This document shows positions 1 to 64,000 of a stretch of DNA of 64,000 nucleotides, one piece after another. Location of the stretch: contig OZ244723.1 of NCBI GenBank assembly GCA_965219325.1, positions 1,039,963 to 1,103,962 on the forward strand, written 5' to 3'. This DNA comes from Dehalococcoidia bacterium (GTDB lineage Bacteria; Chloroflexota; Dehalococcoidia; Lucifugimonadales; UBA2962). Position 1 is the stretch's first letter; each line of letters starts with the position of its first letter. The translations under genes were made by a program, and so were the position numbers. Below the pieces are notes generated by a model. The model was not told the origin of the DNA. It was given only the letters and a program-made list of their open reading frames with translations, and made no database searches.

Positions 1-434
1 AAGATGGCTCCCGCTTCTCAGCCTCTTCTAAACCACGGTGTTGTACTTCGTGTGGCAGCCGTGGACAGGGTCATTTGTATCCCTTTGAACCGATGCTCGT
101 CGGGATGTCACTCAAATTCTGGTCCAACCAGACTGCCACACGCGTGTCGAGTCCAACTTCAGCGCGGACTTCATGGTGGCGATTGCTTCGGCAGGGCCGA
201 TCAGCTTTGCAACGACCATTCCAATCACTCTGACTGTTCCGTTGTCTACCAAGGCCCCGAAGTGGGGTCCCATTTGCTGTCCGCGACGGCGCCCACCGGT
301 TGGTTCAGGCCGCCAGCATGTGACTTTGCTGTCGACCTGCACGCTATCGGGCTCCCATATCGTTGGTAAGTGCTCAAAGCCACAACTGCACAGGGCATTT
401 GTGGGGACAGCAGTCCGGGCTAATGAACCTGTGA

Positions 435-590
435 ACAGGTACATGTGCCCTGACGGTGTCGCCGGGTGTGGCCGACGATGTGGGAACTGAGGGTGTGGAG
501 GTGGGGGAGAACACCATCATCGTGACGGTGACCGCCGAGGACGGAACGACTCGAGACTACACTGTCACGATAACGCGGGAGGCCGGGTAA
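435..590 (+). pseudogene. 3' remnant of a cadherin-like/Ig-like beta-sandwich repeat protein gene
   Basis: Frame 3 reads TGTCALTVSPGVADDVGTEGVEVGENTIIVTVTAEDGTTRDYTVTITREAG followed by TAA at 588-590. The G.NTI.VTVTAEDG.T..YTVT.TR ending is typical of cadherin-like beta-sandwich repeats. There is an in-frame TGA at 432-434 and no start codon, so only a fragment remains. Confidence 0.4.
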
Positions 591-781
591 GAGGGTCAAT
601 CTTGGGGGTGAAGGAGGGGGTGACAGGCCCGCCCCCGAAGTGTGGTCAGGCCGAGGGGCACGGCCACGTCACGTTCCATTTCGGTTGATCGGCTCCGGCG
701 GGCTCTGCGATACGTCGCCGTCAGAATACTCGTGGCGCAACCACGTCAGTCCCCTGTGCACGACCCGGGCTGGATTTGCTG

Positions 782-808
782 AAACGCAAAAGAGGCGGCA
801 CACATTGG
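782..808 (+). repeat. copy 1 of ~26-nt dispersed motif AAACGCAAnAGGGGC(n)CACATACATGG
   Basis: aaacgcaaaagaggcggcacacattgg. It lies just beyond the hairpin GGGGAAGGA...TCCTTCCCC at 815-846. Confidence 0.5.
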
Positions 809-859
809 TGGACAGGGGAAGGAACCGAATCCCGGTGTCCTTCCCCCGTGTATTGCGCC

Positions 860-1012
860 CCAGCGTCTCGCACCGGCCAATTCCGTTTGACGCTCCTGCT
901 CAAGCGTCAGCGCCCACTCGAGCAGTGACACCGTTGCGGGCTGTGGCTTACTCTTGTGGCGCTCAGGACCATATGGCTCTGCGGCCATGAACTTTGTCAA
1001 GGAGAACAGGGA
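860..1012 (-). pseudogene. 5'-truncated paralog fragment of the 4064-4495 gene (C-terminal part only)
   Basis: The minus-strand translation LFSLTKFMAAEPYGPERHKSKPQPATVSLLEWALTLEQERQTELAGARR aligns with CLFSWAEFMAAEPAKPKRRRRKPLPTTASLFEWALTLEQEREAELVGTGR* of the 4064-4495 product. DNA blocks 891-925 vs 4095-4129 and 975-1010 vs 4179-4214 are visibly similar. The homologous stop TAG is TGG here (860-862), so the reading frame runs on to 746 (ORF track 746..1000). Confidence 0.5.
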
Positions 1013-1089
1013 TAGCGAGACGTGCAGAAATGAATTCGGCTAAAGCCGGCCGAGTGTCACCAATGTACCGAACTACAAGGACTGGGTTG

Positions 1090-1494
1090 ATGAGCAGCAG
1101 GTTGTTCAACTCCGGATCAATGGCGGTCCTGTTCCTGCTCACATTGATGCTATTCGTCGCCTGCGGAGACGACATTAAGGTGGGGTTCACTGTCTCCCAC
1201 AGCTCTCCGCCAACAGGTGCGCCGACGATCAGTGGAACGGCGCAAGTAGGCCAGACCCTAACAGCCGACACGTCTGGAATCTCCGACGCCGATGGGTTGA
1301 CCAACGTGGCCTACAGCTACCAGTGGCTGGCTGACGACACGGAAATCAACGGGGCCACTAGTTCCACCTACACGCTTCAGGCATCCGACGACGGCAAGGT
1401 CATCAAGGTGCGGGTTACCTTCACGGATGACAATGGCGGCGACGAGTCGTTGATCAGCGAAGGTACGGCGGCGGTGGTGATGGACGGGTCGTAG
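1090..1494 (+). CDS. small lipoprotein with one Ig-like adhesin-type repeat
   Basis: ORF track 994..1494 trimmed to ATG 1090, which has AAGGA 8 nt upstream. Signal peptide MSSRLFNSGSMAVLFLLTLMLFVAC has a lipobox Cys. It is followed by the repeat pattern GTAQVGQTLTADTSGISDADGL..YSYQW..D..I.GATSSTYTL..SD.GK.I.V.VTFTDD.G. Confidence 0.6.
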   Translation: MSSRLFNSGSMAVLFLLTLMLFVACGDDIKVGFTVSHSSPPTGAPTISGTAQVGQTLTADTSGISDADGLTNVAYSYQWLADDTEINGATSSTYTLQASDDGKVIKVRVTFTDDNGGDESLISEGTAAVVMDGS

Positions 1495-1643
1495 AGGACT
1501 GGATTGATGAACCCCACCGCGGGCGACGTGTAGCACAAGCTCTTCTGGCTGGTCGAGCACGACGGGTCGATGTTCGGCTTCGGCTGGCACCACGACGAGT
1601 CGGAAAGCTGAGCCAGGGACCGGTCGCGCGGCTCGAATCCGCC

Positions 1644-1668
1644 AAACGCAAGAAGGCCGCACACATGG
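1644..1668 (+). repeat. copy 2 of the ~26-nt motif
   Basis: aaacgcaagaaggccgcacacatgg. Confidence 0.5.
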
Positions 1669-1729
1669 ACGTTCGTGCGTTGCGGTGGCCCGGCCCACCT
1701 GTTCTCCAACTGAGGCGGTGTGGGGCCTG

Positions 1730-1754
1730 AAACGCAATAGGGGCCACATACACG
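1730..1754 (+). repeat. copy 3 of the ~26-nt motif
   Basis: aaacgcaataggggccacatacacg. Confidence 0.5.
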
Positions 1755-1777
1755 CCGATCGGCGAAGGCCATCCTCT

Positions 1778-1803
1778 GAACGCAGAAGGGGCGACATACA
1801 TGG
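1778..1803 (+). repeat. copy 4 of the ~26-nt motif
   Basis: gaacgcagaaggggcgacatacatgg. Its CATACATGGCC tail is identical to the sequence spanning the right IS junction (4004-4014). Confidence 0.5.
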
Positions 1804-1879
1804 CCGTGCTGGAAGAGGCAGCCCCGTGACTATTGCGGCCTCCCGCAGCGAGTTCGGGTGCCAACGGACCCGCGCAGGC

Positions 1880-1906
1880 AAACGCAAAGAAACGCCCACA
1901 TATGAA
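1880..1906 (+). repeat. copy 5 of the ~26-nt motif
   Basis: aaacgcaaagaaacgcccacatatgaa, immediately downstream of the stop of the minus-strand gene 1919-2275. Confidence 0.5.
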
Positions 1907-1918
1907 TGAGTGGGCCTG

Positions 1919-2275
1919 TCATCCAGTCCAGTCGCCTGACAGGCCCGGGTCGGTCTCTCTCGAAAGCGTGTCGGCGACCTGGCGGTAAGCCTCCGCCTCG
2001 TCCGTCTTTCCTTCGGCCGCGAGGGCAGAGCGGCGCATCCTGGCAAAGGGGATGGCCAGCCCCTTGCAACCGCCGCACACCGTCGGCAGCGACAAAAGGT
2101 GTCTCCTTCGCTCAAGATAGTCCTGCACGGTGGTCAGGTCGAGGACGGAGACTTCGGCTCCGCAGAGGGCTTCCTCCTCCCTGGCATCGGCGTCGAACAG
2201 GTGCATCTCGATCAATTCGCAGTTCCTTTCGGTGTCCGGTCGCTTCACAGGATCCCTGTCTCTCGTGGTTCCCAT
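1919..2275 (-). CDS. hypothetical small Cys-containing protein (118 aa)
   Basis: ORF track 1919..2428 trimmed to internal Met52 (MGTTRDRDPVKRPDTERNCELIEMHLFD...VCGGCKGLAIPF...). The longer version would run into the IS left end. I recognise no family, and the start is uncertain. Confidence 0.4.
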   Translation of the reverse strand: MGTTRDRDPVKRPDTERNCELIEMHLFDADAREEEALCGAEVSVLDLTTVQDYLERRRHLLSLPTVCGGCKGLAIPFARMRRSALAAEGKTDEAEAYRQVADTLSRETDPGLSGDWTG

Positions 2276-2303
2276 TCGCCTTCTCCGTTCTTTGAAAGTC
2301 TTA

Positions 2304-2328
2304 AAACGACAAAAGAGCCTCATATGAG
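2304..2328 (+). repeat. copy 6 of the ~26-nt motif, interrupted by or merged with the IS left end
   Basis: aaacgacaaaagagcctcatatgag. The last bases are the IS terminal repeat. Confidence 0.4.
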
Positions 2329-2341
2329 CCTGTCTCAGAAG
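2323..2341 (+). repeat. IS left terminal inverted repeat
   Basis: tatgagcctgtctcagaag. Confidence 0.85.
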
Positions 2342-2411
2342 TCGGGAGACTTGGTATCGGAAACGGCATTGGGCTACCTTTAAGGCGACCTGCGGAGAGG
2401 AGCCCGAGAAG

Positions 2412-3876
2412 ATGCCGCTTCGAGACATGGACCGAGAGCAGGCTTGGCTGTTGCCGCCGTCTCTAGACGATCTGTTGCCGTTGGATCACCCGGCGCGTTT
2501 CGTCGCCGAATTCGTGGAAGCGTTGGATAGGGGCGACTGGACGGAGCTTGGCGTGGAGATAGAAGGCGACCCGATGGGAGCGCCGGCCTACCACCCTCGG
2601 GCGCTGCTGAGCGTTTGGCTGTACGGCTTCATGACCGGGGTTCGCTCTTGTCGCAAGTTGGAGACAGCCTGCCGGGACCAGATACCGTACCTGTGGCTGA
2701 CAGGGTGGCAGCATCCAGACCACAACACCTTGTGGAGATTCTACAAAGGGCATCGCCGGGCTATGAGGAAGCTGTTCGAGCGGACGGTGAGGACAGCGGT
2801 GACGATGAAGCTGTTGGACCTGGCGGTACAGGCCGTGGATGGTACAAAGGTGGGCGCCAACGCATCGGTGTACAGGACCCACAACGCCGAGGAATTGCGG
2901 CAGCTATTGAACCGGATAGAGGCGGCGATACGTGACCTTGAAGCTCAGAACGAAGCGGGAGAAGATACAGCCGCCGTCCATCTGCCCGGGGAGCTGGCCA
3001 ATAAGGAGATACTGAGGGAGCAGGTGAGGCAGGCGATGGCCGACCTTGAAAGTAAGGAACGCCAGAATCGCATTAACCTCACGGACGGAGACGCCCGGCT
3101 GATGAAGACGCGTGGTAGCGTTTTGCTCGGTTACAACGCCCAGGCTATGGTCTCACCCTTGGAACCTGATGGGGGAGCGACCGGTATGTTCATCACGGCA
3201 GTCGGCATGGCGGACGATGGTCGTGACGATCCTCAGTTGGCTCCGATGATTGAGCAGGCTGAGGAGACGACGGGAACAAAGTCAGAGATGACGTTGGCCG
3301 ACGCCGCCTACCACTCCGGCAAGGGCTTGGAAGAATGCGCTCGCAGAGATCAGTCGGTTGCGATGCCGGAGACGCGACAACAGCTGCTTGGGGACCCGTA
3401 TCACAAGGACCGATTTACCTATGACGAGCCCAGCGACAGCTTCATGTGCCCGCAGGGACAGAGGCTCGAGTATCTTCGTATCCAACGCCTGAATGGAGTC
3501 CCGTGGCGTCTGTATCGAGCCTCTGAGGGCGTCTGCCAGGCGTGCCCTGCCTTCGGAGTCTGTACGAGGTCCCAAAGGTTCGGCCGTAGTGTGACGATAG
3601 GGCCTTACGACGCTGCGCTGCCATCGTGTCTGGATGTCTACCGACGAAGCTAGAGATGCGTACAAGCGGAGAAAGCCGTTGGTCGAACCGGTCTTCGGAA
3701 TCATCAAAGAGCAACTGGCGGCTCGGCGGTTCCAGCTGCGCGGCAGGGTCAACGTGTCATCCGAGTGGACTTTGCTAGCCACAGCCTTCAACCTGCGCAC
3801 CCTCTGGAAGATTTGGCGTCTTGGCCTCTTTGCCGATCTACTTCTTCGCGGCCCAAAGCCTTACTTCGCTTCCTAG
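2412..3876 (+). pseudogene. IS1182-family transposase, interrupted by a +1 frame change near 3610-3636
   Basis: ORF 2412..3653 (MPLRDMDREQAWLLPPSLDDLLPLDHPARFV..., InsH/DUF772-like N-terminus, DGTKV, AYHSG) continues in the +1 frame as ORF 3634..3876 (STDEARDAYKRRKPLVEPVFGIIKEQL..RRFQLRG...EW.L.A.AFNLR). That second part is the usual C-terminal block of this family. I see no slippery heptamer, so a 1-nt indel or a sequencing error is more likely than programmed frameshifting. Confidence 0.75.
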
Positions 3877-3988
3877 TACTGTCGCGATAACAGCGGGCAC
3901 CATTGGTCGTAAGTCCCGCCACCTGCCTCTTCTCCTACAGGCTAACCTGTTCGGCGACTATCGTTGACCCAAGTTGGTCGCAACATCG

Positions 3989-4007
3989 CTTCTGAGACAG
4001 GCTCATA
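3989..4007 (-). repeat. IS right terminal inverted repeat
   Basis: cttctgagacaggctcata, the exact reverse complement of 2323-2341. Confidence 0.85.
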
Positions 4008-4018
4008 CATGGCCAGCT

Positions 4019-4051
4019 AGGGGGCAGTTGCATTTGCTGCGACTGCCCCCT
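4019..4051. terminator. GC-rich hairpin between the IS right end and the stop of gene 4064-4495
   Basis: aGGGGGCAGT-13 nt-ACTGCCCCCt, with TTTGCG on the plus-strand 3' side and CGCAAA on the other. The shape suggests a bidirectional terminator, but the U-tracts are short. Confidence 0.35.
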
Positions 4052-4063
4052 TTGCGTGCCGGC

Positions 4064-4495
4064 CTAGCGTCCCGTGCCGACCAGCTCGGCCTCACGCTCC
4101 TGCTCAAGGGTTAGCGCCCATTCGAACAGCGAAGCGGTAGTCGGCAGAGGCTTTCTCCTGCGTCGCTTCGGCTTGGCCGGCTCTGCGGCCATGAACTCGG
4201 CCCAGGAGAACAGGCACTGCTGTGGCTCCGTGGCCTCGTCGTCGTGGTGCTCGTTGACCGGTGCGGGCACGTGGCCGTTCGTCGCCCCGTTGACGTGGTG
4301 GGCAGTGTCCGGGACCAGTTCAACCGTCGGCCCGATGCCGATGGCGTCGCTGTGTCCATTGTCATCGGCGTGGCACCCGTTACCGTTGACCTCGACGGCC
4401 TCCGGATCGATCTGGACCGGCCTCCAGTGCTCGTCCACCAGCAGATCCTCGGCTGCGCTCTCGGCGTCCCTGGCCTGGGCGAAGACCTCCTCCAC
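4064..4495 (-). CDS. hypothetical acidic His/Asp-rich protein with basic patch and conserved C-terminal motif
   Basis: 143-aa ORF containing ...NGNGCHADDNGHSDA...HHVNGATNGH...EHHDDE...KPKRRRRKPLPTTASLFEWALTLEQEREAELVGTGR. Its C-terminal ~50 aa are duplicated as the fragment at 860-1012. No family recognised. Confidence 0.5.
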   Translation of the reverse strand: MEEVFAQARDAESAAEDLLVDEHWRPVQIDPEAVEVNGNGCHADDNGHSDAIGIGPTVELVPDTAHHVNGATNGHVPAPVNEHHDDEATEPQQCLFSWAEFMAAEPAKPKRRRRKPLPTTASLFEWALTLEQEREAELVGTGR

Positions 4496-4573
4496 GGCCC
4501 GGCCCTTGCCGCCGTCGGCCGGATCGAGACCCGGGCGATCAGCCGTCGGCCTGGGGCCGAACGCAACGACTGG

Positions 4574-5626
4574 CTAGCCCAGGCCGAGACGGTCGGCGAC
4601 CGAGTACTCTTTCGCCAGACCCCGCAGCAGGTCCCAGGTAGTTTCCTCCACCGTTATGCCCTCGACCTCAAGTCGTGCGGCGCGCGAGCTCTCCATCTCT
4701 CCGGGGTAGTAGATTTCGTCGAAGCCGGCCGCTTTGGGCGTGTCCTTAAGGTACCGGGCGAACTCAGCAACCTCCCGCTTGAAGTCCTCCAGTGGACGGA
4801 AGGCCGCCACATCGAAGGCGGCCATGAAGCAGCCGTCGTTGTGTCGACCTGAGGGGTCGTGGCCGAACCCCAAGCCCGTGAGTATCCCGCACAGTATCTC
4901 GATCATGACCGAGAGTCCGTAGCCCTTGTGACCCTCGGTGCCCCCGAGCGGCAGCTGTGCTCCCCCGTCGGCCAGGTCGTTGGGATCGGTTGATGGATTG
5001 CCGTCCTTGTCGACTATCCACCCCTCCGGGATCGAAGTCCCCCTGGCGACGGCAACGGATATCTTGCCGCCGGCCACCGCGCTGGTGGCGAAGTCGATGA
5101 ACATCGGACCATCCAGATCGCTTGGCACCGCCATGCAGATGGGGTTTGTACCCAATCGCCTTCTTCGCCCCCCGAAGGGCACCACGTTCTTTGCCGATCT
5201 CCCCGAGTCGGCTGTCATCAGGCCGATCAGCCCGCGTTCCGCCGCCATCAGCGGGTAGTCGGTAAGACGCCCCACGTGGCTCTGCCGGAAAACGGTTGCC
5301 GCCGCAACCCCTCGGGCTAGCGCCTTTTCGATGGTGATGTCCATGGCCCGTTCCGAGACGACGTACCCGAAGCCCCAGTGGCCGTCTATGACTGTGGACG
5401 CATCGGTTTCGGTCACGATCTCGATGGGCGCGCCCGGGACTATGTGGCCACGCCGTATCCGGTCGATGTAAACGGGGATCTGGATGATGCCGTGCGAGTC
5501 GTGTCCTGCGAGGTTCGCGGCGATCGAGTGGCGGGCCACTATCTCGGCTTCCTCGGCGCTGGCCCCGGCCGCGCAGAGCAGGACCCGCTCGATTTCCATC
5601 AACCTTTCCGCCGGTACGGTCGGCAT
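4574..5626 (-). CDS. Ldh_2 family oxidoreductase (malate/L-lactate/ureidoglycolate dehydrogenase type 2)
   Basis: ORF track 4574..5764 trimmed to ATG 5626, with GGAG upstream. Recognised blocks: AGHDSHGI..IP.Y, GFGY, FGG.RR.LGTNP, GGK, PLGG..GHKGYGL. Confidence 0.85.
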   Translation of the reverse strand: MPTVPAERLMEIERVLLCAAGASAEEAEIVARHSIAANLAGHDSHGIIQIPVYIDRIRRGHIVPGAPIEIVTETDASTVIDGHWGFGYVVSERAMDITIEKALARGVAAATVFRQSHVGRLTDYPLMAAERGLIGLMTADSGRSAKNVVPFGGRRRRLGTNPICMAVPSDLDGPMFIDFATSAVAGGKISVAVARGTSIPEGWIVDKDGNPSTDPNDLADGGAQLPLGGTEGHKGYGLSVMIEILCGILTGLGFGHDPSGRHNDGCFMAAFDVAAFRPLEDFKREVAEFARYLKDTPKAAGFDEIYYPGEMESSRAARLEVEGITVEETTWDLLRGLAKEYSVADRLGLG

Positions 5627-5757
5627 CTTCCTACTCCTAATCTCCGGACCGTGATCTTCAGGGTCCACGTTCTCACTGCGAGAGTTGCGATAATATCGTT
5701 TCCCCCGTCGGCGGAAGGATACTTGCCGGCGGACGGCTTGGACAGGGATGGTCGGTA

Positions 5758-6132
5758 ATGACAAGGCGCATACGAATCACGTCAGGCGAGGTCGCCGTCA
5801 CCGCGAGGCTCGTCGCAAGCGAGACGGCCGAACTCGTCTGGGACGCCCTGCCGCTGGAGGCCACCGCCAGCACATGGGGCGATGAGATCTACTTTCGCAC
5901 CCCGATCTCAACGGGGGAGTCTCCGGATTCCCGGGCCGTACAGGAGGTGGGGGCCGTCGCCTACTGGCCTTCGGGCCAGGCTCTGTGCCTTTTCTTTGGA
6001 CCAACGCCCGCCAGCACCGGGAACGAGCCGAGGGCGATCAGCCCGGTCAACCCCGTCGGCATGATCGAGGACGACCCTCGGGTGCTCAGGTCCATCGGGC
6101 AGGGAGCGGGCATCCTGGTGGAGCGGTCATGA
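5758..6132 (+). CDS. cyclophilin-like fold protein (DUF3830-like)
   Basis: MTRRIRITSGEVAVTARL...ALPLEATASTWGDEIYF.TPI...AYWPSGQALCLFFGPTP is the typical pattern of this small family. Confidence 0.7.
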   Translation: MTRRIRITSGEVAVTARLVASETAELVWDALPLEATASTWGDEIYFRTPISTGESPDSRAVQEVGAVAYWPSGQALCLFFGPTPASTGNEPRAISPVNPVGMIEDDPRVLRSIGQGAGILVERS

Positions 6133-6154
6133 CCGGCTCGTCGCATCCGCATCC

Positions 6155-6829
6155 ATGACGGCCAGCTTCGTTCAGTGGCTGCGGGAATCGGTGGCCGAGC
6201 AGTGGGATCGAGAGAAGGCCCATCCCTTCGTTACCGGCATCGGCGACGGCACGCTGCCCATCGGCTCGTTCCGCTTCTACATGAGACAGGACTATGTCTT
6301 TCTCATCGGCTTTTGCCGTGCGGTGGCACTGGCGGCGGCCAAGGCCGAGCGACTTGAGGATATGGCCTGGTTCGCCCGGCTCTTGGACGAGACTCTAAAT
6401 ACGGAGATGGCACTGCACGTCTCGTTCTGCGGGGAGTTCGGCATAGCGGAACAAGAGCTTTTGGAAACGGAGCCCTCGCCGATGACGAAGGCCTACATCG
6501 ACCACCTTGTGGGCACCGCATACGGCGGCACCGCTTTGGAGGCCGCGGCGGCCATCCTCCCGTGCTCGTGGGGGTATGCCGAGATCGGTCGCACCCTGGC
6601 GGACCGCGGCCTGCCGGACGGACAGCCCCTCTACCGCCGCTGGATCGAAACCTACGCCTCACCTGAGTTCGCCGCGCTGGCAGACTGGCTGCGCTCCTAT
6701 CTGGACGGGGCCGCCGAGGGCATAGGAGAGGATGGACGGCGCCGCCTGGCCGAGATATTCGAAATTAGCAGCCGTTATGAGTACATGTTCTGGGATTCAG
6801 CGTATCGCCAGGAAGACTGGTGCACCTGA
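6155..6829 (+). CDS. tenA: TenA family thiaminase II / aminopyrimidine aminohydrolase
   Basis: HPFV.GIGDGTL....F.FYM.QDYVFL...CR, ...ILPCSWGYAEIG, and YEYMFWD at the C-terminus. Confidence 0.85.
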   Translation: MTASFVQWLRESVAEQWDREKAHPFVTGIGDGTLPIGSFRFYMRQDYVFLIGFCRAVALAAAKAERLEDMAWFARLLDETLNTEMALHVSFCGEFGIAEQELLETEPSPMTKAYIDHLVGTAYGGTALEAAAAILPCSWGYAEIGRTLADRGLPDGQPLYRRWIETYASPEFAALADWLRSYLDGAAEGIGEDGRRRLAEIFEISSRYEYMFWDSAYRQEDWCT

Positions 6830-6959
6830 TCCCGGGTAACGCGGTGGGAACCCTGCCGCTCGAAGAGATCGCAAATGCGCATTTGGTGGGTGAAAAACGC
6901 CTTTTCCGGCGGCCCGCTTCGCGCTTCAATTGGGCCTAACGGGGAGGGTTTCGGAGAAG

Positions 6960-7244
6960 ATGCCCAAGAGCAAGAGCAAAAGGCACGTCGAGGCCGAACA
7001 GGCCTGCGAGCACTACTGGATAATAGAGTCTCCTAACGGGCCCACGAGCGCCGGGGTCTGCCAGGTATGCGGTGAGACGCGCGATTTCGCCAACTACCTT
7101 GAGAGTTCGGCATGGAGCAGCGCCGGGGTCACGCTGCAGCAGCTGTCCGAGGCTGAGCTGCGCAGAAAGTCGGCATCGGCCGGCAGGCGCAAGCCCGGTG
7201 GCCCACCCGGCAAGCGGGCGGTGACCGGCACCAGAGGCGCCTAG
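6960..7244 (+). CDS. hypothetical small protein with a C-x-x-C Zn-ribbon-like knuckle
   Basis: ORF track 6930..7244 trimmed to MPKSKSKRHVEAEQACEHYWIIESPNGPTSAGVCQVCGETRDF, with a basic low-complexity tail. Function unknown. Confidence 0.45.
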   Translation: MPKSKSKRHVEAEQACEHYWIIESPNGPTSAGVCQVCGETRDFANYLESSAWSSAGVTLQQLSEAELRRKSASAGRRKPGGPPGKRAVTGTRGA

Positions 7245-8023
7245 CGGAAAAGGTCGCTTTCCCGGTCCCTTAGAAGGGGTCGCACGCCCATCGGATCATC
7301 CGGGGGCCCCACCAGCTCTGCCGCCAGTCCGCGAACGATCGCCAGCGGCACGCCCTTCGTCTTGCCCATCACCAGCTCCGCTGCACCTGCAACCTCGTCG
7401 GCAGTGGCCATTTCCGTCACCCTCATCACGCGCCCGAAAGCATCCTCAGTACCTCGGTAGTCGATCAATGGCCTGAGGCCGGCTATTCCGATGGCGACGT
7501 TGGCGTGGCCTGTGCGCCATGGGCGGCCGAAGGTGTCGGCGATAACGACCGCGAGACTTTCGATCCCCGCAAGGGCCCTTACCTGCCCGGCGATCGCCAT
7601 CGCCGATGCGTCGGGATCCTCAGGCAGCAGCAGGGCCACGTCTCGGCCCGGCACGTTGGATGTGTCGATGCCGGAATTCGCACACACGAGGCCGTGCGCC
7701 GTCTCGGTGATCAGAATGCCGCGCTCCGGGTCCTCCCTGATGATCGCCCGGCTTTCCCTGAGCGCCAGCTCGACCATTCTGGCGTCCTTGCCGCTCGCGG
7801 CGGCGAACCGTATCGCCCTTTCGGAGGGTTCGACCCCGAGGAGGCTTACCTGCCGGCCCTCCGCCTTGGAGACCACCTTCTGGGCAACGACGAGGACGTC
7901 CCCCTCTTCGAAGGGATCTCCCTGCTCAAGAGCGGCCCTTACGAACAGCTCCGGTACGTCGTCTCCAGGCTCGACCTGCGGGATGCCACCTATGCCGATG
8001 ATATTGATTCGCTGGATGGCCAT
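7241..8023 (-). CDS. cofE: coenzyme F420-0:L-glutamate ligase
   Basis: IPQVEPGDD..., GDVLVVAQKVVSKAEGR, TAHGLVCANSGID.SN, and DTFGRPWR.G..NVAIG are CofE/FbiB N-domain signatures. Confidence 0.85.
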   Translation of the reverse strand: MAIQRINIIGIGGIPQVEPGDDVPELFVRAALEQGDPFEEGDVLVVAQKVVSKAEGRQVSLLGVEPSERAIRFAAASGKDARMVELALRESRAIIREDPERGILITETAHGLVCANSGIDTSNVPGRDVALLLPEDPDASAMAIAGQVRALAGIESLAVVIADTFGRPWRTGHANVAIGIAGLRPLIDYRGTEDAFGRVMRVTEMATADEVAGAAELVMGKTKGVPLAIVRGLAAELVGPPDDPMGVRPLLRDRESDLFR

Positions 8024-8154
8024 GCTGAGCGCCCCTGTGAATCGGGGCGCTCGGGTTTATAGCACGGCGTTTTTCGGGCTGTCAACGCCGGAATCCCCGG
8101 TGCTATACTCACCGTCGCCACGCCGTCCCCGATCCGGCCTGGTGAGTTCCTAGT

Positions 8155-9063
8155 ATGTCCGATCATTTGCCGTCCACGCCGCTGTGCAGAAGCTTGCTCT
8201 TCGTGCCCGGCAACCGTCCCGACATGCTCGACAAGGCGCTCGGACTACGTCCAGACGTGTTCGTTCCGGACATGGAGGACTCGGTGCCGGCGTCCGAGAA
8301 GCGGTCGGCCCGCATCTGCGTTTCCGACCACCTCAGTCGCCTTGCCGGGACGGACAGGCCCGTCCTGCCCAGGGTCAACGCAATAGGGTCGGCGCTGATC
8401 GACGACGACCTGGCGGCGGTAGTCGGACCTCAGGTATACGGGGTGTCCGTGGGCAAGGTTGGCTCGGCCGCCGATCTGGCCGTCCTCGACGCCAAGCTGT
8501 CGCGCCTGGAGGCGGCGGCGGGTCTGGACCCCGGCTCCATCCGGGTCGTGGCCTGGTTGGAAACCGCGGCGGGGATCGTTGGGGCCGCCGACATATGCCG
8601 GTCTTCCGCTCGTCTCGCCGCGGTTGCCTTCGGGGCAGAGGACCTGACAAACGACATGGAGATGCCGCGGCACGTCGACGGAGGGGAGAACCCGGCGCTT
8701 GCCTTTGCCCGCAGCTCGATCACCCTCGCTGCGCGGGCGGCGGACATCCCGGCCCTGGACACGCCCTTCTTCGGTTTTCGTGATACGGACGGCCTCGAGC
8801 GCGACTGCGCCCGCGCGCGGTCTGCCGGTTTTGCCGGAAAGTTCGCCATCCACCCCGCCCAGATAGACGTGATCAACAGGGCATTTTCGCCATCCCCACA
8901 GGAGGTCGAGCGCGCCCTGCGGGAGGTGGAGGCGTTCGAAGCCGCCGAGCGGGAGGGCAGAGGCTCCACCTCGCTCGACGGCCAGGTCATAGACGTGCCC
9001 GTGGTAGAAAGGGCGCGTAAGCTGCTGCGCCGGCACCAGGCCGTGCGCTCGGAGGGACATTGA
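8155..9063 (+). CDS. HpcH/HpaI aldolase / citrate lyase beta subunit-like (CitE-type acyl-CoA lyase)
   Basis: RSLLFVPGNRPDMLDKA...PDMEDSV, ...ETA.G...A..I, FGAEDL, and K.AIHPAQI..IN..F.PS..E...A. Confidence 0.8.
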   Translation: MSDHLPSTPLCRSLLFVPGNRPDMLDKALGLRPDVFVPDMEDSVPASEKRSARICVSDHLSRLAGTDRPVLPRVNAIGSALIDDDLAAVVGPQVYGVSVGKVGSAADLAVLDAKLSRLEAAAGLDPGSIRVVAWLETAAGIVGAADICRSSARLAAVAFGAEDLTNDMEMPRHVDGGENPALAFARSSITLAARAADIPALDTPFFGFRDTDGLERDCARARSAGFAGKFAIHPAQIDVINRAFSPSPQEVERALREVEAFEAAEREGRGSTSLDGQVIDVPVVERARKLLRRHQAVRSEGH

Positions 9064-9064
9064 T

Positions 9065-9487
9065 ATGGCGGAGGACCGCATTCACCTTAAGGGGATGGTG
9101 TTCTACGGGCATCATGGTGTCAGCCCTGAAGAACAGGCCCTCGGCCAGAGGATCGAGGTGGACCTGGAGGTCGAGGCCGATCTGGCGGCGGCGGCCCTCG
9201 AGGACGATCCCGGGCAGACCATCGACTACGCCGAGCTCTACCGGATTACGCGCGAGGTAGTGGAGGGGGATCCGGTCCGCCTGCTTGAGACCATCGCTCA
9301 GCGCGTGGCCGATCGCATCCAGGACGAATACGATGTGGGCGCCGTCTGGGTCAAGGTGATGAAGCCCGGCGCGCCCATCGATGGCAGCGTCCTTGGCCAT
9401 GCCGCCGTGGAGATCCTCAGGGAGGCGGAAGAGGAGGAGGAGGAGGAGGAGGAGGACGGCGACGAATACGAGGACGAGCCAGGCTAG
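9065..9487 (+). CDS. folB: dihydroneopterin aldolase with an unusual poly-Glu/Asp C-terminal tail
   Basis: DRIHLKGMVFYGHHGVSPEEQALGQRIEVDLEV...TIDYAELY....LLE..A..VA and V.V.V.KPGAPI. The protein ends in REAEEEEEEEEEDGDEYEDEPG. Confidence 0.8.
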   Translation: MAEDRIHLKGMVFYGHHGVSPEEQALGQRIEVDLEVEADLAAAALEDDPGQTIDYAELYRITREVVEGDPVRLLETIAQRVADRIQDEYDVGAVWVKVMKPGAPIDGSVLGHAAVEILREAEEEEEEEEEDGDEYEDEPG

Positions 9488-9490
9488 TCA

Positions 9491-9778
9491 ATGCTCCTTC
9501 TGATCAGCTTTAAGGCAAGGGAAAGCTATACCGAGGAGGTCGGGAGGCGCGGTCTGGAGCTGTTCGCCCGCTGGGAGCAGCCCGAGGGCTTTCGGATGCT
9601 GCACCACTACCTGCGCGCGGACGGCGGAGGCATAGCCATCGTCGAGGCGGAGACGGCGGCCGCGGTGCTCGACTTTACGATGTCATTCGACTTCGAGCAC
9701 ACCTATGAGGTGACGCCGGTCGTGGAGGCCTCGGAAGCGGTGACGATCTTTAGGAAGATAGAAGAGTGGCGTTCCTGA
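9491..9778 (+). CDS. small DUF3303-like protein (hypothetical)
   Basis: 95-aa ORF (MLLLISFKARE...W.QPEGF..LHHY...DGGGIAIVEAE....VL.F...F....YEVTPVVE). It resembles DUF3303 by eye only. Confidence 0.5.
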   Translation: MLLLISFKARESYTEEVGRRGLELFARWEQPEGFRMLHHYLRADGGGIAIVEAETAAAVLDFTMSFDFEHTYEVTPVVEASEAVTIFRKIEEWRS

Positions 9779-9908
9779 GACGCCGGAGCTGGGTTTGGCA
9801 GCCGGACGCTGGCTTTCGACGACCTATCCTTAGGGCGTGTCAGGCCGCGCGCGAGCCGGCTGCTAAACTGGTCGGCGCCCCATGCCACCAAGGGAGGAGG
9901 ACCAGTAA

Positions 9909-10091
9909 ATGCCCATAGTCAAGGTCGAGATGTGGCCCGGCAGGACCCGGGACCAGAAGGCCAAGCTGGCGCGCGAGATAACGGACGCCTTTGAGCGCAT
10001 CGGCACCCCCAGGGAGGCGACCATAGTCGTGTTCGAAGATGTCGAAAAGCACAACTGGGCCCAGGCCGGGGCCCTGGCGGACGAGTCGTAA
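9909..10091 (+). CDS. 4-oxalocrotonate tautomerase family enzyme
   Basis: 60 aa starting MPIVKVEMWPGRTRDQKAKLAREITDAF, with the catalytic Pro1 and typical length. Confidence 0.8.
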   Translation: MPIVKVEMWPGRTRDQKAKLAREITDAFERIGTPREATIVVFEDVEKHNWAQAGALADES

Positions 10092-10097
10092 GGCTCA

Positions 10098-10127
10098 TTG
10101 ACCGCCCGCTTTCGGGCAGTCTATACT
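10098..10127 (+). promoter_or_regulatory. sigma70-type promoter for the T-box leader/trp operon
   Basis: TTGACC (10098-10103), 18-nt spacer, TATACT (10122-10127). Confidence 0.5.
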
Positions 10128-10133
10128 CAGGTT

Positions 10134-10457
10134 TATAGACAGATATAGCAGAAGGCTGCGAACAGGAATAGTAGGTCTCCAGCACGGCCGAGAGAGCCGG
10201 GTGAGCTGTGAACCGGTGCCGGGGGCAGAGACCGAATGGACCTGGGAGCCGCCGCCCGAGCCGCAAGGTCGGGGGGAATGCGTCGTCGGACGCTGCTCCC
10301 CACCGAGCGGGGTAGGGTTGGACGGGATTGGCTCCGTTACAAATGCCCGGGGCGCCGAGCGCGTCCCTTAAGAGAGTCCCGGCCGCGCGCCGGGAAAACA
10401 GGGTGGCACCGCGGCAAGGCCCGTCCCTCGATTGGGGGCGGGCCTAATTTTTTGCGC
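10134..10457 (+). promoter_or_regulatory. T-box riboswitch leader, Trp (UGG) specifier
   Basis: Stem I AGAGAG (10191-10196) followed by GGTGAGCTGTGAACC. Specifier context GAA-TGG-A has TGG at 10237-10239. The T-box core is aaaacaGGGTGGCACCGCGG (10396-10414), followed by a terminator. The UGGC bulge matches the GCCA 3' end of the tRNA-Trp at 30240-30317. The downstream genes are trpS and trp biosynthesis. Confidence 0.85.
10418..10453 (+). terminator. intrinsic terminator of the T-box expression platform
   Basis: GGCCCGTCCC-tcgatt-GGGGGCGGGCC followed by TAATTTTTT. Confidence 0.8.
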
Positions 10458-10472
10458 CTTAGGGCGGGTCAT

Positions 10473-11498
10473 ATGAACGAAGAGAAGATACGGGTTTTTT
10501 CCGGGATACAGCCGTCGGGCAACATGCAGCTGGGCAACTACCTTGGCGCGGTCAAGGGCTGGGTCGACGGGCAGGGTCGCGGCATCAACTACTTTTGCAT
10601 CGTCGACCTTCATGCGATAACGGTCAGGCAGGACCCGGAAGAGCTGCGCGAGCAGACGCGATCACTCGCTGCCATGCTGTTCGCCTGCGGAATCGATCCG
10701 GCACTCAGCACCCTTTTCGTCCAGAGCCACGTCTCGGCCCACGCCGAGCTCGCCTGGATTCTCAACTGCGTCACCCCGGTGGGCTGGCTTGAGCGTATGA
10801 CCCAGTACAAGGAAAAGGCCCGGAACCGCGAGCGCGTATCCGTGGGCCTGCTCGACTATCCGGTGCTGCAGACCGGGGACATAGTGCTGTACGACACCCA
10901 CGAGGTTCCGGTGGGGGAGGATCAGCGCCAGCACGTTGAGCTTGCCCGGGACATCGCAGAACGCTTCAACCGCCTCTACGGCGACACCTTCGTCGTGCCC
11001 AGACCCGTTATCTCCCAGGTGGCCGCCAAGGTGATGGCCCTTAACGATCCCATGGTGAAGATGTCCAAGAGCTTCGCACACGTCCGCGGGCACGCCGTAC
11101 AGATGCTGGACGAGCCCGGGGAGATAGAGCGGACCTTTAAGCGAGCGGTGACCGATTCCGGCAATGAGATCAGGTTCTCCGACGACCCGGACAAAGCCGG
11201 GGTGAACAACCTGCTCGGCATCTACCAGGTGGTCACCGGCAAGGCCGAAGCGCAGGTGGAGGCTGATTTCGCCGGCGCAAGGGGGTACGGGGACCTGAAG
11301 GCGCGTGTGGCCGAGGTCGTGATGGACGAGCTTTCGCCGATCAGGGCCCGTTACGCCGGGCTGATGCGCGATCCGGGCGAGTTGGACCGGCTGCTGCGTA
11401 TCGGTGCGGAGTCCGCCAGCGATTTCGCCGTGCCCAAGCTGGATGCGGTCAAGGAGCGGGTGGGACTGACCAGCCCCGGCATGGGCACGCTGGACTAA
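10473..11498 (+). CDS. trpS: tryptophan--tRNA ligase
   Basis: ORF track 10236..11498 trimmed to ATG 10473, because the upstream part is the T-box RNA. MNEEKIRVFSGIQPSGNMQLGNYLG, and KMSKS is present (VKMSKSF). Confidence 0.9.
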   Translation: MNEEKIRVFSGIQPSGNMQLGNYLGAVKGWVDGQGRGINYFCIVDLHAITVRQDPEELREQTRSLAAMLFACGIDPALSTLFVQSHVSAHAELAWILNCVTPVGWLERMTQYKEKARNRERVSVGLLDYPVLQTGDIVLYDTHEVPVGEDQRQHVELARDIAERFNRLYGDTFVVPRPVISQVAAKVMALNDPMVKMSKSFAHVRGHAVQMLDEPGEIERTFKRAVTDSGNEIRFSDDPDKAGVNNLLGIYQVVTGKAEAQVEADFAGARGYGDLKARVAEVVMDELSPIRARYAGLMRDPGELDRLLRIGAESASDFAVPKLDAVKERVGLTSPGMGTLD

Positions 11499-11501
11499 GA
11501 G

Positions 11502-13013
11502 ATGAACGCCGCCGAATACGTCCCTTCGCTTGACGAGGTGCTCGGACTGCGGTCCCGGGTGACCGAGGGCAATCTCGTGCCGATATCCCGTGACATCAGG
11601 GCTGATCTCGAGACTCCCGTCTCGGCCTACATGAAGGTCGCGCGCGGGCCATACTCGTTCCTGCTTGAGAGCGTCGAGGGGGGAGAGCGCATCGCCCGCT
11701 ACAGCTTCATCGGCACCGAGCCCTACGATGTCATAAAGACGGGCCCGGGACAGCCCCACGGCCTTGTGGACCCGCTCTTGCCGGTGGAGACCGCGCTCTC
11801 CGGCTTCAAGGTCGTGCCCGGATTCGAGTCCACCCGGTTCGACGGCGGTGCCGTGGGCTACCTGGCCTATGAGGCGGTAAACCACTTCGAGCGCCTACCC
11901 TCGCCCGAGCTAGATTCGCTCGGCCTCCCCGAGTCGGTCTTCATGCTCTGCGACACCTATCTCGTCTTCGACCACGTTCGCCACCGAATCCGCATCATCA
12001 GCCACGCGAGGCTCGACGGAGATGTCGCCGCCTCCTACCGACGTGCGAGGGCGAGAATCGACGAGATCGCCGAGCGGCTCGAGTCGCCCCTGGGATCCTC
12101 ATCTGGAGCCCTGGCGAGGGAACGAAGGGGGCGAGCGGTGAGGGTGGAGACCAGCGCCGGCTCCGCAGCACTGGACATCGCCGGCGTTCCCGTGACCGCC
12201 AACATGAGCCGGGACCACTACGATGACGCCCTGTCCACGATCAACGACTACATACACGCAGGGGACTGCATCCAGGTAGTTTTCGCCCAGCGCTTCAGCG
12301 TTGCCGCCGATGCGCCGCCACTGGACATCTATCGGGCGCTTCGGAGCATCAACCCGTCGCCGTACATGTTCTACCTGGACCTGGACGGCTTTCAGATCAT
12401 AGGCTCTTCCCCGGAGATGCTCGTGCGCTGCGTCGATGGCGAGATCGACTACCACCCCATAGCGGGCACCCGCCCCAGGGGGGCCAGCAGGGAGGAGGAC
12501 GACAGGCTTGCCGCCGAGATGCTTGGAGACGAGAAGGAGCAGGCGGAGCACATCATGCTCGTCGACCTCGGCCGCAATGACGTCGGACGGGTCAGCGCCC
12601 CCGGCACGGTCGAGGTCACGCAGCTGATGGACGTGGAGCGTTACTCGCACGTCATGCACATCGTCTCCCACGTCAGGGGGCGCCTGCGTTCCGACATGAC
12701 CTGCTATGACGCCCTGCGCGCCTGCTTTCCGGCGGGAACCGTATCGGGCGCGCCCAAGATCAGGGCGATGGAGATCATCGCCGAGCTCGAGCCGGAAAAG
12801 CGCGGACCATATGCCGGGGCGGTCGGATACTTCTCACTCTCGGGCCACATGGATACGGCCATAGCCCTGCGAACCATGGTGATCAAGGAAGGCGTCGCCC
12901 ACGTGGAGGCCGGCGGCGGCATAGTCGCCGACAGCGACTGCGACGCCGAGTACGAAGAGACCATCAACAAGGCCAGCGCCGTAGTCAGGTCGATATCGGA
13001 GGCCGGGCCATGA
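11502..13013 (+). CDS. trpE: anthranilate synthase component I
   Basis: 503 aa with chorismate-binding blocks (SPE.LV, HPIAGTRPRG, LVDL.RND.GRV, GAPK.RAMEII.ELE...RG.YAGAVGYF). Confidence 0.9.
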   Translation: MNAAEYVPSLDEVLGLRSRVTEGNLVPISRDIRADLETPVSAYMKVARGPYSFLLESVEGGERIARYSFIGTEPYDVIKTGPGQPHGLVDPLLPVETALSGFKVVPGFESTRFDGGAVGYLAYEAVNHFERLPSPELDSLGLPESVFMLCDTYLVFDHVRHRIRIISHARLDGDVAASYRRARARIDEIAERLESPLGSSSGALARERRGRAVRVETSAGSAALDIAGVPVTANMSRDHYDDALSTINDYIHAGDCIQVVFAQRFSVAADAPPLDIYRALRSINPSPYMFYLDLDGFQIIGSSPEMLVRCVDGEIDYHPIAGTRPRGASREEDDRLAAEMLGDEKEQAEHIMLVDLGRNDVGRVSAPGTVEVTQLMDVERYSHVMHIVSHVRGRLRSDMTCYDALRACFPAGTVSGAPKIRAMEIIAELEPEKRGPYAGAVGYFSLSGHMDTAIALRTMVIKEGVAHVEAGGGIVADSDCDAEYEETINKASAVVRSISEAGP

Positions 13014-13591
13014 TCCTGCTCATAGATAACTACGACTCCTTCACCTACAACATCTACCAGTTCATGTGCGAGCTGGGAGCACAGGTTGAGGTGCTTCGCA
13101 ACGACGAGGCGACGATCGAGGAGATCGACCTGATGGCCCCGGAGCGCATCGTGGTGTCCCCCGGACCGAAGACGCCATCTGAGGCCGGCGTCTCCGTCGA
13201 CGCCGTACGCCACTTCGGTCCCAGGCTTCCCGTGCTCGGGGTCTGCCTCGGGCACCAGTGCGTGGGCGAGGCCTTCGGGGGCTCAGTGGGCGCGGCCGGC
13301 GAGATAATGCATGGGAAGACCTCGCTCGTGCACCACGACGGCCTGGGCGTGTTTGCGGGACTTCCCAGCCCGTTCAAGGCGATCCGGTACCACTCGCTTG
13401 CCATCGACCGCGATCGCCTTCCCGGGGACTTGCAGGTCTCCGCCTGGACCGAGCGGGGAGTGATAATGGGCGTTCGCCACGCCGATCACCCGGTCGAGGG
13501 AGTGCAGTTCCACCCCGAGTCGATCAAGACCGAGCACGGCAAGGCCCTCCTTAAGAATTTCATCGAGCTTCCCCTCCCCTCAACTGGGTGA
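13010..13591 (+). CDS. trpG: anthranilate synthase component II (glutamine amidotransferase)
   Basis: MILLIDNYDSFTYN..., PGPK.P, GVCLGHQ, and GVQFHPES. There is a 4-nt overlap with trpE. Confidence 0.9.
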   Translation: MILLIDNYDSFTYNIYQFMCELGAQVEVLRNDEATIEEIDLMAPERIVVSPGPKTPSEAGVSVDAVRHFGPRLPVLGVCLGHQCVGEAFGGSVGAAGEIMHGKTSLVHHDGLGVFAGLPSPFKAIRYHSLAIDRDRLPGDLQVSAWTERGVIMGVRHADHPVEGVQFHPESIKTEHGKALLKNFIELPLPSTG

Positions 13592-13595
13592 GCCG

Positions 13596-14609
13596 ATGAT
13601 CAAGGAGGCGATAGACACCCTCGTTTCAGGGACGGACCTTAGCGGCGACCAGACGGCCGCGGTCATGGCCGAGATCATGGACGGGACGGCCACCCCGGCG
13701 CAGTTCGGTGCCTTTGTCACGGCGCTGCGGCTTAAGGGTGAGACACCGCAGGAGATCGCGGGAATGGCCCGCGCAATGCGCGATCGATCCCTGCGCGTCA
13801 ACGTGCCCGGCCCGCTGGTCGACACCTGCGGCACCGGGGGCGATTCTTCAGGCACGTTCAACATATCGACGACCTGTGCCTTCGTCGTCGCCGGGGCCGG
13901 CGTGAAGGTCGCAAAGCACGGGAACCGGGCAATGAGCTCCGGCTCGGGCAGCGCCGATGTGCTCGAGGCCCTCGGCGCCAGGGTCGACCTCGGTCCGTCC
14001 GGCGTCGAGAGGTGCCTTAACGAGACGGGCTTCGGGTTCATGTTCGCCCAGAGGTTCCATCCCTCGATGAAGTTCGCCGCCGGCCCGAGGCGCGAGATCG
14101 GCATACGCACCGTCTTTAACATACTCGGCCCGCTAACGAACCCCGCCGGCGCACGTGCCCAGATGATCGGGGTCGCCGATCCCGCGGTCGCCCCGAAGAT
14201 GGCCCGCGTGCTGTCCTTGCTCGGGTCGGACCGCGCGCTGGTCGTGCATGGAGGCGGAGGTCTCGACGAGATCAGCCTCGCCGGCGAGAGCCGCGTTTGG
14301 GAGCTCAGCCGCGGCGAGGTACGTGAGTACACCGTTGCGGCCGAGGAGATTGGCCTTTGCCAGGTGGACGCAGAGTCGATCCGCGTGGACGGCGCCGACC
14401 AGAGCGCAAGGGTCCTTCGGGACGTCTTGTCCGGCTCGAGCACGCCGGCGCGGCAGGTCGTGCTGGCCAACGCTGCCGCGGCCCTGCTTGCGGCCGATCG
14501 CGTCGACTCTCTCAGCGAGGGAGTCGGTCTGGCTGCACGGTCAATAGACTCCGGCGCCGCCGCAGGCGTCCTGGAGGCCTTCGTCGACCTGAGCCGGGAC
14601 CTGGGATAG
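13596..14609 (+). CDS. trpD: anthranilate phosphoribosyltransferase
   Basis: DTCGTGGDSSGTFNIST..A.V.A.AGV.VAKHGNRA.SS.SGSADVLEALG. Confidence 0.9.
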   Translation: MIKEAIDTLVSGTDLSGDQTAAVMAEIMDGTATPAQFGAFVTALRLKGETPQEIAGMARAMRDRSLRVNVPGPLVDTCGTGGDSSGTFNISTTCAFVVAGAGVKVAKHGNRAMSSGSGSADVLEALGARVDLGPSGVERCLNETGFGFMFAQRFHPSMKFAAGPRREIGIRTVFNILGPLTNPAGARAQMIGVADPAVAPKMARVLSLLGSDRALVVHGGGGLDEISLAGESRVWELSRGEVREYTVAAEEIGLCQVDAESIRVDGADQSARVLRDVLSGSSTPARQVVLANAAAALLAADRVDSLSEGVGLAARSIDSGAAAGVLEAFVDLSRDLG

Positions 14610-14619
14610 GGGGGAGCAG

Positions 14620-15420
14620 ATGCCTTCAGCGGATGCCCCGGACATACTCAGGCAGATAGTCGAGGTAAAGGCGCGCGAGGTCGAGCGACTCAAGCGCGCC
14701 GTTCCAGCACCGGAGCTGGAAGCGCGGGCGGGACGCCAGCGGTCCCCCCTCAACCTGGCGGGCGCCCTCACCGGGGCCGGAATTCGCATAATCGCCGAGA
14801 TAAAAAAGCGCTCCCCGGCCAAGGGCGACCTTCGGACCGACCTGGACGTCGCGGCGCTTGCGGGCGACTACATCCACGGAGGTGCGGCGGCCATCTCCGT
14901 CCTTACCAACGCCGACCACTTCGGCGGCAGCGTCGATGACCTGTCAACGGTCGCCGAGCTCGCCCACGGACGGGAAATTCCGGTACTGCGCAAGGAGTTC
15001 ATATTCGATCCATATCAGGTGCTCGAAGCCAGGGCCTACGGCGCCGATGCCATACTCCTGATCGTGGCCATGCTGAACCCGGATGAGCTGTCGAGCCTGA
15101 AGCGGCTGGCGGAGAAGATGTGGATGCAGGCACTCGTCGAGGTGCACGATGAGGCGGAGCTCGAGGTGGCCCTAGAGGTTGGGGCTGAGATCATCGGCAT
15201 CAATAACCGCGACCTGCGCACGTTCGTCACAGATCTGGCGACGACGGAGCGACTGGCGGGCCGGGTCCCCGCCGGAAAGCTCGTCGTCGGAGAGAGCGGG
15301 ATCCATGGCCGGGAGGATCTGCACCGCATAGCCGCCGCGGGGGCCCACGCCGCTCTCATCGGGGAATCCCTGGTAGTCTCGGCGGACCCGGTCGCCAAGC
15401 TAAGGGACCTGCTCGCATGA
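14620..15420 (+). CDS. trpC: indole-3-glycerol phosphate synthase
   Basis: IIAEIKKRSPAKG, AISVLT....F.GS, LRKEFI.D.YQ, and GINNRDL.TF. Confidence 0.9.
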   Translation: MPSADAPDILRQIVEVKAREVERLKRAVPAPELEARAGRQRSPLNLAGALTGAGIRIIAEIKKRSPAKGDLRTDLDVAALAGDYIHGGAAAISVLTNADHFGGSVDDLSTVAELAHGREIPVLRKEFIFDPYQVLEARAYGADAILLIVAMLNPDELSSLKRLAEKMWMQALVEVHDEAELEVALEVGAEIIGINNRDLRTFVTDLATTERLAGRVPAGKLVVGESGIHGREDLHRIAAAGAHAALIGESLVVSADPVAKLRDLLA

Positions 15421-16091
15421 CGCTGGTAAAGATCTGCGGCCTGAAGGATCCGGTCACCGCCTCGGTCGCCGCCGACGCGGGGGCGGACCTCATTGGTTTC
15501 GTGTTCGTCGAGGGTGTCAGGCGCCAGCTCACTCCCGAAAGGGGCGCCGCCATCATCTCCAGATATCGCAGGGCACGCCGACGCCCCGGCCCCGGTCTGG
15601 TCGGACTGTTTGCAAATCAGCCGGCAGGCTTCGTCAACGAGGTGGCTCGGACCTGTCGCCTGGACTTCGTCCAGCTGTGCGGCGGCGAGGGCCCCGACTA
15701 TTGGCAGCGCATGGAAGCGGCGGTCATAAGGCAGATCAAGGTGCGACTGGATGAGCCCGGCATAGACGACGTCACGGGCCGGTTAATGGAGGATGTTGAC
15801 CGTGTCCACAGGGCCGGGCACAGGCCTATGCTGGATGCCTACGAACCCGGCCAGCTCGGCGGCACCGGCTCGACTTTCGATTGGTCGATCGCCAGGGCCG
15901 TTGCGGCTACCCGGAAAATCGTTCTCGCAGGTGGTTTGACACCGGATAACGTCGGCGCTGCAATCGAAATGGTCGCACCCTGGGCCGTAGACGTATCGAG
16001 TGGTGTAGAAACCGATGGCGAAAAGAACCACGCCAAGATAGGGGCGTTCCTTGAGGCCGCCCGCGCGGCGGATGGAGCCTTGACACCCTGA
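15417..16091 (+). CDS. trpF: phosphoribosylanthranilate isomerase
   Basis: VKICGL......A...GAD.IGFVF, GGTG..FDW, and LAGGL.P.NV. There is a 4-nt overlap with trpC. Confidence 0.85.
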   Translation: MTLVKICGLKDPVTASVAADAGADLIGFVFVEGVRRQLTPERGAAIISRYRRARRRPGPGLVGLFANQPAGFVNEVARTCRLDFVQLCGGEGPDYWQRMEAAVIRQIKVRLDEPGIDDVTGRLMEDVDRVHRAGHRPMLDAYEPGQLGGTGSTFDWSIARAVAATRKIVLAGGLTPDNVGAAIEMVAPWAVDVSSGVETDGEKNHAKIGAFLEAARAADGALTP

Positions 16092-16134
16092 GCGGCAGTC
16101 GCCTAGCCTGAGCGCCGCACCCGCTTGTAGGCAT

Positions 16135-16155
16135 GCCCGCCGGACCCGGCGGGGC
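16135..16155 (+). terminator. GC hairpin after trpF (weak terminator candidate)
   Basis: GCCCGCCGG-ac-CCGGCGGGGC with no clear U-tract. Confidence 0.3.
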
Positions 16156-16181
16156 AGTACTAAGAAACTTCGGGGGGACAG

Positions 16182-16574
16182 TTGGCTTACGAATTCAATC
16201 ACGTCCATCTCAAGGCCGAGGACCCGGCCGCAGCTGCCGAATGGTATGGCAGGGCGTTCGGCTTTACGGTCGCAAACGACTGGTCAAGGGAGTTCGGCGA
16301 CCGCTTCATCGCCTGCGACACCGTTGACGGGGTTCGGGTCAACATCTCCAACGCCAGGACCGGCGAATCTCTCGGAGCGGGCGACCCCGGCGCGCACTAC
16401 GGCATAGAGCACTTCGGCGTGAACGTTGACGATGTCGATGCCGAGATCGAGCGTCTGGGTGGCCTTGGGGCCGAACTGCTCGAGGGCCCCATCGATGTGG
16501 CGGGAGGTCTTCGCATCGCCTTCGTCAAGTGTCCCCAGGACACCAGGGTCGAGTTGCTGCAGCTGCCCGGGTAG
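16182..16574 (+). CDS. VOC (glyoxalase/bleomycin resistance/dioxygenase) family protein
   Basis: FNHVHLKAEDP..AA.WY...FGF and IEHFGV.VDDVDAE..RL...GAE are the typical paired beta-alpha-beta-beta-beta module. Confidence 0.75.
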   Translation: MAYEFNHVHLKAEDPAAAAEWYGRAFGFTVANDWSREFGDRFIACDTVDGVRVNISNARTGESLGAGDPGAHYGIEHFGVNVDDVDAEIERLGGLGAELLEGPIDVAGGLRIAFVKCPQDTRVELLQLPG

Positions 16575-16589
16575 GGCAGGGCTGACGCC

Positions 16590-16982
16590 GTGGCTAGGCA
16601 GGTCTTTTCTCCCGACCCAACAGGTGGTCCCTCCGGGTACTCGCCTGCCGCCGGCGTGGGTGGAACGGTCTTTGTGTCCGGCCAGGTGGCACTGGACGGG
16701 GAGGGAAACCTGGTCGGTGAAGGAGACTGCGGCGCCCAGGCCGAGCAGTGCCTGCGAAACATCGGAGTGGCCCTTAAGGCAGCCGGCGCGGACTGGGACG
16801 ACGTGGTAAAGGTGACAACGTTTCTGGTGGATGCGTCGGACTATCAGGCCTATGCCGACGCCCGGCTAAGGATGTTTCCCTCAGGTGGACCAGCGTCCAG
16901 CACCGTGATCGTTGCGGCACTGGTAAGGCCGGAGTTCCTCATCGAGATAGAGGCGGTGGCCATCGTCGCCGATCGGAGCTAG
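16590..16982 (+). CDS. RidA (YjgF/L-PSP) family protein
   Basis: YSPA..VGGTVFVSGQVALD..GNLVG.GD...Q..Q.L.NI...L.AAGA....VVK.T.FL and IEIEA.A. Confidence 0.8.
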   Translation: MARQVFSPDPTGGPSGYSPAAGVGGTVFVSGQVALDGEGNLVGEGDCGAQAEQCLRNIGVALKAAGADWDDVVKVTTFLVDASDYQAYADARLRMFPSGGPASSTVIVAALVRPEFLIEIEAVAIVADRS

Positions 16983-16996
16983 GCCCAGCGCACGCG

Positions 16997-17347
16997 ATGT
17001 CCGGCGACGAGAGATGCATATTCTGCAAGATAGCGTGCGGCCGGTTGCCGGGCGAGTTCTTGCATCGTGATGAGAGCTGTTTTGTGATCCGGGACATCGC
17101 GCCGTCGGCCCGGGTGCACCTGCTGGTGATTCCCAACGACCACTTCACCCACCTGGACAACCTGACCGCAGAAGCGGAACCGATGGTGGGTCATCTGGCG
17201 GCGGTCGCCCACAGGGTCGCCGAGGCGGAGGGGGTCGCAGAGTCCGGCTATCGCCTGGTGGTAAACCAGAGGGACGACGCCGGGCAGGTGGTCGACCACC
17301 TGCACCTGCACGTTCTCGGCGGCGAGAAGCTTGGGAGCATGGTGTAG
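16997..17347 (+). CDS. HIT family nucleotide hydrolase/transferase
   Basis: CIFCKI..G..PGEF, P.A..H.LVIP, and the histidine triad VDHLHLHVLGG. Confidence 0.85.
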   Translation: MSGDERCIFCKIACGRLPGEFLHRDESCFVIRDIAPSARVHLLVIPNDHFTHLDNLTAEAEPMVGHLAAVAHRVAEAEGVAESGYRLVVNQRDDAGQVVDHLHLHVLGGEKLGSMV

Positions 17348-17919
17348 TGCCGTCCCTGACCGTGCTCGTTGCAAAGCAGTTCAACAACCTGCCGCGCTCG
17401 CTGCAGGTGCACATGAACCGAACGCGCATCCTGGCCTCGGAATTGGCAGGGCGACACGGGGTTCCCGTGGAGCCCAGCGACCTGGCCGCCTCCACGCATG
17501 ACCTGCTGAAGGCAGAGGCGGACCACGTCCTGGTGGAGATGGCGCAAAAATACGGCGTCGAGATGGGACCTCTCGAGAGGGAGAGGCCGATGCTCTTGCA
17601 CGGGCCGGTTGCCGCTGCCTGGATGGAGGTCGAGGGAGGCCTCAAGGATGAGAGGGTGGCCGATGCCGTCCGGTGGCATACCTACGGCTGGGAGGAGATG
17701 GATGGGGTCGGCAAGGTCGTGTTCGTCGCCGACAAGGTCGAACCCTGGAAGGTGGACGCGGACCCGGAGCTCGGGCCGATACGGGAGCTCGCCGACTCGG
17801 ACCTGGATGCGGCGATCGTAGCCATCCTGGAAAAGCGCGAGGCCGACTTCGCCGCCAAGGGCAGATCGCCACATCCCCTGAGCATCGCCCTGCTGGCAAG
17901 GCTCAGGGATAGCCGATGA
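17347..17919 (+). CDS. HD-domain phosphohydrolase, YqeK-like
   Basis: ...H..R......LA...G......AA.THDLLK...LLHGPVAA........D..V..AVRWHT.G......K.VF.ADK.EP. Its start overlaps the stop of the HIT gene. Confidence 0.65.
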   Translation: MPSLTVLVAKQFNNLPRSLQVHMNRTRILASELAGRHGVPVEPSDLAASTHDLLKAEADHVLVEMAQKYGVEMGPLERERPMLLHGPVAAAWMEVEGGLKDERVADAVRWHTYGWEEMDGVGKVVFVADKVEPWKVDADPELGPIRELADSDLDAAIVAILEKREADFAAKGRSPHPLSIALLARLRDSR

Positions 17920-18998
17920 GGGCCGCCCTGCTGCGCGGACCGCATGTGCCCGTCGAGATCGAGCAGGTCGACCTGGACGATCCGGGCCCCGGGGAGGTCC
18001 GGGTTGGCATGGTTGCCGCCGGCGTCTGCCGCAGCGACCTTCACAGGCTGAGCGGCCACACCGTCGTAAAGACGCTTCCGTTCATCCTGGGCCACGAGGG
18101 TGCGGGCATCGTAGAGCAGGTGGGAGAGGGCGTGGGCTCGGTGTCCCCGGGGGACCACGTGGTGATGTCCCTGACGGCCCAGTGCGGCCGCTGCCGCAAC
18201 TGCACGGCCGGCAGGCCAAACCTCTGCGAATGGCACGCCCTGGGCACCGGGCGCATGCCGGATGGCACGCGCCGCTTCAGCCAGGACGGAGAGCCTGTTT
18301 TCGCAGACCTGGCCGCGTTTTCGGAGGGGACCGTGGTAGCCGAGAGCTACCTGGTCAAGATTAGAGACGACGTCCCGCTCGAAAAGGCGTGCCTTGTTGG
18401 CTGCGGGGTAATGACCGGAATAGGCGCCGTCGTCAACAGGGCAAGGGTGGAGCCCGGTGCGACAACGGTCGTGATCGGATGCGGAGGCGTCGGACTCAAT
18501 GTTGTCCAGGGCTGCTCGATTGCGTCGGCGTCCAAGATCATCGCCGTGGACAACGTCGAGACCAAGCTAGAGCTTGCAGAGTCGGTGGGAGCGACCCACC
18601 TGGTCAATTCGGCAAGGGTTGATGCCCCTACCGAGATCGATCGCCTTACCGGCGGCGGCGCTGACTACTCTTTCGAGGTCGTCGGCATCGCAGAGACGCT
18701 GAGGCTGGCGTTCTCGGCGATAAGGCCGGGAGGCACCGCCGTCATGGTGGGCCTGCCCGCTCAGGAGGCCGAGATCTCGGTGCCCGGCCGCGCTCTCTTT
18801 TTCGATCGGACGCTCATGGGCACCTTCTACGGAGCCGCTCGTCCTCGCCAGGACTTTGAATGGATCCTGGACATGTACATGGACGGCCGCCTGAAACTGG
18901 ACGAGCTGGCGACCAGGGTGCGCCCGCTCGAAGAGCTCAATGAGGCCTTCGAGGACATGGAGTTGGGCCGCGCCGCCCGCACCGTCCTGACCTTCTGA
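17916..18998 (+). CDS. Zn-dependent alcohol dehydrogenase (class III/mycothiol-dependent-like MDR)
   Basis: GVCRSDLH, GHEGAGIVEQVGEGV, C..C..C, and the Rossmann fold VIGCGGVGLN. Confidence 0.85.
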   Translation: MRAALLRGPHVPVEIEQVDLDDPGPGEVRVGMVAAGVCRSDLHRLSGHTVVKTLPFILGHEGAGIVEQVGEGVGSVSPGDHVVMSLTAQCGRCRNCTAGRPNLCEWHALGTGRMPDGTRRFSQDGEPVFADLAAFSEGTVVAESYLVKIRDDVPLEKACLVGCGVMTGIGAVVNRARVEPGATTVVIGCGGVGLNVVQGCSIASASKIIAVDNVETKLELAESVGATHLVNSARVDAPTEIDRLTGGGADYSFEVVGIAETLRLAFSAIRPGGTAVMVGLPAQEAEISVPGRALFFDRTLMGTFYGAARPRQDFEWILDMYMDGRLKLDELATRVRPLEELNEAFEDMELGRAARTVLTF

Positions 18999-19041
18999 CC
19001 GGCCGGGACCGGACCAGTCGTGCCCGCTCTGACGAAGGAGA

Positions 19042-20097
19042 TCAGCCGTCGGGCCGGACCAGCGAGCCCAGCTCTGCGGCTAGGTTGAACAGCAGGGGCA
19101 GGCCCCCCGTGTGGAAGAACACCGAGATGTCGCCCGGCCCGGTGCGGCCCCGCCGAACGTCGTCTATCAGGGCGGCGAAGCCCTTTGCTGTGTACACAGG
19201 GTCCAGCAGCATCCCGTCGGTCCGCGCGGCGATCTCGATCGCCTCCAGACCAGGCTGAGACGGCACGCCGTAACCCTCTCCAACGTAGTCGTCACGATTG
19301 TCGATGTCCTCGGCGCTCACCGAGATGTCGAGTCCCATGAAGGCGGCCGCCCTGTTCACTCCATCGGCTACGACGTGCGCGGCACCGCCGTCTACGTAAT
19401 CGACGGCCGAGCCCACCACGCGTGCGGGAAGGCCGAGCGCCCTCACGGCCAGCTCCAGTCCGGGCTGCCCCTTGCCGGTAGAGGTTATGTACAGGGACAG
19501 ACGACCCAAGTCGACACCGCGCTCATCCAGTTGGCCGAGCAGCTCGAGCGTAGCGTCCACGTAGGCCACGGCCGACGTGATCGGAAACAGAGGGCTGTCG
19601 CTTATCACCCAGGGTCTTTTGCCCTCGGCCCTGAGCTCTGCCACGATCCCGTCGATCGCCGCACGCTGGCCAGCAGCGTCGCCGCCGAACACCACCCTTG
19701 CCCCGAGCACGTAGTTGACCAGCAGATTCCCCGTGATCACGTCCGGACGCTGGCCCCTCAGCACCAGCACCGTCTCCAGGCCGTGCCGGTTGGCGGCGGC
19801 GGCCGTCTGGCGGGCTGAATTTGACAGGACATCCAGCCCCATGATGACGGTGTCCGCACCCTTCCCGAGAGCTTCGGCCATGCGGAACTCAAGGTTGCGC
19901 ACCTTGTTGCCGCCGAGTGCCAGCCCCGTCAGGTCGTCGCGCTTCACCAGGACGGTCGGCCCCCCGAGCCTCTCTGCAAGGCGCGGCATGTCCTCCAGCG
20001 GCGTCGGCAAGAGGGCGAGGGGAACCCTGGGGACCCGGTCGATGCGGTCCCGTAGCTGCCGCCGGGATAGCGGGGGAGTGGTCAGACTCGCGGACAT
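19042..20097 (-). CDS. PLP-dependent ACC deaminase / D-cysteine desulfhydrase family protein
   Basis: ORF track 19042..20250 trimmed to ATG 20097. LPTPLE....L...LGGP.VLVKRDDLTGLALGGNKVRNLEF carries the PLP lysine motif. Confidence 0.8.
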   Translation of the reverse strand: MSASLTTPPLSRRQLRDRIDRVPRVPLALLPTPLEDMPRLAERLGGPTVLVKRDDLTGLALGGNKVRNLEFRMAEALGKGADTVIMGLDVLSNSARQTAAAANRHGLETVLVLRGQRPDVITGNLLVNYVLGARVVFGGDAAGQRAAIDGIVAELRAEGKRPWVISDSPLFPITSAVAYVDATLELLGQLDERGVDLGRLSLYITSTGKGQPGLELAVRALGLPARVVGSAVDYVDGGAAHVVADGVNRAAAFMGLDISVSAEDIDNRDDYVGEGYGVPSQPGLEAIEIAARTDGMLLDPVYTAKGFAALIDDVRRGRTGPGDISVFFHTGGLPLLFNLAAELGSLVRPDG

Positions 20098-20192
20098 GTC
20101 AGGCTCCGAATGCGGTAAGGGGCCCGAGGACGGCGATTCGGGAGGTCCATCGCGATCCGGATCAGGTGGACCCGGGACTTGCCGTTGGCCGA

Positions 20193-20729
20193 TCAGCTGG
20201 TTTCGGGGATGCCCAGCTGGGCGGCCAGGCGCCTTCGCTGGCGCTCGCAATCCCGCAGCGCAGTCTTGAGGCGCTCCTCTTCGGTGACATCCATGTAGTA
20301 TCCGATGGCGGCTCGCCGGCTGCCGTAGTAGAAGAAGGTAATCCCTCCGACGATCCAGCGAATATCACCGCTGCGCGTTCGGATCCTGAACTTGTAAGGG
20401 ACCTTGCGTCGTCCGCGCAGCATGTCCCTTGCCGCCTTGCTGACCTTGTCACGGTCCCCGTGAACCACCAGGAACAGCGGGCTCTTGCCGATCAGTTCAC
20501 CGTGTGGATAGCCGGTGCTCTGCTGAAAGTACAGGTTGGTCAGGCTGAACACGCCGTCTTCGACCACGTACACGCCGACGGGTGAATTGGAGAACATCGA
20601 CAGGAACATCTGCGAGGCGAGGGAGTCGAAGTCGGAGTAGTCGCGACGCAGCCGGTCCAGATCCGGCGGCGCCTGACGCCCCGAGTTGCCCCGGACTGCG
20701 GTCCTATCCACTCTGTCTGCTTCTTCCAT
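20193..20729 (-). CDS. stand-alone PAS domain protein
   Basis: ...MFSNSPVGVYVVEDGVFSLTNLYFQQSTGYPHGELIGKSPL..VH..D............YKFRIRTRSGDIRWI....F. No output domain is present. Confidence 0.55.
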   Translation of the reverse strand: MEEADRVDRTAVRGNSGRQAPPDLDRLRRDYSDFDSLASQMFLSMFSNSPVGVYVVEDGVFSLTNLYFQQSTGYPHGELIGKSPLFLVVHGDRDKVSKAARDMLRGRRKVPYKFRIRTRSGDIRWIVGGITFFYYGSRRAAIGYYMDVTEEERLKTALRDCERQRRRLAAQLGIPETS

Positions 20730-20872
20730 AGCCCTGATGCCGGCGGATTGGCCGGGGTCTCCCCTCCGTAGGGGCCGGCGACCTCTAAAGCGGCCCCAAT
20801 TCCGTCCCTCGCTGCCTAGCCCACCATCCCCGGGTGGATCGTATGCCAGTGTGCGAATATTATCACCCCGAC

Positions 20873-21691
20873 ATGGCCACCCTGCACATCGTCGCCACTC
20901 CGATAGGCAACCTAGGGGACTTGTCGGCCCGGGCGCTGGAGGTCCTGGCTTCGGTTGATCTCATAGCGGCCGAGGACACCCGGGTAACCCGGCGCCTGCT
21001 GAGCCGCTACGGTATCTCCACGCGGCTTACCAGCTACCACGAGCACAGCCCCGCCTCCAAACTCGACAGCCTCCTGGCATCGCTGGCGGAAGGGGACGTT
21101 GCGGTTGTGTGCGACGCCGGCACGCCCGGCATCAGCGACGCCGGGCGCGATCTGGTGCGTGCCGCGGCGGCGGCCGGAGCTGGCGTGGTCGCCGTGCCCG
21201 GCCCCTCCGCAGTCACGTCCGCGGTGTCAATATCCGGTCTGGCGATCGGGGGGTTCGTATTTCTGGGCTTTTTGCCCAGGGCGCGGGGAGAGCGCCGGGC
21301 ACTGCTGGCCGACAGGGCGGAAGAGAGGCTCGCACTGGTCATGTTCGAAGCCGCGAGGCGCCTGCGCTCGTCGCTGGCCGACATGCTGGATGTGCTGGGC
21401 GATCGGCAGATCGCCGTATGCAGGGAGATTACCAAGGTCCACGAGGAGGTGTTTCGCGGGCCAATCTCGGAGGCGCTGGATCACTTTACGCAGCCCAGGG
21501 GCGAGCTGACGCTGGTGGTGGAGGGGGCCCGGGGCCGCCTCCCGGACCCCGGGGCGCTCGAGGAGGAGGCGGCACGAATGCTCGCGCGGCTGCGATCCGG
21601 GGGCGCCAGCGGTCGGGACGCCGTCTCCGAGGTCACCCGCGCCACCGGGCTTGCCAAGCGCCGCGTGTACGAGCTTTGGCGGGGCGGATGA
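20873..21691 (+). CDS. rsmI: 16S rRNA (cytidine1402-2'-O)-methyltransferase
   Basis: ORF track 20834 trimmed to ATG 20873. LHIVATPIGNLGDLS.RAL..L..VDLIAAEDTR....LL, DAGTPGISDPG-like DAGTPGISDAG, and E.TK.HEE. Confidence 0.85.
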   Translation: MATLHIVATPIGNLGDLSARALEVLASVDLIAAEDTRVTRRLLSRYGISTRLTSYHEHSPASKLDSLLASLAEGDVAVVCDAGTPGISDAGRDLVRAAAAAGAGVVAVPGPSAVTSAVSISGLAIGGFVFLGFLPRARGERRALLADRAEERLALVMFEAARRLRSSLADMLDVLGDRQIAVCREITKVHEEVFRGPISEALDHFTQPRGELTLVVEGARGRLPDPGALEEEAARMLARLRSGGASGRDAVSEVTRATGLAKRRVYELWRGG

Positions 21692-21755
21692 TACCATTCG
21701 AATGTGAGTGGGCTTTGGGCCGCCTTGCGGGCCGCGGAGTCGCTCTGATCCTCTG

Positions 21756-23459
21756 ATGCCCACGGACGCACCCGAAAAGATTCTCGTAGCCGTCGCCTGG
21801 CCATACGCTAACGGCTCCATCCATGTCGGACACATCGCTGGCACCTATCTGCCGGCCGACATCTTCGCCCGCTATCACCGCAAGAAGGGCAATGACGTGC
21901 TCATGGTGTCGGGGAGCGACGCCCATGGAACGCCAGTCACGCTCGAGGCGGAAAGACGGGGGATCGATCCGGAACAGATAGTCGGCGGGTACCAGGCCGA
22001 GTTCCTGGACAACTGGGAGCGGCTGGGCATCTCCTTCGACCTGTTCACCACGACCCACACCGACAACCACACCGCCGTCTCCCAGGACATCTTCCAGACG
22101 CTCAGGCGAAACGGTTACCTGTACGAGGAGTCGATGCTGCTCCCCTACAGCGAGCTAGACAAACGTTTCCTGGCCGATCGCTACGTGGAAGGAACCTGCC
22201 CCCACTGTGGCTACGAGAAGGCGAGGGGAGACCAGTGCGAGGACTGCGGTCGCACCCTGGATCCCAAGGACCTGATCGACATCAGGAGCCGGGTAAGCGG
22301 AGACGCCCCGGTCTTCCGGGAGACCAGGCACTACTTCTTCAGGCTCTCGGCCTTCCAGAGGCGGCTGGAGGAATGGGTCGAGGAGGGCAAGGAGCACTGG
22401 AGGCCGAACGTCCTGAACTTTACGAAGGGCTTCCTTAAGGGCGGTCTAAAGGATCGGCCCATCACCCGCGACATCGAATGGGGAGTGCCCCTGCCGACCA
22501 ACTCGATGGGAGGTGATTCGCCGGATGCGGGCAGACGGCTCTACGTGTGGTTCGAGGCGGTGATCGGATACCTTTCGGCCTCCAAGGAGTGGGCCCAACT
22601 GAGGGGAGAGCCGGATGCCTGGAACCGCTTTTGGACCGGCGACGCCCACGCATATCACTTCATGGGCAAGGACAACATCACTTTTCACACCATACTGTGG
22701 CCGGCCATGCTGATGGGATACGGCGGCCTGAACCTTCCCCATGACGTCCCGGCGAACGAGTACCTGAACATGGAGGGCTTTAAGCTGTCGACCAGCGGCA
22801 ACTGGGCCGTATGGCTTCCCGACTACCTGGACCGCTACGAGCCCGACCCGCTCAGGTACGTCTTGGCCGCCAACATGCCTGAGGCATCGGACTCGGATTT
22901 TTCCTGGCGCGAATACGTGCGCGCCAACAACGACGAACTGGTGGCCACCTGGGGCAATCTGGTCCACCGCGTGCTGAGCATGACTCACCGCAACTTCGGT
23001 GCGGTTCCGGAGCATTGCGCCGACCGGCAGGACGCGGAAGGAGAGGAACTGCTCAAGGCAGCGAGGACCCTGCCGGGAGAGGTTGGCGCGGACATCGGAG
23101 CGGCACGTTTCCGACGGGGCCTGGAGCGTTCGATGGGCCTTGCGAAGATGGCCAACCGATACATAGAGAACCGCCGGCCCTGGAGCGCCGTAAAGACCGA
23201 TCGCGATCACGCGGCGGCAACCCTATGGACGGCGGTCTCGGTGATCAATTGCCTCAAGACCACCATCTACCCGTACCTGCCGTTCAGCTCGCAGAGGCTT
23301 CATGAGATGCTCGGATTCGTGGACCGGGTCGATGGTCGGACCTGGAGCTGGGACGAGGAGGAAATCCAGCCCGGATCGCCAATCGCCGCCCCTCAGCCCC
23401 TTTTTGCCAAGCTCGACGAGGCACTCGTCGAGAGCGAGGCGGCCAAGCTTGGCGTCTGA
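21756..23459 (+). CDS. metG: methionine--tRNA ligase
   Basis: ORF track 21708 trimmed to ATG 21756. WPYANGSIHVGH, the Zn knuckle CPHCG...CE.CG, and the KMSKS-like KLSTSGN. Confidence 0.9.
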   Translation: MPTDAPEKILVAVAWPYANGSIHVGHIAGTYLPADIFARYHRKKGNDVLMVSGSDAHGTPVTLEAERRGIDPEQIVGGYQAEFLDNWERLGISFDLFTTTHTDNHTAVSQDIFQTLRRNGYLYEESMLLPYSELDKRFLADRYVEGTCPHCGYEKARGDQCEDCGRTLDPKDLIDIRSRVSGDAPVFRETRHYFFRLSAFQRRLEEWVEEGKEHWRPNVLNFTKGFLKGGLKDRPITRDIEWGVPLPTNSMGGDSPDAGRRLYVWFEAVIGYLSASKEWAQLRGEPDAWNRFWTGDAHAYHFMGKDNITFHTILWPAMLMGYGGLNLPHDVPANEYLNMEGFKLSTSGNWAVWLPDYLDRYEPDPLRYVLAANMPEASDSDFSWREYVRANNDELVATWGNLVHRVLSMTHRNFGAVPEHCADRQDAEGEELLKAARTLPGEVGADIGAARFRRGLERSMGLAKMANRYIENRRPWSAVKTDRDHAAATLWTAVSVINCLKTTIYPYLPFSSQRLHEMLGFVDRVDGRTWSWDEEEIQPGSPIAAPQPLFAKLDEALVESEAAKLGV

Positions 23460-24444
23460 CCGACTGGCAGTCTCCACTCCCGACCTGGACGAGATCTACG
23501 CGCCGATATCCGGCAGCCTCGCCCGGGTCGAGGACAAGCTGGCCCGGGTGGGGGATGGCAGGTACCTGTACCTGGCTGAGCCGCTGGACCACGTCCTTCA
23601 GTCCTTCGGAAAGATGCTGCGCCCGGCCGTTACCCTGATGTCGTCACGTTTCCATCCCAACGACGGCCGAAAGGTCGAACTTATGGCGGGTGCGGTGGAG
23701 CTCCTTCACGTGGCCACCCTGATTCACGACGACACCGTTGACGAGTCGGATCTCCGCAGGGGCAGGGCGACCGTAGCCAGCCTGTGGGGCCGCAACGCCG
23801 CGGTGGTCGTGGGCGACTACATCTTCGCCGCCTCCGCCAGCTTCGTGTGCGATACGGAGAACGTGAGGGTCATCCGCCGATTTGCCGAGACCATCATGGA
23901 GCTTTCTAAGGGCCAGCTGCATGAGATGGCCAATGCATTCGATCCCGGGCAGGACATGAAGGGGTACACCGACCGCATATACAGCAAGACGGCTTCGCTG
24001 TTCGCGACGGCGGCGGAGTCGGGAGCGGTGCTCAGCGGGGCGGGCGAGGAGACGGTTCAGGCGCTGCGGAGCTACGGGTGCAACCTGGGAATGGCCTTCC
24101 AGGTGGTCGACGACATACTCGATGTTCGAGGCAGCACCGAGGATGTGGGCAAGCCTGTCGGCAATGACCTGCTGAACGGCGTCGTTACCCTGCCCGTGTT
24201 CGCATATGCAAAGAGCCATCCCGAAGACGGGTCGGTCGCCGAGTTCTTCGCCAATCCACAGGACCGGGCTCCTGCCGAGCGCGTGCTGCGCGCCGCCAGG
24301 GCGCCGGAGGTGATCGATGAGGCCTACGCCTTCGCAAAGGAAATGTGCGACCGGGCCCGGAACAGTCTGGCTGCACTGCCGGATACCGGCGAGCGGCGCT
24401 CTCTGCTAGACCTCGTCGATTATGTGATGGCCCGCGACAGGTAG
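23449..24444 (+). CDS. polyprenyl diphosphate synthase (trans-IPPS, long-chain type)
   Basis: GKMLRP, LIHDDTVDESDLRRG (first DDxxD) and FQVVDDILD (second). The start is uncertain. TTG 23449, with GAGG upstream, is the only start-like codon just upstream of the conserved N-terminal helix that avoids a long overlap with metG. Confidence 0.8.
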   Translation: MASDRLAVSTPDLDEIYAPISGSLARVEDKLARVGDGRYLYLAEPLDHVLQSFGKMLRPAVTLMSSRFHPNDGRKVELMAGAVELLHVATLIHDDTVDESDLRRGRATVASLWGRNAAVVVGDYIFAASASFVCDTENVRVIRRFAETIMELSKGQLHEMANAFDPGQDMKGYTDRIYSKTASLFATAAESGAVLSGAGEETVQALRSYGCNLGMAFQVVDDILDVRGSTEDVGKPVGNDLLNGVVTLPVFAYAKSHPEDGSVAEFFANPQDRAPAERVLRAARAPEVIDEAYAFAKEMCDRARNSLAALPDTGERRSLLDLVDYVMARDR

Positions 24445-24460
24445 GACCCGCCCACGTTTC

Positions 24461-24781
24461 CTACCGGATGACCGACATGGGCGTGGCGTTCAGACGAGAG
24501 ATGACCGAGCGCTCGCGGTCGAGCATCTCGGTGACCCTCGGCAGCATCTCGTTTTCCCACCTCTCGCTTTCGTATATCGCCTTGTAGAGCCGCTCGCGCT
24601 CGCTCTCCGACTCGAATCGACGTATCCACACATAGTGGTCGGGATCCTCCTCGTCTACGAAGGATGCGACCACCACCACCCCCCTTGAGATCTGAAACGG
24701 GATCACCGTTTCATCCATGTAGCGAGCCCACTGTTCGCGCTTGCCGGGCCTGCACCAGTACTGCCTCAACTCAAATAGCAT
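24461..24781 (-). CDS. NIPSNAP family protein
   Basis: MLFELRQYWCRPGKREQWARYM.E..IPF....G and ...W.RRFESE.ERERLY..IY. Confidence 0.6.
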   Translation of the reverse strand: MLFELRQYWCRPGKREQWARYMDETVIPFQISRGVVVVASFVDEEDPDHYVWIRRFESESERERLYKAIYESERWENEMLPRVTEMLDRERSVISRLNATPMSVIR

Positions 24782-24837
24782 GTCGTTCTCCTGTACTCAT
24801 CTATCCTGTCCTCGTTGCCACCGCCGGTACCCTCTCG

Positions 24838-25893
24838 TCAGCCAGCGTAGAACAGTCCGACGCTCGCACCGACGTACATTGCGATGAGCAGCGCCGCCTC
24901 CGGCTTCGCCCACCGGCCCCCCGTCCGGCCCGGCCGGCGGGATCGGTAAACGAGCGCCGCCGCGACAACCGCGGTCATGGCTATCGCAATAAATCCGGTA
25001 ATGGCATGGGAGCGGGAGATGGCGGCCCATATGTTACCGCCGGTTACGGCCAGTTCATCCGCCGACAGTATGAAGCCCATGTTGAACAGGTTCGATCCGA
25101 GAAGGTTGCCCACCGCAAGCGCGGGTGATCCTATGCGCAGCGCGGCCAGCGATGTGGCCACCTCAGGAAGCGAGGTGCTGATGGCCAGGAACTGCGTGCC
25201 GACGAACGACTCCTCCCAGCCCAGGTTGTCGGCCAGCCGGTCGCCCACGTAGGAGAGCCAGACGGAACTTGCGATGACCACGAGGGCCGAGGCCAAGTAG
25301 ATGCCGACCGCGCCCCGGAGCCCGGGGGGCTCCTCCTCGACGTCCTCCCCGTTCTGGCCGGACTGGAGGCCCGGCTCACACACGATCGACTCGGAATCCG
25401 ACGCCCGGCTCTCAAGCCTGTAGACGGCGATCGTGGAGAGCGCGAAGAAGGCGAACAGCACGGCGGTAAGGGGGCTGATGTACCAGCCCGCCATCGCGCC
25501 CGTTGAGTGGTGCACCAGGGTCGCTACCGAGGCGATCAGGATTACCGCCGCGCCGACGCCGGCCACGACCAGCGACGTCCTCGGCACATGGCTCAGCAGA
25601 GGGCCGTTTCGCCACACCAGGTCGGCGATGCCTATGATGAGAATGTTGACGAGGTTGCTGCCGAAGGCCGCCCCGGCCGCAAGGTCCGGAGAGTCCTGGA
25701 GCCTTATCGCGCTGACGCCAGTCCCCAGCTCTGGCAGAGACGTGGCGGTGGCGAGCAGGACCATCCCGACGAAGGTGTGGCCCAGACCCGTCCTCCTCGC
25801 GATGATGTCCGAGGACCGGGTCAGATACCTGGCACTGCCCAGGATCAGGATGGCCGAGGCAAGCAACTGCAGCCACAGTAGGGCGGCCTGCAA
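24838..25893 (-). CDS. Ca2+/cation antiporter (CaCA, YrbG-like) membrane protein
   Basis: Two alpha-repeat motifs (GMVLLATATSLPEL..G and GTQFLAISTSLPEVATS) plus GSNLVNI/GSNLFNM. The protein is multi-TM. Confidence 0.8.
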   Translation of the reverse strand: MQAALLWLQLLASAILILGSARYLTRSSDIIARRTGLGHTFVGMVLLATATSLPELGTGVSAIRLQDSPDLAAGAAFGSNLVNILIIGIADLVWRNGPLLSHVPRTSLVVAGVGAAVILIASVATLVHHSTGAMAGWYISPLTAVLFAFFALSTIAVYRLESRASDSESIVCEPGLQSGQNGEDVEEEPPGLRGAVGIYLASALVVIASSVWLSYVGDRLADNLGWEESFVGTQFLAISTSLPEVATSLAALRIGSPALAVGNLLGSNLFNMGFILSADELAVTGGNIWAAISRSHAITGFIAIAMTAVVAAALVYRSRRPGRTGGRWAKPEAALLIAMYVGASVGLFYAG

Positions 25894-25896
25894 CGT

Positions 25897-27336
25897 CTAT
25901 TCTACCGAGAGTACCCTGAGGAGATTGGTACCTCCAGGCACGCCTATGGGCAGGCCGGCAACCAGCACCACCTGGGTGCCGGCCGCGACGCCCGGGATCT
26001 TGGTCGCCTCCTGCTGCACGCGGGCGAAGAAGCCGTCGATATTGCGGATCGGCTCCGTAGTCACGGGGAGCACCCCCCAGCTCAGGCTCAGGGCGCGCTG
26101 CGTGCGATCGGAAGGCGTCAGGGCCAGTATCGGCGCCTTCGGCCTGTACTTTGAGACCCTTCCCGCCGTGCTGCCCGACTCGGTAAAGGCAACTATCAAC
26201 CCTGCGCCGATCTGCCGCGCAGTCTGGCAAGCGTTGTAGGCGATGGCGTCGTCGGTCTGGCTCTCTAGGTGCTGGCGCTTTTCGACCAGCATCGCCTCGT
26301 ATGGAAGAGCCGCTTCCGCCTCGAGGGCCACCTCGGCCATGACCCTGACCGCCTCGACCGCGTATATGCCGATCGCGGTCTCGCCCGAGAGCATGATGGC
26401 ATCGGAGCCGTCGAACACGGCATTGGCAACATCCGTCACCTCAGCGCGGGTGGGAGATGGCGAGTTGATCATCGATTCGAGCATCTGCGTGGCCGTGATC
26501 ACCGTCTTGCCGGCCGCGTTGCAGGAGCGTATCAGTCGCTTCTGTATCACCGGGACCTTTGCCAGAGGAACCTCCACCCCCAGGTCGCCCCGTGCCACCA
26601 TGATTCCGTCGCTCGCCTCGAGTATCGCCTCAAATTGGGAGACCGCCTCGGAGGTCTCTATCTTGGAAACGATCAGCGGCGAGGTGCCCCTTTTGGCAAG
26701 GATCTGTTTCGCCGCCTCGACATCGGCCGAAGCTGTAACGCCGGACAGGGCCACAAAGTCCGCGCGTTGGTCCGCGGCGAACTCCAAGGCCCGCCGGGCC
26801 TTAAGGTCTGGAAAGGGCTGCGATGGAGCGACTCCAAGGAGGCTGACGCCCCTTCCCTCCGTCACAAGGCCCAGAGTCAGGGCCTCGCAAAGCACGTCCG
26901 GCCCCTCGACCCGAATGACCCTGAGCCGGACGATGCCGTCGGATATCAGCACGAAATTGCCGGGACTGGCGTCCCTGTGAATCCCGGGCGGCGAGATGCA
27001 CAGCAGGTCCTGTTCCCCAACGACCTCCCTGCTGGTCAGGGCGAGCTGGTCTCCGGGCTTGATGGCGATCCCACCCGTCCTGATCGTACCGACCCTGTAC
27101 TTGGGACCCGGGACATCCACCATTATTGCGATGGGCAGGCTCAAATCCCTGGCGACCGAGCGCACCGTCTGGACGGCCCTTTTGTGCTCATCGGGGGAGC
27201 CGTGGGCCAGGTTGAGCCGCGTCACGCTCGCGCCGGCCCTGACCAGCGCAGTGACGTCGGCATGCGACTCGACCGCCGGCCCGAGAGTGCAGACGATCTT
27301 GGTTCTCGGGATTACGTGGTTGCGATAGGTCGTCAC
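25897..27336 (-). CDS. pyk: pyruvate kinase
   Basis: RTKIVCTLGPA, NLAHGS, MVARGDLGVE.P, and ITATQMLESM. Confidence 0.9.
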   Translation of the reverse strand: MTTYRNHVIPRTKIVCTLGPAVESHADVTALVRAGASVTRLNLAHGSPDEHKRAVQTVRSVARDLSLPIAIMVDVPGPKYRVGTIRTGGIAIKPGDQLALTSREVVGEQDLLCISPPGIHRDASPGNFVLISDGIVRLRVIRVEGPDVLCEALTLGLVTEGRGVSLLGVAPSQPFPDLKARRALEFAADQRADFVALSGVTASADVEAAKQILAKRGTSPLIVSKIETSEAVSQFEAILEASDGIMVARGDLGVEVPLAKVPVIQKRLIRSCNAAGKTVITATQMLESMINSPSPTRAEVTDVANAVFDGSDAIMLSGETAIGIYAVEAVRVMAEVALEAEAALPYEAMLVEKRQHLESQTDDAIAYNACQTARQIGAGLIVAFTESGSTAGRVSKYRPKAPILALTPSDRTQRALSLSWGVLPVTTEPIRNIDGFFARVQQEATKIPGVAAGTQVVLVAGLPIGVPGGTNLLRVLSVE

Positions 27337-27438
27337 TGGCCAGCTGATCCGACACTAGGCTACTACAGGGCCGTAGCGGGGTCACCAGATCCGGCGATCG
27401 CGCAGCCCCCTTCGGTAGGCGGTGCCGTTGGCGTCGTT

Positions 27439-27444
27439 TAGAAT
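27439..27444 (+). promoter_or_regulatory. -10-like TAGAAT 9 nt upstream of the ATG of the Zn-ribbon gene (possible leaderless mRNA)
   Basis: cgtTTAGAATggccgccgATG. No good -35 and no Shine-Dalgarno are visible. Confidence 0.3.
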
Positions 27445-27452
27445 GGCCGCCG

Positions 27453-28154
27453 ATGGAAGATCTGACCCGCCTCAACGACCTACAGGGAGTCGATCTGCAC
27501 CTGCGGTCGTCGCGGGAGGAACTGGCCGATGTGAAGCGAAGGCTCTCGGACGAGGGCGACCTGCCAAAGATCCGGAGTCAGCTCGAGAGGATCGAGACGG
27601 TCCTGGAGGATCGCTCGACGAAGGGACGGTCGGCGGAGAGGGAAATGGAGCGCCTTACCGGGGTCGTCGGCGATCTGGAGCGACGTCTCTACGACGGATC
27701 GGTGACCAACCAGCGGGAGTTTGACGCTCTGACTGACCAGCGAGATCACGCGGCCGCCGAGAGAGGCCAGGCCGAGGACGGGTTGCTCGAGCTGATGGTC
27801 GAGATGGATGACCTGCAGGGCGCCAGGGAGCGCCATGTGGTGGCCATCGAGAGGATGACCAGGCTCAGGGCGGACGAGGTGTCGAGGCTAAAGGACCGCG
27901 AGTCTGAATTGTCCCGGGATATCGTCGACCTTGAGGAGGCCAGGCTGCGCGATGCGGCGGATCTGCCGGCCGGGCTGCTGGCACGATATGAGGCCCTGAA
28001 AAAGAACCGAGGCGGTCGAGCGGTCGCCTCCCTCGACGGTCGGGTCTGCGGGGTCTGCAGGGTGGAGCTCCCGACGGGGGACCTGGCCAGGGCGAGGGCC
28101 GGCCAAGAGCTGGTGCAGTGCAACAGTTGCAGAAGGATCATCTTCACCGGGTGA
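27453..28154 (+). CDS. coiled-coil Zn-ribbon protein (COG1579/DUF164-like)
   Basis: Long heptad-like N-terminal region, then the C-terminal CGVCRVELP....... CNSCRRIIF double CxxC. Confidence 0.7.
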   Translation: MEDLTRLNDLQGVDLHLRSSREELADVKRRLSDEGDLPKIRSQLERIETVLEDRSTKGRSAEREMERLTGVVGDLERRLYDGSVTNQREFDALTDQRDHAAAERGQAEDGLLELMVEMDDLQGARERHVVAIERMTRLRADEVSRLKDRESELSRDIVDLEEARLRDAADLPAGLLARYEALKKNRGGRAVASLDGRVCGVCRVELPTGDLARARAGQELVQCNSCRRIIFTG

Positions 28155-28182
28155 GCGGGTCCGGCTCCCGCAGGGGATCTGG

Positions 28183-29517
28183 ATGAGGGCCCTCGGCTAC
28201 TGCAGGCCGGATGCCTCGGACATCCAAGCAGAGAGCTTCGATGCCCTGTTTGGTGAGTTCTGCGATGCCAACCTCCACCAGCCGCTCCAGACCTTCGTGG
28301 AGCTGGACGGTGGCGCCGAGCAGTTTGCATCCATGCTTGAGTTCATCCGGCGCTCGGGCAGCGAGTTCCTCGCGGTCGTACCTGACGCCAGGCACCTCGG
28401 GCGGGACCTGGAGGCCGTGGCGCGCTCGCTGGTTGACATAGAGAGCACCGGCTCGACTGTGACCTGTATGGACGACGAGTTCCCGGACCCGGTCCAGAAC
28501 GCCTTCCAGAGGCTCGGGATAAAGGGGGTCTCCCGGACGCGGAGCCTGCGTGTGAGCGAGGCGATGAGGCGGAGGGCATCGCAGGGCAAGGCCCTGGGCC
28601 GGCCCCTGTTCGGCTATCGCATAGGAGATGACGGAACGCTCCAGGTTGTGCCCGAGCAGGCAGCCGTGGTCGAGCTGATCTACCGCCTCTACACATCTGA
28701 CGGACTCGGCTACCGTCTGATTGTCCAGCATCTGAACGAAAGGGGAATCACCACCCGCCGCGGGTCTCCTTGGAACGTGGTCACGGTTAGGGACGTGCTA
28801 CGGAATCCCGTCTATACCGGGACCTACAACAGGTTCGGCATGCGGCTCCCCAGGGTCCACGAGGCGATCATCGCGCCGGCGACATACAGGCAGGCCCAGG
28901 ACCGGATGCGCGCCCGCAGGCCGATCGGACGGGTATCGAGATCGGAGCCGTTTCTCCTCTCAGGGCTGGTGACCTGCGCCAGATGCGGCAACAACATGAT
29001 GGGGGTGACGCGGCGCCAAAAGTGGAAGCGCAAGGATGGTCGCAGAAGCTCGGGCGTTTACCGTTACTACCAGTGCCAGTCCCGGCAGAACCAGGGCCGC
29101 TGCGAGTACCTTACCTGGCGGGCGTCCCTGCTCGAATCCACCGTCCTCAGCCAGCTCAAGGACAAGATCGCCCGGTCTCTGCTCGAGGCCGAGTTGGACG
29201 CCGAAAAGAGGAGAGAACGCCTCGCGCAGGTGGGCCGGCGCAGGGGAGAGCGCGTCGAGGCGGCAGAGCGGAGGCTGGTGAACGCACTCAGGCGAGTGGC
29301 GAGGGCGGAGATACCCCTTTATCTGTTAGAGGACTACCTGAGGGAGCTGGACTCCCTGAGGCGACAGGCCGCGCTGGGCGACGAGGCCGGACCTTCAGGG
29401 GCACTTGCCCGCCTGCAGGCCGAACCGGCACCGGGCTTTGACGAATTGCGGTCGCTGATTGAGGACAATGTAGAGCGCATCTTGGTACGGGACGAGGGCG
29501 TCGAAGTTCACATATAG
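28183..29517 (+). CDS. large serine recombinase family protein with non-canonical N-terminal catalytic motif
   Basis: Recombinase domain (GRPLFGYRI...VVELIYRLY...G...I...LN.RGI.T..G..W....V...L.NP.Y.G), Zn ribbon (LSGLVTCARCGNNM...YRYYQC......RC) and a C-terminal coiled coil. The N-terminus reads MRALGYCRPDASDIQ where Y.R.S(T/S)..Q is expected. Confidence 0.75.
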   Translation: MRALGYCRPDASDIQAESFDALFGEFCDANLHQPLQTFVELDGGAEQFASMLEFIRRSGSEFLAVVPDARHLGRDLEAVARSLVDIESTGSTVTCMDDEFPDPVQNAFQRLGIKGVSRTRSLRVSEAMRRRASQGKALGRPLFGYRIGDDGTLQVVPEQAAVVELIYRLYTSDGLGYRLIVQHLNERGITTRRGSPWNVVTVRDVLRNPVYTGTYNRFGMRLPRVHEAIIAPATYRQAQDRMRARRPIGRVSRSEPFLLSGLVTCARCGNNMMGVTRRQKWKRKDGRRSSGVYRYYQCQSRQNQGRCEYLTWRASLLESTVLSQLKDKIARSLLEAELDAEKRRERLAQVGRRRGERVEAAERRLVNALRRVARAEIPLYLLEDYLRELDSLRRQAALGDEAGPSGALARLQAEPAPGFDELRSLIEDNVERILVRDEGVEVHI

Positions 29518-29659
29518 GCTCCTTTTCCCCGGCGCAATCCCCGGCCGCCTCTCATCTCAACCCGCAGACCCGGAAGGTCGCTCGGCCCGGCGCCGCTTCC
29601 GGCCGGCACTCGGCCCCTGCCCGTTAACGATTTCGGCGGTCCTGAGCACTGCGGGGGTC

Positions 29660-29668
29660 TGTTAGAAT
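29660..29668 (+). promoter_or_regulatory. extended -10 (TGtTAGAAT) upstream of rnpB
   Basis: ctgTTAGAATcgagatgg precedes the predicted RNase P RNA 5' end by about 10 nt. No convincing -35. Confidence 0.4.
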
Positions 29669-29678
29669 CGAGATGGGC

Positions 29679-30118
29679 GCAAGATGGCCGGGCGGCCGCC
29701 CTCCGCAGGTCGGAGGGAGGAAAGTCCGAGCTCCATTCGGGCGGGATGCCCGCTAACGGCGGGGCGGGGTGACCCGACGGAAAGTGCCACAGAAACACAC
29801 CGCCCCGGTCCTCCTCGTTTGAGTAGGGTGGGGTAAGGGTGAAATGGTGAGGTAAGAGCTCACCGCCCCGGCGGAGACGCCGGGGGCAGGGCAAACCCCA
29901 TCCGGAGCAAGGCCTAGCAGGGGACACCGGTTGCCCCCGTGTTCGGGAGCGATCGGGGTAAGAGGGTGCCCGGACCTTCCCCGGGTTGGCCGCTCGACCC
30001 CGGCGGCAACGTCGGGGCTAGATAGATGGCCGCCGCGCCGTTTGCCCGCGGGAAGAAGCCACTGGCGTAAACCGCAAGCAACCGGCGTACAGAACTCGGC
30101 TTACAGGCCGTCTTGCGC
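29679..30118 (+). ncRNA. rnpB: RNase P RNA, bacterial type A
   Basis: Universal blocks GGAGGAAAGTCCGAGCTCC, ACAGAAACA, GGTAAGGGTGAAATGGTGAGGTAAGAGCTCACC, GGGCAAACCCCATCCGGAGCAAGGCC, AGATAGATGGCCGCC and ACAGAACTCGGCTTACAGGCC. P1 pairs GCAAGATGGCC (29679-) with GGCCGTCTTGC (-30116). Confidence 0.92.
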
Positions 30119-30188
30119 CCACAAAGCCCTCCCGATGACCCGCGAGGGTGAACGGGAGGGTGTCGGCGTGGTCAGCCCCCTCGCAACG

Positions 30189-30217
30189 TTGACCGGGCGA
30201 TACGCCGGCCTTAGAAT
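30189..30217 (+). promoter_or_regulatory. sigma70-type promoter for tRNA-Trp
   Basis: TTGACC (30189-30194), 17-nt spacer, TAGAAT (30212-30217), about 22 nt upstream of the tRNA. Confidence 0.6.
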
Positions 30218-30239
30218 CTGCGCGGCGGGAGGCTGATAC

Positions 30240-30317
30240 AGGAGCGTAGCTCAGTCTGGTCAGAGCATCGGTCTCCAAAACCGAGGGTCGCGGGTTCGAA
30301 TCCTGCCGCTCCTGCCA
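30240..30317 (+). tRNA. tRNA-Trp (anticodon CCA), CCA-encoded
   Basis: AGGAGCG acceptor pairs with CGCTCCT. The anticodon loop is CTCCAAA, the T-arm is GCGGG-TTCGAAT-CCTGC, and the discriminator G is followed by CCA. Confidence 0.92.
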
Positions 30318-30348
30318 GCAGCCGCCCAGTTCCCGAGGCCCAATCACT

Positions 30349-31128
30349 TTGCTCCAACTCGAAGGTCGATCCGCCCTTGTGACCGGTGCCGGACGAGGCA
30401 TCGGTAGGGCCATAGCAGTTGCACTGGCAGGGCAGGGCGCCTCGCTCCTCGTTGCCGACGTCGACCTCGACACTGTAATGCGCCTTGCGGACGAGCTCGG
30501 CGAAGGCAGGGCGATGGCCCTTCGGGCCGACGTGTCTGACCTCTGCGACGTGGACCGCATGGTGGAGCGGTGCGCGGCCGCCTACGGGTCGGTCGATATC
30601 CTCGTAAACAACGCTGCCGTGACCCGCTTCGCCGACGTGATGCGGATCACGCCCGGCGACTGGGACAACATGCACTCGGTCAACGCCCGGGGCACCTTCT
30701 TCACGATGCAGCGAGCGGCCCGGGAGATGATCTCCTCCGGCAGGGGAGGGCGCATCGTGAACATAGCCTCGATAGCGGGCAAGGGATTTTCAGGCACATC
30801 CAACGCCGCGTACGCGGCATCTAAGGGCGCAGTGATCGCCATGACCGCCATAGCGGCCCATCAGCTCGGGTCCCATGGCATCAACGTGAACTCTGTCTGC
30901 CCCGGCCTGACGAGAACGCCGCTTGGAGACGAGTTGGCCGGACAGGCGGCGAGCCAGCTGGGAATGTCAGAAAAGCGGTTCCGGGACGAGCGCGAGGCGA
31001 CCATACCCTTAGGCAGGGAGTGCGAGCCCGGCGACATCGCGGCGATGGTGGCCTTCCTGGTGGGCCCCGGCGGGGACGCTATTACCGGACAGGCCATCAA
31101 CGTCGACGGCGGACTACTGAATTTCTAG
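30349..31128 (+). CDS. SDR family oxidoreductase (FabG-like)
   Basis: TTG start. ALVTGAGRGIGRAIA, NNAA, and S....YAASKGAV (the YxxxK catalytic motif). Confidence 0.85.
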   Translation: MLQLEGRSALVTGAGRGIGRAIAVALAGQGASLLVADVDLDTVMRLADELGEGRAMALRADVSDLCDVDRMVERCAAAYGSVDILVNNAAVTRFADVMRITPGDWDNMHSVNARGTFFTMQRAAREMISSGRGGRIVNIASIAGKGFSGTSNAAYAASKGAVIAMTAIAAHQLGSHGINVNSVCPGLTRTPLGDELAGQAASQLGMSEKRFRDEREATIPLGRECEPGDIAAMVAFLVGPGGDAITGQAINVDGGLLNF

Positions 31129-31174
31129 GTCTGTCCCCGGCCTCAAGGTGCCCCTGAAGGCCTGACGCCGGGAC

Positions 31175-32566
31175 CTATAGCTCCGGTCTTGGGAAGGGGC
31201 CGAGCGCCTCCTCAAGGTAGGCTCCCACCGCCAGTACGACGTCCTCCCGCCACGGGGCGGATATCACCTGTATGCCGAGTGGCAGGCCCTCCGGCGATGT
31301 TCCTCCCCTGATCACCAGGGCCGGCCAGCCTGCCAGGTTGTAGGCATGGCTGTAGCTGCCGCTCTCCGGGAAGCCGTCGTAGCCGTGGTGGTGCAGTGCC
31401 GCCGGCACCGGGGCGGCCGGTCCCAGCATCACGTCGTAGCCCTGCATGAAGCCGATCATGCGGCTGCGGTACTCCTCCAGCTCGGCCAGGTCGTCCATGA
31501 ACTTCTTAACGGATACCGGCTCAGAGGGCATCATGGCGATCCTGGCCTTCAGATCAGGGTCCATCTCCGGCGATCCGGCCTCCCTGAGGATCGCCCGCGC
31601 TACCTGTCCTGCGTCCGCTCCCATGATGGAGGCGTGCAGGGCCGGTGTCCCCTCCAGGGCCTGCGGCCGGTCCTCCTCTACGGTCCCCACCTCCTTCTCC
31701 AGGAGCCCCGCCGCCCGAAGCACCGCCTCCTTAAGCTCCTCCGTCGGCGTGGCGACGCCGTTGGAGGTGTGAAACGCCACGCGAAGTCGGCCCAGCGGGA
31801 CCCTGTCCGGGTCACCCAGGCCGACCGGGACCACCGTCGGGTCCCGTCCGTCGGGCCCCGCAAGGATCGGGAGAGCGAGCGCCAGGTCCCGCACCGACCT
31901 CGCCATGGGTCCCGGCTGGGTAACGAGGCTGAACACCCCCCCGAACGGTGGCCAGTGGCCCGTCCTAGGTATCCTGCCGGTCGTGGGCTTCAGGCCGGCT
32001 ATGCCGCAGCAGTGCGCAGGCCAGCGTATGCTCCCACCCGCGTCGCTTCCCACCCCGAGTGGCGAGCCGCCGGCCGCTATGATCGCAGCCTCTCCGCCAC
32101 TGCTGCCCCCCGGCGTTCGGCCGGTGTCGTAGGGGTTCTTTGCCCTCCCGTACACCAGGTTTGAGCTCTCAAAGCCCATGCTGATCTCGGGAAGGTTGGT
32201 CTTGCCGAGCACGATCGCCCCTGCTTGCTTCAGTCTGGCGACCACGGTCGCGTCCCGATCGGGCACAAAATCCTTTCGGCCGAGCGTGCCCCCCGTCGAG
32301 ACCACGCCCGACATCTCGTAGGCGTCCTTGATCGTAATCGGCACCCCGTGAAGGGGGCCCAGCTCTTCGCCGCGCTCTACGGCCTCATCCGCACGCCGAG
32401 CCTCCTCAAGAGCCGACCTGCGGCAAAGCACGACGATCGCGTTGAGCTTCGGGTTCACCTCGTCGATGCGGGCCAGAAAGGCCCGGACCGCCTCATCCGA
32501 GGACGTTCGCCGAGATCGGATGGCCTCGGCGAGCTGGGTGGCCGTTAAATCGGTGATCTCGTTCAT
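31175..32566 (-). CDS. amidase (amidase-signature family)
   Basis: ORF track trimmed to ATG 32566, with GGAG upstream. The AS signature is GGSSGGEAAIIAAGGSPLGVGSDAGGSIRWPA. Confidence 0.85.
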   Translation of the reverse strand: MNEITDLTATQLAEAIRSRRTSSDEAVRAFLARIDEVNPKLNAIVVLCRRSALEEARRADEAVERGEELGPLHGVPITIKDAYEMSGVVSTGGTLGRKDFVPDRDATVVARLKQAGAIVLGKTNLPEISMGFESSNLVYGRAKNPYDTGRTPGGSSGGEAAIIAAGGSPLGVGSDAGGSIRWPAHCCGIAGLKPTTGRIPRTGHWPPFGGVFSLVTQPGPMARSVRDLALALPILAGPDGRDPTVVPVGLGDPDRVPLGRLRVAFHTSNGVATPTEELKEAVLRAAGLLEKEVGTVEEDRPQALEGTPALHASIMGADAGQVARAILREAGSPEMDPDLKARIAMMPSEPVSVKKFMDDLAELEEYRSRMIGFMQGYDVMLGPAAPVPAALHHHGYDGFPESGSYSHAYNLAGWPALVIRGGTSPEGLPLGIQVISAPWREDVVLAVGAYLEEALGPFPRPEL

Positions 32567-32595
32567 TTTCACTCCACTTATTGCCCGTAACAACT

Positions 32596-33978
32596 CTACT
32601 GGAAGGACAAGTCTTGCAGCCTATCGCAGATCCCCGCAAGGGCGGCCAGCGGGATAGGACGCAGCGGCGGGCGGGCCCTCGGCCTGCCGACGTCGCTCAC
32701 GGCCGTGCCCGTCCTGGCCGCCACGATCTCGGCCACCGGATCGTCGCAGTAGATGCCCTGGCACAGCCCCATCCCGGCGCGGCTCAGCCGTCTGATCTCA
32801 GCCGCCGTTGTGCCGCCCGGCTCGATGGCGGCCGAGATGTCCGCGAGCGTCGCGCCAGTGCATCTGCAAACGACGACCGAATCGGGCAGCGAGCCCCAGA
32901 GCGAGACGCGTTCGCGGGTCACTTGCTGGCGGGCGGACGCGCGCGCCTCTCCGGCCCTCGCTGCGATAACGTCCACCGCCTCGGCGGCCAGCCGGTCATG
33001 CTGGGGATGAACGAACCCTACATCAGCGGCCGCCATGAGCCCGGCGACCCTGCCTCCGTATATCGCCGAGGCCCCGTTGCCCACCCCTGACGCGTCCCCG
33101 GCGATGAATACTCGATTGTCAGAGCTCCTCAGGTCCAGATCGACCTTGGGAATCCACCCTCCCATCTTCTCCCTGAAGCACGCACGCACGCCCAGCAGTG
33201 ATGCCGCCCGGAAATCCGGGATGCGATGGGTGGCCAGTATGATCGAGTCCACCTCCATGTCGATGATCTTGCCTCCTGAACCGTCGGCCGGCGCGATCCT
33301 GGCGCGCTCTACGATCCCCTCACCCAGAGCCTCCGACACCCTGTAGCCCGGCAGGAGGTCCACTCCTTCCGCGGCAGCCGCTTCGACCAGGACCCGGGAT
33401 GCCGACCTGCTCGGATCGGCGTAGGCCACCGCAACGGCCTCCGCTCCACTTCGAAGCAGGCCTGTCGCTACCGTCAGCGCCGCGTCGCCGCCTCCGACAA
33501 CCAGCGCCCTGAGACCCGGCGAGAGGCCATGGCTGCTCAGTACCGCCATGGTTTCCCGAAGAAGGACCACCCCGGGCAGGGTCCAGCCCGGGAAGGGAGC
33601 AACGCCGTCCGTGCTCCCGGTGGCGACCACCAGGCGTCTGGCCCTGACCCGGTGGGCCGTGTCTCCGACGGCGAAAGATACTTTCAGGTCACGGTCCACG
33701 TCCCATACCAGCGCATTTGCCAGCAGCTCGGCGCCGGCGTCGCGGGCCGACCGCTCGATCGAGCGCGCGTAGGTCTCTCCGGTCAGGCCGCCAAACATGT
33801 CGAAGCGATCTCTCAGCGGCCAGGGCTGCAGGGCGAGCAGCCCTCCCGGCTCCTGGCCGGCCTCCATCAGGATGACCGATGCACCGGCCTGGGCGGCCGC
33901 TGCCGCCGCGCTCATTCCGGCCGCGCCGCCACCGACGACCACGACATCGACCTCAGGACGGGGCATCGGCCTGCGCAT
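32596..33978 (-). CDS. FAD/NAD(P)-dependent oxidoreductase with C-terminal BFD-like Cys cluster (opine oxidase A / HcnB-like subunit)
   Basis: Only the C-terminal 460 aa of ORF 32596..34833 look real, starting at ATG 33978 or 33966. VDVVVVGGGAAGMSAA, a second Rossmann fold LVVGGGDAALT, GDASGVG, and CRCTGATLADI...CQGIYC. Confidence 0.75.
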   Translation of the reverse strand: MRRPMPRPEVDVVVVGGGAAGMSAAAAAAQAGASVILMEAGQEPGGLLALQPWPLRDRFDMFGGLTGETYARSIERSARDAGAELLANALVWDVDRDLKVSFAVGDTAHRVRARRLVVATGSTDGVAPFPGWTLPGVVLLRETMAVLSSHGLSPGLRALVVGGGDAALTVATGLLRSGAEAVAVAYADPSRSASRVLVEAAAAEGVDLLPGYRVSEALGEGIVERARIAPADGSGGKIIDMEVDSIILATHRIPDFRAASLLGVRACFREKMGGWIPKVDLDLRSSDNRVFIAGDASGVGNGASAIYGGRVAGLMAAADVGFVHPQHDRLAAEAVDVIAARAGEARASARQQVTRERVSLWGSLPDSVVVCRCTGATLADISAAIEPGGTTAAEIRRLSRAGMGLCQGIYCDDPVAEIVAARTGTAVSDVGRPRARPPLRPIPLAALAGICDRLQDLSFQ

Positions 33979-34025
33979 CCGCTGTTGAGTTGGGATGATG
34001 TGGCCTGGCGCCGGCTTCCCGCGGA

Positions 34026-35198
34026 TCAGACACGAGTCAGACTCTCGCGGTTCGCCTTCCAGAAGGCGTCGAAATCCTCGCCGGGGGGATCGGCCGAATC
34101 GAACCGGGCGGGCGAGTAGGGAGAAAGGTCGACGATCCTTGCGCTCCCGTCGACCACCAGTTCGGACAGGGCGATGCCGATAACGGGCGATAGCGTGATG
34201 CCGCTGTGGGTGACGGCAATATACAGCCCCTCCAGGCCCGGGGTACTGCCGATGATGGACAGCCCGTCCGCCGGCCATGGCCGCAGGCCGGACCAAAAGC
34301 GCATGGCGCGCACCCCGGCCAATGCGGGGAATATTCGAAGCGCCCGATTGGCCAGGGAGGCCAGGGTCGGCACCTCCGTGTCGCGGGTGTACCCGGCGTT
34401 CTCGTAGGTTGAGCCGATGATGACCGAGCCCCAGGCCAACTGCCTGAGCTGCCCGACCGGTATGGGGAGCATTGGAGGAAGCGGCTCCGTGGTGACGATC
34501 TGGCCCCGCTTGGCCATGGCGGGAATTCGCAGCCCCGCCTTCTCGGCAAGGGCGGGCGTGTGGATGCCCGCGGCCATGGCGACGACCGGGGCGGAGATCG
34601 GCCCAAGGTCGGTGACGATCCCGGTGACCGAGGACCCTCCAACCAGTATGTCCGTCACGGTCGCTCCCGTCACGATCTGTGCCCCGTGTCGCCGCGCTGC
34701 GGCCGCCTGCGCGAGAGTCAGCCTGAAGCTGTTCACACACCCATCGGCTGCGCAGAACGTTGCCCCGACCACGTGGGGGGACAGGGCGGGGAGCATCTCC
34801 CTTGCCTGCCCCGAGTCGAGCGCCTCGACCCACAGGCCGGGAACCTCGCTCTGGGTCTTGGCCACCCGGCGCGCCTCCTCCATCTCGTCCTGTGTCTCGG
34901 CCACGATGCCAATGTTTCCGCGACCCTCAAAGCCGATGTCGGCCCCCAGTTCCTCCGACAGGCTCCGGTAGAGCTGGGCGCTGCGAAGGTTAAGCTCCGT
35001 GTAGTGGGCTGGCGGGCCCTTGGACGAGGCGTTGACGAGGGCAACGGTGGTGCCCGTGCAGCCCGAGGCCAGTCCCTTGCGCTCAACCAGTACGGTGCTG
35101 AGGCCCGAGGCGGCGAGCCTGTAGCAAATGGACGTGCCCAGCGCCCCCCCGCCGATCACCACGGCGTCCGCCGTCCGGGGTAGATGGCTGGAAGTCAC
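34026..35198 (-). CDS. FAD-dependent oxidoreductase, DAO family (sarcosine/opine oxidase beta / HcnC-like)
   Basis: DAVVIGGGALGTS..YRLA, and the C-terminal GHSGITLSP-type block (VTHSGITLSPVIG). Confidence 0.8.
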   Translation of the reverse strand: MTSSHLPRTADAVVIGGGALGTSICYRLAASGLSTVLVERKGLASGCTGTTVALVNASSKGPPAHYTELNLRSAQLYRSLSEELGADIGFEGRGNIGIVAETQDEMEEARRVAKTQSEVPGLWVEALDSGQAREMLPALSPHVVGATFCAADGCVNSFRLTLAQAAAARRHGAQIVTGATVTDILVGGSSVTGIVTDLGPISAPVVAMAAGIHTPALAEKAGLRIPAMAKRGQIVTTEPLPPMLPIPVGQLRQLAWGSVIIGSTYENAGYTRDTEVPTLASLANRALRIFPALAGVRAMRFWSGLRPWPADGLSIIGSTPGLEGLYIAVTHSGITLSPVIGIALSELVVDGSARIVDLSPYSPARFDSADPPGEDFDAFWKANRESLTRV

Positions 35199-35269
35199 CT
35201 CATCACAGCCCCTAGGTGGAGATTGAGAATCCGTAGATAGCCAGGCCAGAAGGCACGAAGAGAGCGCGG

Positions 35270-36886
35270 CTAGCCGTCGTAGAGCAGGCGACCGTCTACG
35301 TAGGTCTGCTGAACGACGATCTCGCCGATGTAGTCGGGATCCACGGCGGTGGGGTCGTGGCTGAGCACGACCATGTCCGCCCGCTTTCCGATCTCCAGGG
35401 AGCCCACCTCGTGGTCCCTGTTTACGGCATAGGCCGAACCATTGGTGTATTGCCTTATCGCCTCGGCGGCCGGGATGGCCTGCTCCGGGAACAGCCTTTC
35501 TCCCCCCTTCTGCAGCCGTCTATTGGCCAGGGCTGCGATTCCAATCAGAGGCGGCAGCGGAGCGCACGGGAAATCGGAGCCGGCGGCGATCGTCGCTCCC
35601 GAGTCGACGAGGTCTCGGTATGGATAGGCCGGAAGGTCCAGGCGAAATTCGTCAACGACGCCCTGGAACATCTCCCCGATCGAGTACAGGAACGGTGGCT
35701 GCAGCGACAGCACTATGGGCATCCGTGCGGCCCTGGGGATCTGGGCGGCCCTCGGGAAGCTCATGTGCTCTATTCGGAACCGGAGCAGGTCCGCTCCGCC
35801 AACTTCGTCAATCGCCCTCTCAAAGGCGTTGAGACCCTGGTCGATGGCCCTGTCGCCGATGCAGTGTATTGCAACCTGCAGCCCGTTTCTTGCGGCCGCC
35901 AGCACAAGCTGGTCGACCTCTTCCTGCGTGTAGTAGATCTCGCCCTCCGGCGTCAGGCTGCCGTCCTTATGGCACCTGTTCATGCCATATAACGGGTAGA
36001 CCGGGTCCATGAATAGCTTCATGATGCCCCCCCTTAGCCGGTCCGAGACGTTGTCCTGATCGAACTCTCCCCGCGAAGCGCGCTCGGGCGCCTGGAAGAA
36101 CTGGTCTCCGCCCCTGAGCTGCTGCACGCAGATCGGCAGCTTGCCCTGCGCGTCGGCGATCCGGTACATCTCCGCGCTCGCGGGCATGGTCAGCGCGTCC
36201 CCGATGCTCGTGATCCCGTGAGACAGGTGTCTCATGGCGTTGTGGTGGACCAGGTCGGCCACCGCGTCTTCGCCGTAGTGCTCGATGTGGGCGCGCATGG
36301 ACATGTAGTGGACAGGGTCCATGGCCCGCTCCCAGAGCACGCCGTTGGGCCTTGCGTCGTCCCCCCTGTGGATCCATCCCTTGTGCGGATCGGGCGTTTG
36401 ATCGTCTATTCCCGCGAGCGCGAGGGCAGCCGAGTTCGCGTAGCAGGCATGGTATGAAAAGTCCATGATGCAGACGGGGTTGTTCGGCGCCGCCTCGTCA
36501 AGGTCCTGCCGGGTAAGATCGGTGGCGCCCTCGGTGGTCAGGTGGTTGTATCCCAGACCCCAGACCCACTGGCCCCGGGGGGTTCCGGCCGCCGCGGACG
36601 CAATGCTGTCCAGCACGGCCGTCTTGCTGGAGACGGGGGGCATCCGGCAATCGACCATTACCGGCTCGAAGCTGGTCATGGAAAAGTGATTGTGGGGGTC
36701 TATGAAGCCGGGAGTGACCGTGCGTCCCTGAAGGTGCGCCACCCGGGTGTTCTCGCCGATCAGACGGCGAACGTCCTCGCTCGAGCCGATGGCGGCGAGC
36801 TTTCCGTCCCGCACGGCCAGTGCCTCGGCGGTCGAGTCCCTTCCGTCCATGGTCAGGATCTTTCCGCCCAACATTACAAGGTCCAT
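35270..36886 (-). CDS. amidohydrolase family protein (YtcJ-like metal-dependent hydrolase)
   Basis: GGKILTMDG....AEALAVRDGKL.A.GS and V.PGFIDPHNHF, with H..GD and GSD later. AGGAGG lies upstream of the ATG. Confidence 0.85.
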   Translation of the reverse strand: MDLVMLGGKILTMDGRDSTAEALAVRDGKLAAIGSSEDVRRLIGENTRVAHLQGRTVTPGFIDPHNHFSMTSFEPVMVDCRMPPVSSKTAVLDSIASAAAGTPRGQWVWGLGYNHLTTEGATDLTRQDLDEAAPNNPVCIMDFSYHACYANSAALALAGIDDQTPDPHKGWIHRGDDARPNGVLWERAMDPVHYMSMRAHIEHYGEDAVADLVHHNAMRHLSHGITSIGDALTMPASAEMYRIADAQGKLPICVQQLRGGDQFFQAPERASRGEFDQDNVSDRLRGGIMKLFMDPVYPLYGMNRCHKDGSLTPEGEIYYTQEEVDQLVLAAARNGLQVAIHCIGDRAIDQGLNAFERAIDEVGGADLLRFRIEHMSFPRAAQIPRAARMPIVLSLQPPFLYSIGEMFQGVVDEFRLDLPAYPYRDLVDSGATIAAGSDFPCAPLPPLIGIAALANRRLQKGGERLFPEQAIPAAEAIRQYTNGSAYAVNRDHEVGSLEIGKRADMVVLSHDPTAVDPDYIGEIVVQQTYVDGRLLYDG

Positions 36887-37070
36887 CGATATCCTCCTTA
36901 CAGGGCAGGGGTCCGCGTGGGCACGTTTGAGGCTAAGGAGGCCCGCGAACGCCTGTACGTTGCGGCGCTGCGAGTTTATGTGGCCCGTCTGCGTCAGTCA
37001 AGAAAGCCCCTGCCGCCGGTTGCACGTGCGTGTGTCCCAAGCGACTGCCAGGATCCTGATGGCTGCGAAT

Positions 37071-37100
37071 TTGTGGGCGTCTTGGCCGGGTAGCTATAAT
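37071..37100 (+). promoter_or_regulatory. candidate promoter for the tRNA-Leu/tRNA-Cys unit
   Basis: TTGTGG (37071-37076), 18-nt spacer, consensus TATAAT (37095-37100), 74 nt upstream of tRNA-Leu. Confidence 0.45.
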
Positions 37101-37173
37101 CTCCCTAGTAGCCACGACACTGTTGGCGCGCAGCCGTCCAGAGTGTGGCTCTGATGAGTGCGTGGCAAAGCGC

Positions 37174-37260
37174 GCCGAGGTGGCGGAATTGGTAGACGCG
37201 CAGCGTTGAGGGCGCTGTGGCCGCAAGGCTGTGGGAGTTCGAGTCTCCCCCTCGGCACCA
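37174..37260 (+). tRNA. tRNA-Leu (anticodon GAG), long variable arm, CCA-encoded
   Basis: Acceptor GCCGAGG/CCTCGGC, anticodon stem-loop CAGCG-TTGAGGG-CGCTG, variable arm TGGCCGCAAGGCTGT and T-arm GGGAG-TTCGAGT-CTCCC. Confidence 0.9.
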
Positions 37261-37347
37261 GCCGACTCCCGATCGCCGTAGGCGGCTTGCCGGAGTCCGG
37301 AGCCGGAAAGGCCTCGTGGATTCCGCGACCGCCGGCCCGTCAGATGG

Positions 37348-37424
37348 GGCGCCGTAGCCAAGTGGACTAAGGCGGAGGTCTGCAAAACCTCTATTCGGCG
37401 GTTCGAATCCGCCCGGCGCCTCCA
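37348..37424 (+). tRNA. tRNA-Cys (anticodon GCA), CCA-encoded
   Basis: Acceptor GGCGCCG/CGGCGCC, anticodon stem-loop GAGGT-CTGCAAA-ACCTC and T-arm GGCGG-TTCGAAT-CCGCC. Confidence 0.9.
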
Positions 37425-37547
37425 CTGACTCTCCCGGCGGAGGAGCGAGTCGACATGCATCACGAGGGCAGCGTTGGGAAACCGCCGGTCGATGAGGGCA
37501 GGCCGATGACGTGTGTGAATCAGATTCGCCCGATCGCCCCTGCCCTG

Positions 37548-39272
37548 ATGCCACTGAGAAGCGAGCGAAGCCCGCGTTCCAGGGGTGCCTCATTGAACAG
37601 AATCATGGCCGGAATCGCCATTTTCGCCGTCATTTCCGCCGCCCTGGCGTGCAGCAGTTCGCCCGGATCGTCTCCGGCCGGTCCTTCTGACCCCGCGGGC
37701 CCTTCCGGGCCGGATTCCCAGCCCGCAGCCTCGGCGTCCTCCACCCAGACGTCGTCTGAAGCCATAGCCTCCATGGTCGAGGGCAGACAGTATCACTCTG
37801 TGGTGGTCCTTTCGGACGGGCGCCTGCTGGCGATAGGTGGCAAGGGCATTGCGGCCCAGTCGCACGGCAAGGGCTCCGGCCAGCTGTCGACGGTAGAGGT
37901 CTTCGACCCCGCGGCAAACGAATGGATGCTCACCCAGCGGATGAGCCTACCGAGAGAGCGGCCTGCGGCGGTCACTCTTGTCGATGGCCGCGTGCTCGTT
38001 GCCGGCGGGGCGACCATCGACAGAAACAGCACCCAGGTCGCAGAGATCTGGGATCCCGCCACGGGCCAGTGGACCAGGATCGACTCAATGAACCAGGCCC
38101 GGGAGAAGATGCCGGTCGTCCTCCTGCAAGACGGGCGCGTCATGGTCATCGGCGGAGCTGACTCGGAGGCGCAGCGCAGCGCAACCGCAGAGATATTCGA
38201 TCCGGATTCGGGCACCTGGAGCGAGGTGGCCTCAATGGCGGAAAAGCGCATCTGGCACACCGCCACGGTCCTGGCCGACGGTCGAGTCCTGGTGACCGGT
38301 GGAGGCAGCCCCGACGGTCCCTTCCTCGCGTCGGCGGAGATCTTCAATCCGGAGACGGGGGCCTGGTCGTCGGCGGGCAGCATGAACGTTTCGCGCTCCC
38401 AGCACACTGCGACGCTGATGGCCGACGGTCGCGTGCTGGTGGTCGGAGGCCGCGGCAAGAGGCAGAGCTCCGAGGTGTACGATCCGGAGGCCAACGCGTG
38501 GCTTACGGTGGCGGAAACCAACTCGCCGAGGGCCGAACATGTCGCGGTTGCCCTCCCGGACGGAGGAGTCCTGATCGCCGGAGGATCGGGCAACATCGAT
38601 TCGATCGAGGTATATGACCCGATCACGGCCACGTGGACCGAGACGGGCAAGATGGTGCTCAGCCGGTACCGATTTTCAGCGGCCAAGCTGGCGGACGGTC
38701 GAGTCGCCCTGGTGGGAGGACAGGGAAGGGACAAGGTGCTGGCGGAGAGCGAGGCGGTCGTCGCACCGGACGCGGGCCGCTCACCTGACGACCTGCTTGC
38801 GGCGGCCTCAGCCGCGCGGGCTGACGCTGCGGAGATTCTTGCCAATGCGACGCCAACCCCCTTGCCGACCCCGACCCCTGAGCGCCAGCGGGGCGTGACC
38901 ACGGGAGAGGGGCTGGATGTCGAATTCCCTGATGCGATCGAGTCCGATCCCTCCGGCTCGACTCAGGTGCCGCTCAACCAGCCCGTCAAGCTGTCCCTCG
39001 GGCAAAGCGTGACCAGCCCCGACCCGAGCACGGGCGCAACCGCAACCTTCCTTGAACTGGTGGAGGACAACCGGGAGGACGGCGGTACGGCGACGGTGAA
39101 GGTGGACATGCGGCTCACGGGCTTTGAGCAGGGAGCGACCGACGTGATTCTGGACCCGGCACGGCCCGAGCTGAGGCTCAAGAAGCTGGGCCGCATCTGG
39201 GTGGGAGTGCTCGAGCTGGCGTTGGACGCCGGCGGGAGCCCGGTCGCCACGGTGGTCATATTCGTGCCCTAG
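37548..39272 (+). CDS. Kelch-repeat (7-bladed beta-propeller) lipoprotein with unassigned C-terminal module, paralog 1
   Basis: The start is ambiguous (ATG 37455, 37506, 37548 or 37605). Lipobox ISAALAC. Seven DGR(V/L)L(V/A).GG blades. A TPTPLPTPTP linker is followed by ~150 aa ending PELRLKKLGRIWVGVLELALDAGGSPVATVVIFVP. Confidence 0.8.
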   Translation: MPLRSERSPRSRGASLNRIMAGIAIFAVISAALACSSSPGSSPAGPSDPAGPSGPDSQPAASASSTQTSSEAIASMVEGRQYHSVVVLSDGRLLAIGGKGIAAQSHGKGSGQLSTVEVFDPAANEWMLTQRMSLPRERPAAVTLVDGRVLVAGGATIDRNSTQVAEIWDPATGQWTRIDSMNQAREKMPVVLLQDGRVMVIGGADSEAQRSATAEIFDPDSGTWSEVASMAEKRIWHTATVLADGRVLVTGGGSPDGPFLASAEIFNPETGAWSSAGSMNVSRSQHTATLMADGRVLVVGGRGKRQSSEVYDPEANAWLTVAETNSPRAEHVAVALPDGGVLIAGGSGNIDSIEVYDPITATWTETGKMVLSRYRFSAAKLADGRVALVGGQGRDKVLAESEAVVAPDAGRSPDDLLAAASAARADAAEILANATPTPLPTPTPERQRGVTTGEGLDVEFPDAIESDPSGSTQVPLNQPVKLSLGQSVTSPDPSTGATATFLELVEDNREDGGTATVKVDMRLTGFEQGATDVILDPARPELRLKKLGRIWVGVLELALDAGGSPVATVVIFVP

Positions 39273-39540
39273 GGGGCTCGCTGCATTGCTATAGCCGTCG
39301 GGCGCCACATGCCCCGGTCGGCGGCGCCGGCATGGTTCCACCGCAGCGGATCCTGCGGGCCTCCCCCTGACAGGCTGCCTGAGGCCGGGAAAAGCGAGAG
39401 TCTCCAGCGATCTCGGACCACCGATGGGCCCGCCGCCGTGACTGGCTGGCGTCGACGCCGATTGATGGCGATTTGCCGATTGTGTAACATTTCACACTTG
39501 TTTGCTGATTCTTAACTATTCGGTATCTGAGGGAACATCA

Positions 39541-41226
39541 ATGACGAAACTTGCCGCCGTCCTCGTCGCTCTTGTCGCAATGCTGTCAGTGGTTGCTTGC
39601 GGCAGCTCACCCGCAGCAACGCCCGCCGAGCCGGGAGATACCGGGAACAGTTCCGGTACGAAGGCCGAGACCAAAGCCCCCGCCGTGGATCCGGCCAGGG
39701 AGGTCGGTAGCGAGTCGATTGCCTCCATGCTGGAGGGCCGCCAGTACCATGCAATGACGGCCCTACCGGACGGAAGGCTGCTGGTTGTCGCGGGCAAGGG
39801 CATCGCCGCCCAGTCGAGTGGTTACGGCTCCGGCCATCTGGACACTGCCGAGGTGTTCGACCCATCCGCCAACGAGTGGCTGCGCGCCGGGCAGATGGGA
39901 ATCTTCAGGGAACGGCCGGCGGCCGTAACCCTGAGTGACGGACGGGTGCTCGTTACGGGCGGCGCCACCGTGAACAGGAACAGCACCGCGTTCACAGAGA
40001 TCTGGGATCCGGCGACCGGCCGGTGGACCGAAGTGGCTCCGATGAACCAGGCACGCGAGAAAATGCCCCTCATACTGCTAAGCGACGGACGCGTCATGGC
40101 CATCGGTGGTACCGACGACGAGGCGCAGCGCACCGCGACTGCCGAGATATACGACCCTGAGGCCGATGCCTGGACGGAGGCCGAATCCATGTCCGAAAAG
40201 CGCATCTGGCATACCGCCACGGTGCTGCCTGACGGGCGAGTCCTGGTCACCGGGGGCGGCAATCCTGACGGGCCCTTCCTCGCATCGGCGGAGATCTTCG
40301 ATCCGGAGACCGGAACCTGGTCATCGGCCGGCGAGATGAACCAATCCAGGTCTCAGCACACGGCCACGCTGATGGCCGACGGCCGGGTGCTGGTGGTTGG
40401 AGGCCGCGGCAAGCGGCAGAGTTCGGAGGTCTACGATCCCGAGATCAACGCCTGGCATTCCCTGGCGCAGACCGCCGCACCGCGAGCCGAGCACGTTGCG
40501 GTCGCCCTGCCCGATGGTGGAGTTCTGATCGCGGGGGGCTCTGGCAACATAGACTCTGTCGAGGTTTACGACCCGGTCGAGGCCGCATGGACAGAGGTCG
40601 GCACCATGCGCTTCAGCCGATACCGGTTTGTGGCGGCGACGCTCCCGGACGGCCGCGTGGCGCTGGTCGGAGGGCAGGGCAAGGACAAGCTGCTTGCCGA
40701 GAGCGAGGCATTTACCCCGCCGGCCAGCGGGCGCAGCCAGGACGAACTCCTGGCCGCGGCCGAGGTGGCTCGCCAGGAGGCTTCGCAGGCCATAGCCAGC
40801 GCGACGCCGACACCGGTGCCGACACCGACGCCCGAGAAGGAGCGCCAGTCCACCACCGGCGAGGGTCTTGACATCCAGTTCCCGTCGGCGGTCTCCTCCG
40901 AGGCTTCCGGGAGGACTCAGGTACCCCTGAGCCAGCCCGTAAGGCTCGCCCTGGAGCAGGCCGTGATTAGCCCTGACCCCAGCTCGGGCGCCACCGCGAC
41001 GTTTGCGGAGGTGGTCGAAGACAACCGGGCGGATGGAGGTACCGCGACCGTCAGGGTCGATATACGCATGGCGTTCTTCGAGCAGGGAGCGACCGACCTC
41101 ATCCTCGATCCCGAACAGCCCGAGTTGAGGCTAAAGAAGCTGGGTCGAATCTGGGTGGGCGTTCTCGATCTGGAGCAGGACGCCGCGGGCAATCCCATCG
41201 CCACCGTGGTCATATTCGTGCCCTAA
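39541..41226 (+). CDS. Kelch-repeat lipoprotein with the same C-terminal module, paralog 2
   Basis: ORF track 39502 trimmed to MTKLAAVLVALVAMLSVVAC. It is collinear with paralog 1 over its whole length and ends PELRLKKLGRIWVGVLDLEQDAAGNPIATVVIFVP. Confidence 0.85.
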   Translation: MTKLAAVLVALVAMLSVVACGSSPAATPAEPGDTGNSSGTKAETKAPAVDPAREVGSESIASMLEGRQYHAMTALPDGRLLVVAGKGIAAQSSGYGSGHLDTAEVFDPSANEWLRAGQMGIFRERPAAVTLSDGRVLVTGGATVNRNSTAFTEIWDPATGRWTEVAPMNQAREKMPLILLSDGRVMAIGGTDDEAQRTATAEIYDPEADAWTEAESMSEKRIWHTATVLPDGRVLVTGGGNPDGPFLASAEIFDPETGTWSSAGEMNQSRSQHTATLMADGRVLVVGGRGKRQSSEVYDPEINAWHSLAQTAAPRAEHVAVALPDGGVLIAGGSGNIDSVEVYDPVEAAWTEVGTMRFSRYRFVAATLPDGRVALVGGQGKDKLLAESEAFTPPASGRSQDELLAAAEVARQEASQAIASATPTPVPTPTPEKERQSTTGEGLDIQFPSAVSSEASGRTQVPLSQPVRLALEQAVISPDPSSGATATFAEVVEDNRADGGTATVRVDIRMAFFEQGATDLILDPEQPELRLKKLGRIWVGVLDLEQDAAGNPIATVVIFVP

Positions 41227-41236
41227 GGGCACCGGG

Positions 41237-42463
41237 TCACTGCTCGCCGTAGATCTCCATGGTCGCCAGCATCCCGTCCTTGCTGGTGCCCCCCATGATG
41301 AGGGTGCGGCCGTCGTTAAGGCGGATGGCGCCGTGACGATATCGGCCCGTGCCAAGTGACTGTCCGGTCGTCCAGGTGCCTTCCAGAGGGTCGAAGAACT
41401 CGCTCGTCGCCAGGTAACCGGTGCCGCCGGCGACCATGACGGTGCCGTCGGCAAGCAGTGTCGCAGAGTGTTCGCTGCGCGGGTCCGTAGTCTCGCCTGC
41501 TGCACTCCAGGCATCCAGTTCAGGGTCGTACAACTCGGCCGCCCTGATCTTGCCCTTGCCGCCTATAACCAGTACGCGGCCGTCTTTGAGGAGCGTTGCC
41601 GTGTGGAAGGCGCGGCCGCGGGACATCTCTGCCGCCAGCGTCCACTTGTCGGCGGCCGGATCGTAGATCTCGGCGGATTTGAGGTAGGGCCCGTCCAGCT
41701 TGCCGCCTCCGGTGACCAGCACGCGACCGTCGGCAAGGACGGTGGCGGTGTGATTGGCACGCTCATCTAGCATGGGCGCCACGTCAGACCAGGTTCCCGC
41801 CTGCGGGTCGTAGGCCTCGGTTTCGGCGGTAAGTGCGATCAGGTGTCCATCCTGGTTCTTGCTCGTGCCGCCTATCATTAGGAACCGGCCGTCCCCCAAG
41901 ACGACCGGCCCCATCAGGTCGTGGGGCCGGTTCATGGCGGGACCCAGAGTCCATTCGCCGGTATCAGGGTCCCAGATCTCAGTGGAAGCGAGCGGCTCTC
42001 GCTGTCCGCTGAGTCCGCCGGCGACCATGACGTGCCCGTCCGGAAGCTCGAAGAGCGCCGGGGATCTGCGCTGCTCGCTCATCTCGCTCGTAAAGGTCCA
42101 CACCGTGTCGGTCGGGTCGAAGACCTCCGCCGTCTCGTTGTAGTTGCCGCTCTGGGCCTGAAGGCCGACGGCCCTGCCACCCGCCGCGAGCAGCCTGCCG
42201 TCGCTCATCTTGACCGTCGCAAATCGCTCCCGCCTCGATTTCATGTCGGGGCCGCCTTCAAACTCTACGATCGTGGCCCGGCTGGACCGCGCCTGGGTGG
42301 TGTCCTCGTCGGAGCCGTCTTTCGGGGGGGCCTCGCCTCCTGAACAGCCGACCAGGAGGGTGCCCGCCAGGACCAGGATCGCCCCAAGGGCCGTCATGCC
42401 CCTAACGGGAGCACGCGGGGGCACGACTGGATGACATGGCCGCCGGGTGCCTGATCGGGTCAT
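41237..42463 (-). CDS. Kelch-repeat (7-bladed) lipoprotein lacking the C-terminal module, paralog 3
   Basis: The start is ATG 42463 or 42397. Lipobox GTLLVGC. Seven DG..L..GG blades. It converges on paralog 2 with a 10-nt gap. Confidence 0.8.
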   Translation of the reverse strand: MTRSGTRRPCHPVVPPRAPVRGMTALGAILVLAGTLLVGCSGGEAPPKDGSDEDTTQARSSRATIVEFEGGPDMKSRRERFATVKMSDGRLLAAGGRAVGLQAQSGNYNETAEVFDPTDTVWTFTSEMSEQRRSPALFELPDGHVMVAGGLSGQREPLASTEIWDPDTGEWTLGPAMNRPHDLMGPVVLGDGRFLMIGGTSKNQDGHLIALTAETEAYDPQAGTWSDVAPMLDERANHTATVLADGRVLVTGGGKLDGPYLKSAEIYDPAADKWTLAAEMSRGRAFHTATLLKDGRVLVIGGKGKIRAAELYDPELDAWSAAGETTDPRSEHSATLLADGTVMVAGGTGYLATSEFFDPLEGTWTTGQSLGTGRYRHGAIRLNDGRTLIMGGTSKDGMLATMEIYGEQ

Positions 42464-42690
42464 CCTGAAGGGTCGCCGCCCGGCGATCAGTCGTGTGTCT
42501 GGGTTATGCATTTCCACCCCGGGAATCGAGAGAGATAGGCGCCTTACCCGCTCCAAACATGGCGCGCCAACGCGGGCCTGAGCCTAAGTGTACCGGCCGG
42601 ACCCGGCAACCAGAGCAATATGCCGATTCGCCGACACACGTTGGGTTACAATCCCAACCGTCCAGGCCACATGATGGTCAGGAGGATGAG

Positions 42691-43344
42691 ATGAATTTGC
42701 TACGAACACGATTCGGGATTCTGTGTCTGGTTGCCGGGGTTGCCATTCTCTGGTCGGCCGCCTGCGGCGGGGAAGAGCCGGCTCCCACTCCGGCCCCGAC
42801 GAACACACCCGTCCCAACTGCGACAGCGACTCCCACGCCCGAGCCAACCGCCACCCCTACGCCCGAGCCCACAGCGACTCCCACGCCCGAGCCCACGGCT
42901 ACCCCCACGCCTGAGCCCACGGCTACCCCCACGCCTGAGGCCATGCCAGAGCCCGAGCCCACCGAGGCGGCTCCGACCCCGTCTGCAGAGGTGATGGACG
43001 AGGACGCGGCGATGACGGACGAGGAGGAAGAGGCTCCTCTGGCGACGGACGCCGCCTCTCTCGTCGGATCCTGGAAGGGCGGGATGCTCGCCATGGGACT
43101 TCAGATCCCCTTCACCATCGATTTCGCGCTTGAAGGAGATGCCCTGACCGGGCTCATTAGTGTGCCGGCCCAAGGGGTCGAGAATGCTCCCCTGACCGAT
43201 ATCACCCTGGAGGCCGGCATGCTTGTCATCAAAGATGAGGAGTCGGGAATGGTACTGGACGCAGAGTACGATGGCGTGCAGATCAAGGGGACGTTCTCGG
43301 TCCAGGACTTCCAGTTCGGATTCACCATGACGCGCGCCGAGTAG
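42691..43344 (+). CDS. lipoprotein with (TPEPTATP)n linker and small beta-rich C-terminal domain
   Basis: ORF track 42493 trimmed to ATG 42691, with GGAGGA 5 nt upstream. [25 protein letters not shown], then a tandem PT repeat and an acidic stretch, then [20 protein letters not shown]....L.G.ISVPAQG. Confidence 0.75.
42817..42939 (+). repeat. 24-bp in-frame tandem repeat (about 4.5 units) encoding TPEPTATP
   Basis: Units run from 42835: acgcccgagccaaccgccacccct / acgcccgagcccacagcgactccc / acgcccgagcccacggctaccccc / acgcctgagcccacggctaccccc / acgcctgag. Confidence 0.9.
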
Positions 43345-43559
43345 GAGGCCAACCGGACCTGGAGTAGGTTTCCCGGCAGACCCGCGACGGCTCGCGCCGG
43401 GACGGGAGCCGTAGGCACAGATCCGTTCCTGCGTAGCTGAATTGGGCTCCCAGCCCAGGCCCGGGACCACGTTGTCCACACTGCGCTCGGTTAAGTGGCG
43501 CGGTGGATGGGATCGATGTCGGAGGCCTCTCGAGGCGGCCTCGGGAGTGGTCCCGCCGA

Positions 43560-44648
43560 CTATCCGTGACGTTCCCGCAGGATCTGCGCCGCCTCCACTT
43601 GCCTGGTCAGCTTGAGATAGCACTCGTCCAGGGGAATGTCATGGCGTATGTCGGGGGCGAACCCGCAGTCCGGGTTCAGGCTCAGCCGCCCGGCGTCGAC
43701 GTATTTCATTGCCTCCTCGACCCGGGCCACTATGTCTTTGGCAGCGGGAATCGCCTCTGAACGGGGGTCAAGGCATCCCAGTCCGATCAGCTTGTCGTCG
43801 GGCAGCTGCCCGAGTATGGACACGCTCCCGGCGACCGGTATCGAGAACTCCATAACGAACTGGTCGACATCGATCCTGTTGAGTGTGTCGACGATTGGCT
43901 CGTATCCACCCTCCCATTGCCAGCCGCGGCTGAGCGAGTTCCACCGGCACATGTGCATGCTGATGCGAACCCCATCGATCCCTTCGATCATCTCGTTGAT
44001 CTTGCTCGCCCCCAGGTCCAGGTCGTACTGGCGGTCCCCGTAGACGGGCTCACGCCTGGGATCCAGCAGGACCGCGAGGTCGGGTTCGTCGACCTGGATC
44101 ACGTCCACTCCGGCGTCGCGCAGGGCCAGCACCTCATCGCGCAATATGGGTACCAGCGCATCTACGAAATCCCTCCTCTCGGGATAGGCGGCCTTCGAGT
44201 ATTCGGGGTCCCAGAGGCGTGCGCCCAGGATGTATGGCGAGGGTATGCAGACCTTGGTCGCCACTCGACCGTCGGTCCTGCCGAGGAGGAATCGCGCCTC
44301 CTCGGCAAGCAGCCCCGGCCTGACGACCTGTAGGGGTTCTGTGACGAAGATCCCGAAGCGTATTCCCGGTCTCGGATCGACCGCGAAGCCGGTGCACAAG
44401 TCGGCCACCACGTGTGTGTAAGCGTGGCGGCGCCACTCCCCGTCGGTTACAAGGTCCAGGCCCGCAGCCTCCTGTACCGTGATCGCGTAGCCGACCGCCG
44501 CGTCCATCTGCGCAGTGCGCGCCGCTCTGGCCGACTCCGGTCCCGGTGAGGACGGCAGCATGTCCCGAACCGGCGCGGTCCGCGGGAGGCTTCCGACCAC
44601 CCCCGTCGCGAATGGGGTGTCAAGTCTGCTGTTCGTTGTGCTTGGCAT
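43560..44648 (-). CDS. cobalamin-independent methionine synthase family protein (MetE C-terminal domain-like)
   Basis: VGSLPR, TDGEWRR, IQVDEPDL, SMHMC and NPDCGF are the Meth_synt_2 pattern. The substrate is not inferable. Confidence 0.75.
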   Translation of the reverse strand: MPSTTNSRLDTPFATGVVGSLPRTAPVRDMLPSSPGPESARAARTAQMDAAVGYAITVQEAAGLDLVTDGEWRRHAYTHVVADLCTGFAVDPRPGIRFGIFVTEPLQVVRPGLLAEEARFLLGRTDGRVATKVCIPSPYILGARLWDPEYSKAAYPERRDFVDALVPILRDEVLALRDAGVDVIQVDEPDLAVLLDPRREPVYGDRQYDLDLGASKINEMIEGIDGVRISMHMCRWNSLSRGWQWEGGYEPIVDTLNRIDVDQFVMEFSIPVAGSVSILGQLPDDKLIGLGCLDPRSEAIPAAKDIVARVEEAMKYVDAGRLSLNPDCGFAPDIRHDIPLDECYLKLTRQVEAAQILRERHG

Positions 44649-45005
44649 CTATCTCCTCCTGGCCGCTTCCAACTTCAGGGATCCTGCGACGCTTCGTACT
44701 TTCCTAGGTGACCCTATCTTAGCCTTGTCGACGACACATTCCGGGCCATGCCCGCAGTTGACGCTCCCGTCCCTATGGCGCATCTGGTCATGGACCCACA
44801 CGACCGGTTTGCCGACCGTAGGACTGGTCCTGCGGTCGTCGCCTTTTGTGACTTGGATTTCAGGACCCTTAGGCGCCTTGGAACAAAATCGAGGCGCGGC
44901 ACGTCTTATGCAACAGGGATTCCCTGTGTGGGTACGCCCCCCAGGTCTGACACCGTGCGACTCGCGAGATGGGGCGGCGACAGCTAGATGTTAAGGAGGG
45001 AAGAG

Positions 45006-46754
45006 ATGACAAGGTTTACTTTGCCTATAGTCCTTTCCGCGGTCATCGCGGTCGTTGCAGCCGCCTGCGCGGGCGATCCCGAGATCGTGGAGAGGATCGT
45101 CGAGGTGCCGGTGGTGGAGGAGAAGATAGTCGAAGTTGAGGTTGACAAGGTGGTGGAGATTGAGACCGAGAAGATCGTCGAGGTCAAGATCGAGGTGCTT
45201 GTCACACCGACGCCTGACCTCGGGACGGACCCGCGGTCTGGTGGGGACCTTCGGGTGGTCTCGCAGGGCTCGATCAGCACGCTGGACCCGGTGTTCTCAC
45301 TGTTCTATGTGGTGAACGCAGTTGCCACGCAGATCTACGAGGGTCTGTACGGCTGGGACGGCAATCTGGAGGCTCAGCCCCGTTTGGCCGAGTCGTTCAC
45401 GACGAACGCCGACGGGACCGAGTACACGTTCAAGCTGCGGTCGGGGGTCGAGTTCCACAACGGGCAGGCGTTCACGTCGGCTGATGCGATAGCGTCGATC
45501 AACCGGTGGAGGGACGCGGGTACGCCCGCCGCGGGCATCGTGCGCAGGTTCACCGATGACGACGCGCTGCAGGCGGTGGATGACACGACGTTCACCTGGA
45601 CGTTTAACGAGCCGTTGGGTTCGGTGATCTTCATCCTTGGTATCCCGCACGGCCTGATGCCGATGATTCCGGAGGGCCTGGCGGCGGCGCCGTTCACGGA
45701 GCCTACGGCGGAGAACGTGGGCACCGGTGCATACCGGTTCGTCGAGTGGCTGCAGGGAGACAGGGTGGTGCTGGAGCGTAACGACGGGTTCATATCCAGT
45801 AGCGAACCGAGCTCTCCGGGAGCTTATGCGGGTGAGAACATAGCGTACCTGGACAGACTGATTTTCCTCGAGATCCCCGACGAGGAGACGAAGATAGCCG
45901 GACTCGAGACCGGTGAGTGGGACGTTGTGGACGGAGCGGCGTTCGACTTTTTCCAGCGGCTTACGGACAACCCTGACATCGGGGTGGCGCTGTACAAGCC
46001 CGGTAACAGGTCCAACGTGTACCTGAACCCTCAGATCCCGCCGTTCAGCTACCTGAAGGGTCGGCAGGCCCTGATGACGGGAATCGACGTGGAGGACTTC
46101 ATGTTCGCGCTTGGTCCGAACGACCTTTGGATCACGTGCCCCGCGCTGTACTGGTGCGGGACTCCGCTGGAGACGGACATAGGGGCCCGGTTCGACATCG
46201 AGCTCTCTGACGGCAGTTCTGCGACGATCGGGTACGACGTCAACAACATGGAGCTTGCCCAGCAGCTCTTGAACGAGTCCGACTACGCGGGTGAGACGGC
46301 GGTGATCCTCAACCCGACGGACTACGGTACGATCACGCCGCTGGGTCCGGTGCTCAAGTCGGTGATGCAGGACATAGGCTACGCGGTAGAGATGCCGGCC
46401 CTTGACTGGGCGACGGTGACGTCGATGTTCGGCAACACCGACTCTTACAGTCTTGCTACGGACTGGTACTCTCACTGGTGCTGCGGGAACCCGATCCAGG
46501 ACCACCTGATCTCGGGAACGCTGGACTTCATCATCCGGGACGAGGACCTGATCAACCTGCAGCTCGAGTTCGTGCGCGAGACGGATGCAGGCAAGCGTTT
46601 CGAGATCGTCGAGGAGATCCAGACCCTGCGCTGGCAGAAGGTGACTTCGCTATCGCTGGGGCAGTTCTTCCCGATCGTGCCCCACACCAATGACCTGAAG
46701 GGGTTCGAGGTCAAGGCGATCCCGTTCTACGTCAATACTTGGGTAGAGCGGTAA
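45006..46754 (+). CDS. ABC transporter substrate-binding lipoprotein, family 5 (peptide/nickel/opine type)
   Basis: ORF track 44988 trimmed to ATG 45006, with AAGGAGGGA upstream. Lipobox VVAAAC. A (V/I)E(K)IVEV-rich linker is followed by LDP......V...IYEGL, P.LAES......DG..YTF.LR.GV.FHNG..F...D. Confidence 0.85.
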   Translation: MTRFTLPIVLSAVIAVVAAACAGDPEIVERIVEVPVVEEKIVEVEVDKVVEIETEKIVEVKIEVLVTPTPDLGTDPRSGGDLRVVSQGSISTLDPVFSLFYVVNAVATQIYEGLYGWDGNLEAQPRLAESFTTNADGTEYTFKLRSGVEFHNGQAFTSADAIASINRWRDAGTPAAGIVRRFTDDDALQAVDDTTFTWTFNEPLGSVIFILGIPHGLMPMIPEGLAAAPFTEPTAENVGTGAYRFVEWLQGDRVVLERNDGFISSSEPSSPGAYAGENIAYLDRLIFLEIPDEETKIAGLETGEWDVVDGAAFDFFQRLTDNPDIGVALYKPGNRSNVYLNPQIPPFSYLKGRQALMTGIDVEDFMFALGPNDLWITCPALYWCGTPLETDIGARFDIELSDGSSATIGYDVNNMELAQQLLNESDYAGETAVILNPTDYGTITPLGPVLKSVMQDIGYAVEMPALDWATVTSMFGNTDSYSLATDWYSHWCCGNPIQDHLISGTLDFIIRDEDLINLQLEFVRETDAGKRFEIVEEIQTLRWQKVTSLSLGQFFPIVPHTNDLKGFEVKAIPFYVNTWVER

Positions 46755-46784
46755 GGGCATAGGCCCAGCCAGATAGGGCAAAAC

Positions 46785-46815
46785 GGGGCCCGCGGCCATC
46801 ACGGCCGCGGGCCCC
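46785..46815 (+). terminator. strong GC hairpin downstream of the SBP gene
   Basis: GGGGCCCGCGGCC-atcac-GGCCGCGGGCCCC, a 13-bp perfect stem. The 3' side lacks a U-tract. Confidence 0.5.
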
Positions 46816-47604
46816 ACTCATTAGCCATCTGCAGGGCTGCCCATCCCAGGCCCGATAGCCTGCCCATGCCCTTGGAATCAAGACCAACCATGCGGGAGAA
46901 GTTCGATCCCGCTGGGGCGATGTCTATTTCCTGGTCAGCCCCGGTGCTCGAGGGCAGTCGACATTCGCTGCCGGATTGCATCCAAAGAACGCGCGGCGGC
47001 GAACCTCGGTAGCTGCGACAGTACCTAGTAACGAATGAGCTACGGATCGAGCCACCTCAGGTGGGCTGGAATTAACAAGATCAAGGACCGAGGCCGACTC
47101 GCATGTCACACTGTCCCACGGCACAGGGGCGGTATACGTCAGTGCAGTGTGGCCTCGGCTCTCAAAACGTCGAAGCGCTACGAAATTGAGACCGCGGGCC
47201 CTGCGGTCACGCAATATCCCTTCCTGCATTTGATCCCGGAAGCCCGCCAAGATGCGTAACGAGTCCTGGTGCCGCTCTGCCAAGTGCAGCACCTGGCTGC
47301 TACTCTTGTCCAGTACCGGCATTGCCCGATAGAGCTACAGCATCTCTAGCGCTGGCAATGCCGACCAAACTGCAAGGAGCCGCCATCCCTTGAGGATCAG
47401 CTAACTGCCTCAGCACGCTCATTCGTAGTTCCCGGGCCTTATCCAACGGGTTGTGGGCACCGAGTGAGTTGCCCGTGCCATGGCAGTGCCCACCGGTCTC
47501 ATCGCGGTGGAAGCCTCAAGTCCGCTCGGATGGCGCTTTAGCCCCTCCGACTCCCTGGCCCTCGCGTGGGATATGTCCGAACTAAGCCACAGCGAGGGTG
47601 GAGG

Positions 47605-49281
47605 ATGCTCCAAGTAGTAAACATTTCAAAGCGTTACGGCCCTGAAGTCGTTCTGAAAGGCGTCTCGTTCGTAATCAATCCGGGAGAACGCGTGGGCCTC
47701 ATCGGACCCAACGGTTCCGGCAAGTCCACGCTGCTGCGCATCATCGCTGGCCTGGAGCGGCCGGACGGAGGAGACGTAGTTCATGGTGATGGCGAATCTT
47801 CCGCCATGTTGCCGCAGGGCTTTGAGGCAGATACGTCCCTGACGCTTGGCTTCGTCGTCCGGCGCAGCCTGGCTGCACATGCGGAGGCGCAGGCCAAGCT
47901 TGTGCTAATAGAGGAGAATATGGCCGACGCTTCCGGGCAAGAACTGGACGCGCTGATCGAAGAATATGGCCGCGCAGTCGACGAGTTCGAGGCGCGGGGC
48001 GGCTACGATGTTGACCAGCTGATGCGCGCCGTGCTCGAAGGGCTTGGCCTTGGGGCACTCTCCGAGGACACGCCGCTCTGCACCCTGAGCGGCGGCCAGC
48101 GCACGAGGGCCGGTCTTGCGGGTGTACTGGCGTGCAGTCCCGGCGTGTTGCTCCTGGACGAACCGACCAACCACCTGGACATCGAGGCGCTCGAATGGCT
48201 CGAGTCCTGGCTCTCCTCGTACGAAGGAGCAGCGCTGGTCGCGTCTCACGACCGGGCTTTTCTGGACAGCGTCGCCGACCGCATCCTGGAGTCTAACGTT
48301 GGTGCTCCGGGCCTGACTGTCTATCCGGGCAACTATTCCGACTACCGCCTCATCAAGGAGCGGGAACTGGAAAAGCAAGCGGCAACCTGGAAGGACCAGG
48401 AAGAGGAAAAGAAGAGACTTCGGCAGGAAATTGCCCGAAAGAAGCAGACTGCGCTCCGCACTGAGAACTCCACGACCCACGACTTCTACCGAGCACGTGC
48501 GAAGAAGGTAGCCAGGAGGGCTAAAGCTCAGGAGGGCAGGCTGAAGCGAATGCTCTCGTCCCGAGGCCAGGTCGAACGGCCGAAGAAGGCGTGGGCGATG
48601 AAGCTGGACTTTGGCCGAATGCCACGTGGCGGCTCGCGAGTGTTGATGTTGGAGAATGCCGCCCATTCATTTGACGGCCCCTGGCTGTTTCGGAACGTCG
48701 ACCTGGTCCTCGAGCATGGCGAGCGCGTCGTGCTGCTGGGTCCGAACGGCTGCGGCAAGTCCACTCTTCTAAGGATCGTGGCTGGGAACATGACCCCGCT
48801 GGCTGGCTCGGTGCGGATTGGTGCGAACGTCAAGGTCGGCTACATGCCGCAGGACCAGACGGGACTGGACTGGTCCATGTCGGCGATGGACATGGTTCGA
48901 GCGGCGGCCGACGTGACGGAGACCGAGGCCAGGACGATGCTCCACCTCTACCTCTTCGAGGGGGACGAACCGCTTCTGCCCGCGCGCAGTCTGAGCTACG
49001 GTCAGAGGTCCAGGCTGATGCTTGCAAAGCTAGTGCTCAAGGGGGCCAATTTCCTGGTGCTGGATGAGCCCGTCAACCACCTGGACATCCCTTCCAAGGA
49101 GCGATTCGAGGAGGCATTGGCGGCATTCCCGGGAACGGTGCTGATGGCCGTCCACGACCGGGCCCTAATTGACCGTCTTGCCACAGGCATCTGGGCGATG
49201 GAAGATCGCACTGTGCGCCGATACGAGGACCGCCGCGAGCTTGGACGCCTCAGGCCTGGACGGGCGAAGGTCAGTCTGTAA
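47605..49281 (+). CDS. ABC-F family ATPase (tandem ABC domains, no TM domain)
   Basis: ORF track 47566 trimmed to ATG 47605. Two Walker A sites (GPNGSGKST, GPNGCGKST), two signature/Walker B sets (LSGGQRTR...LLLDEPTNHLD; LSYGQRSR...LVLDEPVNHLD) and a charged inter-domain linker. Confidence 0.85.
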   Translation: MLQVVNISKRYGPEVVLKGVSFVINPGERVGLIGPNGSGKSTLLRIIAGLERPDGGDVVHGDGESSAMLPQGFEADTSLTLGFVVRRSLAAHAEAQAKLVLIEENMADASGQELDALIEEYGRAVDEFEARGGYDVDQLMRAVLEGLGLGALSEDTPLCTLSGGQRTRAGLAGVLACSPGVLLLDEPTNHLDIEALEWLESWLSSYEGAALVASHDRAFLDSVADRILESNVGAPGLTVYPGNYSDYRLIKERELEKQAATWKDQEEEKKRLRQEIARKKQTALRTENSTTHDFYRARAKKVARRAKAQEGRLKRMLSSRGQVERPKKAWAMKLDFGRMPRGGSRVLMLENAAHSFDGPWLFRNVDLVLEHGERVVLLGPNGCGKSTLLRIVAGNMTPLAGSVRIGANVKVGYMPQDQTGLDWSMSAMDMVRAAADVTETEARTMLHLYLFEGDEPLLPARSLSYGQRSRLMLAKLVLKGANFLVLDEPVNHLDIPSKERFEEALAAFPGTVLMAVHDRALIDRLATGIWAMEDRTVRRYEDRRELGRLRPGRAKVSL

Positions 49282-49331
49282 ACCTTGCTGCGGGTCCCCA
49301 CGTCGATTCGACCAATTGCCGCCATTTCTCA

Positions 49332-49745
49332 ATGAGACCCAAGGAAACTCCCATGGCCATCGCCCGAGGGCACTTCGATGTCACAACCGAGGCCGCACCT
49401 CCATTCCTGGAGCAGGACGGAAATAAGCTCAACCACAATATCGTGCGCAAGAAGTTCTCCGGCGACATGACCGGCAGGTCCGAGGCTCACATGGTGGCCG
49501 CCTACACCGGCACCCCCGGCTCGGCCGCCTACGTTGCCATCGAGCACTTCGCGGGGTCGGTGGGAGGGAAGTCAGGTACCTTTGTACTTAAGCACAGCGG
49601 CACCATGAGCAAGGGCGAGCCTGAGCTCTCCGTGACGATCGTTCCCGACTCCGGCACCAGTGAACTGAAGGGGATTTCGGGCTCCCTGCAGATCGACGGC
49701 AGCGACGGGAAACACTCCTACACGCTCTGTTACGAAGAGCCATGA
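49332..49745 (+). CDS. DUF3224 domain protein
   Basis: A.G.F.V........., K.FSGDM.G.S, YVA.E.F.GS..GKSGTFVL.H.G, and SG..EL.GISGSL.I are the DUF3224 pattern by eye. Confidence 0.6.
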   Translation: MRPKETPMAIARGHFDVTTEAAPPFLEQDGNKLNHNIVRKKFSGDMTGRSEAHMVAAYTGTPGSAAYVAIEHFAGSVGGKSGTFVLKHSGTMSKGEPELSVTIVPDSGTSELKGISGSLQIDGSDGKHSYTLCYEEP

Positions 49746-50278
49746 GCGGTCGATACCTTGTGATGCCACGAGGAATCAACGTCGGAAATCGCAACAGGGT
49801 GCCGATGGCTGAGCTGCGGTCGAAGCTGGCGGAAGCCGGTTACGTCGACCCGGTGACGATCCTCCAGAGCGGGAACGTCATCCTCACCAGCAGCTGTACC
49901 GACGTAGCCACACTGTCCTCCTCAATAGAGAAGCTAGTGGCGGATGAATTTGGTGTGAACGTGCCCTGCCTGGCTCGAACGGCTGAGCAGGTGGAAGCCG
50001 CGCTCGAGCTCAATCCTCTTCGCGGCGTAGCCGACGATGGATCACGCTATCTGGTCAACTTCCTTTCGGAGGAGCCGGCTGCCGAGGCCGTCCGCTCTCT
50101 CCTTGAAGTTAATTGGAAGCCAGAGATCATCCATGTCGAGGGCTCAGAAGCATACGTGTGGACACCGGAGGGGGTCAAGGCGATGCGTCTGTCGCACTCC
50201 TATCTCGAAAAGCACTTCGGCCTAATCGTCACAGCCCGGAACTGGAACACGCTCAAGAAGATAGTAGCGAGGTTCTAG
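49742..50278 (+). CDS. DUF1697 domain protein
   Basis: YLVMPRGINVGNRNRVPMAELRS.L...G...V.T.LQSGNVIL.S and TARNWNT. There is a 4-nt overlap with the previous gene. Confidence 0.65.
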   Translation: MSGRYLVMPRGINVGNRNRVPMAELRSKLAEAGYVDPVTILQSGNVILTSSCTDVATLSSSIEKLVADEFGVNVPCLARTAEQVEAALELNPLRGVADDGSRYLVNFLSEEPAAEAVRSLLEVNWKPEIIHVEGSEAYVWTPEGVKAMRLSHSYLEKHFGLIVTARNWNTLKKIVARF

Positions 50279-50413
50279 CCAGTCCATATCCACCCGAAGG
50301 GTAGTACGTACTTGCCGTTTCAGCGCTCTAAGTACGTGACCGTGTCATCATCGCCGACCCCGTCCCGTTGCATCCGGCGACGGGGCCATCCAGCCCTCCA
50401 AGGCGTCTCCCGG

Positions 50414-52678
50414 CTACTCATAGTAGATGTCTTCTTGGAATCGCGTCCACGAGCCAAAGACCGGGAACGGAGTTGGCAGGATGCCGCTGGGGTTGTTGAG
50501 CCTGAAGGACAACTTCTCGCTGTCGAAAACGTCCCGGATGGAGATTGTGAACCCCTCCGTCTCTATGCAGCCCTCGCACTCGGTGGGCAGAATCTGGATC
50601 GATCTCGGCTGGTCAAAGCGGATCGTGATCTCAGACCCGTCTCCATGCTTTTCGATGCTGTAGTTGCTAGACGCTATCTCCCACTCCCTTAGGGCCCGGT
50701 CGCCTTCCGCGTACTGCGCCCAGATGCTGATCCCATCGAAGAAGTCGATGATGACAGCCTTCCTGGGGCTCGCGTCCCTTGAAGGCTCGAACTGGCGGAA
50801 CGAGCGGTCATCCAGCTTCGCCTTTATCTGCGCTTGCTCGGCCTGGCTCACCGGCATTGGCGTCGCCGACGTGTCGACCATGTCGGGAGGGGGCTCGACC
50901 ATCACGAGAACCATGTCCACCCTGTCGGGCCTGTTATGGGTGATCACCTCGTAGGCCGTGTCGTTGATGAAGGCGAGGCGGCCGTCGGACTCGATGATCC
51001 GGGCGAGTATCGAGTACACATTGCCGGGGTCGATGTCCTCGCAGCGATATTCGACCGCGAACTCGATGGGGACCTGGCCGGGGCTCGATATGGTCTGGCC
51101 GGCGATGAGCAGGGCTGCGGCGTCCTGATACGACACGTCCCTGAGCTGGACTTCGACAACGGCACCGGGGGTGAGCGCGATTCGCTCGCGGTACGTGACC
51201 GTGCCAGTTACGAGCCCCGTATCCTCGCAGGCGTCAATTCCGCTGTCATCAAGCCAGGTCAGGACGAGAGTGTATGTTCCGGTCCCTTCGCCGCCGACCG
51301 CAGCGTAGTAGTAATCCGATCGGCCCGCCTGCCACTCGATGGGGAACGGTCCGATGTCCTCGTTGTCCGCGAGCAGCTTGCCACGTGAACTAAAGAGCGC
51401 GGCAACAACGCCGGCTCGAGGATCCTCAGAGGTGACATCGATCCGGAAGATCATGCCCACCCTGGCCGGGAATTCGAAAAAGTCCAGGTCCCCCACGTAA
51501 TCCACGTCGCCTCTTATCTCATCACCGATGCCGATTCGAGTCGCCTGCTCGAGTGAGTCACCGTGGTCGTCTGTGGCCTCTAACTCGGTGACGGTGAGTA
51601 CGTATGGGACCGCGAGTGGCCAGGCGTCCGAGACGGAAACGTAGAGCCGTCCCGCCTGATCAGCCGTCCATTCCATGTAGGTCTGAACGCCGTCTTGTCC
51701 CTCAGTGAGGAGCGTTCCGTTCGAGTCGAACAGAGCCGTCTCCAGTCGGTCGGTGCTCCCTGCATCCGGATGGACGTCGATTCGGTAGGCGAGCCCCTGC
51801 CGGGTTCGAAATGAGAAAAAGTCCACGTCGTATTCGTCACCGAGTGTTCCGAATACGACCTCGCCGACCTCAATGGGGGTGGCCATATCAGGCAGGCCGC
51901 TGTGGTCGTCCTCGATTGAGGGAACGTTCGGCGGCGCGTCAATATCGAACGGCGAGAAGGTCAGGTAGCACCCGGAACGCTCCACGGCCGCCCGAGTCCC
52001 GGCTGAGAGCGCCTCCATAGCCTCTTCCTCTGCCAGCAGGGCTGCCATGAACGCCGGCCCGAAGAACTCTCCGAATCTTTCCTGGATGAACTGCTCGAAC
52101 AGCCGCTCCTGTTCCTCGGTGGAGTCTGTGCCGAGTCCCTGCTTGAGCAGTTCAGGAAGGATCACGTCCGATACGAGAACGGCAAGGTCCCCGGAGACTG
52201 AGTCCGCGCCCGGACGGGCGCGGGCCGTATCTCGAAGGCCGCGCAGCACATCCACGTGGGCGGCATGGTATGCGCCGAGCTCGGCCGATGGCTGCAGACG
52301 GCCGTAGGTCGTAAGGGCCATGTCGAGTGTCTGGGCGAATTCCGCCCAGGTCACGGGCTCGCCGCCCTCTGGCTCCAGCAGGTCGAGGTCCAGTGCCCCG
52401 ACAAGGTCACGTGTCTCCCCGCTGCAGTCCCTAAGGAATTCGTCTGTCCCGACCGCTGGGCTCGGTGATTCCTCGGGTGCGGGCGCAGGCGTGACCGGGG
52501 GCTCAGGTGTGGAGGTAGCTGTAGGCTCGGGAGTTGGCGTGAGCGTGGGCGCAGGCGTGGGGATGGATGTCTGCGTAGCCGTAGCGGTCGCTGCCGGTTC
52601 TGTCGGCTTTCCGCCGCCGCACGCCGACAACAGCGTGGCGGCAGCCAGCAGGGCAAGTATCGATATCGCAAGCTTCAT
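50414..52678 (-). CDS. large multidomain lipoprotein (PT linker, helical region, 2 PPC-like beta domains, YbaY/YscW-like domain, unassigned C-terminus)
   Basis: MKLAISILALLAAATLLSAC. Two DDH(S/G)..........G....D.DFF.F....G..YRIDV modules. VTGTVTYRERIALTPGAVVEVQLRDVSYQDAAA..I..Q......QVPIEF.V.Y resembles YbaY-type lipoproteins. Confidence 0.7.
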   Translation of the reverse strand: MKLAISILALLAAATLLSACGGGKPTEPAATATATQTSIPTPAPTLTPTPEPTATSTPEPPVTPAPAPEESPSPAVGTDEFLRDCSGETRDLVGALDLDLLEPEGGEPVTWAEFAQTLDMALTTYGRLQPSAELGAYHAAHVDVLRGLRDTARARPGADSVSGDLAVLVSDVILPELLKQGLGTDSTEEQERLFEQFIQERFGEFFGPAFMAALLAEEEAMEALSAGTRAAVERSGCYLTFSPFDIDAPPNVPSIEDDHSGLPDMATPIEVGEVVFGTLGDEYDVDFFSFRTRQGLAYRIDVHPDAGSTDRLETALFDSNGTLLTEGQDGVQTYMEWTADQAGRLYVSVSDAWPLAVPYVLTVTELEATDDHGDSLEQATRIGIGDEIRGDVDYVGDLDFFEFPARVGMIFRIDVTSEDPRAGVVAALFSSRGKLLADNEDIGPFPIEWQAGRSDYYYAAVGGEGTGTYTLVLTWLDDSGIDACEDTGLVTGTVTYRERIALTPGAVVEVQLRDVSYQDAAALLIAGQTISSPGQVPIEFAVEYRCEDIDPGNVYSILARIIESDGRLAFINDTAYEVITHNRPDRVDMVLVMVEPPPDMVDTSATPMPVSQAEQAQIKAKLDDRSFRQFEPSRDASPRKAVIIDFFDGISIWAQYAEGDRALREWEIASSNYSIEKHGDGSEITIRFDQPRSIQILPTECEGCIETEGFTISIRDVFDSEKLSFRLNNPSGILPTPFPVFGSWTRFQEDIYYE

Positions 52679-52896
52679 CGAGTGCTTAAACGTCTCGGGT
52701 GCGGAGTGGGTAGGGGACCGCGAAATCGGGTCTCATCGCACTTGCAATCTTGAGTATCGGGCATCGAACGGAGATGGAGCTAGGACAAGAATTGTGCCTT
52801 GACGCCTGATTTGCCGGACTGGGGCTGACTAAGTTCGTCATTGTCCGCACCGGCTGGGCTCCTGCGTCCCCCGGCCAGAGGGTCGTATCGAGGATC

Positions 52897-55143
52897 TCAG
52901 GGCTGGCGGTCGGGTGTGGAAACCGGCGAGGACGCGATGCGCGTTGGCCACCAGTTCCAGCGTCCTAGGAGTGTTACGAGCGCCGGCACGATCAGCGTGC
53001 GGGTGATGAACGTGTCGATCAGCACGCCGACGGCCACCCCGAAACCGAGCTGCAGAAGGTCCTGGAGCGGTAGCGTCATCAGGGCCGAGAATGTTCCGGC
53101 GAGGATGAGCCCGGCGGAGGTGATGACCGGGCCGGTGCGAGCGAGCGCGTGGCGCGTTGCGTCCTTGAGAGGTGTTCTTCGCGCCTCCTCGCGGATGCGG
53201 GACATCAGGTAGATGTTGTAGTCGACGCTGAGCGCATTGAGGAACACGAACAGGAAGAATGGCACGGCCGGACCGACGCCGGCGTGACCCATCAGGAGGA
53301 CGAAGACCACGACCGCAAGGCCCAGGGTTGCAAAGTAGGTGAACGCGATCGTGGCCATCAGGTAGAGGGGGGCGATCAGGGAGCGCAGGAGCAAGGCCAG
53401 GACGACTCCGATGGCCAGCAGGATGAGCGGGAGCACCACCAGCGAATCCCGGTCGCCGGCAGTGCGTGTGTCGTGCGACTCGGCGGTGTCTCCCCCGACG
53501 AGCACGCTTTCGGCGGTCAGGCCCAGTGACCGGGCGCTCTGGCGTGCGAGGGTGCGTAGCTGGGGCACGGCGTCGAGGGCCTCTTCGGAGAATGGATTTT
53601 CCTCGAGCACGACCTCGATGCGGGCCGCACGTCCGTCCGCCGATACGAATCGCAGTGCGCTCCCCGGCGGTAGCTGCGATGCCGGGGGCCCGGCTATGCC
53701 AAAGGGCCTGCTCGGACCTGAAACCTCGGCCACTGCCGGGTGTCCGGCCAGGTCGAGAGTGATCCTGTCCAGCTGCTCCAGGGAGGCGGGATCGAGCGCC
53801 CGGGCGCCCGGGGGGAGGGAAACGTAAACGCGCATGGGCGAGAGCGCACCTGCCGGAAAACCCTCCCTGAGCAGTTCAAAGCTCTTGACCGATTCGGTGT
53901 TGCTCGGGAGACTCGCAAGCTGGTCATAGTTGGTGCGAAACGGAATCAGGCCCGCAATCAACACCGCGAGCCCCACGGCCGTGATGGCCAGCGTCAGACC
54001 CGGCCTCCGCAGGACGACGGCGCCCACCCTGCCGTAGACGCTCCGGCGCCAGTCGACCTTCGGGCAGGCCACCGCTTCCTGGCGGGGCTGCATGGGCCAG
54101 TAGGCGCGCCTACCGAAGATGGTGAGGATCGCGGGAATGAGTGTGACGGCGGCCAGCATCATCAGGGCCACCGCAAGGGCTATGACAGGTCCCAGCGCCT
54201 GGTATGAACGAAGAGTCGCGAGTCCCAGGGCGGCGCACGCCACCAGGATGGTCGTTCCCGCCGAGGCCACGGCGCCGCCCACGCCCCGCATGGTTCGGCG
54301 CATGGCCTCGTGTGGATCGCCGTGGCGGGTCAGCTCCTCGCGGAAACGCGCCGAGACGAAGAGCACGTAGTCGGTGCCGGTGCCGAAGAGCACGACCGTC
54401 ATGATGCCCGTGGTCTGTCCCGATACCGGCAAATCGAACTGCTGGGCGAACCAGCCGCCGATTGCGCCGGCTAGCTGGAAGACGAGGCCCACGCCGAGCA
54501 GCGGGATGGCCGCCATGATCGGAGAGCGGTAGATGACGATCAGCAGCACGAGCACCAGAAGGACCGTTACCAGAAGCAGCAGCGTGTCGATCTGGGAAAA
54601 GACCCCGATAAGGTCGACGATGAGGCCTCCGGGTCCTCCCACGGCGATCTCCACGCCGGTGATGTCGAGCGACGCGGAGCGGTCGCGTATGGCCTCCACG
54701 GCGTTGATGAAGGTCTGTTCGGCGGGCTCGCCGGCGATCTCGACGAAGATGTACATTGTTGTGCCGTCGGACGAGACCAGGCCGGATCGGCTGACCGTTG
54801 CCGGGTCCGGGTAGAGGACCTGGTCGATGGCCTCGGGCCCCTCTGAACCGGACAGCCACTCCCCGAGCTGTGCGGCAGCCGCGAACGAAGACGAGCTGAG
54901 ACCGTCAGGTTCGTGGAATACGATCAGGACAGGAGTCCCGTCTGAAGGAAAGCGGTCCCGGGCAAACTCGAAGGCCCTGGTCGCCTCCGCGTCCCTGGGC
55001 AGGAACAGGGCCTGCTCGTTCTCTGTCGCCTCGCCGAGCCCTGGGAGCTGGGAGATCAGAAGACCGGCTGCGATGATCCAGACAGCGAGGGTTACCCACT
55101 TGCCGCGCGGGCTGCTTACGAAGTCAGTCAGATGGCCGAGCAC
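52897..55143 (-). CDS. MMPL family (RND superfamily) transporter
   Basis: 748 aa with two 6-TM bundles separated by soluble loops. The N-terminus is ...KWVTLAVWIIAAGLL...FLPRDAEATRAFE....FPSDG. GTDYVLF and SVDYNIYLMSRIREE are the characteristic MMPL blocks. Confidence 0.85.
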   Translation of the reverse strand: MLGHLTDFVSSPRGKWVTLAVWIIAAGLLISQLPGLGEATENEQALFLPRDAEATRAFEFARDRFPSDGTPVLIVFHEPDGLSSSSFAAAAQLGEWLSGSEGPEAIDQVLYPDPATVSRSGLVSSDGTTMYIFVEIAGEPAEQTFINAVEAIRDRSASLDITGVEIAVGGPGGLIVDLIGVFSQIDTLLLLVTVLLVLVLLIVIYRSPIMAAIPLLGVGLVFQLAGAIGGWFAQQFDLPVSGQTTGIMTVVLFGTGTDYVLFVSARFREELTRHGDPHEAMRRTMRGVGGAVASAGTTILVACAALGLATLRSYQALGPVIALAVALMMLAAVTLIPAILTIFGRRAYWPMQPRQEAVACPKVDWRRSVYGRVGAVVLRRPGLTLAITAVGLAVLIAGLIPFRTNYDQLASLPSNTESVKSFELLREGFPAGALSPMRVYVSLPPGARALDPASLEQLDRITLDLAGHPAVAEVSGPSRPFGIAGPPASQLPPGSALRFVSADGRAARIEVVLEENPFSEEALDAVPQLRTLARQSARSLGLTAESVLVGGDTAESHDTRTAGDRDSLVVLPLILLAIGVVLALLLRSLIAPLYLMATIAFTYFATLGLAVVVFVLLMGHAGVGPAVPFFLFVFLNALSVDYNIYLMSRIREEARRTPLKDATRHALARTGPVITSAGLILAGTFSALMTLPLQDLLQLGFGVAVGVLIDTFITRTLIVPALVTLLGRWNWWPTRIASSPVSTPDRQP

Positions 55144-55441
55144 TATCGTTAGCCGTTCGGGTCTCCACCTGCGAGGTGGCTAGCCCCGGGGGATTCTTTG
55201 CGCATCCCGCGATGGTACCAACAGCGCGTCACCGAGCCGCCCTGTTCGGAAACGCGCTCGCACCTCTGAGAGTTCCTGGGGCGGCGCATCGTAGAGCCTC
55301 TGTCGCCACTTCTGCGGGCGTCGAAAAAGTTGATTGAACGTGGCTCCGGGGCGTCCCTGGCAGACCCGCAGCTGTCCGGAGGGATCCGATCCGCACCGAC
55401 CCGGACCGGTGGGCAGGGGGTGGGTTCGCCTTGAGCGAATA

Positions 55442-56275
55442 TCAGGTCAGGCCGCGTGCGAACCCGCGTACCACGTCCAGGAACTTTTGCTGCTCTTCGG
55501 CGAATACCATGTGGCCGCTGCGCTCGAACATGACGAACTTGGAACCCGGAACGCCCCGGTGGATGCGGGAAGAGCACTGCTCGTAGGGGGTGATGAAGTC
55601 GTCGGCCCCGCAAAGCACCAGGGTGGGCACATCGATCTCTCCAAGCCTGTCGACTACGTTGTGCTGGGCGTGGATGTCGATGACGCTGCGGTTGTAGGCG
55701 GCGGCGGAAAAGCGCGTGTTAATGCCAAATGTCTTGGCAGCTTCGCCGTCGGGGTCGCAAAAGTACAGGCGGCCTACGGTCGCCGCAAGATCTGCCAATT
55801 CCTCGTCGCTATCCAGGTGTTCGAAAAAGCGCTTCTCGATAGCCGCTGCCTCCTCGGGCGTGCCCCTCTGCCTGGCATTTTCGAGGACCACATCCTTGTA
55901 GTCCCATGCCGGGTAGGCGTTGGCGAGGATCAGGCCGGCCAAGTGCTGCTGGTATCTGAGGGCATGGTGAATGGCGATGGCGCCACCATAAGACTGACCG
56001 AGCAGGGTCATGCGATCGATACCGAGATGTTGCCTGAGTGCGTCGGCGTCGTTGGCCCACGTTGAGTGGAACACGTCGTCCAGGTCGGGTGGGCGTTCTG
56101 AGCGTCCGTTGCCCCTGTGGTCGTAGAGGATGAGCGTGAAGTCTTCGGCGAGGGGGTCGACCCAGGGTCGGAAGTAGGTGTGGTCGAAGCCGAGCCCGCC
56201 GTGCATGAACATGAGCGGTGGTCCGTCGCCGAGCAGTTCGTAGTAGAGCGTGGTGCCGTTGACGTTAGCGAGCAT
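55442..56275 (-). CDS. alpha/beta hydrolase
   Basis: ORF track trimmed to ATG 56275. LMFMHGGLGFDH, the nucleophile elbow LLGQSYGG, and the late CGADDFITP ... H motif. Confidence 0.8.
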   Translation of the reverse strand: MLANVNGTTLYYELLGDGPPLMFMHGGLGFDHTYFRPWVDPLAEDFTLILYDHRGNGRSERPPDLDDVFHSTWANDADALRQHLGIDRMTLLGQSYGGAIAIHHALRYQQHLAGLILANAYPAWDYKDVVLENARQRGTPEEAAAIEKRFFEHLDSDEELADLAATVGRLYFCDPDGEAAKTFGINTRFSAAAYNRSVIDIHAQHNVVDRLGEIDVPTLVLCGADDFITPYEQCSSRIHRGVPGSKFVMFERSGHMVFAEEQQKFLDVVRGFARGLT

Positions 56276-56527
56276 AGAGGCTGTCTCCCTGCGAGCGGCC
56301 GCCGGGTGGCTGTGCAGCATGAAGGATGTGCCAATCCTAGCAGCAGGATGGGGTCAAAATTCCCTTTGGATTTACCCAGGAGGCCCAGGTGCTCGCGAGT
56401 GTCAGCTGCCATCGGCCGGTGGCCTGTACGAACGCTCGGGCACTCGCCTATGCCCGCACCACGCATCGAGGCCAAAGTAGCTGGGGCACGTCAATTGAGT
56501 CGGGTTGGGCAAGATCATTTCATTTAT

Positions 56528-56541
56528 GTGAAGTTCTTCAC
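56528..56541. promoter_or_regulatory. perfect 14-bp palindrome GTGAAGTTCTTCAC (operator-like)
   Basis: It sits in the only AT-rich patch of the 620-bp intergenic region, 5 nt upstream of an AGGAGG (56546-56551). Confidence 0.3.
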
Positions 56542-56705
56542 GAACAGGAGGGTTTATCGGTGCGCAGACCGTGCCCTCGGCAAGGAAGCCGAATACCTGA
56601 AACAGAACAGGCGTACTGATATCTTGCTGTTAGGAACTGATACCGTAGCCACGAATGCCTGTGGCATGCGGCCGGCGGTCGGGAAGGCGGTGCCACAGAT
56701 GGGGG

Positions 56706-56734
56706 TTGACAGGGTAGCAACAAGAACATACTAT
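56706..56734 (+). promoter_or_regulatory. near-consensus sigma70 promoter for the HU gene
   Basis: TTGACA (56706-56711), 17-nt spacer, TACTAT (56729-56734). This implies a ~155-nt 5' leader before ATG 56895. Confidence 0.6.
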
Positions 56735-56894
56735 CTGCGCACCGTGAGACAGGGCCCGATGGGCGCCCGTGCCACCGGAGCGGAGGGCCGCTAGCACGCT
56801 CGCCAAATACTGCCAAAGGCACCTGTACCACCCGGCACCATGTGAGACTGAACTGCCGTGGGCCGGCTCATCATGACCTAGGAGGTAGTCGTAC

Positions 56895-57185
56895 ATGGCA
56901 ACGTTGAGGAAGAGTGATCTGACCGCACGGGTCGCCTCTAAACTAGGCGGTTCTAGGGCTCAGGGCGAGGCTGCGCTCAACGCGGTACTCGACAGCATTC
57001 AGGAAGCTCTTTCGGCTGGTGATCGTGTCGTCCTGACGGGGTTCGGATCCTTTGAGGTTCGACAGGTGAAGGCTAGGAGGGTCAGGCCCATACGTGGTGG
57101 TCAGGCAGGGTCCCTCATAACGGTGCCGGCCCACAAGCGTGTCGGCTTCACCGCTGGGGCTAACCTCAGCGCCGCCGCCCAATAG
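56895..57185 (+). CDS. hup: HU family nucleoid-associated DNA-binding protein
   Basis: L...VA..........A...L......AL..GD.V.L.GFGSFEVR...AR..R.P..G....V.A...V.F..G..L. Length is 96 aa, with GGAGG upstream. Confidence 0.85.
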   Translation: MATLRKSDLTARVASKLGGSRAQGEAALNAVLDSIQEALSAGDRVVLTGFGSFEVRQVKARRVRPIRGGQAGSLITVPAHKRVGFTAGANLSAAAQ

Positions 57186-57242
57186 CGCTAATAGCTGATG
57201 TGGATCGCTAGGCATCCGCCTCGCGATCAGAGAGAATTCTAG

Positions 57243-57280
57243 AGGGCGGGCCGGATGCATCCGGCCCGCCCTATCGTTTT
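57243..57280 (+). terminator. intrinsic terminator after the HU gene
   Basis: AGGGCGGGCCGGATGCATCCGGCCCGCCCT forms a perfect hairpin and is followed by ATCGTTTT. Confidence 0.8.
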
Positions 57281-57342
57281 CCAAATTTCCAAACTGCGGG
57301 TCATGTCCGATACTCTTGGGCAACTGAGGAGTACAGACCGGA

Positions 57343-58209
57343 ATGCAGCCTGAACTGATCGTCGATTTCGCCAACCAAGTGGGCGAGGGTCCCCTGTGGC
57401 ATCCTGAGGACGGCAGGTTGTACTGGGTGGACATTCCGCCGGGCAAGATCTATTGGCATGACCCGTCCAGCGGTGAGAGCGATCTGTACCTGCAGGGACC
57501 AACCGGCATAGGCGGGTTTACCATCCAGGCCGACGGCACCCTGCTCTGCTTTACATATGGCGCGGGGGTCGGGGTCGTCGAAAACGGTCGGTTCAGGTGG
57601 GTCATCGAGGCGATCCCAGAAGAGCAGGGTCGCAAGTTCAATGACGTGATAGCGGACCCGGTCGGCCGGGTCTTTGCAGGTACCATTGCCAACGAGAGCG
57701 GTCGGGGATCGCTCTACCGCATGGACCTTGATGGAACGCTGACCGTCGTAGAGGGTGACTTAGGCATCTCGAACGGTATGGGTTTCACGCTGGACCATAC
57801 CCGGATGTACTACACGGACTCTGAAACCTACCGCATCGACGTCTTCGACTACGATGTGGAGACGGGGCGCCTCTCGAATCGCCGGCCATTTGCCGACGCA
57901 TCCGAAGGGGGGCTGCCCGACGGAATGACCGTCGATTCGGACGGCTACGTCTGGTCGGCGCGCTTTGGCGGAAGCGGCGTCTACCGCTACGCCCCGGACG
58001 GCTCTTTCGACCGCAAGATAGACGTGCCCATGCTCAAGACCACAAGCGTAATACTCGGCGGGCAAGGCCTGACCGATGCATACGTTACGTCTGCCGGCGG
58101 GGAGGATAAGCAGTCAGACGGCGAGAACGCCGGTGCGCTGTACCGTCTCGACCTTTCGGGGATGGACGTAAGAGGCGTAAGCGAATTCCGCTCCCGCGTC
58201 TCCGTCTAG
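57343..58209 (+). CDS. SMP-30/gluconolactonase/LRE family protein
   Basis: VGEGPLWHPEDGRLYWVDI..GKIY, NDV..DP.GR.F.G, SNG..F......MYY.DS, and PDGM.VD..G..W.A. Confidence 0.8.
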   Translation: MQPELIVDFANQVGEGPLWHPEDGRLYWVDIPPGKIYWHDPSSGESDLYLQGPTGIGGFTIQADGTLLCFTYGAGVGVVENGRFRWVIEAIPEEQGRKFNDVIADPVGRVFAGTIANESGRGSLYRMDLDGTLTVVEGDLGISNGMGFTLDHTRMYYTDSETYRIDVFDYDVETGRLSNRRPFADASEGGLPDGMTVDSDGYVWSARFGGSGVYRYAPDGSFDRKIDVPMLKTTSVILGGQGLTDAYVTSAGGEDKQSDGENAGALYRLDLSGMDVRGVSEFRSRVSV

Positions 58210-58248
58210 GAGGCCGCAGCTGCGGACCTGAACTGCCCGGGGGGCGAT

Positions 58249-59304
58249 ATGGCCACCATCGATATCGATACAGCAGTCCACTCAAGTCCTGCTTTGCCGG
58301 TCGTGGCCTCGGAGATGGCCGAGGTGGCCAGACGCCTGGTCGGAACGCTCTCCCCGGCCCAAAGGGCGCGGGCCCTGTTTTCTGAGGATCACTACGAACG
58401 CCTCTACTGGAACTATGCTCCCATGAAGTACAGGGGCCTTCCGCTGCTCGATTTGGACGCCGATCAGAAGGAGTTGACCTTTGCGCTCGTCGCCACCGGG
58501 ATGTCGGCCGATGGCACGGACCGAGCGCGCCGGGTCACGCAGTTGGAGTCGGTCCTGGGAAAGATCGAGATCGACGCCGGCACGGCCATGTTCGACCGCG
58601 ACCCGGGCCTTTATTTCCTGCGCATCTTCGGAGATCCGGGCTCAGAGGCCTGGAGCTGGAGCCTCAACGGCCACCATGTCTTTTGCGCCTTCACCATAGT
58701 CGAGGGACGTGCGGTCGCGTCGACACCCAATTTCCTCGGTTCCAACCCGGCGCTCGTTCCCCACGGGTATCCCGGGGCCAAAACAGGCATACTCTGGGAC
58801 ACCGACGAAAGGGCACGCGAGCTTCTTGCCTCGCTGGACAGGGCTCAAAGGTCCAAGGCTGTGATCAGTGAACTGGCTCCCCTGGACATAGTCACCCTCA
58901 ACTCACCCATTTTGATCGACGGATCCGGGTCGGCCCTCCCACCCAGTGGTCTGTCGGCTGCGGACATGAACAAGGGTCAGCAGGATCGGCTCTGGAACCT
59001 GGTGTCGGACTATGTCAACCGCTTGCGCCCCGAGTTGGCCGACCCCATCCTGGCTGGACTGCGCGACGATGGATTCGAGAGGCTCGACTTCAGCTGGGCC
59101 GGGGGAGACCAGCCCGGCAAGGGCCGGTACTTCCGCGTGCATCGTCTCAGGCCAGGGAGCTTTCTGATCGAGCAGGACAACGTTCAGAACGACGCCAATC
59201 ACATTCACTCGGTCATGAGGGACGTGGACGAGGACTTTGGCGTCGATCTGCTGCGACTACATTACGAGCGCTCTCACCTGCCGGCATCCGTCGACCACGG
59301 CTAG
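58249..59304 (+). CDS. DUF3500 domain protein
   Basis: ...Y.....W.Y.P......GL.L..L...Q, Y.LRIFG.P......W.WSL.GHH........G......P.F.G..P. Recognition is by eye only. Confidence 0.55.
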   Translation: MATIDIDTAVHSSPALPVVASEMAEVARRLVGTLSPAQRARALFSEDHYERLYWNYAPMKYRGLPLLDLDADQKELTFALVATGMSADGTDRARRVTQLESVLGKIEIDAGTAMFDRDPGLYFLRIFGDPGSEAWSWSLNGHHVFCAFTIVEGRAVASTPNFLGSNPALVPHGYPGAKTGILWDTDERARELLASLDRAQRSKAVISELAPLDIVTLNSPILIDGSGSALPPSGLSAADMNKGQQDRLWNLVSDYVNRLRPELADPILAGLRDDGFERLDFSWAGGDQPGKGRYFRVHRLRPGSFLIEQDNVQNDANHIHSVMRDVDEDFGVDLLRLHYERSHLPASVDHG

Positions 59305-59865
59305 GAGCCCGGCCTCCGTCCCTGCGCCTGGCATCTCCCAGTGGGCACGGGGAGGCAGTTCCAACCGACCGCTTTCGGCGTCCCCCTGGGTTGCCAGTCC
59401 AGCGCCAACACCGACCGCCGCCGCCACGGCTATGGACGCTGCCAGAAGGCCGAGGCGCCCTGAGTCCGATAGTAGAGGGGTACCGATGCCGGTGGATGCC
59501 ATGACGATTGCAGCCAGCGGCACGACGAACGAGAGCATCCGGTCTATCTGAGTGTCGCCGGCTGCCGCGGCGCCGGCCACAATCCCGAACAGGGCCAGCC
59601 ACACCGCATAGAAGAACCGGCGGCGAGGGGCGCTGTCTTGTGCGGTTGCCCACAGAGCGCCTGCCAGCAGTCCGGCAACCAGTGACCCAGCCGTCACCGT
59701 GAGGCTGTTAAAGACGACGTCGGTCGGCGAGTGGAGCGGTAGCTGCACCAGCGACGCGACAATGGCTGCCATTGCCCCGGCGGTCAGCCCTGCGAGGACT
59801 GGCCGCCGGCCGTTTGCCGCGCTGGATTCGGTGCCGGCGCCGGAATCGGAGGGTATTGTTGCCAT
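59257..59865 (-). CDS. hypothetical integral membrane protein (about 4 TM)
   Basis: Ala/Gly/Leu-rich hydrophobic segments. Its 3' end overlaps the DUF3500 gene by 48 nt, so the true stop and extent are uncertain. Confidence 0.45.
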   Translation of the reverse strand: MATIPSDSGAGTESSAANGRRPVLAGLTAGAMAAIVASLVQLPLHSPTDVVFNSLTVTAGSLVAGLLAGALWATAQDSAPRRRFFYAVWLALFGIVAGAAAAGDTQIDRMLSFVVPLAAIVMASTGIGTPLLSDSGRLGLLAASIAVAAAVGVGAGLATQGDAESGRLELPPRAHWEMPGAGTEAGLLAVVDGCRQVRALVM

Positions 59866-59897
59866 TCGGCCGCCTCTAGTGTTCTGTCGCTAGCCGA

Positions 59898-60605
59898 TCA
59901 TTGGTCGCCGCTCGGCACAAGGGCCAGCAGCACCTCAACTCGGACCTCGTCGGCGATCCAGACCACCGACTGCACCTGGGGTACGGGGACCTCCAGTTCC
60001 TCCCAGGTGAACTGGGTCCTGCCCAGTACGAACACCGTGTGTCCATCGTCCCTGACCTCGATTTCAAACGACAGGGGGAACTCCTTACCGAGCAAGGTGA
60101 GTGTCCCCATCACGCTGGTCGTCACCGTTTCACCATCGCCGAAGCCGGCTGGAAGGTCGCCGGCGTCGGGAACCGCGAATACGGCTGTGGGATCCGAGCC
60201 GAACATCCTGGTGCTCACGTATCGGTCTCGAAAACCCTGGTCGCTGGTCAGTGTTGAAAGGTCTATCTCGACCGCGAAGGTCCCTCCATCCAGCCTGACC
60301 TCGCCGGACAGGGCGTTCGTGCGCATAACAGCGTCGTTGGGCACGGCAAGCCTTGCGAGCTGCTCTTCAACCGTGAACGTAGCTTCGGACTCCTCTCCCA
60401 TGACGAACACGATCCCCTCAACCTCACCTGCCCGACGTTCCTCGGGTTCCTCGGCGGGTGCGGTCGCCGTCGCTTCAGCGCTCACATCCTCTCTTGCGGG
60501 CGCGGGTGTGGGTGTTGCGGTATCGACGGGCTGGGCCGAGCCCCCGCAGGCCGCCGTGAGCGCGGCGAGAATCGCCAGCAGGCCGACCGCAGGTAGGTAT
60601 CTCAT
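59898..60605 (-). CDS. YceI-like domain lipoprotein
   Basis: ORF track trimmed to ATG 60605, with GGAGAGGA upstream. MRYLPAVGLLAILAALTAAC, then a PT/acidic linker, then F.V.......A..........G...L.......I.L..L.S.......R......F. Confidence 0.6.
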   Translation of the reverse strand: MRYLPAVGLLAILAALTAACGGSAQPVDTATPTPAPAREDVSAEATATAPAEEPEERRAGEVEGIVFVMGEESEATFTVEEQLARLAVPNDAVMRTNALSGEVRLDGGTFAVEIDLSTLTSDQGFRDRYVSTRMFGSDPTAVFAVPDAGDLPAGFGDGETVTTSVMGTLTLLGKEFPLSFEIEVRDDGHTVFVLGRTQFTWEELEVPVPQVQSVVWIADEVRVEVLLALVPSGDQ

Positions 60606-60820
60606 AAGCCTTTGTCCTCTCCGGTGCCACTGCTCAACTGAACTACACCGCAATCGGGCCCCAGAGATCGAGCACGCATCTGGTGGGCCCTAGCTCCCGC
60701 ACGCGATGCGGAATCTGGCGCGACATTCTCAACGCCCGTCAGTTGGAACCGTTAGGTCCCGGGCAGGATAAAGGGTACCCTGTTGGCTAGATCCGTTGAA
60801 CTGCCGTTCAACCTGCGCAC

Positions 60821-61327
60821 ATGAACCCCGAGCAACGCCCCCAGGAATACGACCCGGACTTTTCCAAGAATCCCACGCCGGGAGACCGACCGGGCCGCAG
60901 CAGTGACTCCGACGATGATGGCGATGGGACCCGCTATCGCCCTACCGACGAGTACTCCGAGCCCTCCGGCAGGTTCAAGGGCCTTCAGATAGGCTGTGGG
61001 GCACTGATCGTCGTCGCCATCGTGCTGGCCGTAGTCCTGCCCCTGGCCGGCACCTTTGATTCCGGCGGCGGCGATCCTGCCGGCCGCGCCGCGTGCGAGC
61101 GATTCGCGAGTTTCCTGCTGGATGTATCTGAACGGGAGGTCAGCGACGCCGAATTCATCGAGAGGGTTATGCTGGTGGCCGAGACGGCCAAGGATGCAGA
61201 GGCGCCGATCAGGGAAGCGAGCGCGGCACTCCTCGCCGCCGTCACATCCGGCGACGTTGAGGCGCTGAGCGGCCACGCGGCCGACCTCGTGCAGGCGTGC
61301 GGCGTCGCCGGATACTGGTCACTGTAG
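60821..61327 (+). CDS. hypothetical single-pass membrane protein
   Basis: Disordered acidic N-terminus, one TM (IGCGALIVVAIVLAVVLPLAG), and a ~90-aa helical C-terminal domain with 2 Cys. Confidence 0.5.
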   Translation: MNPEQRPQEYDPDFSKNPTPGDRPGRSSDSDDDGDGTRYRPTDEYSEPSGRFKGLQIGCGALIVVAIVLAVVLPLAGTFDSGGGDPAGRAACERFASFLLDVSEREVSDAEFIERVMLVAETAKDAEAPIREASAALLAAVTSGDVEALSGHAADLVQACGVAGYWSL

Positions 61328-61438
61328 GTTGCCTGAGCCCTGCGGGCGCGGTTAAGTTAGGTACGCTGTCGGCAAGGGATCTGCCCGCCGCGATCGCGGT
61401 CCGGGCCGACCCCGGCCATCGCGGCGACTCTGAATGCT

Positions 61439-62548
61439 ATGCGAATCGATCGACTCGACGTCTACTACGTGGCCATGCCCCTCATCTCGCCGTGGCGCAC
61501 GGCGTACGGCTCAGACCATGACATACACTCGGTCCTGGTCAAGGCCACCAGTGGGGAGCACTGCGGCTGGTCGGAATCCACGCCGTTCTTCGCACCTACC
61601 TACCTGAATGAGAGCGCAGGTTCGGCCTATCACCACGTAACCGAGGTCTTCGGCCCGAGGGTTGTGGGCTCCCATTTCGAGACCGCGGCCGAACTCAACG
61701 AGGCCCTGGACATCTTCAAGGGCAACAGCTTCGCAAAGGCCGCCATCGAGATCGCCTGGTGGACCCTTGAGAGCGATGTGACCGGTACTCCCCTGCACCG
61801 CCTCCTGGGAGGAGAGCGCAGGGAGGTTGCCGCCGGTGCCGATTTCGGGATCCAGGACTCGATCGACGTGCTCCTGGAGGCGATCCAGGGCGCGGTAGAC
61901 GCCGGCTTTCCGAGGATAAAGCTCAAGGCGGCACCCGGCTGGGACCTGGATATGCTTAGGGCGGTAAGGTCGACCTTCCCCGACACCGTATTCCACATAG
62001 ACTGCAACTCCGGCTATACCCTGGACGACCTTCCGCTGTTTAAGGAGATCGACAAGATCGGACTTGCATTCATCGAGCAGCCTCTTCACTGGAACGACGT
62101 GCTGGACCATGCCGAGCTGGCCCGTCAGATAGAGACGCCGCTATGTTTGGACGAGACCATCCACAGCGTCAAGGCCGCCGAGCAGGCGATAGCGGTGGGG
62201 GCGTGCGAGTTCATCAACATAAAGCCGGGACGCATCGGCGGTCTGCAGAACGCAAAGCGCGTCCACGATATCGCCATGGACGCCGGGATCCCCGTATGGG
62301 TGGGTGGCATGCTGGAAAGTGCGCTTGGCGGCGCCATCTGCATCGAAGTCGCCACGCTGCCCAACTTCACGTATCCGGGCGACCTGTTTCCCTCCTCGCG
62401 CTTTTACGAGCGGGACCTTTGTAACCCGCCGACCGAGATGACCGAGCGCAAGACCTTTACGCCGTTCGAAGGTCGCCTCCCGGAGCCCGACCCCGACCAA
62501 ATGGAGAGGATGACCCTGCGCAGGGTGACGCTGCTGCCTGACCACTGA
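61439..62548 (+). CDS. enolase-superfamily o-succinylbenzoate synthase / N-acylamino acid racemase type enzyme
   Basis: LLGG.R..V, the KLK motif (RIKLKAAPG), HIDCN, FIEQPL, LDE and NIKPGRIGG. Confidence 0.8.
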   Translation: MRIDRLDVYYVAMPLISPWRTAYGSDHDIHSVLVKATSGEHCGWSESTPFFAPTYLNESAGSAYHHVTEVFGPRVVGSHFETAAELNEALDIFKGNSFAKAAIEIAWWTLESDVTGTPLHRLLGGERREVAAGADFGIQDSIDVLLEAIQGAVDAGFPRIKLKAAPGWDLDMLRAVRSTFPDTVFHIDCNSGYTLDDLPLFKEIDKIGLAFIEQPLHWNDVLDHAELARQIETPLCLDETIHSVKAAEQAIAVGACEFINIKPGRIGGLQNAKRVHDIAMDAGIPVWVGGMLESALGGAICIEVATLPNFTYPGDLFPSSRFYERDLCNPPTEMTERKTFTPFEGRLPEPDPDQMERMTLRRVTLLPDH

Positions 62549-62590
62549 ACGCACCACGTCGCATCGTATTCATCGGAGAGCACGACAGAA

Positions 62591-63100
62591 ATGACCAACA
62601 AGAGCAGCGACCCGGAAGAGCGTGTGAGACAGACGCTTGGAGAGTGGGGAATCGACTACGAGATGCTCGATATAGATCCGGACTATGCCGATACGGCGCA
62701 GTTTTGCGAGAGATACGGCTACCCGCCGGAGCGAAGCGGCAACACGATACTCGTGGCCTCGAGGAAAGGGCCGCCGCAGTACTGCGCATGCGTCGTTCTG
62801 GCCTCCTCCCAGCTTGACGTCAACAAGAGGGTGCGCAAGCTCATGGGCGTGCGCAGGGCTTCGTTCGCGTCCGCCGATCAGACCGTCGAAGTTACCGGGA
62901 TGATGATCGGCGGGGTAACGCCGTTCGGGCTGCGGGAGGATGTGCCAGTATATGTAGATGAGCCTATAGCCGGCCTGGATTACGTGATTCTGGGCTCGGG
63001 CAGCAGGTCATCCAAGGTGAAGATGGCCGGGCGGGAGTTCACCAAGGTTCCCGGCGCACAGTTCGTGTCCGGCCTGTCGATTCCGCCGAGGACGGAGTGA
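62591..63100 (+). CDS. YbaK/ProX-type aminoacyl-tRNA deacylase domain protein
   Basis: ...NTILV.S........C.V......D..K.........SFA.......TG...GGVTPFG....VPVYVD is the YbaK/EbsC-like pattern. Confidence 0.6.
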   Translation: MTNKSSDPEERVRQTLGEWGIDYEMLDIDPDYADTAQFCERYGYPPERSGNTILVASRKGPPQYCACVVLASSQLDVNKRVRKLMGVRRASFASADQTVEVTGMMIGGVTPFGLREDVPVYVDEPIAGLDYVILGSGSRSSKVKMAGREFTKVPGAQFVSGLSIPPRTE

Positions 63101-63127
63101 GCATTGACGTCTACCAGCGATAGGGCC

Positions 63128-64000
63128 ATGCGCCAGCAGCCTGCCCGCGGCGAATCGAGGGCGGGCGGACAGATCGATCCGCTGGCGAGGCGGCGTCCGA
63201 CATGGGTCGAGATCGACCTTGATCGCCTGGCCGACAACTACCGCAGCGTCCGTGACCATCTGCGTTCCGGGGTCAGGGTGATGGTGGTGGTCAAGGCCAA
63301 TGCCTACGGACACGGAGCGGCCCGCGTGGCTCGCGCGCTCGCCGAGCAGGGAGCCGCGGCATTTGGAGTTGCGATCACGGAGGAGGGCGCGGCCCTCCGG
63401 CAGGCCGGGGTATCGGGGACGATCCTGGTCTTCGGCGGCTGCTTCCCCGGCCAGGAGGAGACGGTCCTCGAGTTCGATCTCACACCGACCGTCTACGACC
63501 TGGCGTCGGTCCGACGACTCTCGTCCGCCGCGATCGCCAGGGACAGGCCCATCGGCTACCATCTCAAGCTGGACACCGGCATGGGGCGCCATGGCATAGG
63601 TCCGGACGACGTGGCCAGCTTCGTCGAGGATGCGGTCAGCTATCGGGGTGCAAGGCTGGCGGGAGTGTTCTCCCACCTTTCGTCCGCCGACGAGGACGAC
63701 CTGACCTACACCAGGCTCCAGATATCCAAGTTCGTGGCGGCCGTCGACGCCATAGAGGCCGCGGGCCATCCTCGCATCGTAAGGCACGTCGCCAACAGCG
63801 CCGGTACGCTCCTGCACAAGGGTTCCTGGTTCGACATGGTTAGGGCGGGACTATCCCTGTATGGCATAGATCCGTCCCCCAGGGGCGGACCTGTCGAACT
63901 GCTGCCCGTCCTCTCGCTGAAGACGCGCATCGCCTTCGTAAAGAGCGTCCCTGAGGGGACCTCCCTAGGCTACAACCGGACGTTCAGAACCTCGCGTGAG
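63128..64000 (+). CDS. alr: alanine racemase (3'-truncated by the window end)
   Basis: It is not in the ORF track because no stop is reached. Frame from ATG 63128: ...PTWVEIDLDRLADNYR......VMVVVKANAYGHGA (PLP lysine motif), HLKLDTGMGR.G, FSHL..AD, NSAG and GLSLYG. Confidence 0.85.
   Translation, partial: MRQQPARGESRAGGQIDPLARRRPTWVEIDLDRLADNYRSVRDHLRSGVRVMVVVKANAYGHGAARVARALAEQGAAAFGVAITEEGAALRQAGVSGTILVFGGCFPGQEETVLEFDLTPTVYDLASVRRLSSAAIARDRPIGYHLKLDTGMGRHGIGPDDVASFVEDAVSYRGARLAGVFSHLSSADEDDLTYTRLQISKFVAAVDAIEAAGHPRIVRHVANSAGTLLHKGSWFDMVRAGLSLYGIDPSPRGGPVELLPVLSLKTRIAFVKSVPEGTSLGYNRTFRTSRE

What the first reader, a model, noticed from the sequence alone, without database searches (positions are those of the whole stretch)
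28183..29517. Lone large serine recombinase homolog with R-P-D in place of the R-x-S nucleophile motif, wedged between a Zn-ribbon gene and rnpB/tRNA-Trp
What the sequence shows. The central Recombinase domain, the Zn ribbon (CARCG...YYQC...RC) and the C-terminal coiled coil all look intact. The resolvase-type N-domain, however, starts MRALGYCRPDASDIQ. In every serine recombinase I know, the block is Y-x-R-x-S-(T/S)-x-x-Q, with the nucleophilic Ser two residues after the Arg. Here that position is Asp. The D.G.SG...RP block reads ELDGGAEQF, and the LDRL.R block reads PDARHLGR.

Context. The neighbours are housekeeping genes: pyk, a COG1579-like Zn-ribbon gene 28 nt upstream on the same strand, RNase P RNA, tRNA-Trp and an SDR. 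I see no phage or ICE cargo, and I did not notice a duplicated tRNA-Trp 3' end.

Interpretation (inference). This could be a domesticated, possibly catalytically dead recombinase reused as a DNA-binding or architectural factor. It could instead be a recombinase with a shifted nucleophile (Ser12 in PDAS). A third option is the last remnant of an element that once used the adjacent tRNA-Trp/rnpB locus.
Basis: partly seen in the sequence, partly recalled or inferred. Interest (0 to 1): 0.55.

Follow-up and report, generated by a model that had tools for sequence, protein, structure and literature searches.

The report
Domesticated serine-less recombinase gene pair
This gene is a DNA-recombinase look-alike that lost its cutting residues long ago; it is kept as a core chromosomal gene across Dehalococcoidia (Chloroflexota), always directly behind a zinc-ribbon coiled-coil gene, so the two most likely act together as a non-cutting nucleic-acid-binding pair whose role is not yet known.

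Summary
ORF 28183-29517 (+), 444 aa, has intact Recombinase (PF07508) and Zn-ribbon (PF13408) domains, a coiled coil and a resolvase-like N-domain fold. It has no PF00239 match, no nucleophilic Ser, and no equivalents of the catalytic Arg68/Arg71.

It is not a lone oddity. It belongs to a large family confined to Dehalococcoidia/SAR202/Chloroflexota, present in at least 180 species genomes. Three subfamilies were examined; a fourth was only glimpsed. All members seen lack a conserved nucleophile. Every domain is under purifying selection (dN/dS 0.05-0.22; N-domain 0.12).

In 80/80 related loci a CT398/HP0958-type (DUF164/COG1579) Zn-ribbon gene lies directly upstream on the same strand, usually 7 nt away. 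This pairing also holds in the divergent subfamilies, whose other neighbours differ. rnpB follows in 62/80 loci but has its own promoter, so that adjacency is lineage-specific.

I found no att repeats, no tRNA duplication, no element cargo and no defence-system match.

Best reading: an ancient, domesticated, catalytically dead large serine recombinase that works as a nucleic-acid-binding partner of the DUF164 protein. DUF164 proteins have been predicted to dock on RNA polymerase. The target and the physiological role are inferred, not shown. No publication or curated family describes this protein.

The parts
25897..27336 (-). pyk (pyruvate kinase), the conserved divergent neighbour of the module in subfamilies A and B
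   Evidence: PF00224 and PF02887. The same gene sits in the same position in L081 and L082-L085 and in most group-A loci.
27439..27444 (+). TAGAAT -10-like box 8 nt before the ATG of the Zn-ribbon gene; candidate promoter of the two-gene operon, giving a leaderless or near-leaderless mRNA (inferred)
   Evidence: Sequence. The same box at the same distance is present in L001-L011.
27453..28154 (+). 233-aa coiled-coil and C4 Zn-ribbon protein of the DUF164/COG1579 (CT398/HP0958/MSMEG_4306) family; the obligate upstream partner
   Evidence: PF02591 at 39 bits (cut-off 29.1) and PF24481 at 25.2 bits. Present directly upstream on the same strand in 80/80 loci. The gap to the next gene is most often 7 nt.
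28183..28602 (+). N-domain (residues 1-140): a resolvase-like fold with a degenerate active site. Asp10 sits at the nucleophile position, His71 at the gamma-delta Arg68 position and a variable residue at the Arg71 position. It carries its own invariant motifs.
   Evidence: AF2 topology. Foldseek matches to catalytic domains of Sin, gamma-delta and others. No PF00239 match. Column statistics. Alignments to gamma-delta and TnpX. dN/dS 0.12.
28603..28932 (+). Recombinase domain (RD, residues ~141-250), intact
   Evidence: PF07508 at E 2.7e-19 and in 101/101 homologs. Aligns to SPbeta and A118 integrases. dN/dS 0.05.
28933..29118 (+). Zinc-ribbon domain (ZD, residues ~251-312) with four invariant Cys and a near-invariant basic hairpin
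   Evidence: PF13408 at E 1.5e-14. C265, C268, C298 and C307 are invariant. dN/dS 0.08.
29119..29517 (+). Coiled-coil motif and C-terminal beta strands (residues ~313-444), then the stop codon
   Evidence: AF2 helices 314-338, 340-373 and 379-397, and strands 432-443. Aligns to the A118 integrase C-terminal region. dN/dS 0.22.
29663..29668 (+). TAGAAT box (TGTTAGAAT, extended -10) 11 nt before the rnpB 5' end: rnpB's own promoter (inferred)
   Evidence: Sequence. A TAnAAT box lies 7-12 nt upstream of rnpB in 52/62 loci.
29680..30119 (+). rnpB (RNase P RNA, bacterial type A); a frequent but not obligatory downstream neighbour
   Evidence: RF00010 at 263.8 bits. Found downstream on the same strand in 62/80 loci.
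30240..30317 (+). tRNA-Trp (CCA) with its own TTGACC-17-TAGAAT promoter-like site at 30189-30217; not part of the module
   Evidence: Present after rnpB in about 25/80 loci. No duplicated 3' end in the window.

Best explanation
The gene encodes an anciently domesticated, catalytically inactive large serine recombinase (a 'pseudo-LSR'). It is inherited vertically as a core chromosomal gene of Dehalococcoidia/SAR202 and forms a two-gene operon with the upstream DUF164/COG1579 (CT398/HP0958-type) coiled-coil Zn-ribbon gene.

Shown:
- It keeps the complete LSR architecture: a resolvase-like N-domain, the recombinase domain, the zinc-ribbon domain and the coiled coil.
- It has lost the nucleophilic Ser and the two catalytic Arg, and this loss is family-wide.
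- Every domain is under purifying selection.
- The pairing with the DUF164 gene is invariant, including in subfamilies whose other neighbours differ.
- No trace of a mobile element is present.

Inferred:
- The protein no longer cuts or rejoins DNA.
- It uses its strongly conserved RD and ZD to bind a specific and probably conserved nucleic-acid target, most simply DNA, as LSR dimers do.
- It uses its coiled coil and/or its re-purposed N-domain surface to bind the DUF164 partner. This would resemble the way LSR coiled coils bind recombination directionality factors.
- CT398-family proteins bind sigma-54/RNAP and have been predicted to dock on RNAP beta'. The pair would therefore act as a site-specific adaptor that brings RNA polymerase to, or holds it at, particular loci, or that bridges DNA without cleaving it.

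The rnpB adjacency in this window is lineage-specific neighbourhood, not co-transcription.
For: Architecture.
- PF07508 and PF13408 match.
- The AF2 model has pLDDT 87 and an LSR topology.
- The top Foldseek hits are the SPbeta, Bxb1, A118 and PhiC31 integrases, followed by small-resolvase catalytic domains.

Dead active site.
- No PF00239 match; only 41/101 homologs keep a weak one.
- Position 10, the gamma-delta Ser10 equivalent, is E/D/K/G.
- His71 occupies the Arg68 position and position 74, the Arg71 equivalent, is variable.
- 79/81 orthologs lack Y-x-R-x-S.
- Distant subfamilies B, C and D also lack a conserved Ser and both Arg.

Selection and inheritance.
- dN/dS is 0.12 (N-domain), 0.05 (RD), 0.08 (ZD) and 0.22 (CC).
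- At least 180 species genomes carry a relative, and every source name is Dehalococcoidia, SAR202 or Chloroflexota.
- The N-domain occurs in a single architecture of 428-498 aa.

Pairing.
- The DUF164 gene is directly upstream in 80/80 loci, with a modal gap of 7 nt.
- The same pair is found in subfamily B next to pyk with pirin downstream, and in subfamily D next to yceD with RNase HII or HI downstream.
- In Lucifugimonas the start codon abuts the partner's stop codon.

Not mobile.
- No inverted repeats, no tRNA duplication, no conserved non-coding motif, no PADLOC hit, and housekeeping flanks.

Partner biology.
- DUF164 proteins are linked to RpoN, and their genes show synteny with rpoD, rnhA and rnpB (PMC3372290).
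- An AlphaFold-based study predicts beta' docking for the mycobacterial homolog (bioRxiv 10.64898/2026.07.15.738315).
- rnpB has its own promoter box in 52/62 loci.
Against: - No binding target was identified. A k-mer scan of 80 loci found no conserved non-coding site near the operon, so autoregulation at a conserved operator is not supported.
- No interaction between the two proteins was tested; co-folding was not possible with these tools.
- The N-domain keeps a striking set of invariant residues, including C27, H32, C95 and the loop G115-V-S117-R-T-R120-S121. This would also fit a new enzymatic or ligand-binding function rather than a mere interaction surface.
- In part of subfamily D a Ser does sit at the canonical position (YFRESP).
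- The RNAP-docking model for DUF164 proteins is itself only a prediction.
- Repeated adjacency to rnpB, rnhA and rnhB could point to RNA or RNA:DNA-hybrid biology instead.
Confidence: 0.55

Rival explanations
1. The pair acts on RNA or RNA:DNA hybrids. The pseudo-LSR would be a cofactor or assembly or regulatory factor for RNase P RNA, RNase H or primer/R-loop metabolism, and would bind structured RNA or hybrids through its RD and ZD rather than duplex DNA sites.
For: rnpB lies immediately downstream in 62/80 group-A loci. RNase HII or RNase HI lies immediately downstream in group D, with a 4-nt overlap in L087. DUF164 genes in other phyla are followed by rnhA or rnpB and are linked to dnaG/rpoD (PMC3372290). 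HP0958 is reported in the literature to bind mRNA (from memory, not checked here). The RD and ZD are near-invariant, which fits a conserved housekeeping target.
Against: rnpB has its own promoter. It is missing from 18/80 group-A loci and from group B, where pirin or an acetyltransferase lies downstream. The rnhA/rnpB association also exists in phyla that have DUF164 but no pseudo-LSR, so it belongs to the partner rather than to this gene. All characterised RD and ZD domains bind duplex DNA (structures).
Confidence: 0.17
2. It is still an active recombinase or nuclease that uses a relocated nucleophile (for example Ser117/Ser121 in the invariant G-V-S-R-T-R-S loop, or Cys27/Cys95) and performs a programmed chromosomal rearrangement.
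For: S117 is invariant and R120 and S121 are 98-99% conserved, in a loop that replaces the N-terminal half of helix E. C27, H32 and C95 are invariant in 101 group-A sequences. The N-domain is under purifying selection. Some group-D members keep Ser at the canonical position.
Against: None of these residues is conserved across subfamilies B, C and D, which share the same gene pair. The Arg68/Arg71 equivalents are lost everywhere. There are no inverted or direct repeat sites around the locus and no conserved non-coding motif. Gene order is static across 80 genomes.
Confidence: 0.07
3. It is a decaying remnant or pseudogene of an integrative element that once inserted near tRNA-Trp/rnpB and has no present function.
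For: LSR genes are normally element-borne. The gene sits next to a tRNA and rnpB, which are typical integration targets. In one genome the downstream slot holds IS copies and an integrase fragment (L081).
Against: dN/dS is 0.13 overall. The reading frame is intact at a conserved length of about 440-480 aa in hundreds of clusters. Synteny with the Zn-ribbon gene holds in 80/80 loci. Identity is about 50% across a whole bacterial class. There is no cargo, no att sites and no tRNA duplication.
Confidence: 0.03
4. It is a purely architectural DNA-bridging or synapsis protein. Pseudo-LSR dimers would bind dispersed sites and synapse them through their coiled coils without cutting. The DUF164 protein would act like a directionality factor that switches bridging on or off. 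The function would lie in chromosome organisation rather than transcription.
For: The coiled-coil motif that mediates synapsis in LSRs is retained. The partner is a long coiled-coil hairpin with weak SMC-like matches. The two-gene layout resembles integrase-RDF pairs.
Against: No repeated candidate sites were found in the 13-kb loci. The helix-E region that forms the LSR dimer/tetramer interface is shortened and interrupted in the model. SMC-like hits are generic for coiled coils.
Confidence: 0.13

Closest known systems
Large serine recombinases / serine integrases (SPbeta SprA, A118/LI Int, Bxb1 Int, PhiC31 Int)
   Same: The domain order and fold are the same: resolvase-like N-domain, helix E, recombinase domain, Zn-ribbon domain with an embedded coiled coil, and C-terminal strands. 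These are the best Foldseek and HMM matches.
   Different: There is no nucleophilic Ser and no Arg68/Arg71 equivalents, and helix E is short and interrupted. It is not on a mobile element and has no att sites. It is vertically inherited and under purifying selection across a bacterial class. Its DNA-binding domains are near-invariant, whereas those of integrases diverge with their att sites.
Integrase plus recombination directionality factor gene pairs (e.g. PhiC31 Int-gp3, SPbeta SprA-SprB)
   Same: An LSR-type protein is encoded next to a second protein, and in real systems that second protein binds the LSR coiled-coil/ZD region. SPbeta integrase-RDF complexes are among the structural matches.
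   Different: The partner here is a 233-aa DUF164/COG1579 protein that is widespread in bacteria as a housekeeping gene, not a phage RDF. It lies upstream and appears translationally coupled. No recombination needs directing.
DUF164/COG1579 proteins: CT398 (CdsZ), HP0958 (FlgZ), MSMEG_4306/ML1638
   Same: The upstream gene has the same coiled-coil hairpin plus C4 Zn ribbon. It shows the same kind of neighbourhoods, with rnpB and RNase H downstream (PMC3372290).
   Different: None of the described family members is paired with a recombinase-like gene. The NCBIfam CdsZ score of 44 is far below the equivalog cut-off of 275. The family's molecular function is still unknown; RpoN stabilisation and predicted RNAP beta' docking are the only leads.
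Tn3/gamma-delta resolvase acting as a repressor and binding accessory sites II/III without catalysis
   Same: This is a precedent for a serine recombinase scaffold serving as a site-specific, non-cleaving DNA-binding or architectural protein (established knowledge, from memory; structures 1gdt, 5cy1 and 2r0q appear).
   Different: Those enzymes keep a working active site and are transposon-borne. Here the active site is gone and the gene is chromosomal.
Other nuclease-dead domesticated mobile-element proteins (e.g. TnpB-derived TldR repressors; eukaryotic domesticated transposases)
   Same: The evolutionary logic is the same: loss of catalytic residues, retention of the nucleic-acid-binding scaffold, fixation in host genomes, and a new partner or regulatory role (from memory, not tested here).
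   Different: The protein superfamily is different. I found no domesticated serine recombinase of this kind in the searchable literature.

Membership tests
Large serine recombinase (as a protein fold/architecture) | Resolvase-type alpha/beta N-terminal domain | tested here: met
   AF2 topology b1-aA-b2-aB-b3-aC-b4. Foldseek matches to catalytic-domain-only structures 3guv, 3pkz, 5c32 and 2rsl, with TM about 0.55.
Large serine recombinase (as a protein fold/architecture) | Recombinase domain (PF07508), Zn-ribbon domain (PF13408, 4 Cys) and coiled coil | tested here: met
   E 2.7e-19 and 1.5e-14. Both domains are found in 101/101 homologs. The four Cys are invariant. Coiled-coil helices span residues 314-397.
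Large serine recombinase (as an enzyme) | Sequence match to the Resolvase catalytic-domain model PF00239 | tested here: not met
   No match at E<=1 for this protein. Only 41/101 homologs have a weak match. The N-domain profile has no significant PDB sequence hit.
Large serine recombinase (as an enzyme) | Nucleophilic Ser in Y-x-R-x-S-T-x-x-Q | tested here: not met
   Asp10 in this protein. Position 10 is E/D/K/G in the family. The motif is absent in 79/81 orthologs and is not conserved in subfamilies B-D.
Large serine recombinase (as an enzyme) | Catalytic arginines (gamma-delta Arg8, Arg68, Arg71) | tested here: not met
   Arg8 is kept in 78% of sequences. The Arg68 position is His71 (91%) and the Arg71 position is variable. 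Both Arg are also lost in group D.
Large serine recombinase (as an enzyme) | Cognate att/res sites and a mobile or invertible DNA segment | tested here: not met
   No flanking inverted repeats, no duplicated tRNA end, no conserved non-coding motif in 80 loci, and static housekeeping synteny.
Large serine recombinase (as an enzyme) | DNA cleavage and strand exchange activity | not testable with these tools
   This needs biochemistry: a covalent-intermediate assay or a recombination assay.
Developmental excisionases / cassette recombinases (NCBIfam XisF, CcrA/B/C) | Score above the equivalog cut-off | tested here: not met
   Scores of 55-68 bits against cut-offs of 375-900, and the matches cover only the RD/ZD region.
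DUF164/COG1579 (CT398/HP0958) family, for the partner gene 27453-28154 | C-terminal C4 Zn ribbon (PF02591) preceded by a coiled-coil hairpin | tested here: met
   PF02591 at 39 bits against a cut-off of 29.1. PF24481 CT398_CC at 25.2 bits, just under the cut-off of 27 here but recorded for the orthologs in L081 and L084-L087.
DUF164/COG1579 (CT398/HP0958) family, for the partner gene 27453-28154 | Binding to sigma-54/RNAP | not testable with these tools
   Only literature evidence for homologs is available.
Known anti-phage defence systems (PADLOC) | Match of either protein to a defence-system model | tested here: not met
   No family at E<=0.01 for either protein.

The most novel reading that the evidence does not exclude
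The DUF164/CT398-type protein and the serine-less LSR form a dedicated two-protein machine. In this reading, a recombinase scaffold has been exapted as the sequence-specific DNA-recognition subunit that positions an RNAP-docking coiled-coil protein, or bridges DNA, at defined chromosomal sites. This would be the first domesticated large serine recombinase to serve as a core transcription or chromosome factor. It would also give the first mechanistic handle on the widespread, functionally obscure DUF164/COG1579 family. The invariant, newly evolved N-domain motifs (C27/H32-Q33, PDAxHLGxDLE, FPDPLQN, GVSRTRS) would be the interface or a ligand site of this machine.
Probability: 0.3. Interest if true: 0.8.

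Novelty: new variant of a known kind. Interest (0 to 1): 0.66.

Why it matters
Large serine recombinases are known only as enzymes of phages, ICEs and developmental excision elements, and they are heavily mined as genome-engineering tools. A class-wide, vertically inherited, serine-less LSR shows that this scaffold can be exapted for a non-catalytic host function.

Three practical consequences follow.
- Genome annotators call these genes 'recombinase family protein' or 'site-specific DNA recombinase', so LSR-mining and mobilome pipelines will pick them up as false positives in thousands of Chloroflexota genomes.
- The invariant pairing gives a concrete, testable partner for the DUF164/COG1579 (CT398/HP0958) family, whose molecular role has been open since the 2000s.
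- The family occurs in SAR202 and other Dehalococcoidia, which are abundant and hard to culture. One cultured carrier exists, Ca. Lucifugimonas marina, and its gene is currently mis-annotated with a truncated N-domain. Experiments are therefore feasible.

Tried and rejected
- Ser12 as a shifted nucleophile. Rejected: the position is variable.
- Partly conserved Ser15 as the nucleophile. Rejected: it aligns with the canonical helix-capping S-L-x-x-Q motif, 7 residues after Arg8 as in gamma-delta resolvase, and it is Gln in this protein.
- Invariant Ser117/Ser121 or Cys27/Cys95 as a new catalytic centre. Not excluded for group A, but these residues are not conserved in subfamilies B-D, which share the same gene pair.
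- Mobile-element remnant. Rejected on synteny, selection and the absence of att sites or cargo.
- Anti-phage defence system. No PADLOC match.
- Co-transcription or a functional unit with rnpB. Weakened: rnpB has its own extended -10 box in 52/62 loci and is absent from 18/80 loci and from other subfamilies.
- A conserved operator or att-like site near the operon. Inverted-repeat search and a 10-mer conservation scan over 80 loci found only rnpB and the gene's own coding sequence.
- Sequence-profile alignment of the N-domain to solved resolvases. No significant hit; only a marginal TnpX match at E 0.7, used solely to place the PDAxHLGxD block.
- Literature searches for serine-less or domesticated serine recombinases, and for PF07508/PF13408. 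Nothing relevant.
- Residue-level structural superposition on gamma-delta or LI integrase. Not possible: model coordinates are not exposed, and Foldseek returns scores only.
Full report
**1. The observation**

The ORF at 28183-29517 (+) is real and encodes 444 aa beginning MRALGYCRPDASDIQ. Pfam finds the Recombinase domain (PF07508, residues 157-245, E 2.7e-19) and the recombinase Zn-ribbon (PF13408, residues 258-326, E 1.5e-14). It finds no Resolvase catalytic-domain match (PF00239) even at E<=1. NCBIfam gives only far-sub-threshold matches to XisF and CcrA/B/C, and these cover the RD/ZD region only.

The gene 28 nt upstream on the same strand (27453-28154) is a 233-aa coiled-coil protein with a C4 Zn ribbon. 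It matches PF02591 above the cut-off and PF24481 CT398_CC just below it. rnpB (29680-30119) and tRNA-Trp (30240-30317) follow. The other neighbours are pyruvate kinase, a Na/Ca exchanger, a polyprenyl synthase, an SDR and an amidase. Base composition is flat across the region.

**2. It is a family, not a lone oddity**

A search of 5.8 billion proteins returned more than 515 relatives. The best 120 are all 393-461 aa long (most about 440-460) and 50-93% identical, and most lack a PF00239 match.

In an alignment of 101 of them, the stretch where the nucleophile should lie, just after M-R-A-I-G-Y-F-R, is variable and rich in indels. Position 10, the gamma-delta resolvase Ser10 equivalent, is E/D/K/G. 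Arg8 is kept in only 78% of sequences. The Ser found at position 15 in 65% of members sits 7 residues after Arg8, followed by Leu. That is the canonical helix-capping S-L-x-x-Q, not the nucleophile.

HMM alignments to gamma-delta resolvase and to the TnpX catalytic domain place the family block P-D-A-x-H-L-G-x-D on the canonical D-R-L-G-R-D. His71 (91% conserved) replaces Arg68, and a variable residue replaces Arg71. Among 81 orthologs taken from genomes, 79 have no Y-x-R-x-S at all.

The N-domain instead has its own invariant residues:
- F23, C27, H32 and Q33;
- P67...H71-L-G-x-D75-L-E77...R81;
- C95;
- P101-D-P-L-Q105-N106;
- the loop G115-V-S117-R-T-R120-S121.

**3. Structure**

An AlphaFold2 model built with the 101-sequence alignment is confident (mean pLDDT 87). 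It shows a resolvase-like beta-alpha-beta N-domain, then the recombinase domain, the zinc ribbon, a long coiled-coil hairpin and C-terminal strands. The region corresponding to helix E is split into a short helix (103-110), a low-confidence loop (111-121, the invariant GVSRTRS block) and a 12-residue helix (122-133).

Foldseek against the PDB puts full-length serine integrases first: SPbeta at E about 1e-19, then Bxb1, A118 and PhiC31. Small-resolvase catalytic domains follow (Sin, gamma-delta, Tn3, TM about 0.55). The fold is that of a complete LSR, but the chemistry is gone.

By sequence profile alone, the N-domain no longer finds any solved resolvase significantly.

**4. Evolutionary behaviour**

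A scan of one genome per species (GTDB) found a relative in 180 genomes. The 80 best are all Dehalococcoidia, SAR202 or Chloroflexota MAGs, at 46-92% identity.

In those 80 loci:
- The Zn-ribbon gene is directly upstream on the same strand in 80/80, most often 7 nt away.
- rnpB is downstream on the same strand in 62/80.
- tRNA-Trp follows rnpB in about 25.
- Where rnpB is absent, a housekeeping gene (pyrD-like) follows.
- Upstream, pyk, and often cysS, is conserved and divergently oriented.

Nei-Gojobori dN/dS among the five closest sequences is 0.12 for the N-domain, 0.05 for RD, 0.08 for ZD and 0.22 for the coiled coil and C-terminus. The 'dead' domain is therefore itself constrained.

An exhaustive phmmer search with the N-domain over 1.84 billion cluster representatives found 106 clusters. 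All full-length members are 428-498 aa, so the N-domain occurs in one architecture only.

**5. The pair is the constant**

The most distant N-domain relatives (26-35% identity) also start MRA[VI]GY and lack R-x-S. They fall into further subfamilies.

Subfamily B has 336 clusters. It includes the cultured SAR202 Ca. Lucifugimonas marina and a MAG labelled Dehalococcoides mccartyi. It has the same layout, pyk(-) | 233-aa CT398-like gene -> LSR-like gene, but pirin or an acetyltransferase lies downstream.

Subfamily D has at least 1447 clusters, all with Dehalococcoidia or Chloroflexi names, and PF00239 is still detectable in it. It sits in a different neighbourhood: yceD(-) | CT398_CC/Zn_ribbon_9 gene -> LSR-like gene with a 3-nt gap -> RNase HII or RNase HI. 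In subfamily D the canonical position carries Ser in some members (YFRESP) but V, A, T, P or G in others, and both Arg equivalents are lost.

Across three different genomic contexts, the only invariant neighbour is therefore the DUF164-type gene. In Lucifugimonas the true ORF (479 aa) starts with a TTG that abuts the partner's stop codon. The public 401-aa annotation cuts off the N-domain.

**6. No mobile-element features**

- No inverted repeats flank the gene.
- The tRNA-Trp 3' end is not duplicated in the window.
- The window holds a single copy of each gene.
- Neither protein matches a defence-system model.
- A 10-mer conservation scan across 80 loci recovers only rnpB and the gene's own coding sequence, so there is no conserved att-like or operator-like non-coding motif nearby.
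- rnpB carries its own extended -10 box (TGnTAnAAT) 7-12 nt before its 5' end in 52/62 loci, including TGTTAGAAT at 29660-29668 here. The rnpB adjacency is therefore neighbourhood, not an operon.
- The two-gene operon has a TAGAAT box 8 nt before the Zn-ribbon gene's ATG in this clade, which suggests a leaderless mRNA.

**7. What is known about the partner**

DUF164/COG1579 proteins (H. pylori HP0958/FlgZ, C. trachomatis CT398/CdsZ, M. smegmatis MSMEG_4306) are widespread, and their mechanism is unknown.
- HP0958 protects RpoN from turnover.
- The genes are syntenic with NIF3, rpoD/dnaG, rnhA and, in Borrelia, rnpB (PMC3372290; PMC8469502).
- A 2026 preprint predicts that the mycobacterial homolog ML1638 and CT398 dock by their Zn ribbon on the RNAP beta' shelf/jaw, and reach the sigma-binding region with the coiled-coil tip (10.64898/2026.07.15.738315).

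The rnpB and RNase H neighbourhoods seen here therefore belong to the DUF164 gene's general context. In Dehalococcoidia an LSR gene appears to have been inserted between DUF164 and its usual downstream neighbour and then fixed (inference).

**8. Most likely mechanism**

Shown: a complete LSR scaffold with a family-wide loss of the nucleophile and catalytic arginines; purifying selection on every domain; class-wide vertical inheritance; an invariant, tightly spaced pairing with a DUF164 gene; and no element features.

Inferred: the protein does not recombine DNA. It uses its near-invariant RD and ZD to recognise a specific and probably conserved nucleic-acid target. Through its coiled coil and/or its re-purposed N-domain surface it works with the DUF164 protein, in the way LSR coiled coils engage directionality factors. 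Given the RNAP link of DUF164 proteins, the pair most plausibly positions or modulates RNA polymerase at particular sites, or bridges DNA without cutting it.

I give this composite explanation 0.55. The 'domesticated and inactive for canonical serine recombination' part alone I would put at about 0.85. The RNAP-adaptor detail I would put at about 0.3.

Rivals:
- An RNA or RNA:DNA-hybrid-directed role tied to RNase P or RNase H (0.17).
- A purely architectural DNA-synapsing role (0.13).
- A still-active enzyme with a relocated nucleophile (0.07).
- A decaying remnant (0.03).

**9. Comparison with known systems, and novelty**

In fold and architecture the protein is a large serine recombinase. 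As an enzyme it fails the defining tests: the Ser nucleophile, the Arg pair, PF00239, and att sites. It should therefore not be filed as a recombinase or integrase.

It works most like a non-catalytic DNA-binding derivative. The nearest precedents are resolvase bound at accessory sites or acting as a repressor, and nuclease-dead domesticated transposon proteins. Both comparisons are from memory.

I found no paper and no curated family that describes a serine-less, chromosomally fixed LSR or its pairing with DUF164. Public annotations call it 'recombinase family protein' or 'site-specific DNA recombinase'.

I rate it a new variant of a known kind, with interest 0.66. It would surprise specialists in serine recombinases. 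It offers a concrete handle on the long-unexplained DUF164 family, and it matters for LSR mining and mobilome annotation. Its actual function, however, remains inferred.

Noticed in passing
L083:4767-6206 (Ca. Lucifugimonas marina CP046147.1): The public gene call is 401 aa and starts 235 nt after the Zn-ribbon gene. The real ORF is 479 aa, begins with TTG directly after the partner's stop codon, and restores the MRAVGFH... N-domain. A whole group of 401-aa database entries (P0314-P0318, P0324, P0326, P0332) probably shares this truncation.
   Followed up: partly
window 27439-27444, 29663-29668, 30189-30217: Three TAGAAT -10-like boxes precede the Zn-ribbon gene, rnpB and tRNA-Trp. The first is 8 nt before the ATG, implying a leaderless or near-leaderless mRNA. 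The second is 11 nt before rnpB. The third is part of TTGACC-17-TAGAAT. The box upstream of rnpB is conserved in 52/62 related loci.
   Followed up: partly
L086:6412-7350 and L087:6410-6829: In subfamily D the gene directly downstream of the recombinase-like gene is RNase HII or RNase HI, with a 4-nt overlap in L087. This echoes the rnhA and rnpB genes found downstream of DUF164 genes in other phyla.
   Followed up: no
L081:7991-12078: In a 5.45-Mb genome the slot downstream of the pair, where rnpB sits in this window, holds a Phage_integrase fragment and two DDE_Tnp_1 IS copies. The Na_Ca_ex-cysS-pyk-Zn-ribbon-recombinase-like order upstream is unchanged.
   Followed up: no
P0005 (84% identical homolog), residues ~229-262: A garbled, frameshift-like stretch interrupts an otherwise near-identical sequence. 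It is most likely a MAG assembly or indel error rather than biology.
   Followed up: no
L082 (GCA_017114025.1, labelled Dehalococcoides mccartyi): The gene context (DUF58, DUF4129, pyk, CT398-like gene, recombinase-like gene, pirin) is the same as in the SAR202 isolate Lucifugimonas. The species label of this assembly looks doubtful.
   Followed up: no
window 29508-29927 (-) and 30127-30160: A 139-aa ORF on the minus strand overlaps rnpB and is almost certainly spurious. A 15-bp imperfect hairpin (CCCTCCCGATGACCC / GGGTGAACGGGAGGG) without a T-tract follows rnpB and may mark its 3' end or a processing site.
   Followed up: no
window 37174-37424; L005:12475-12746: A tRNA-Leu(GAG) and tRNA-Cys(GCA) pair lies about 7 kb downstream. 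It recurs at about 4.4 kb in a 67%-identical relative, which shows that synteny extends well beyond the module in this clade.
   Followed up: no
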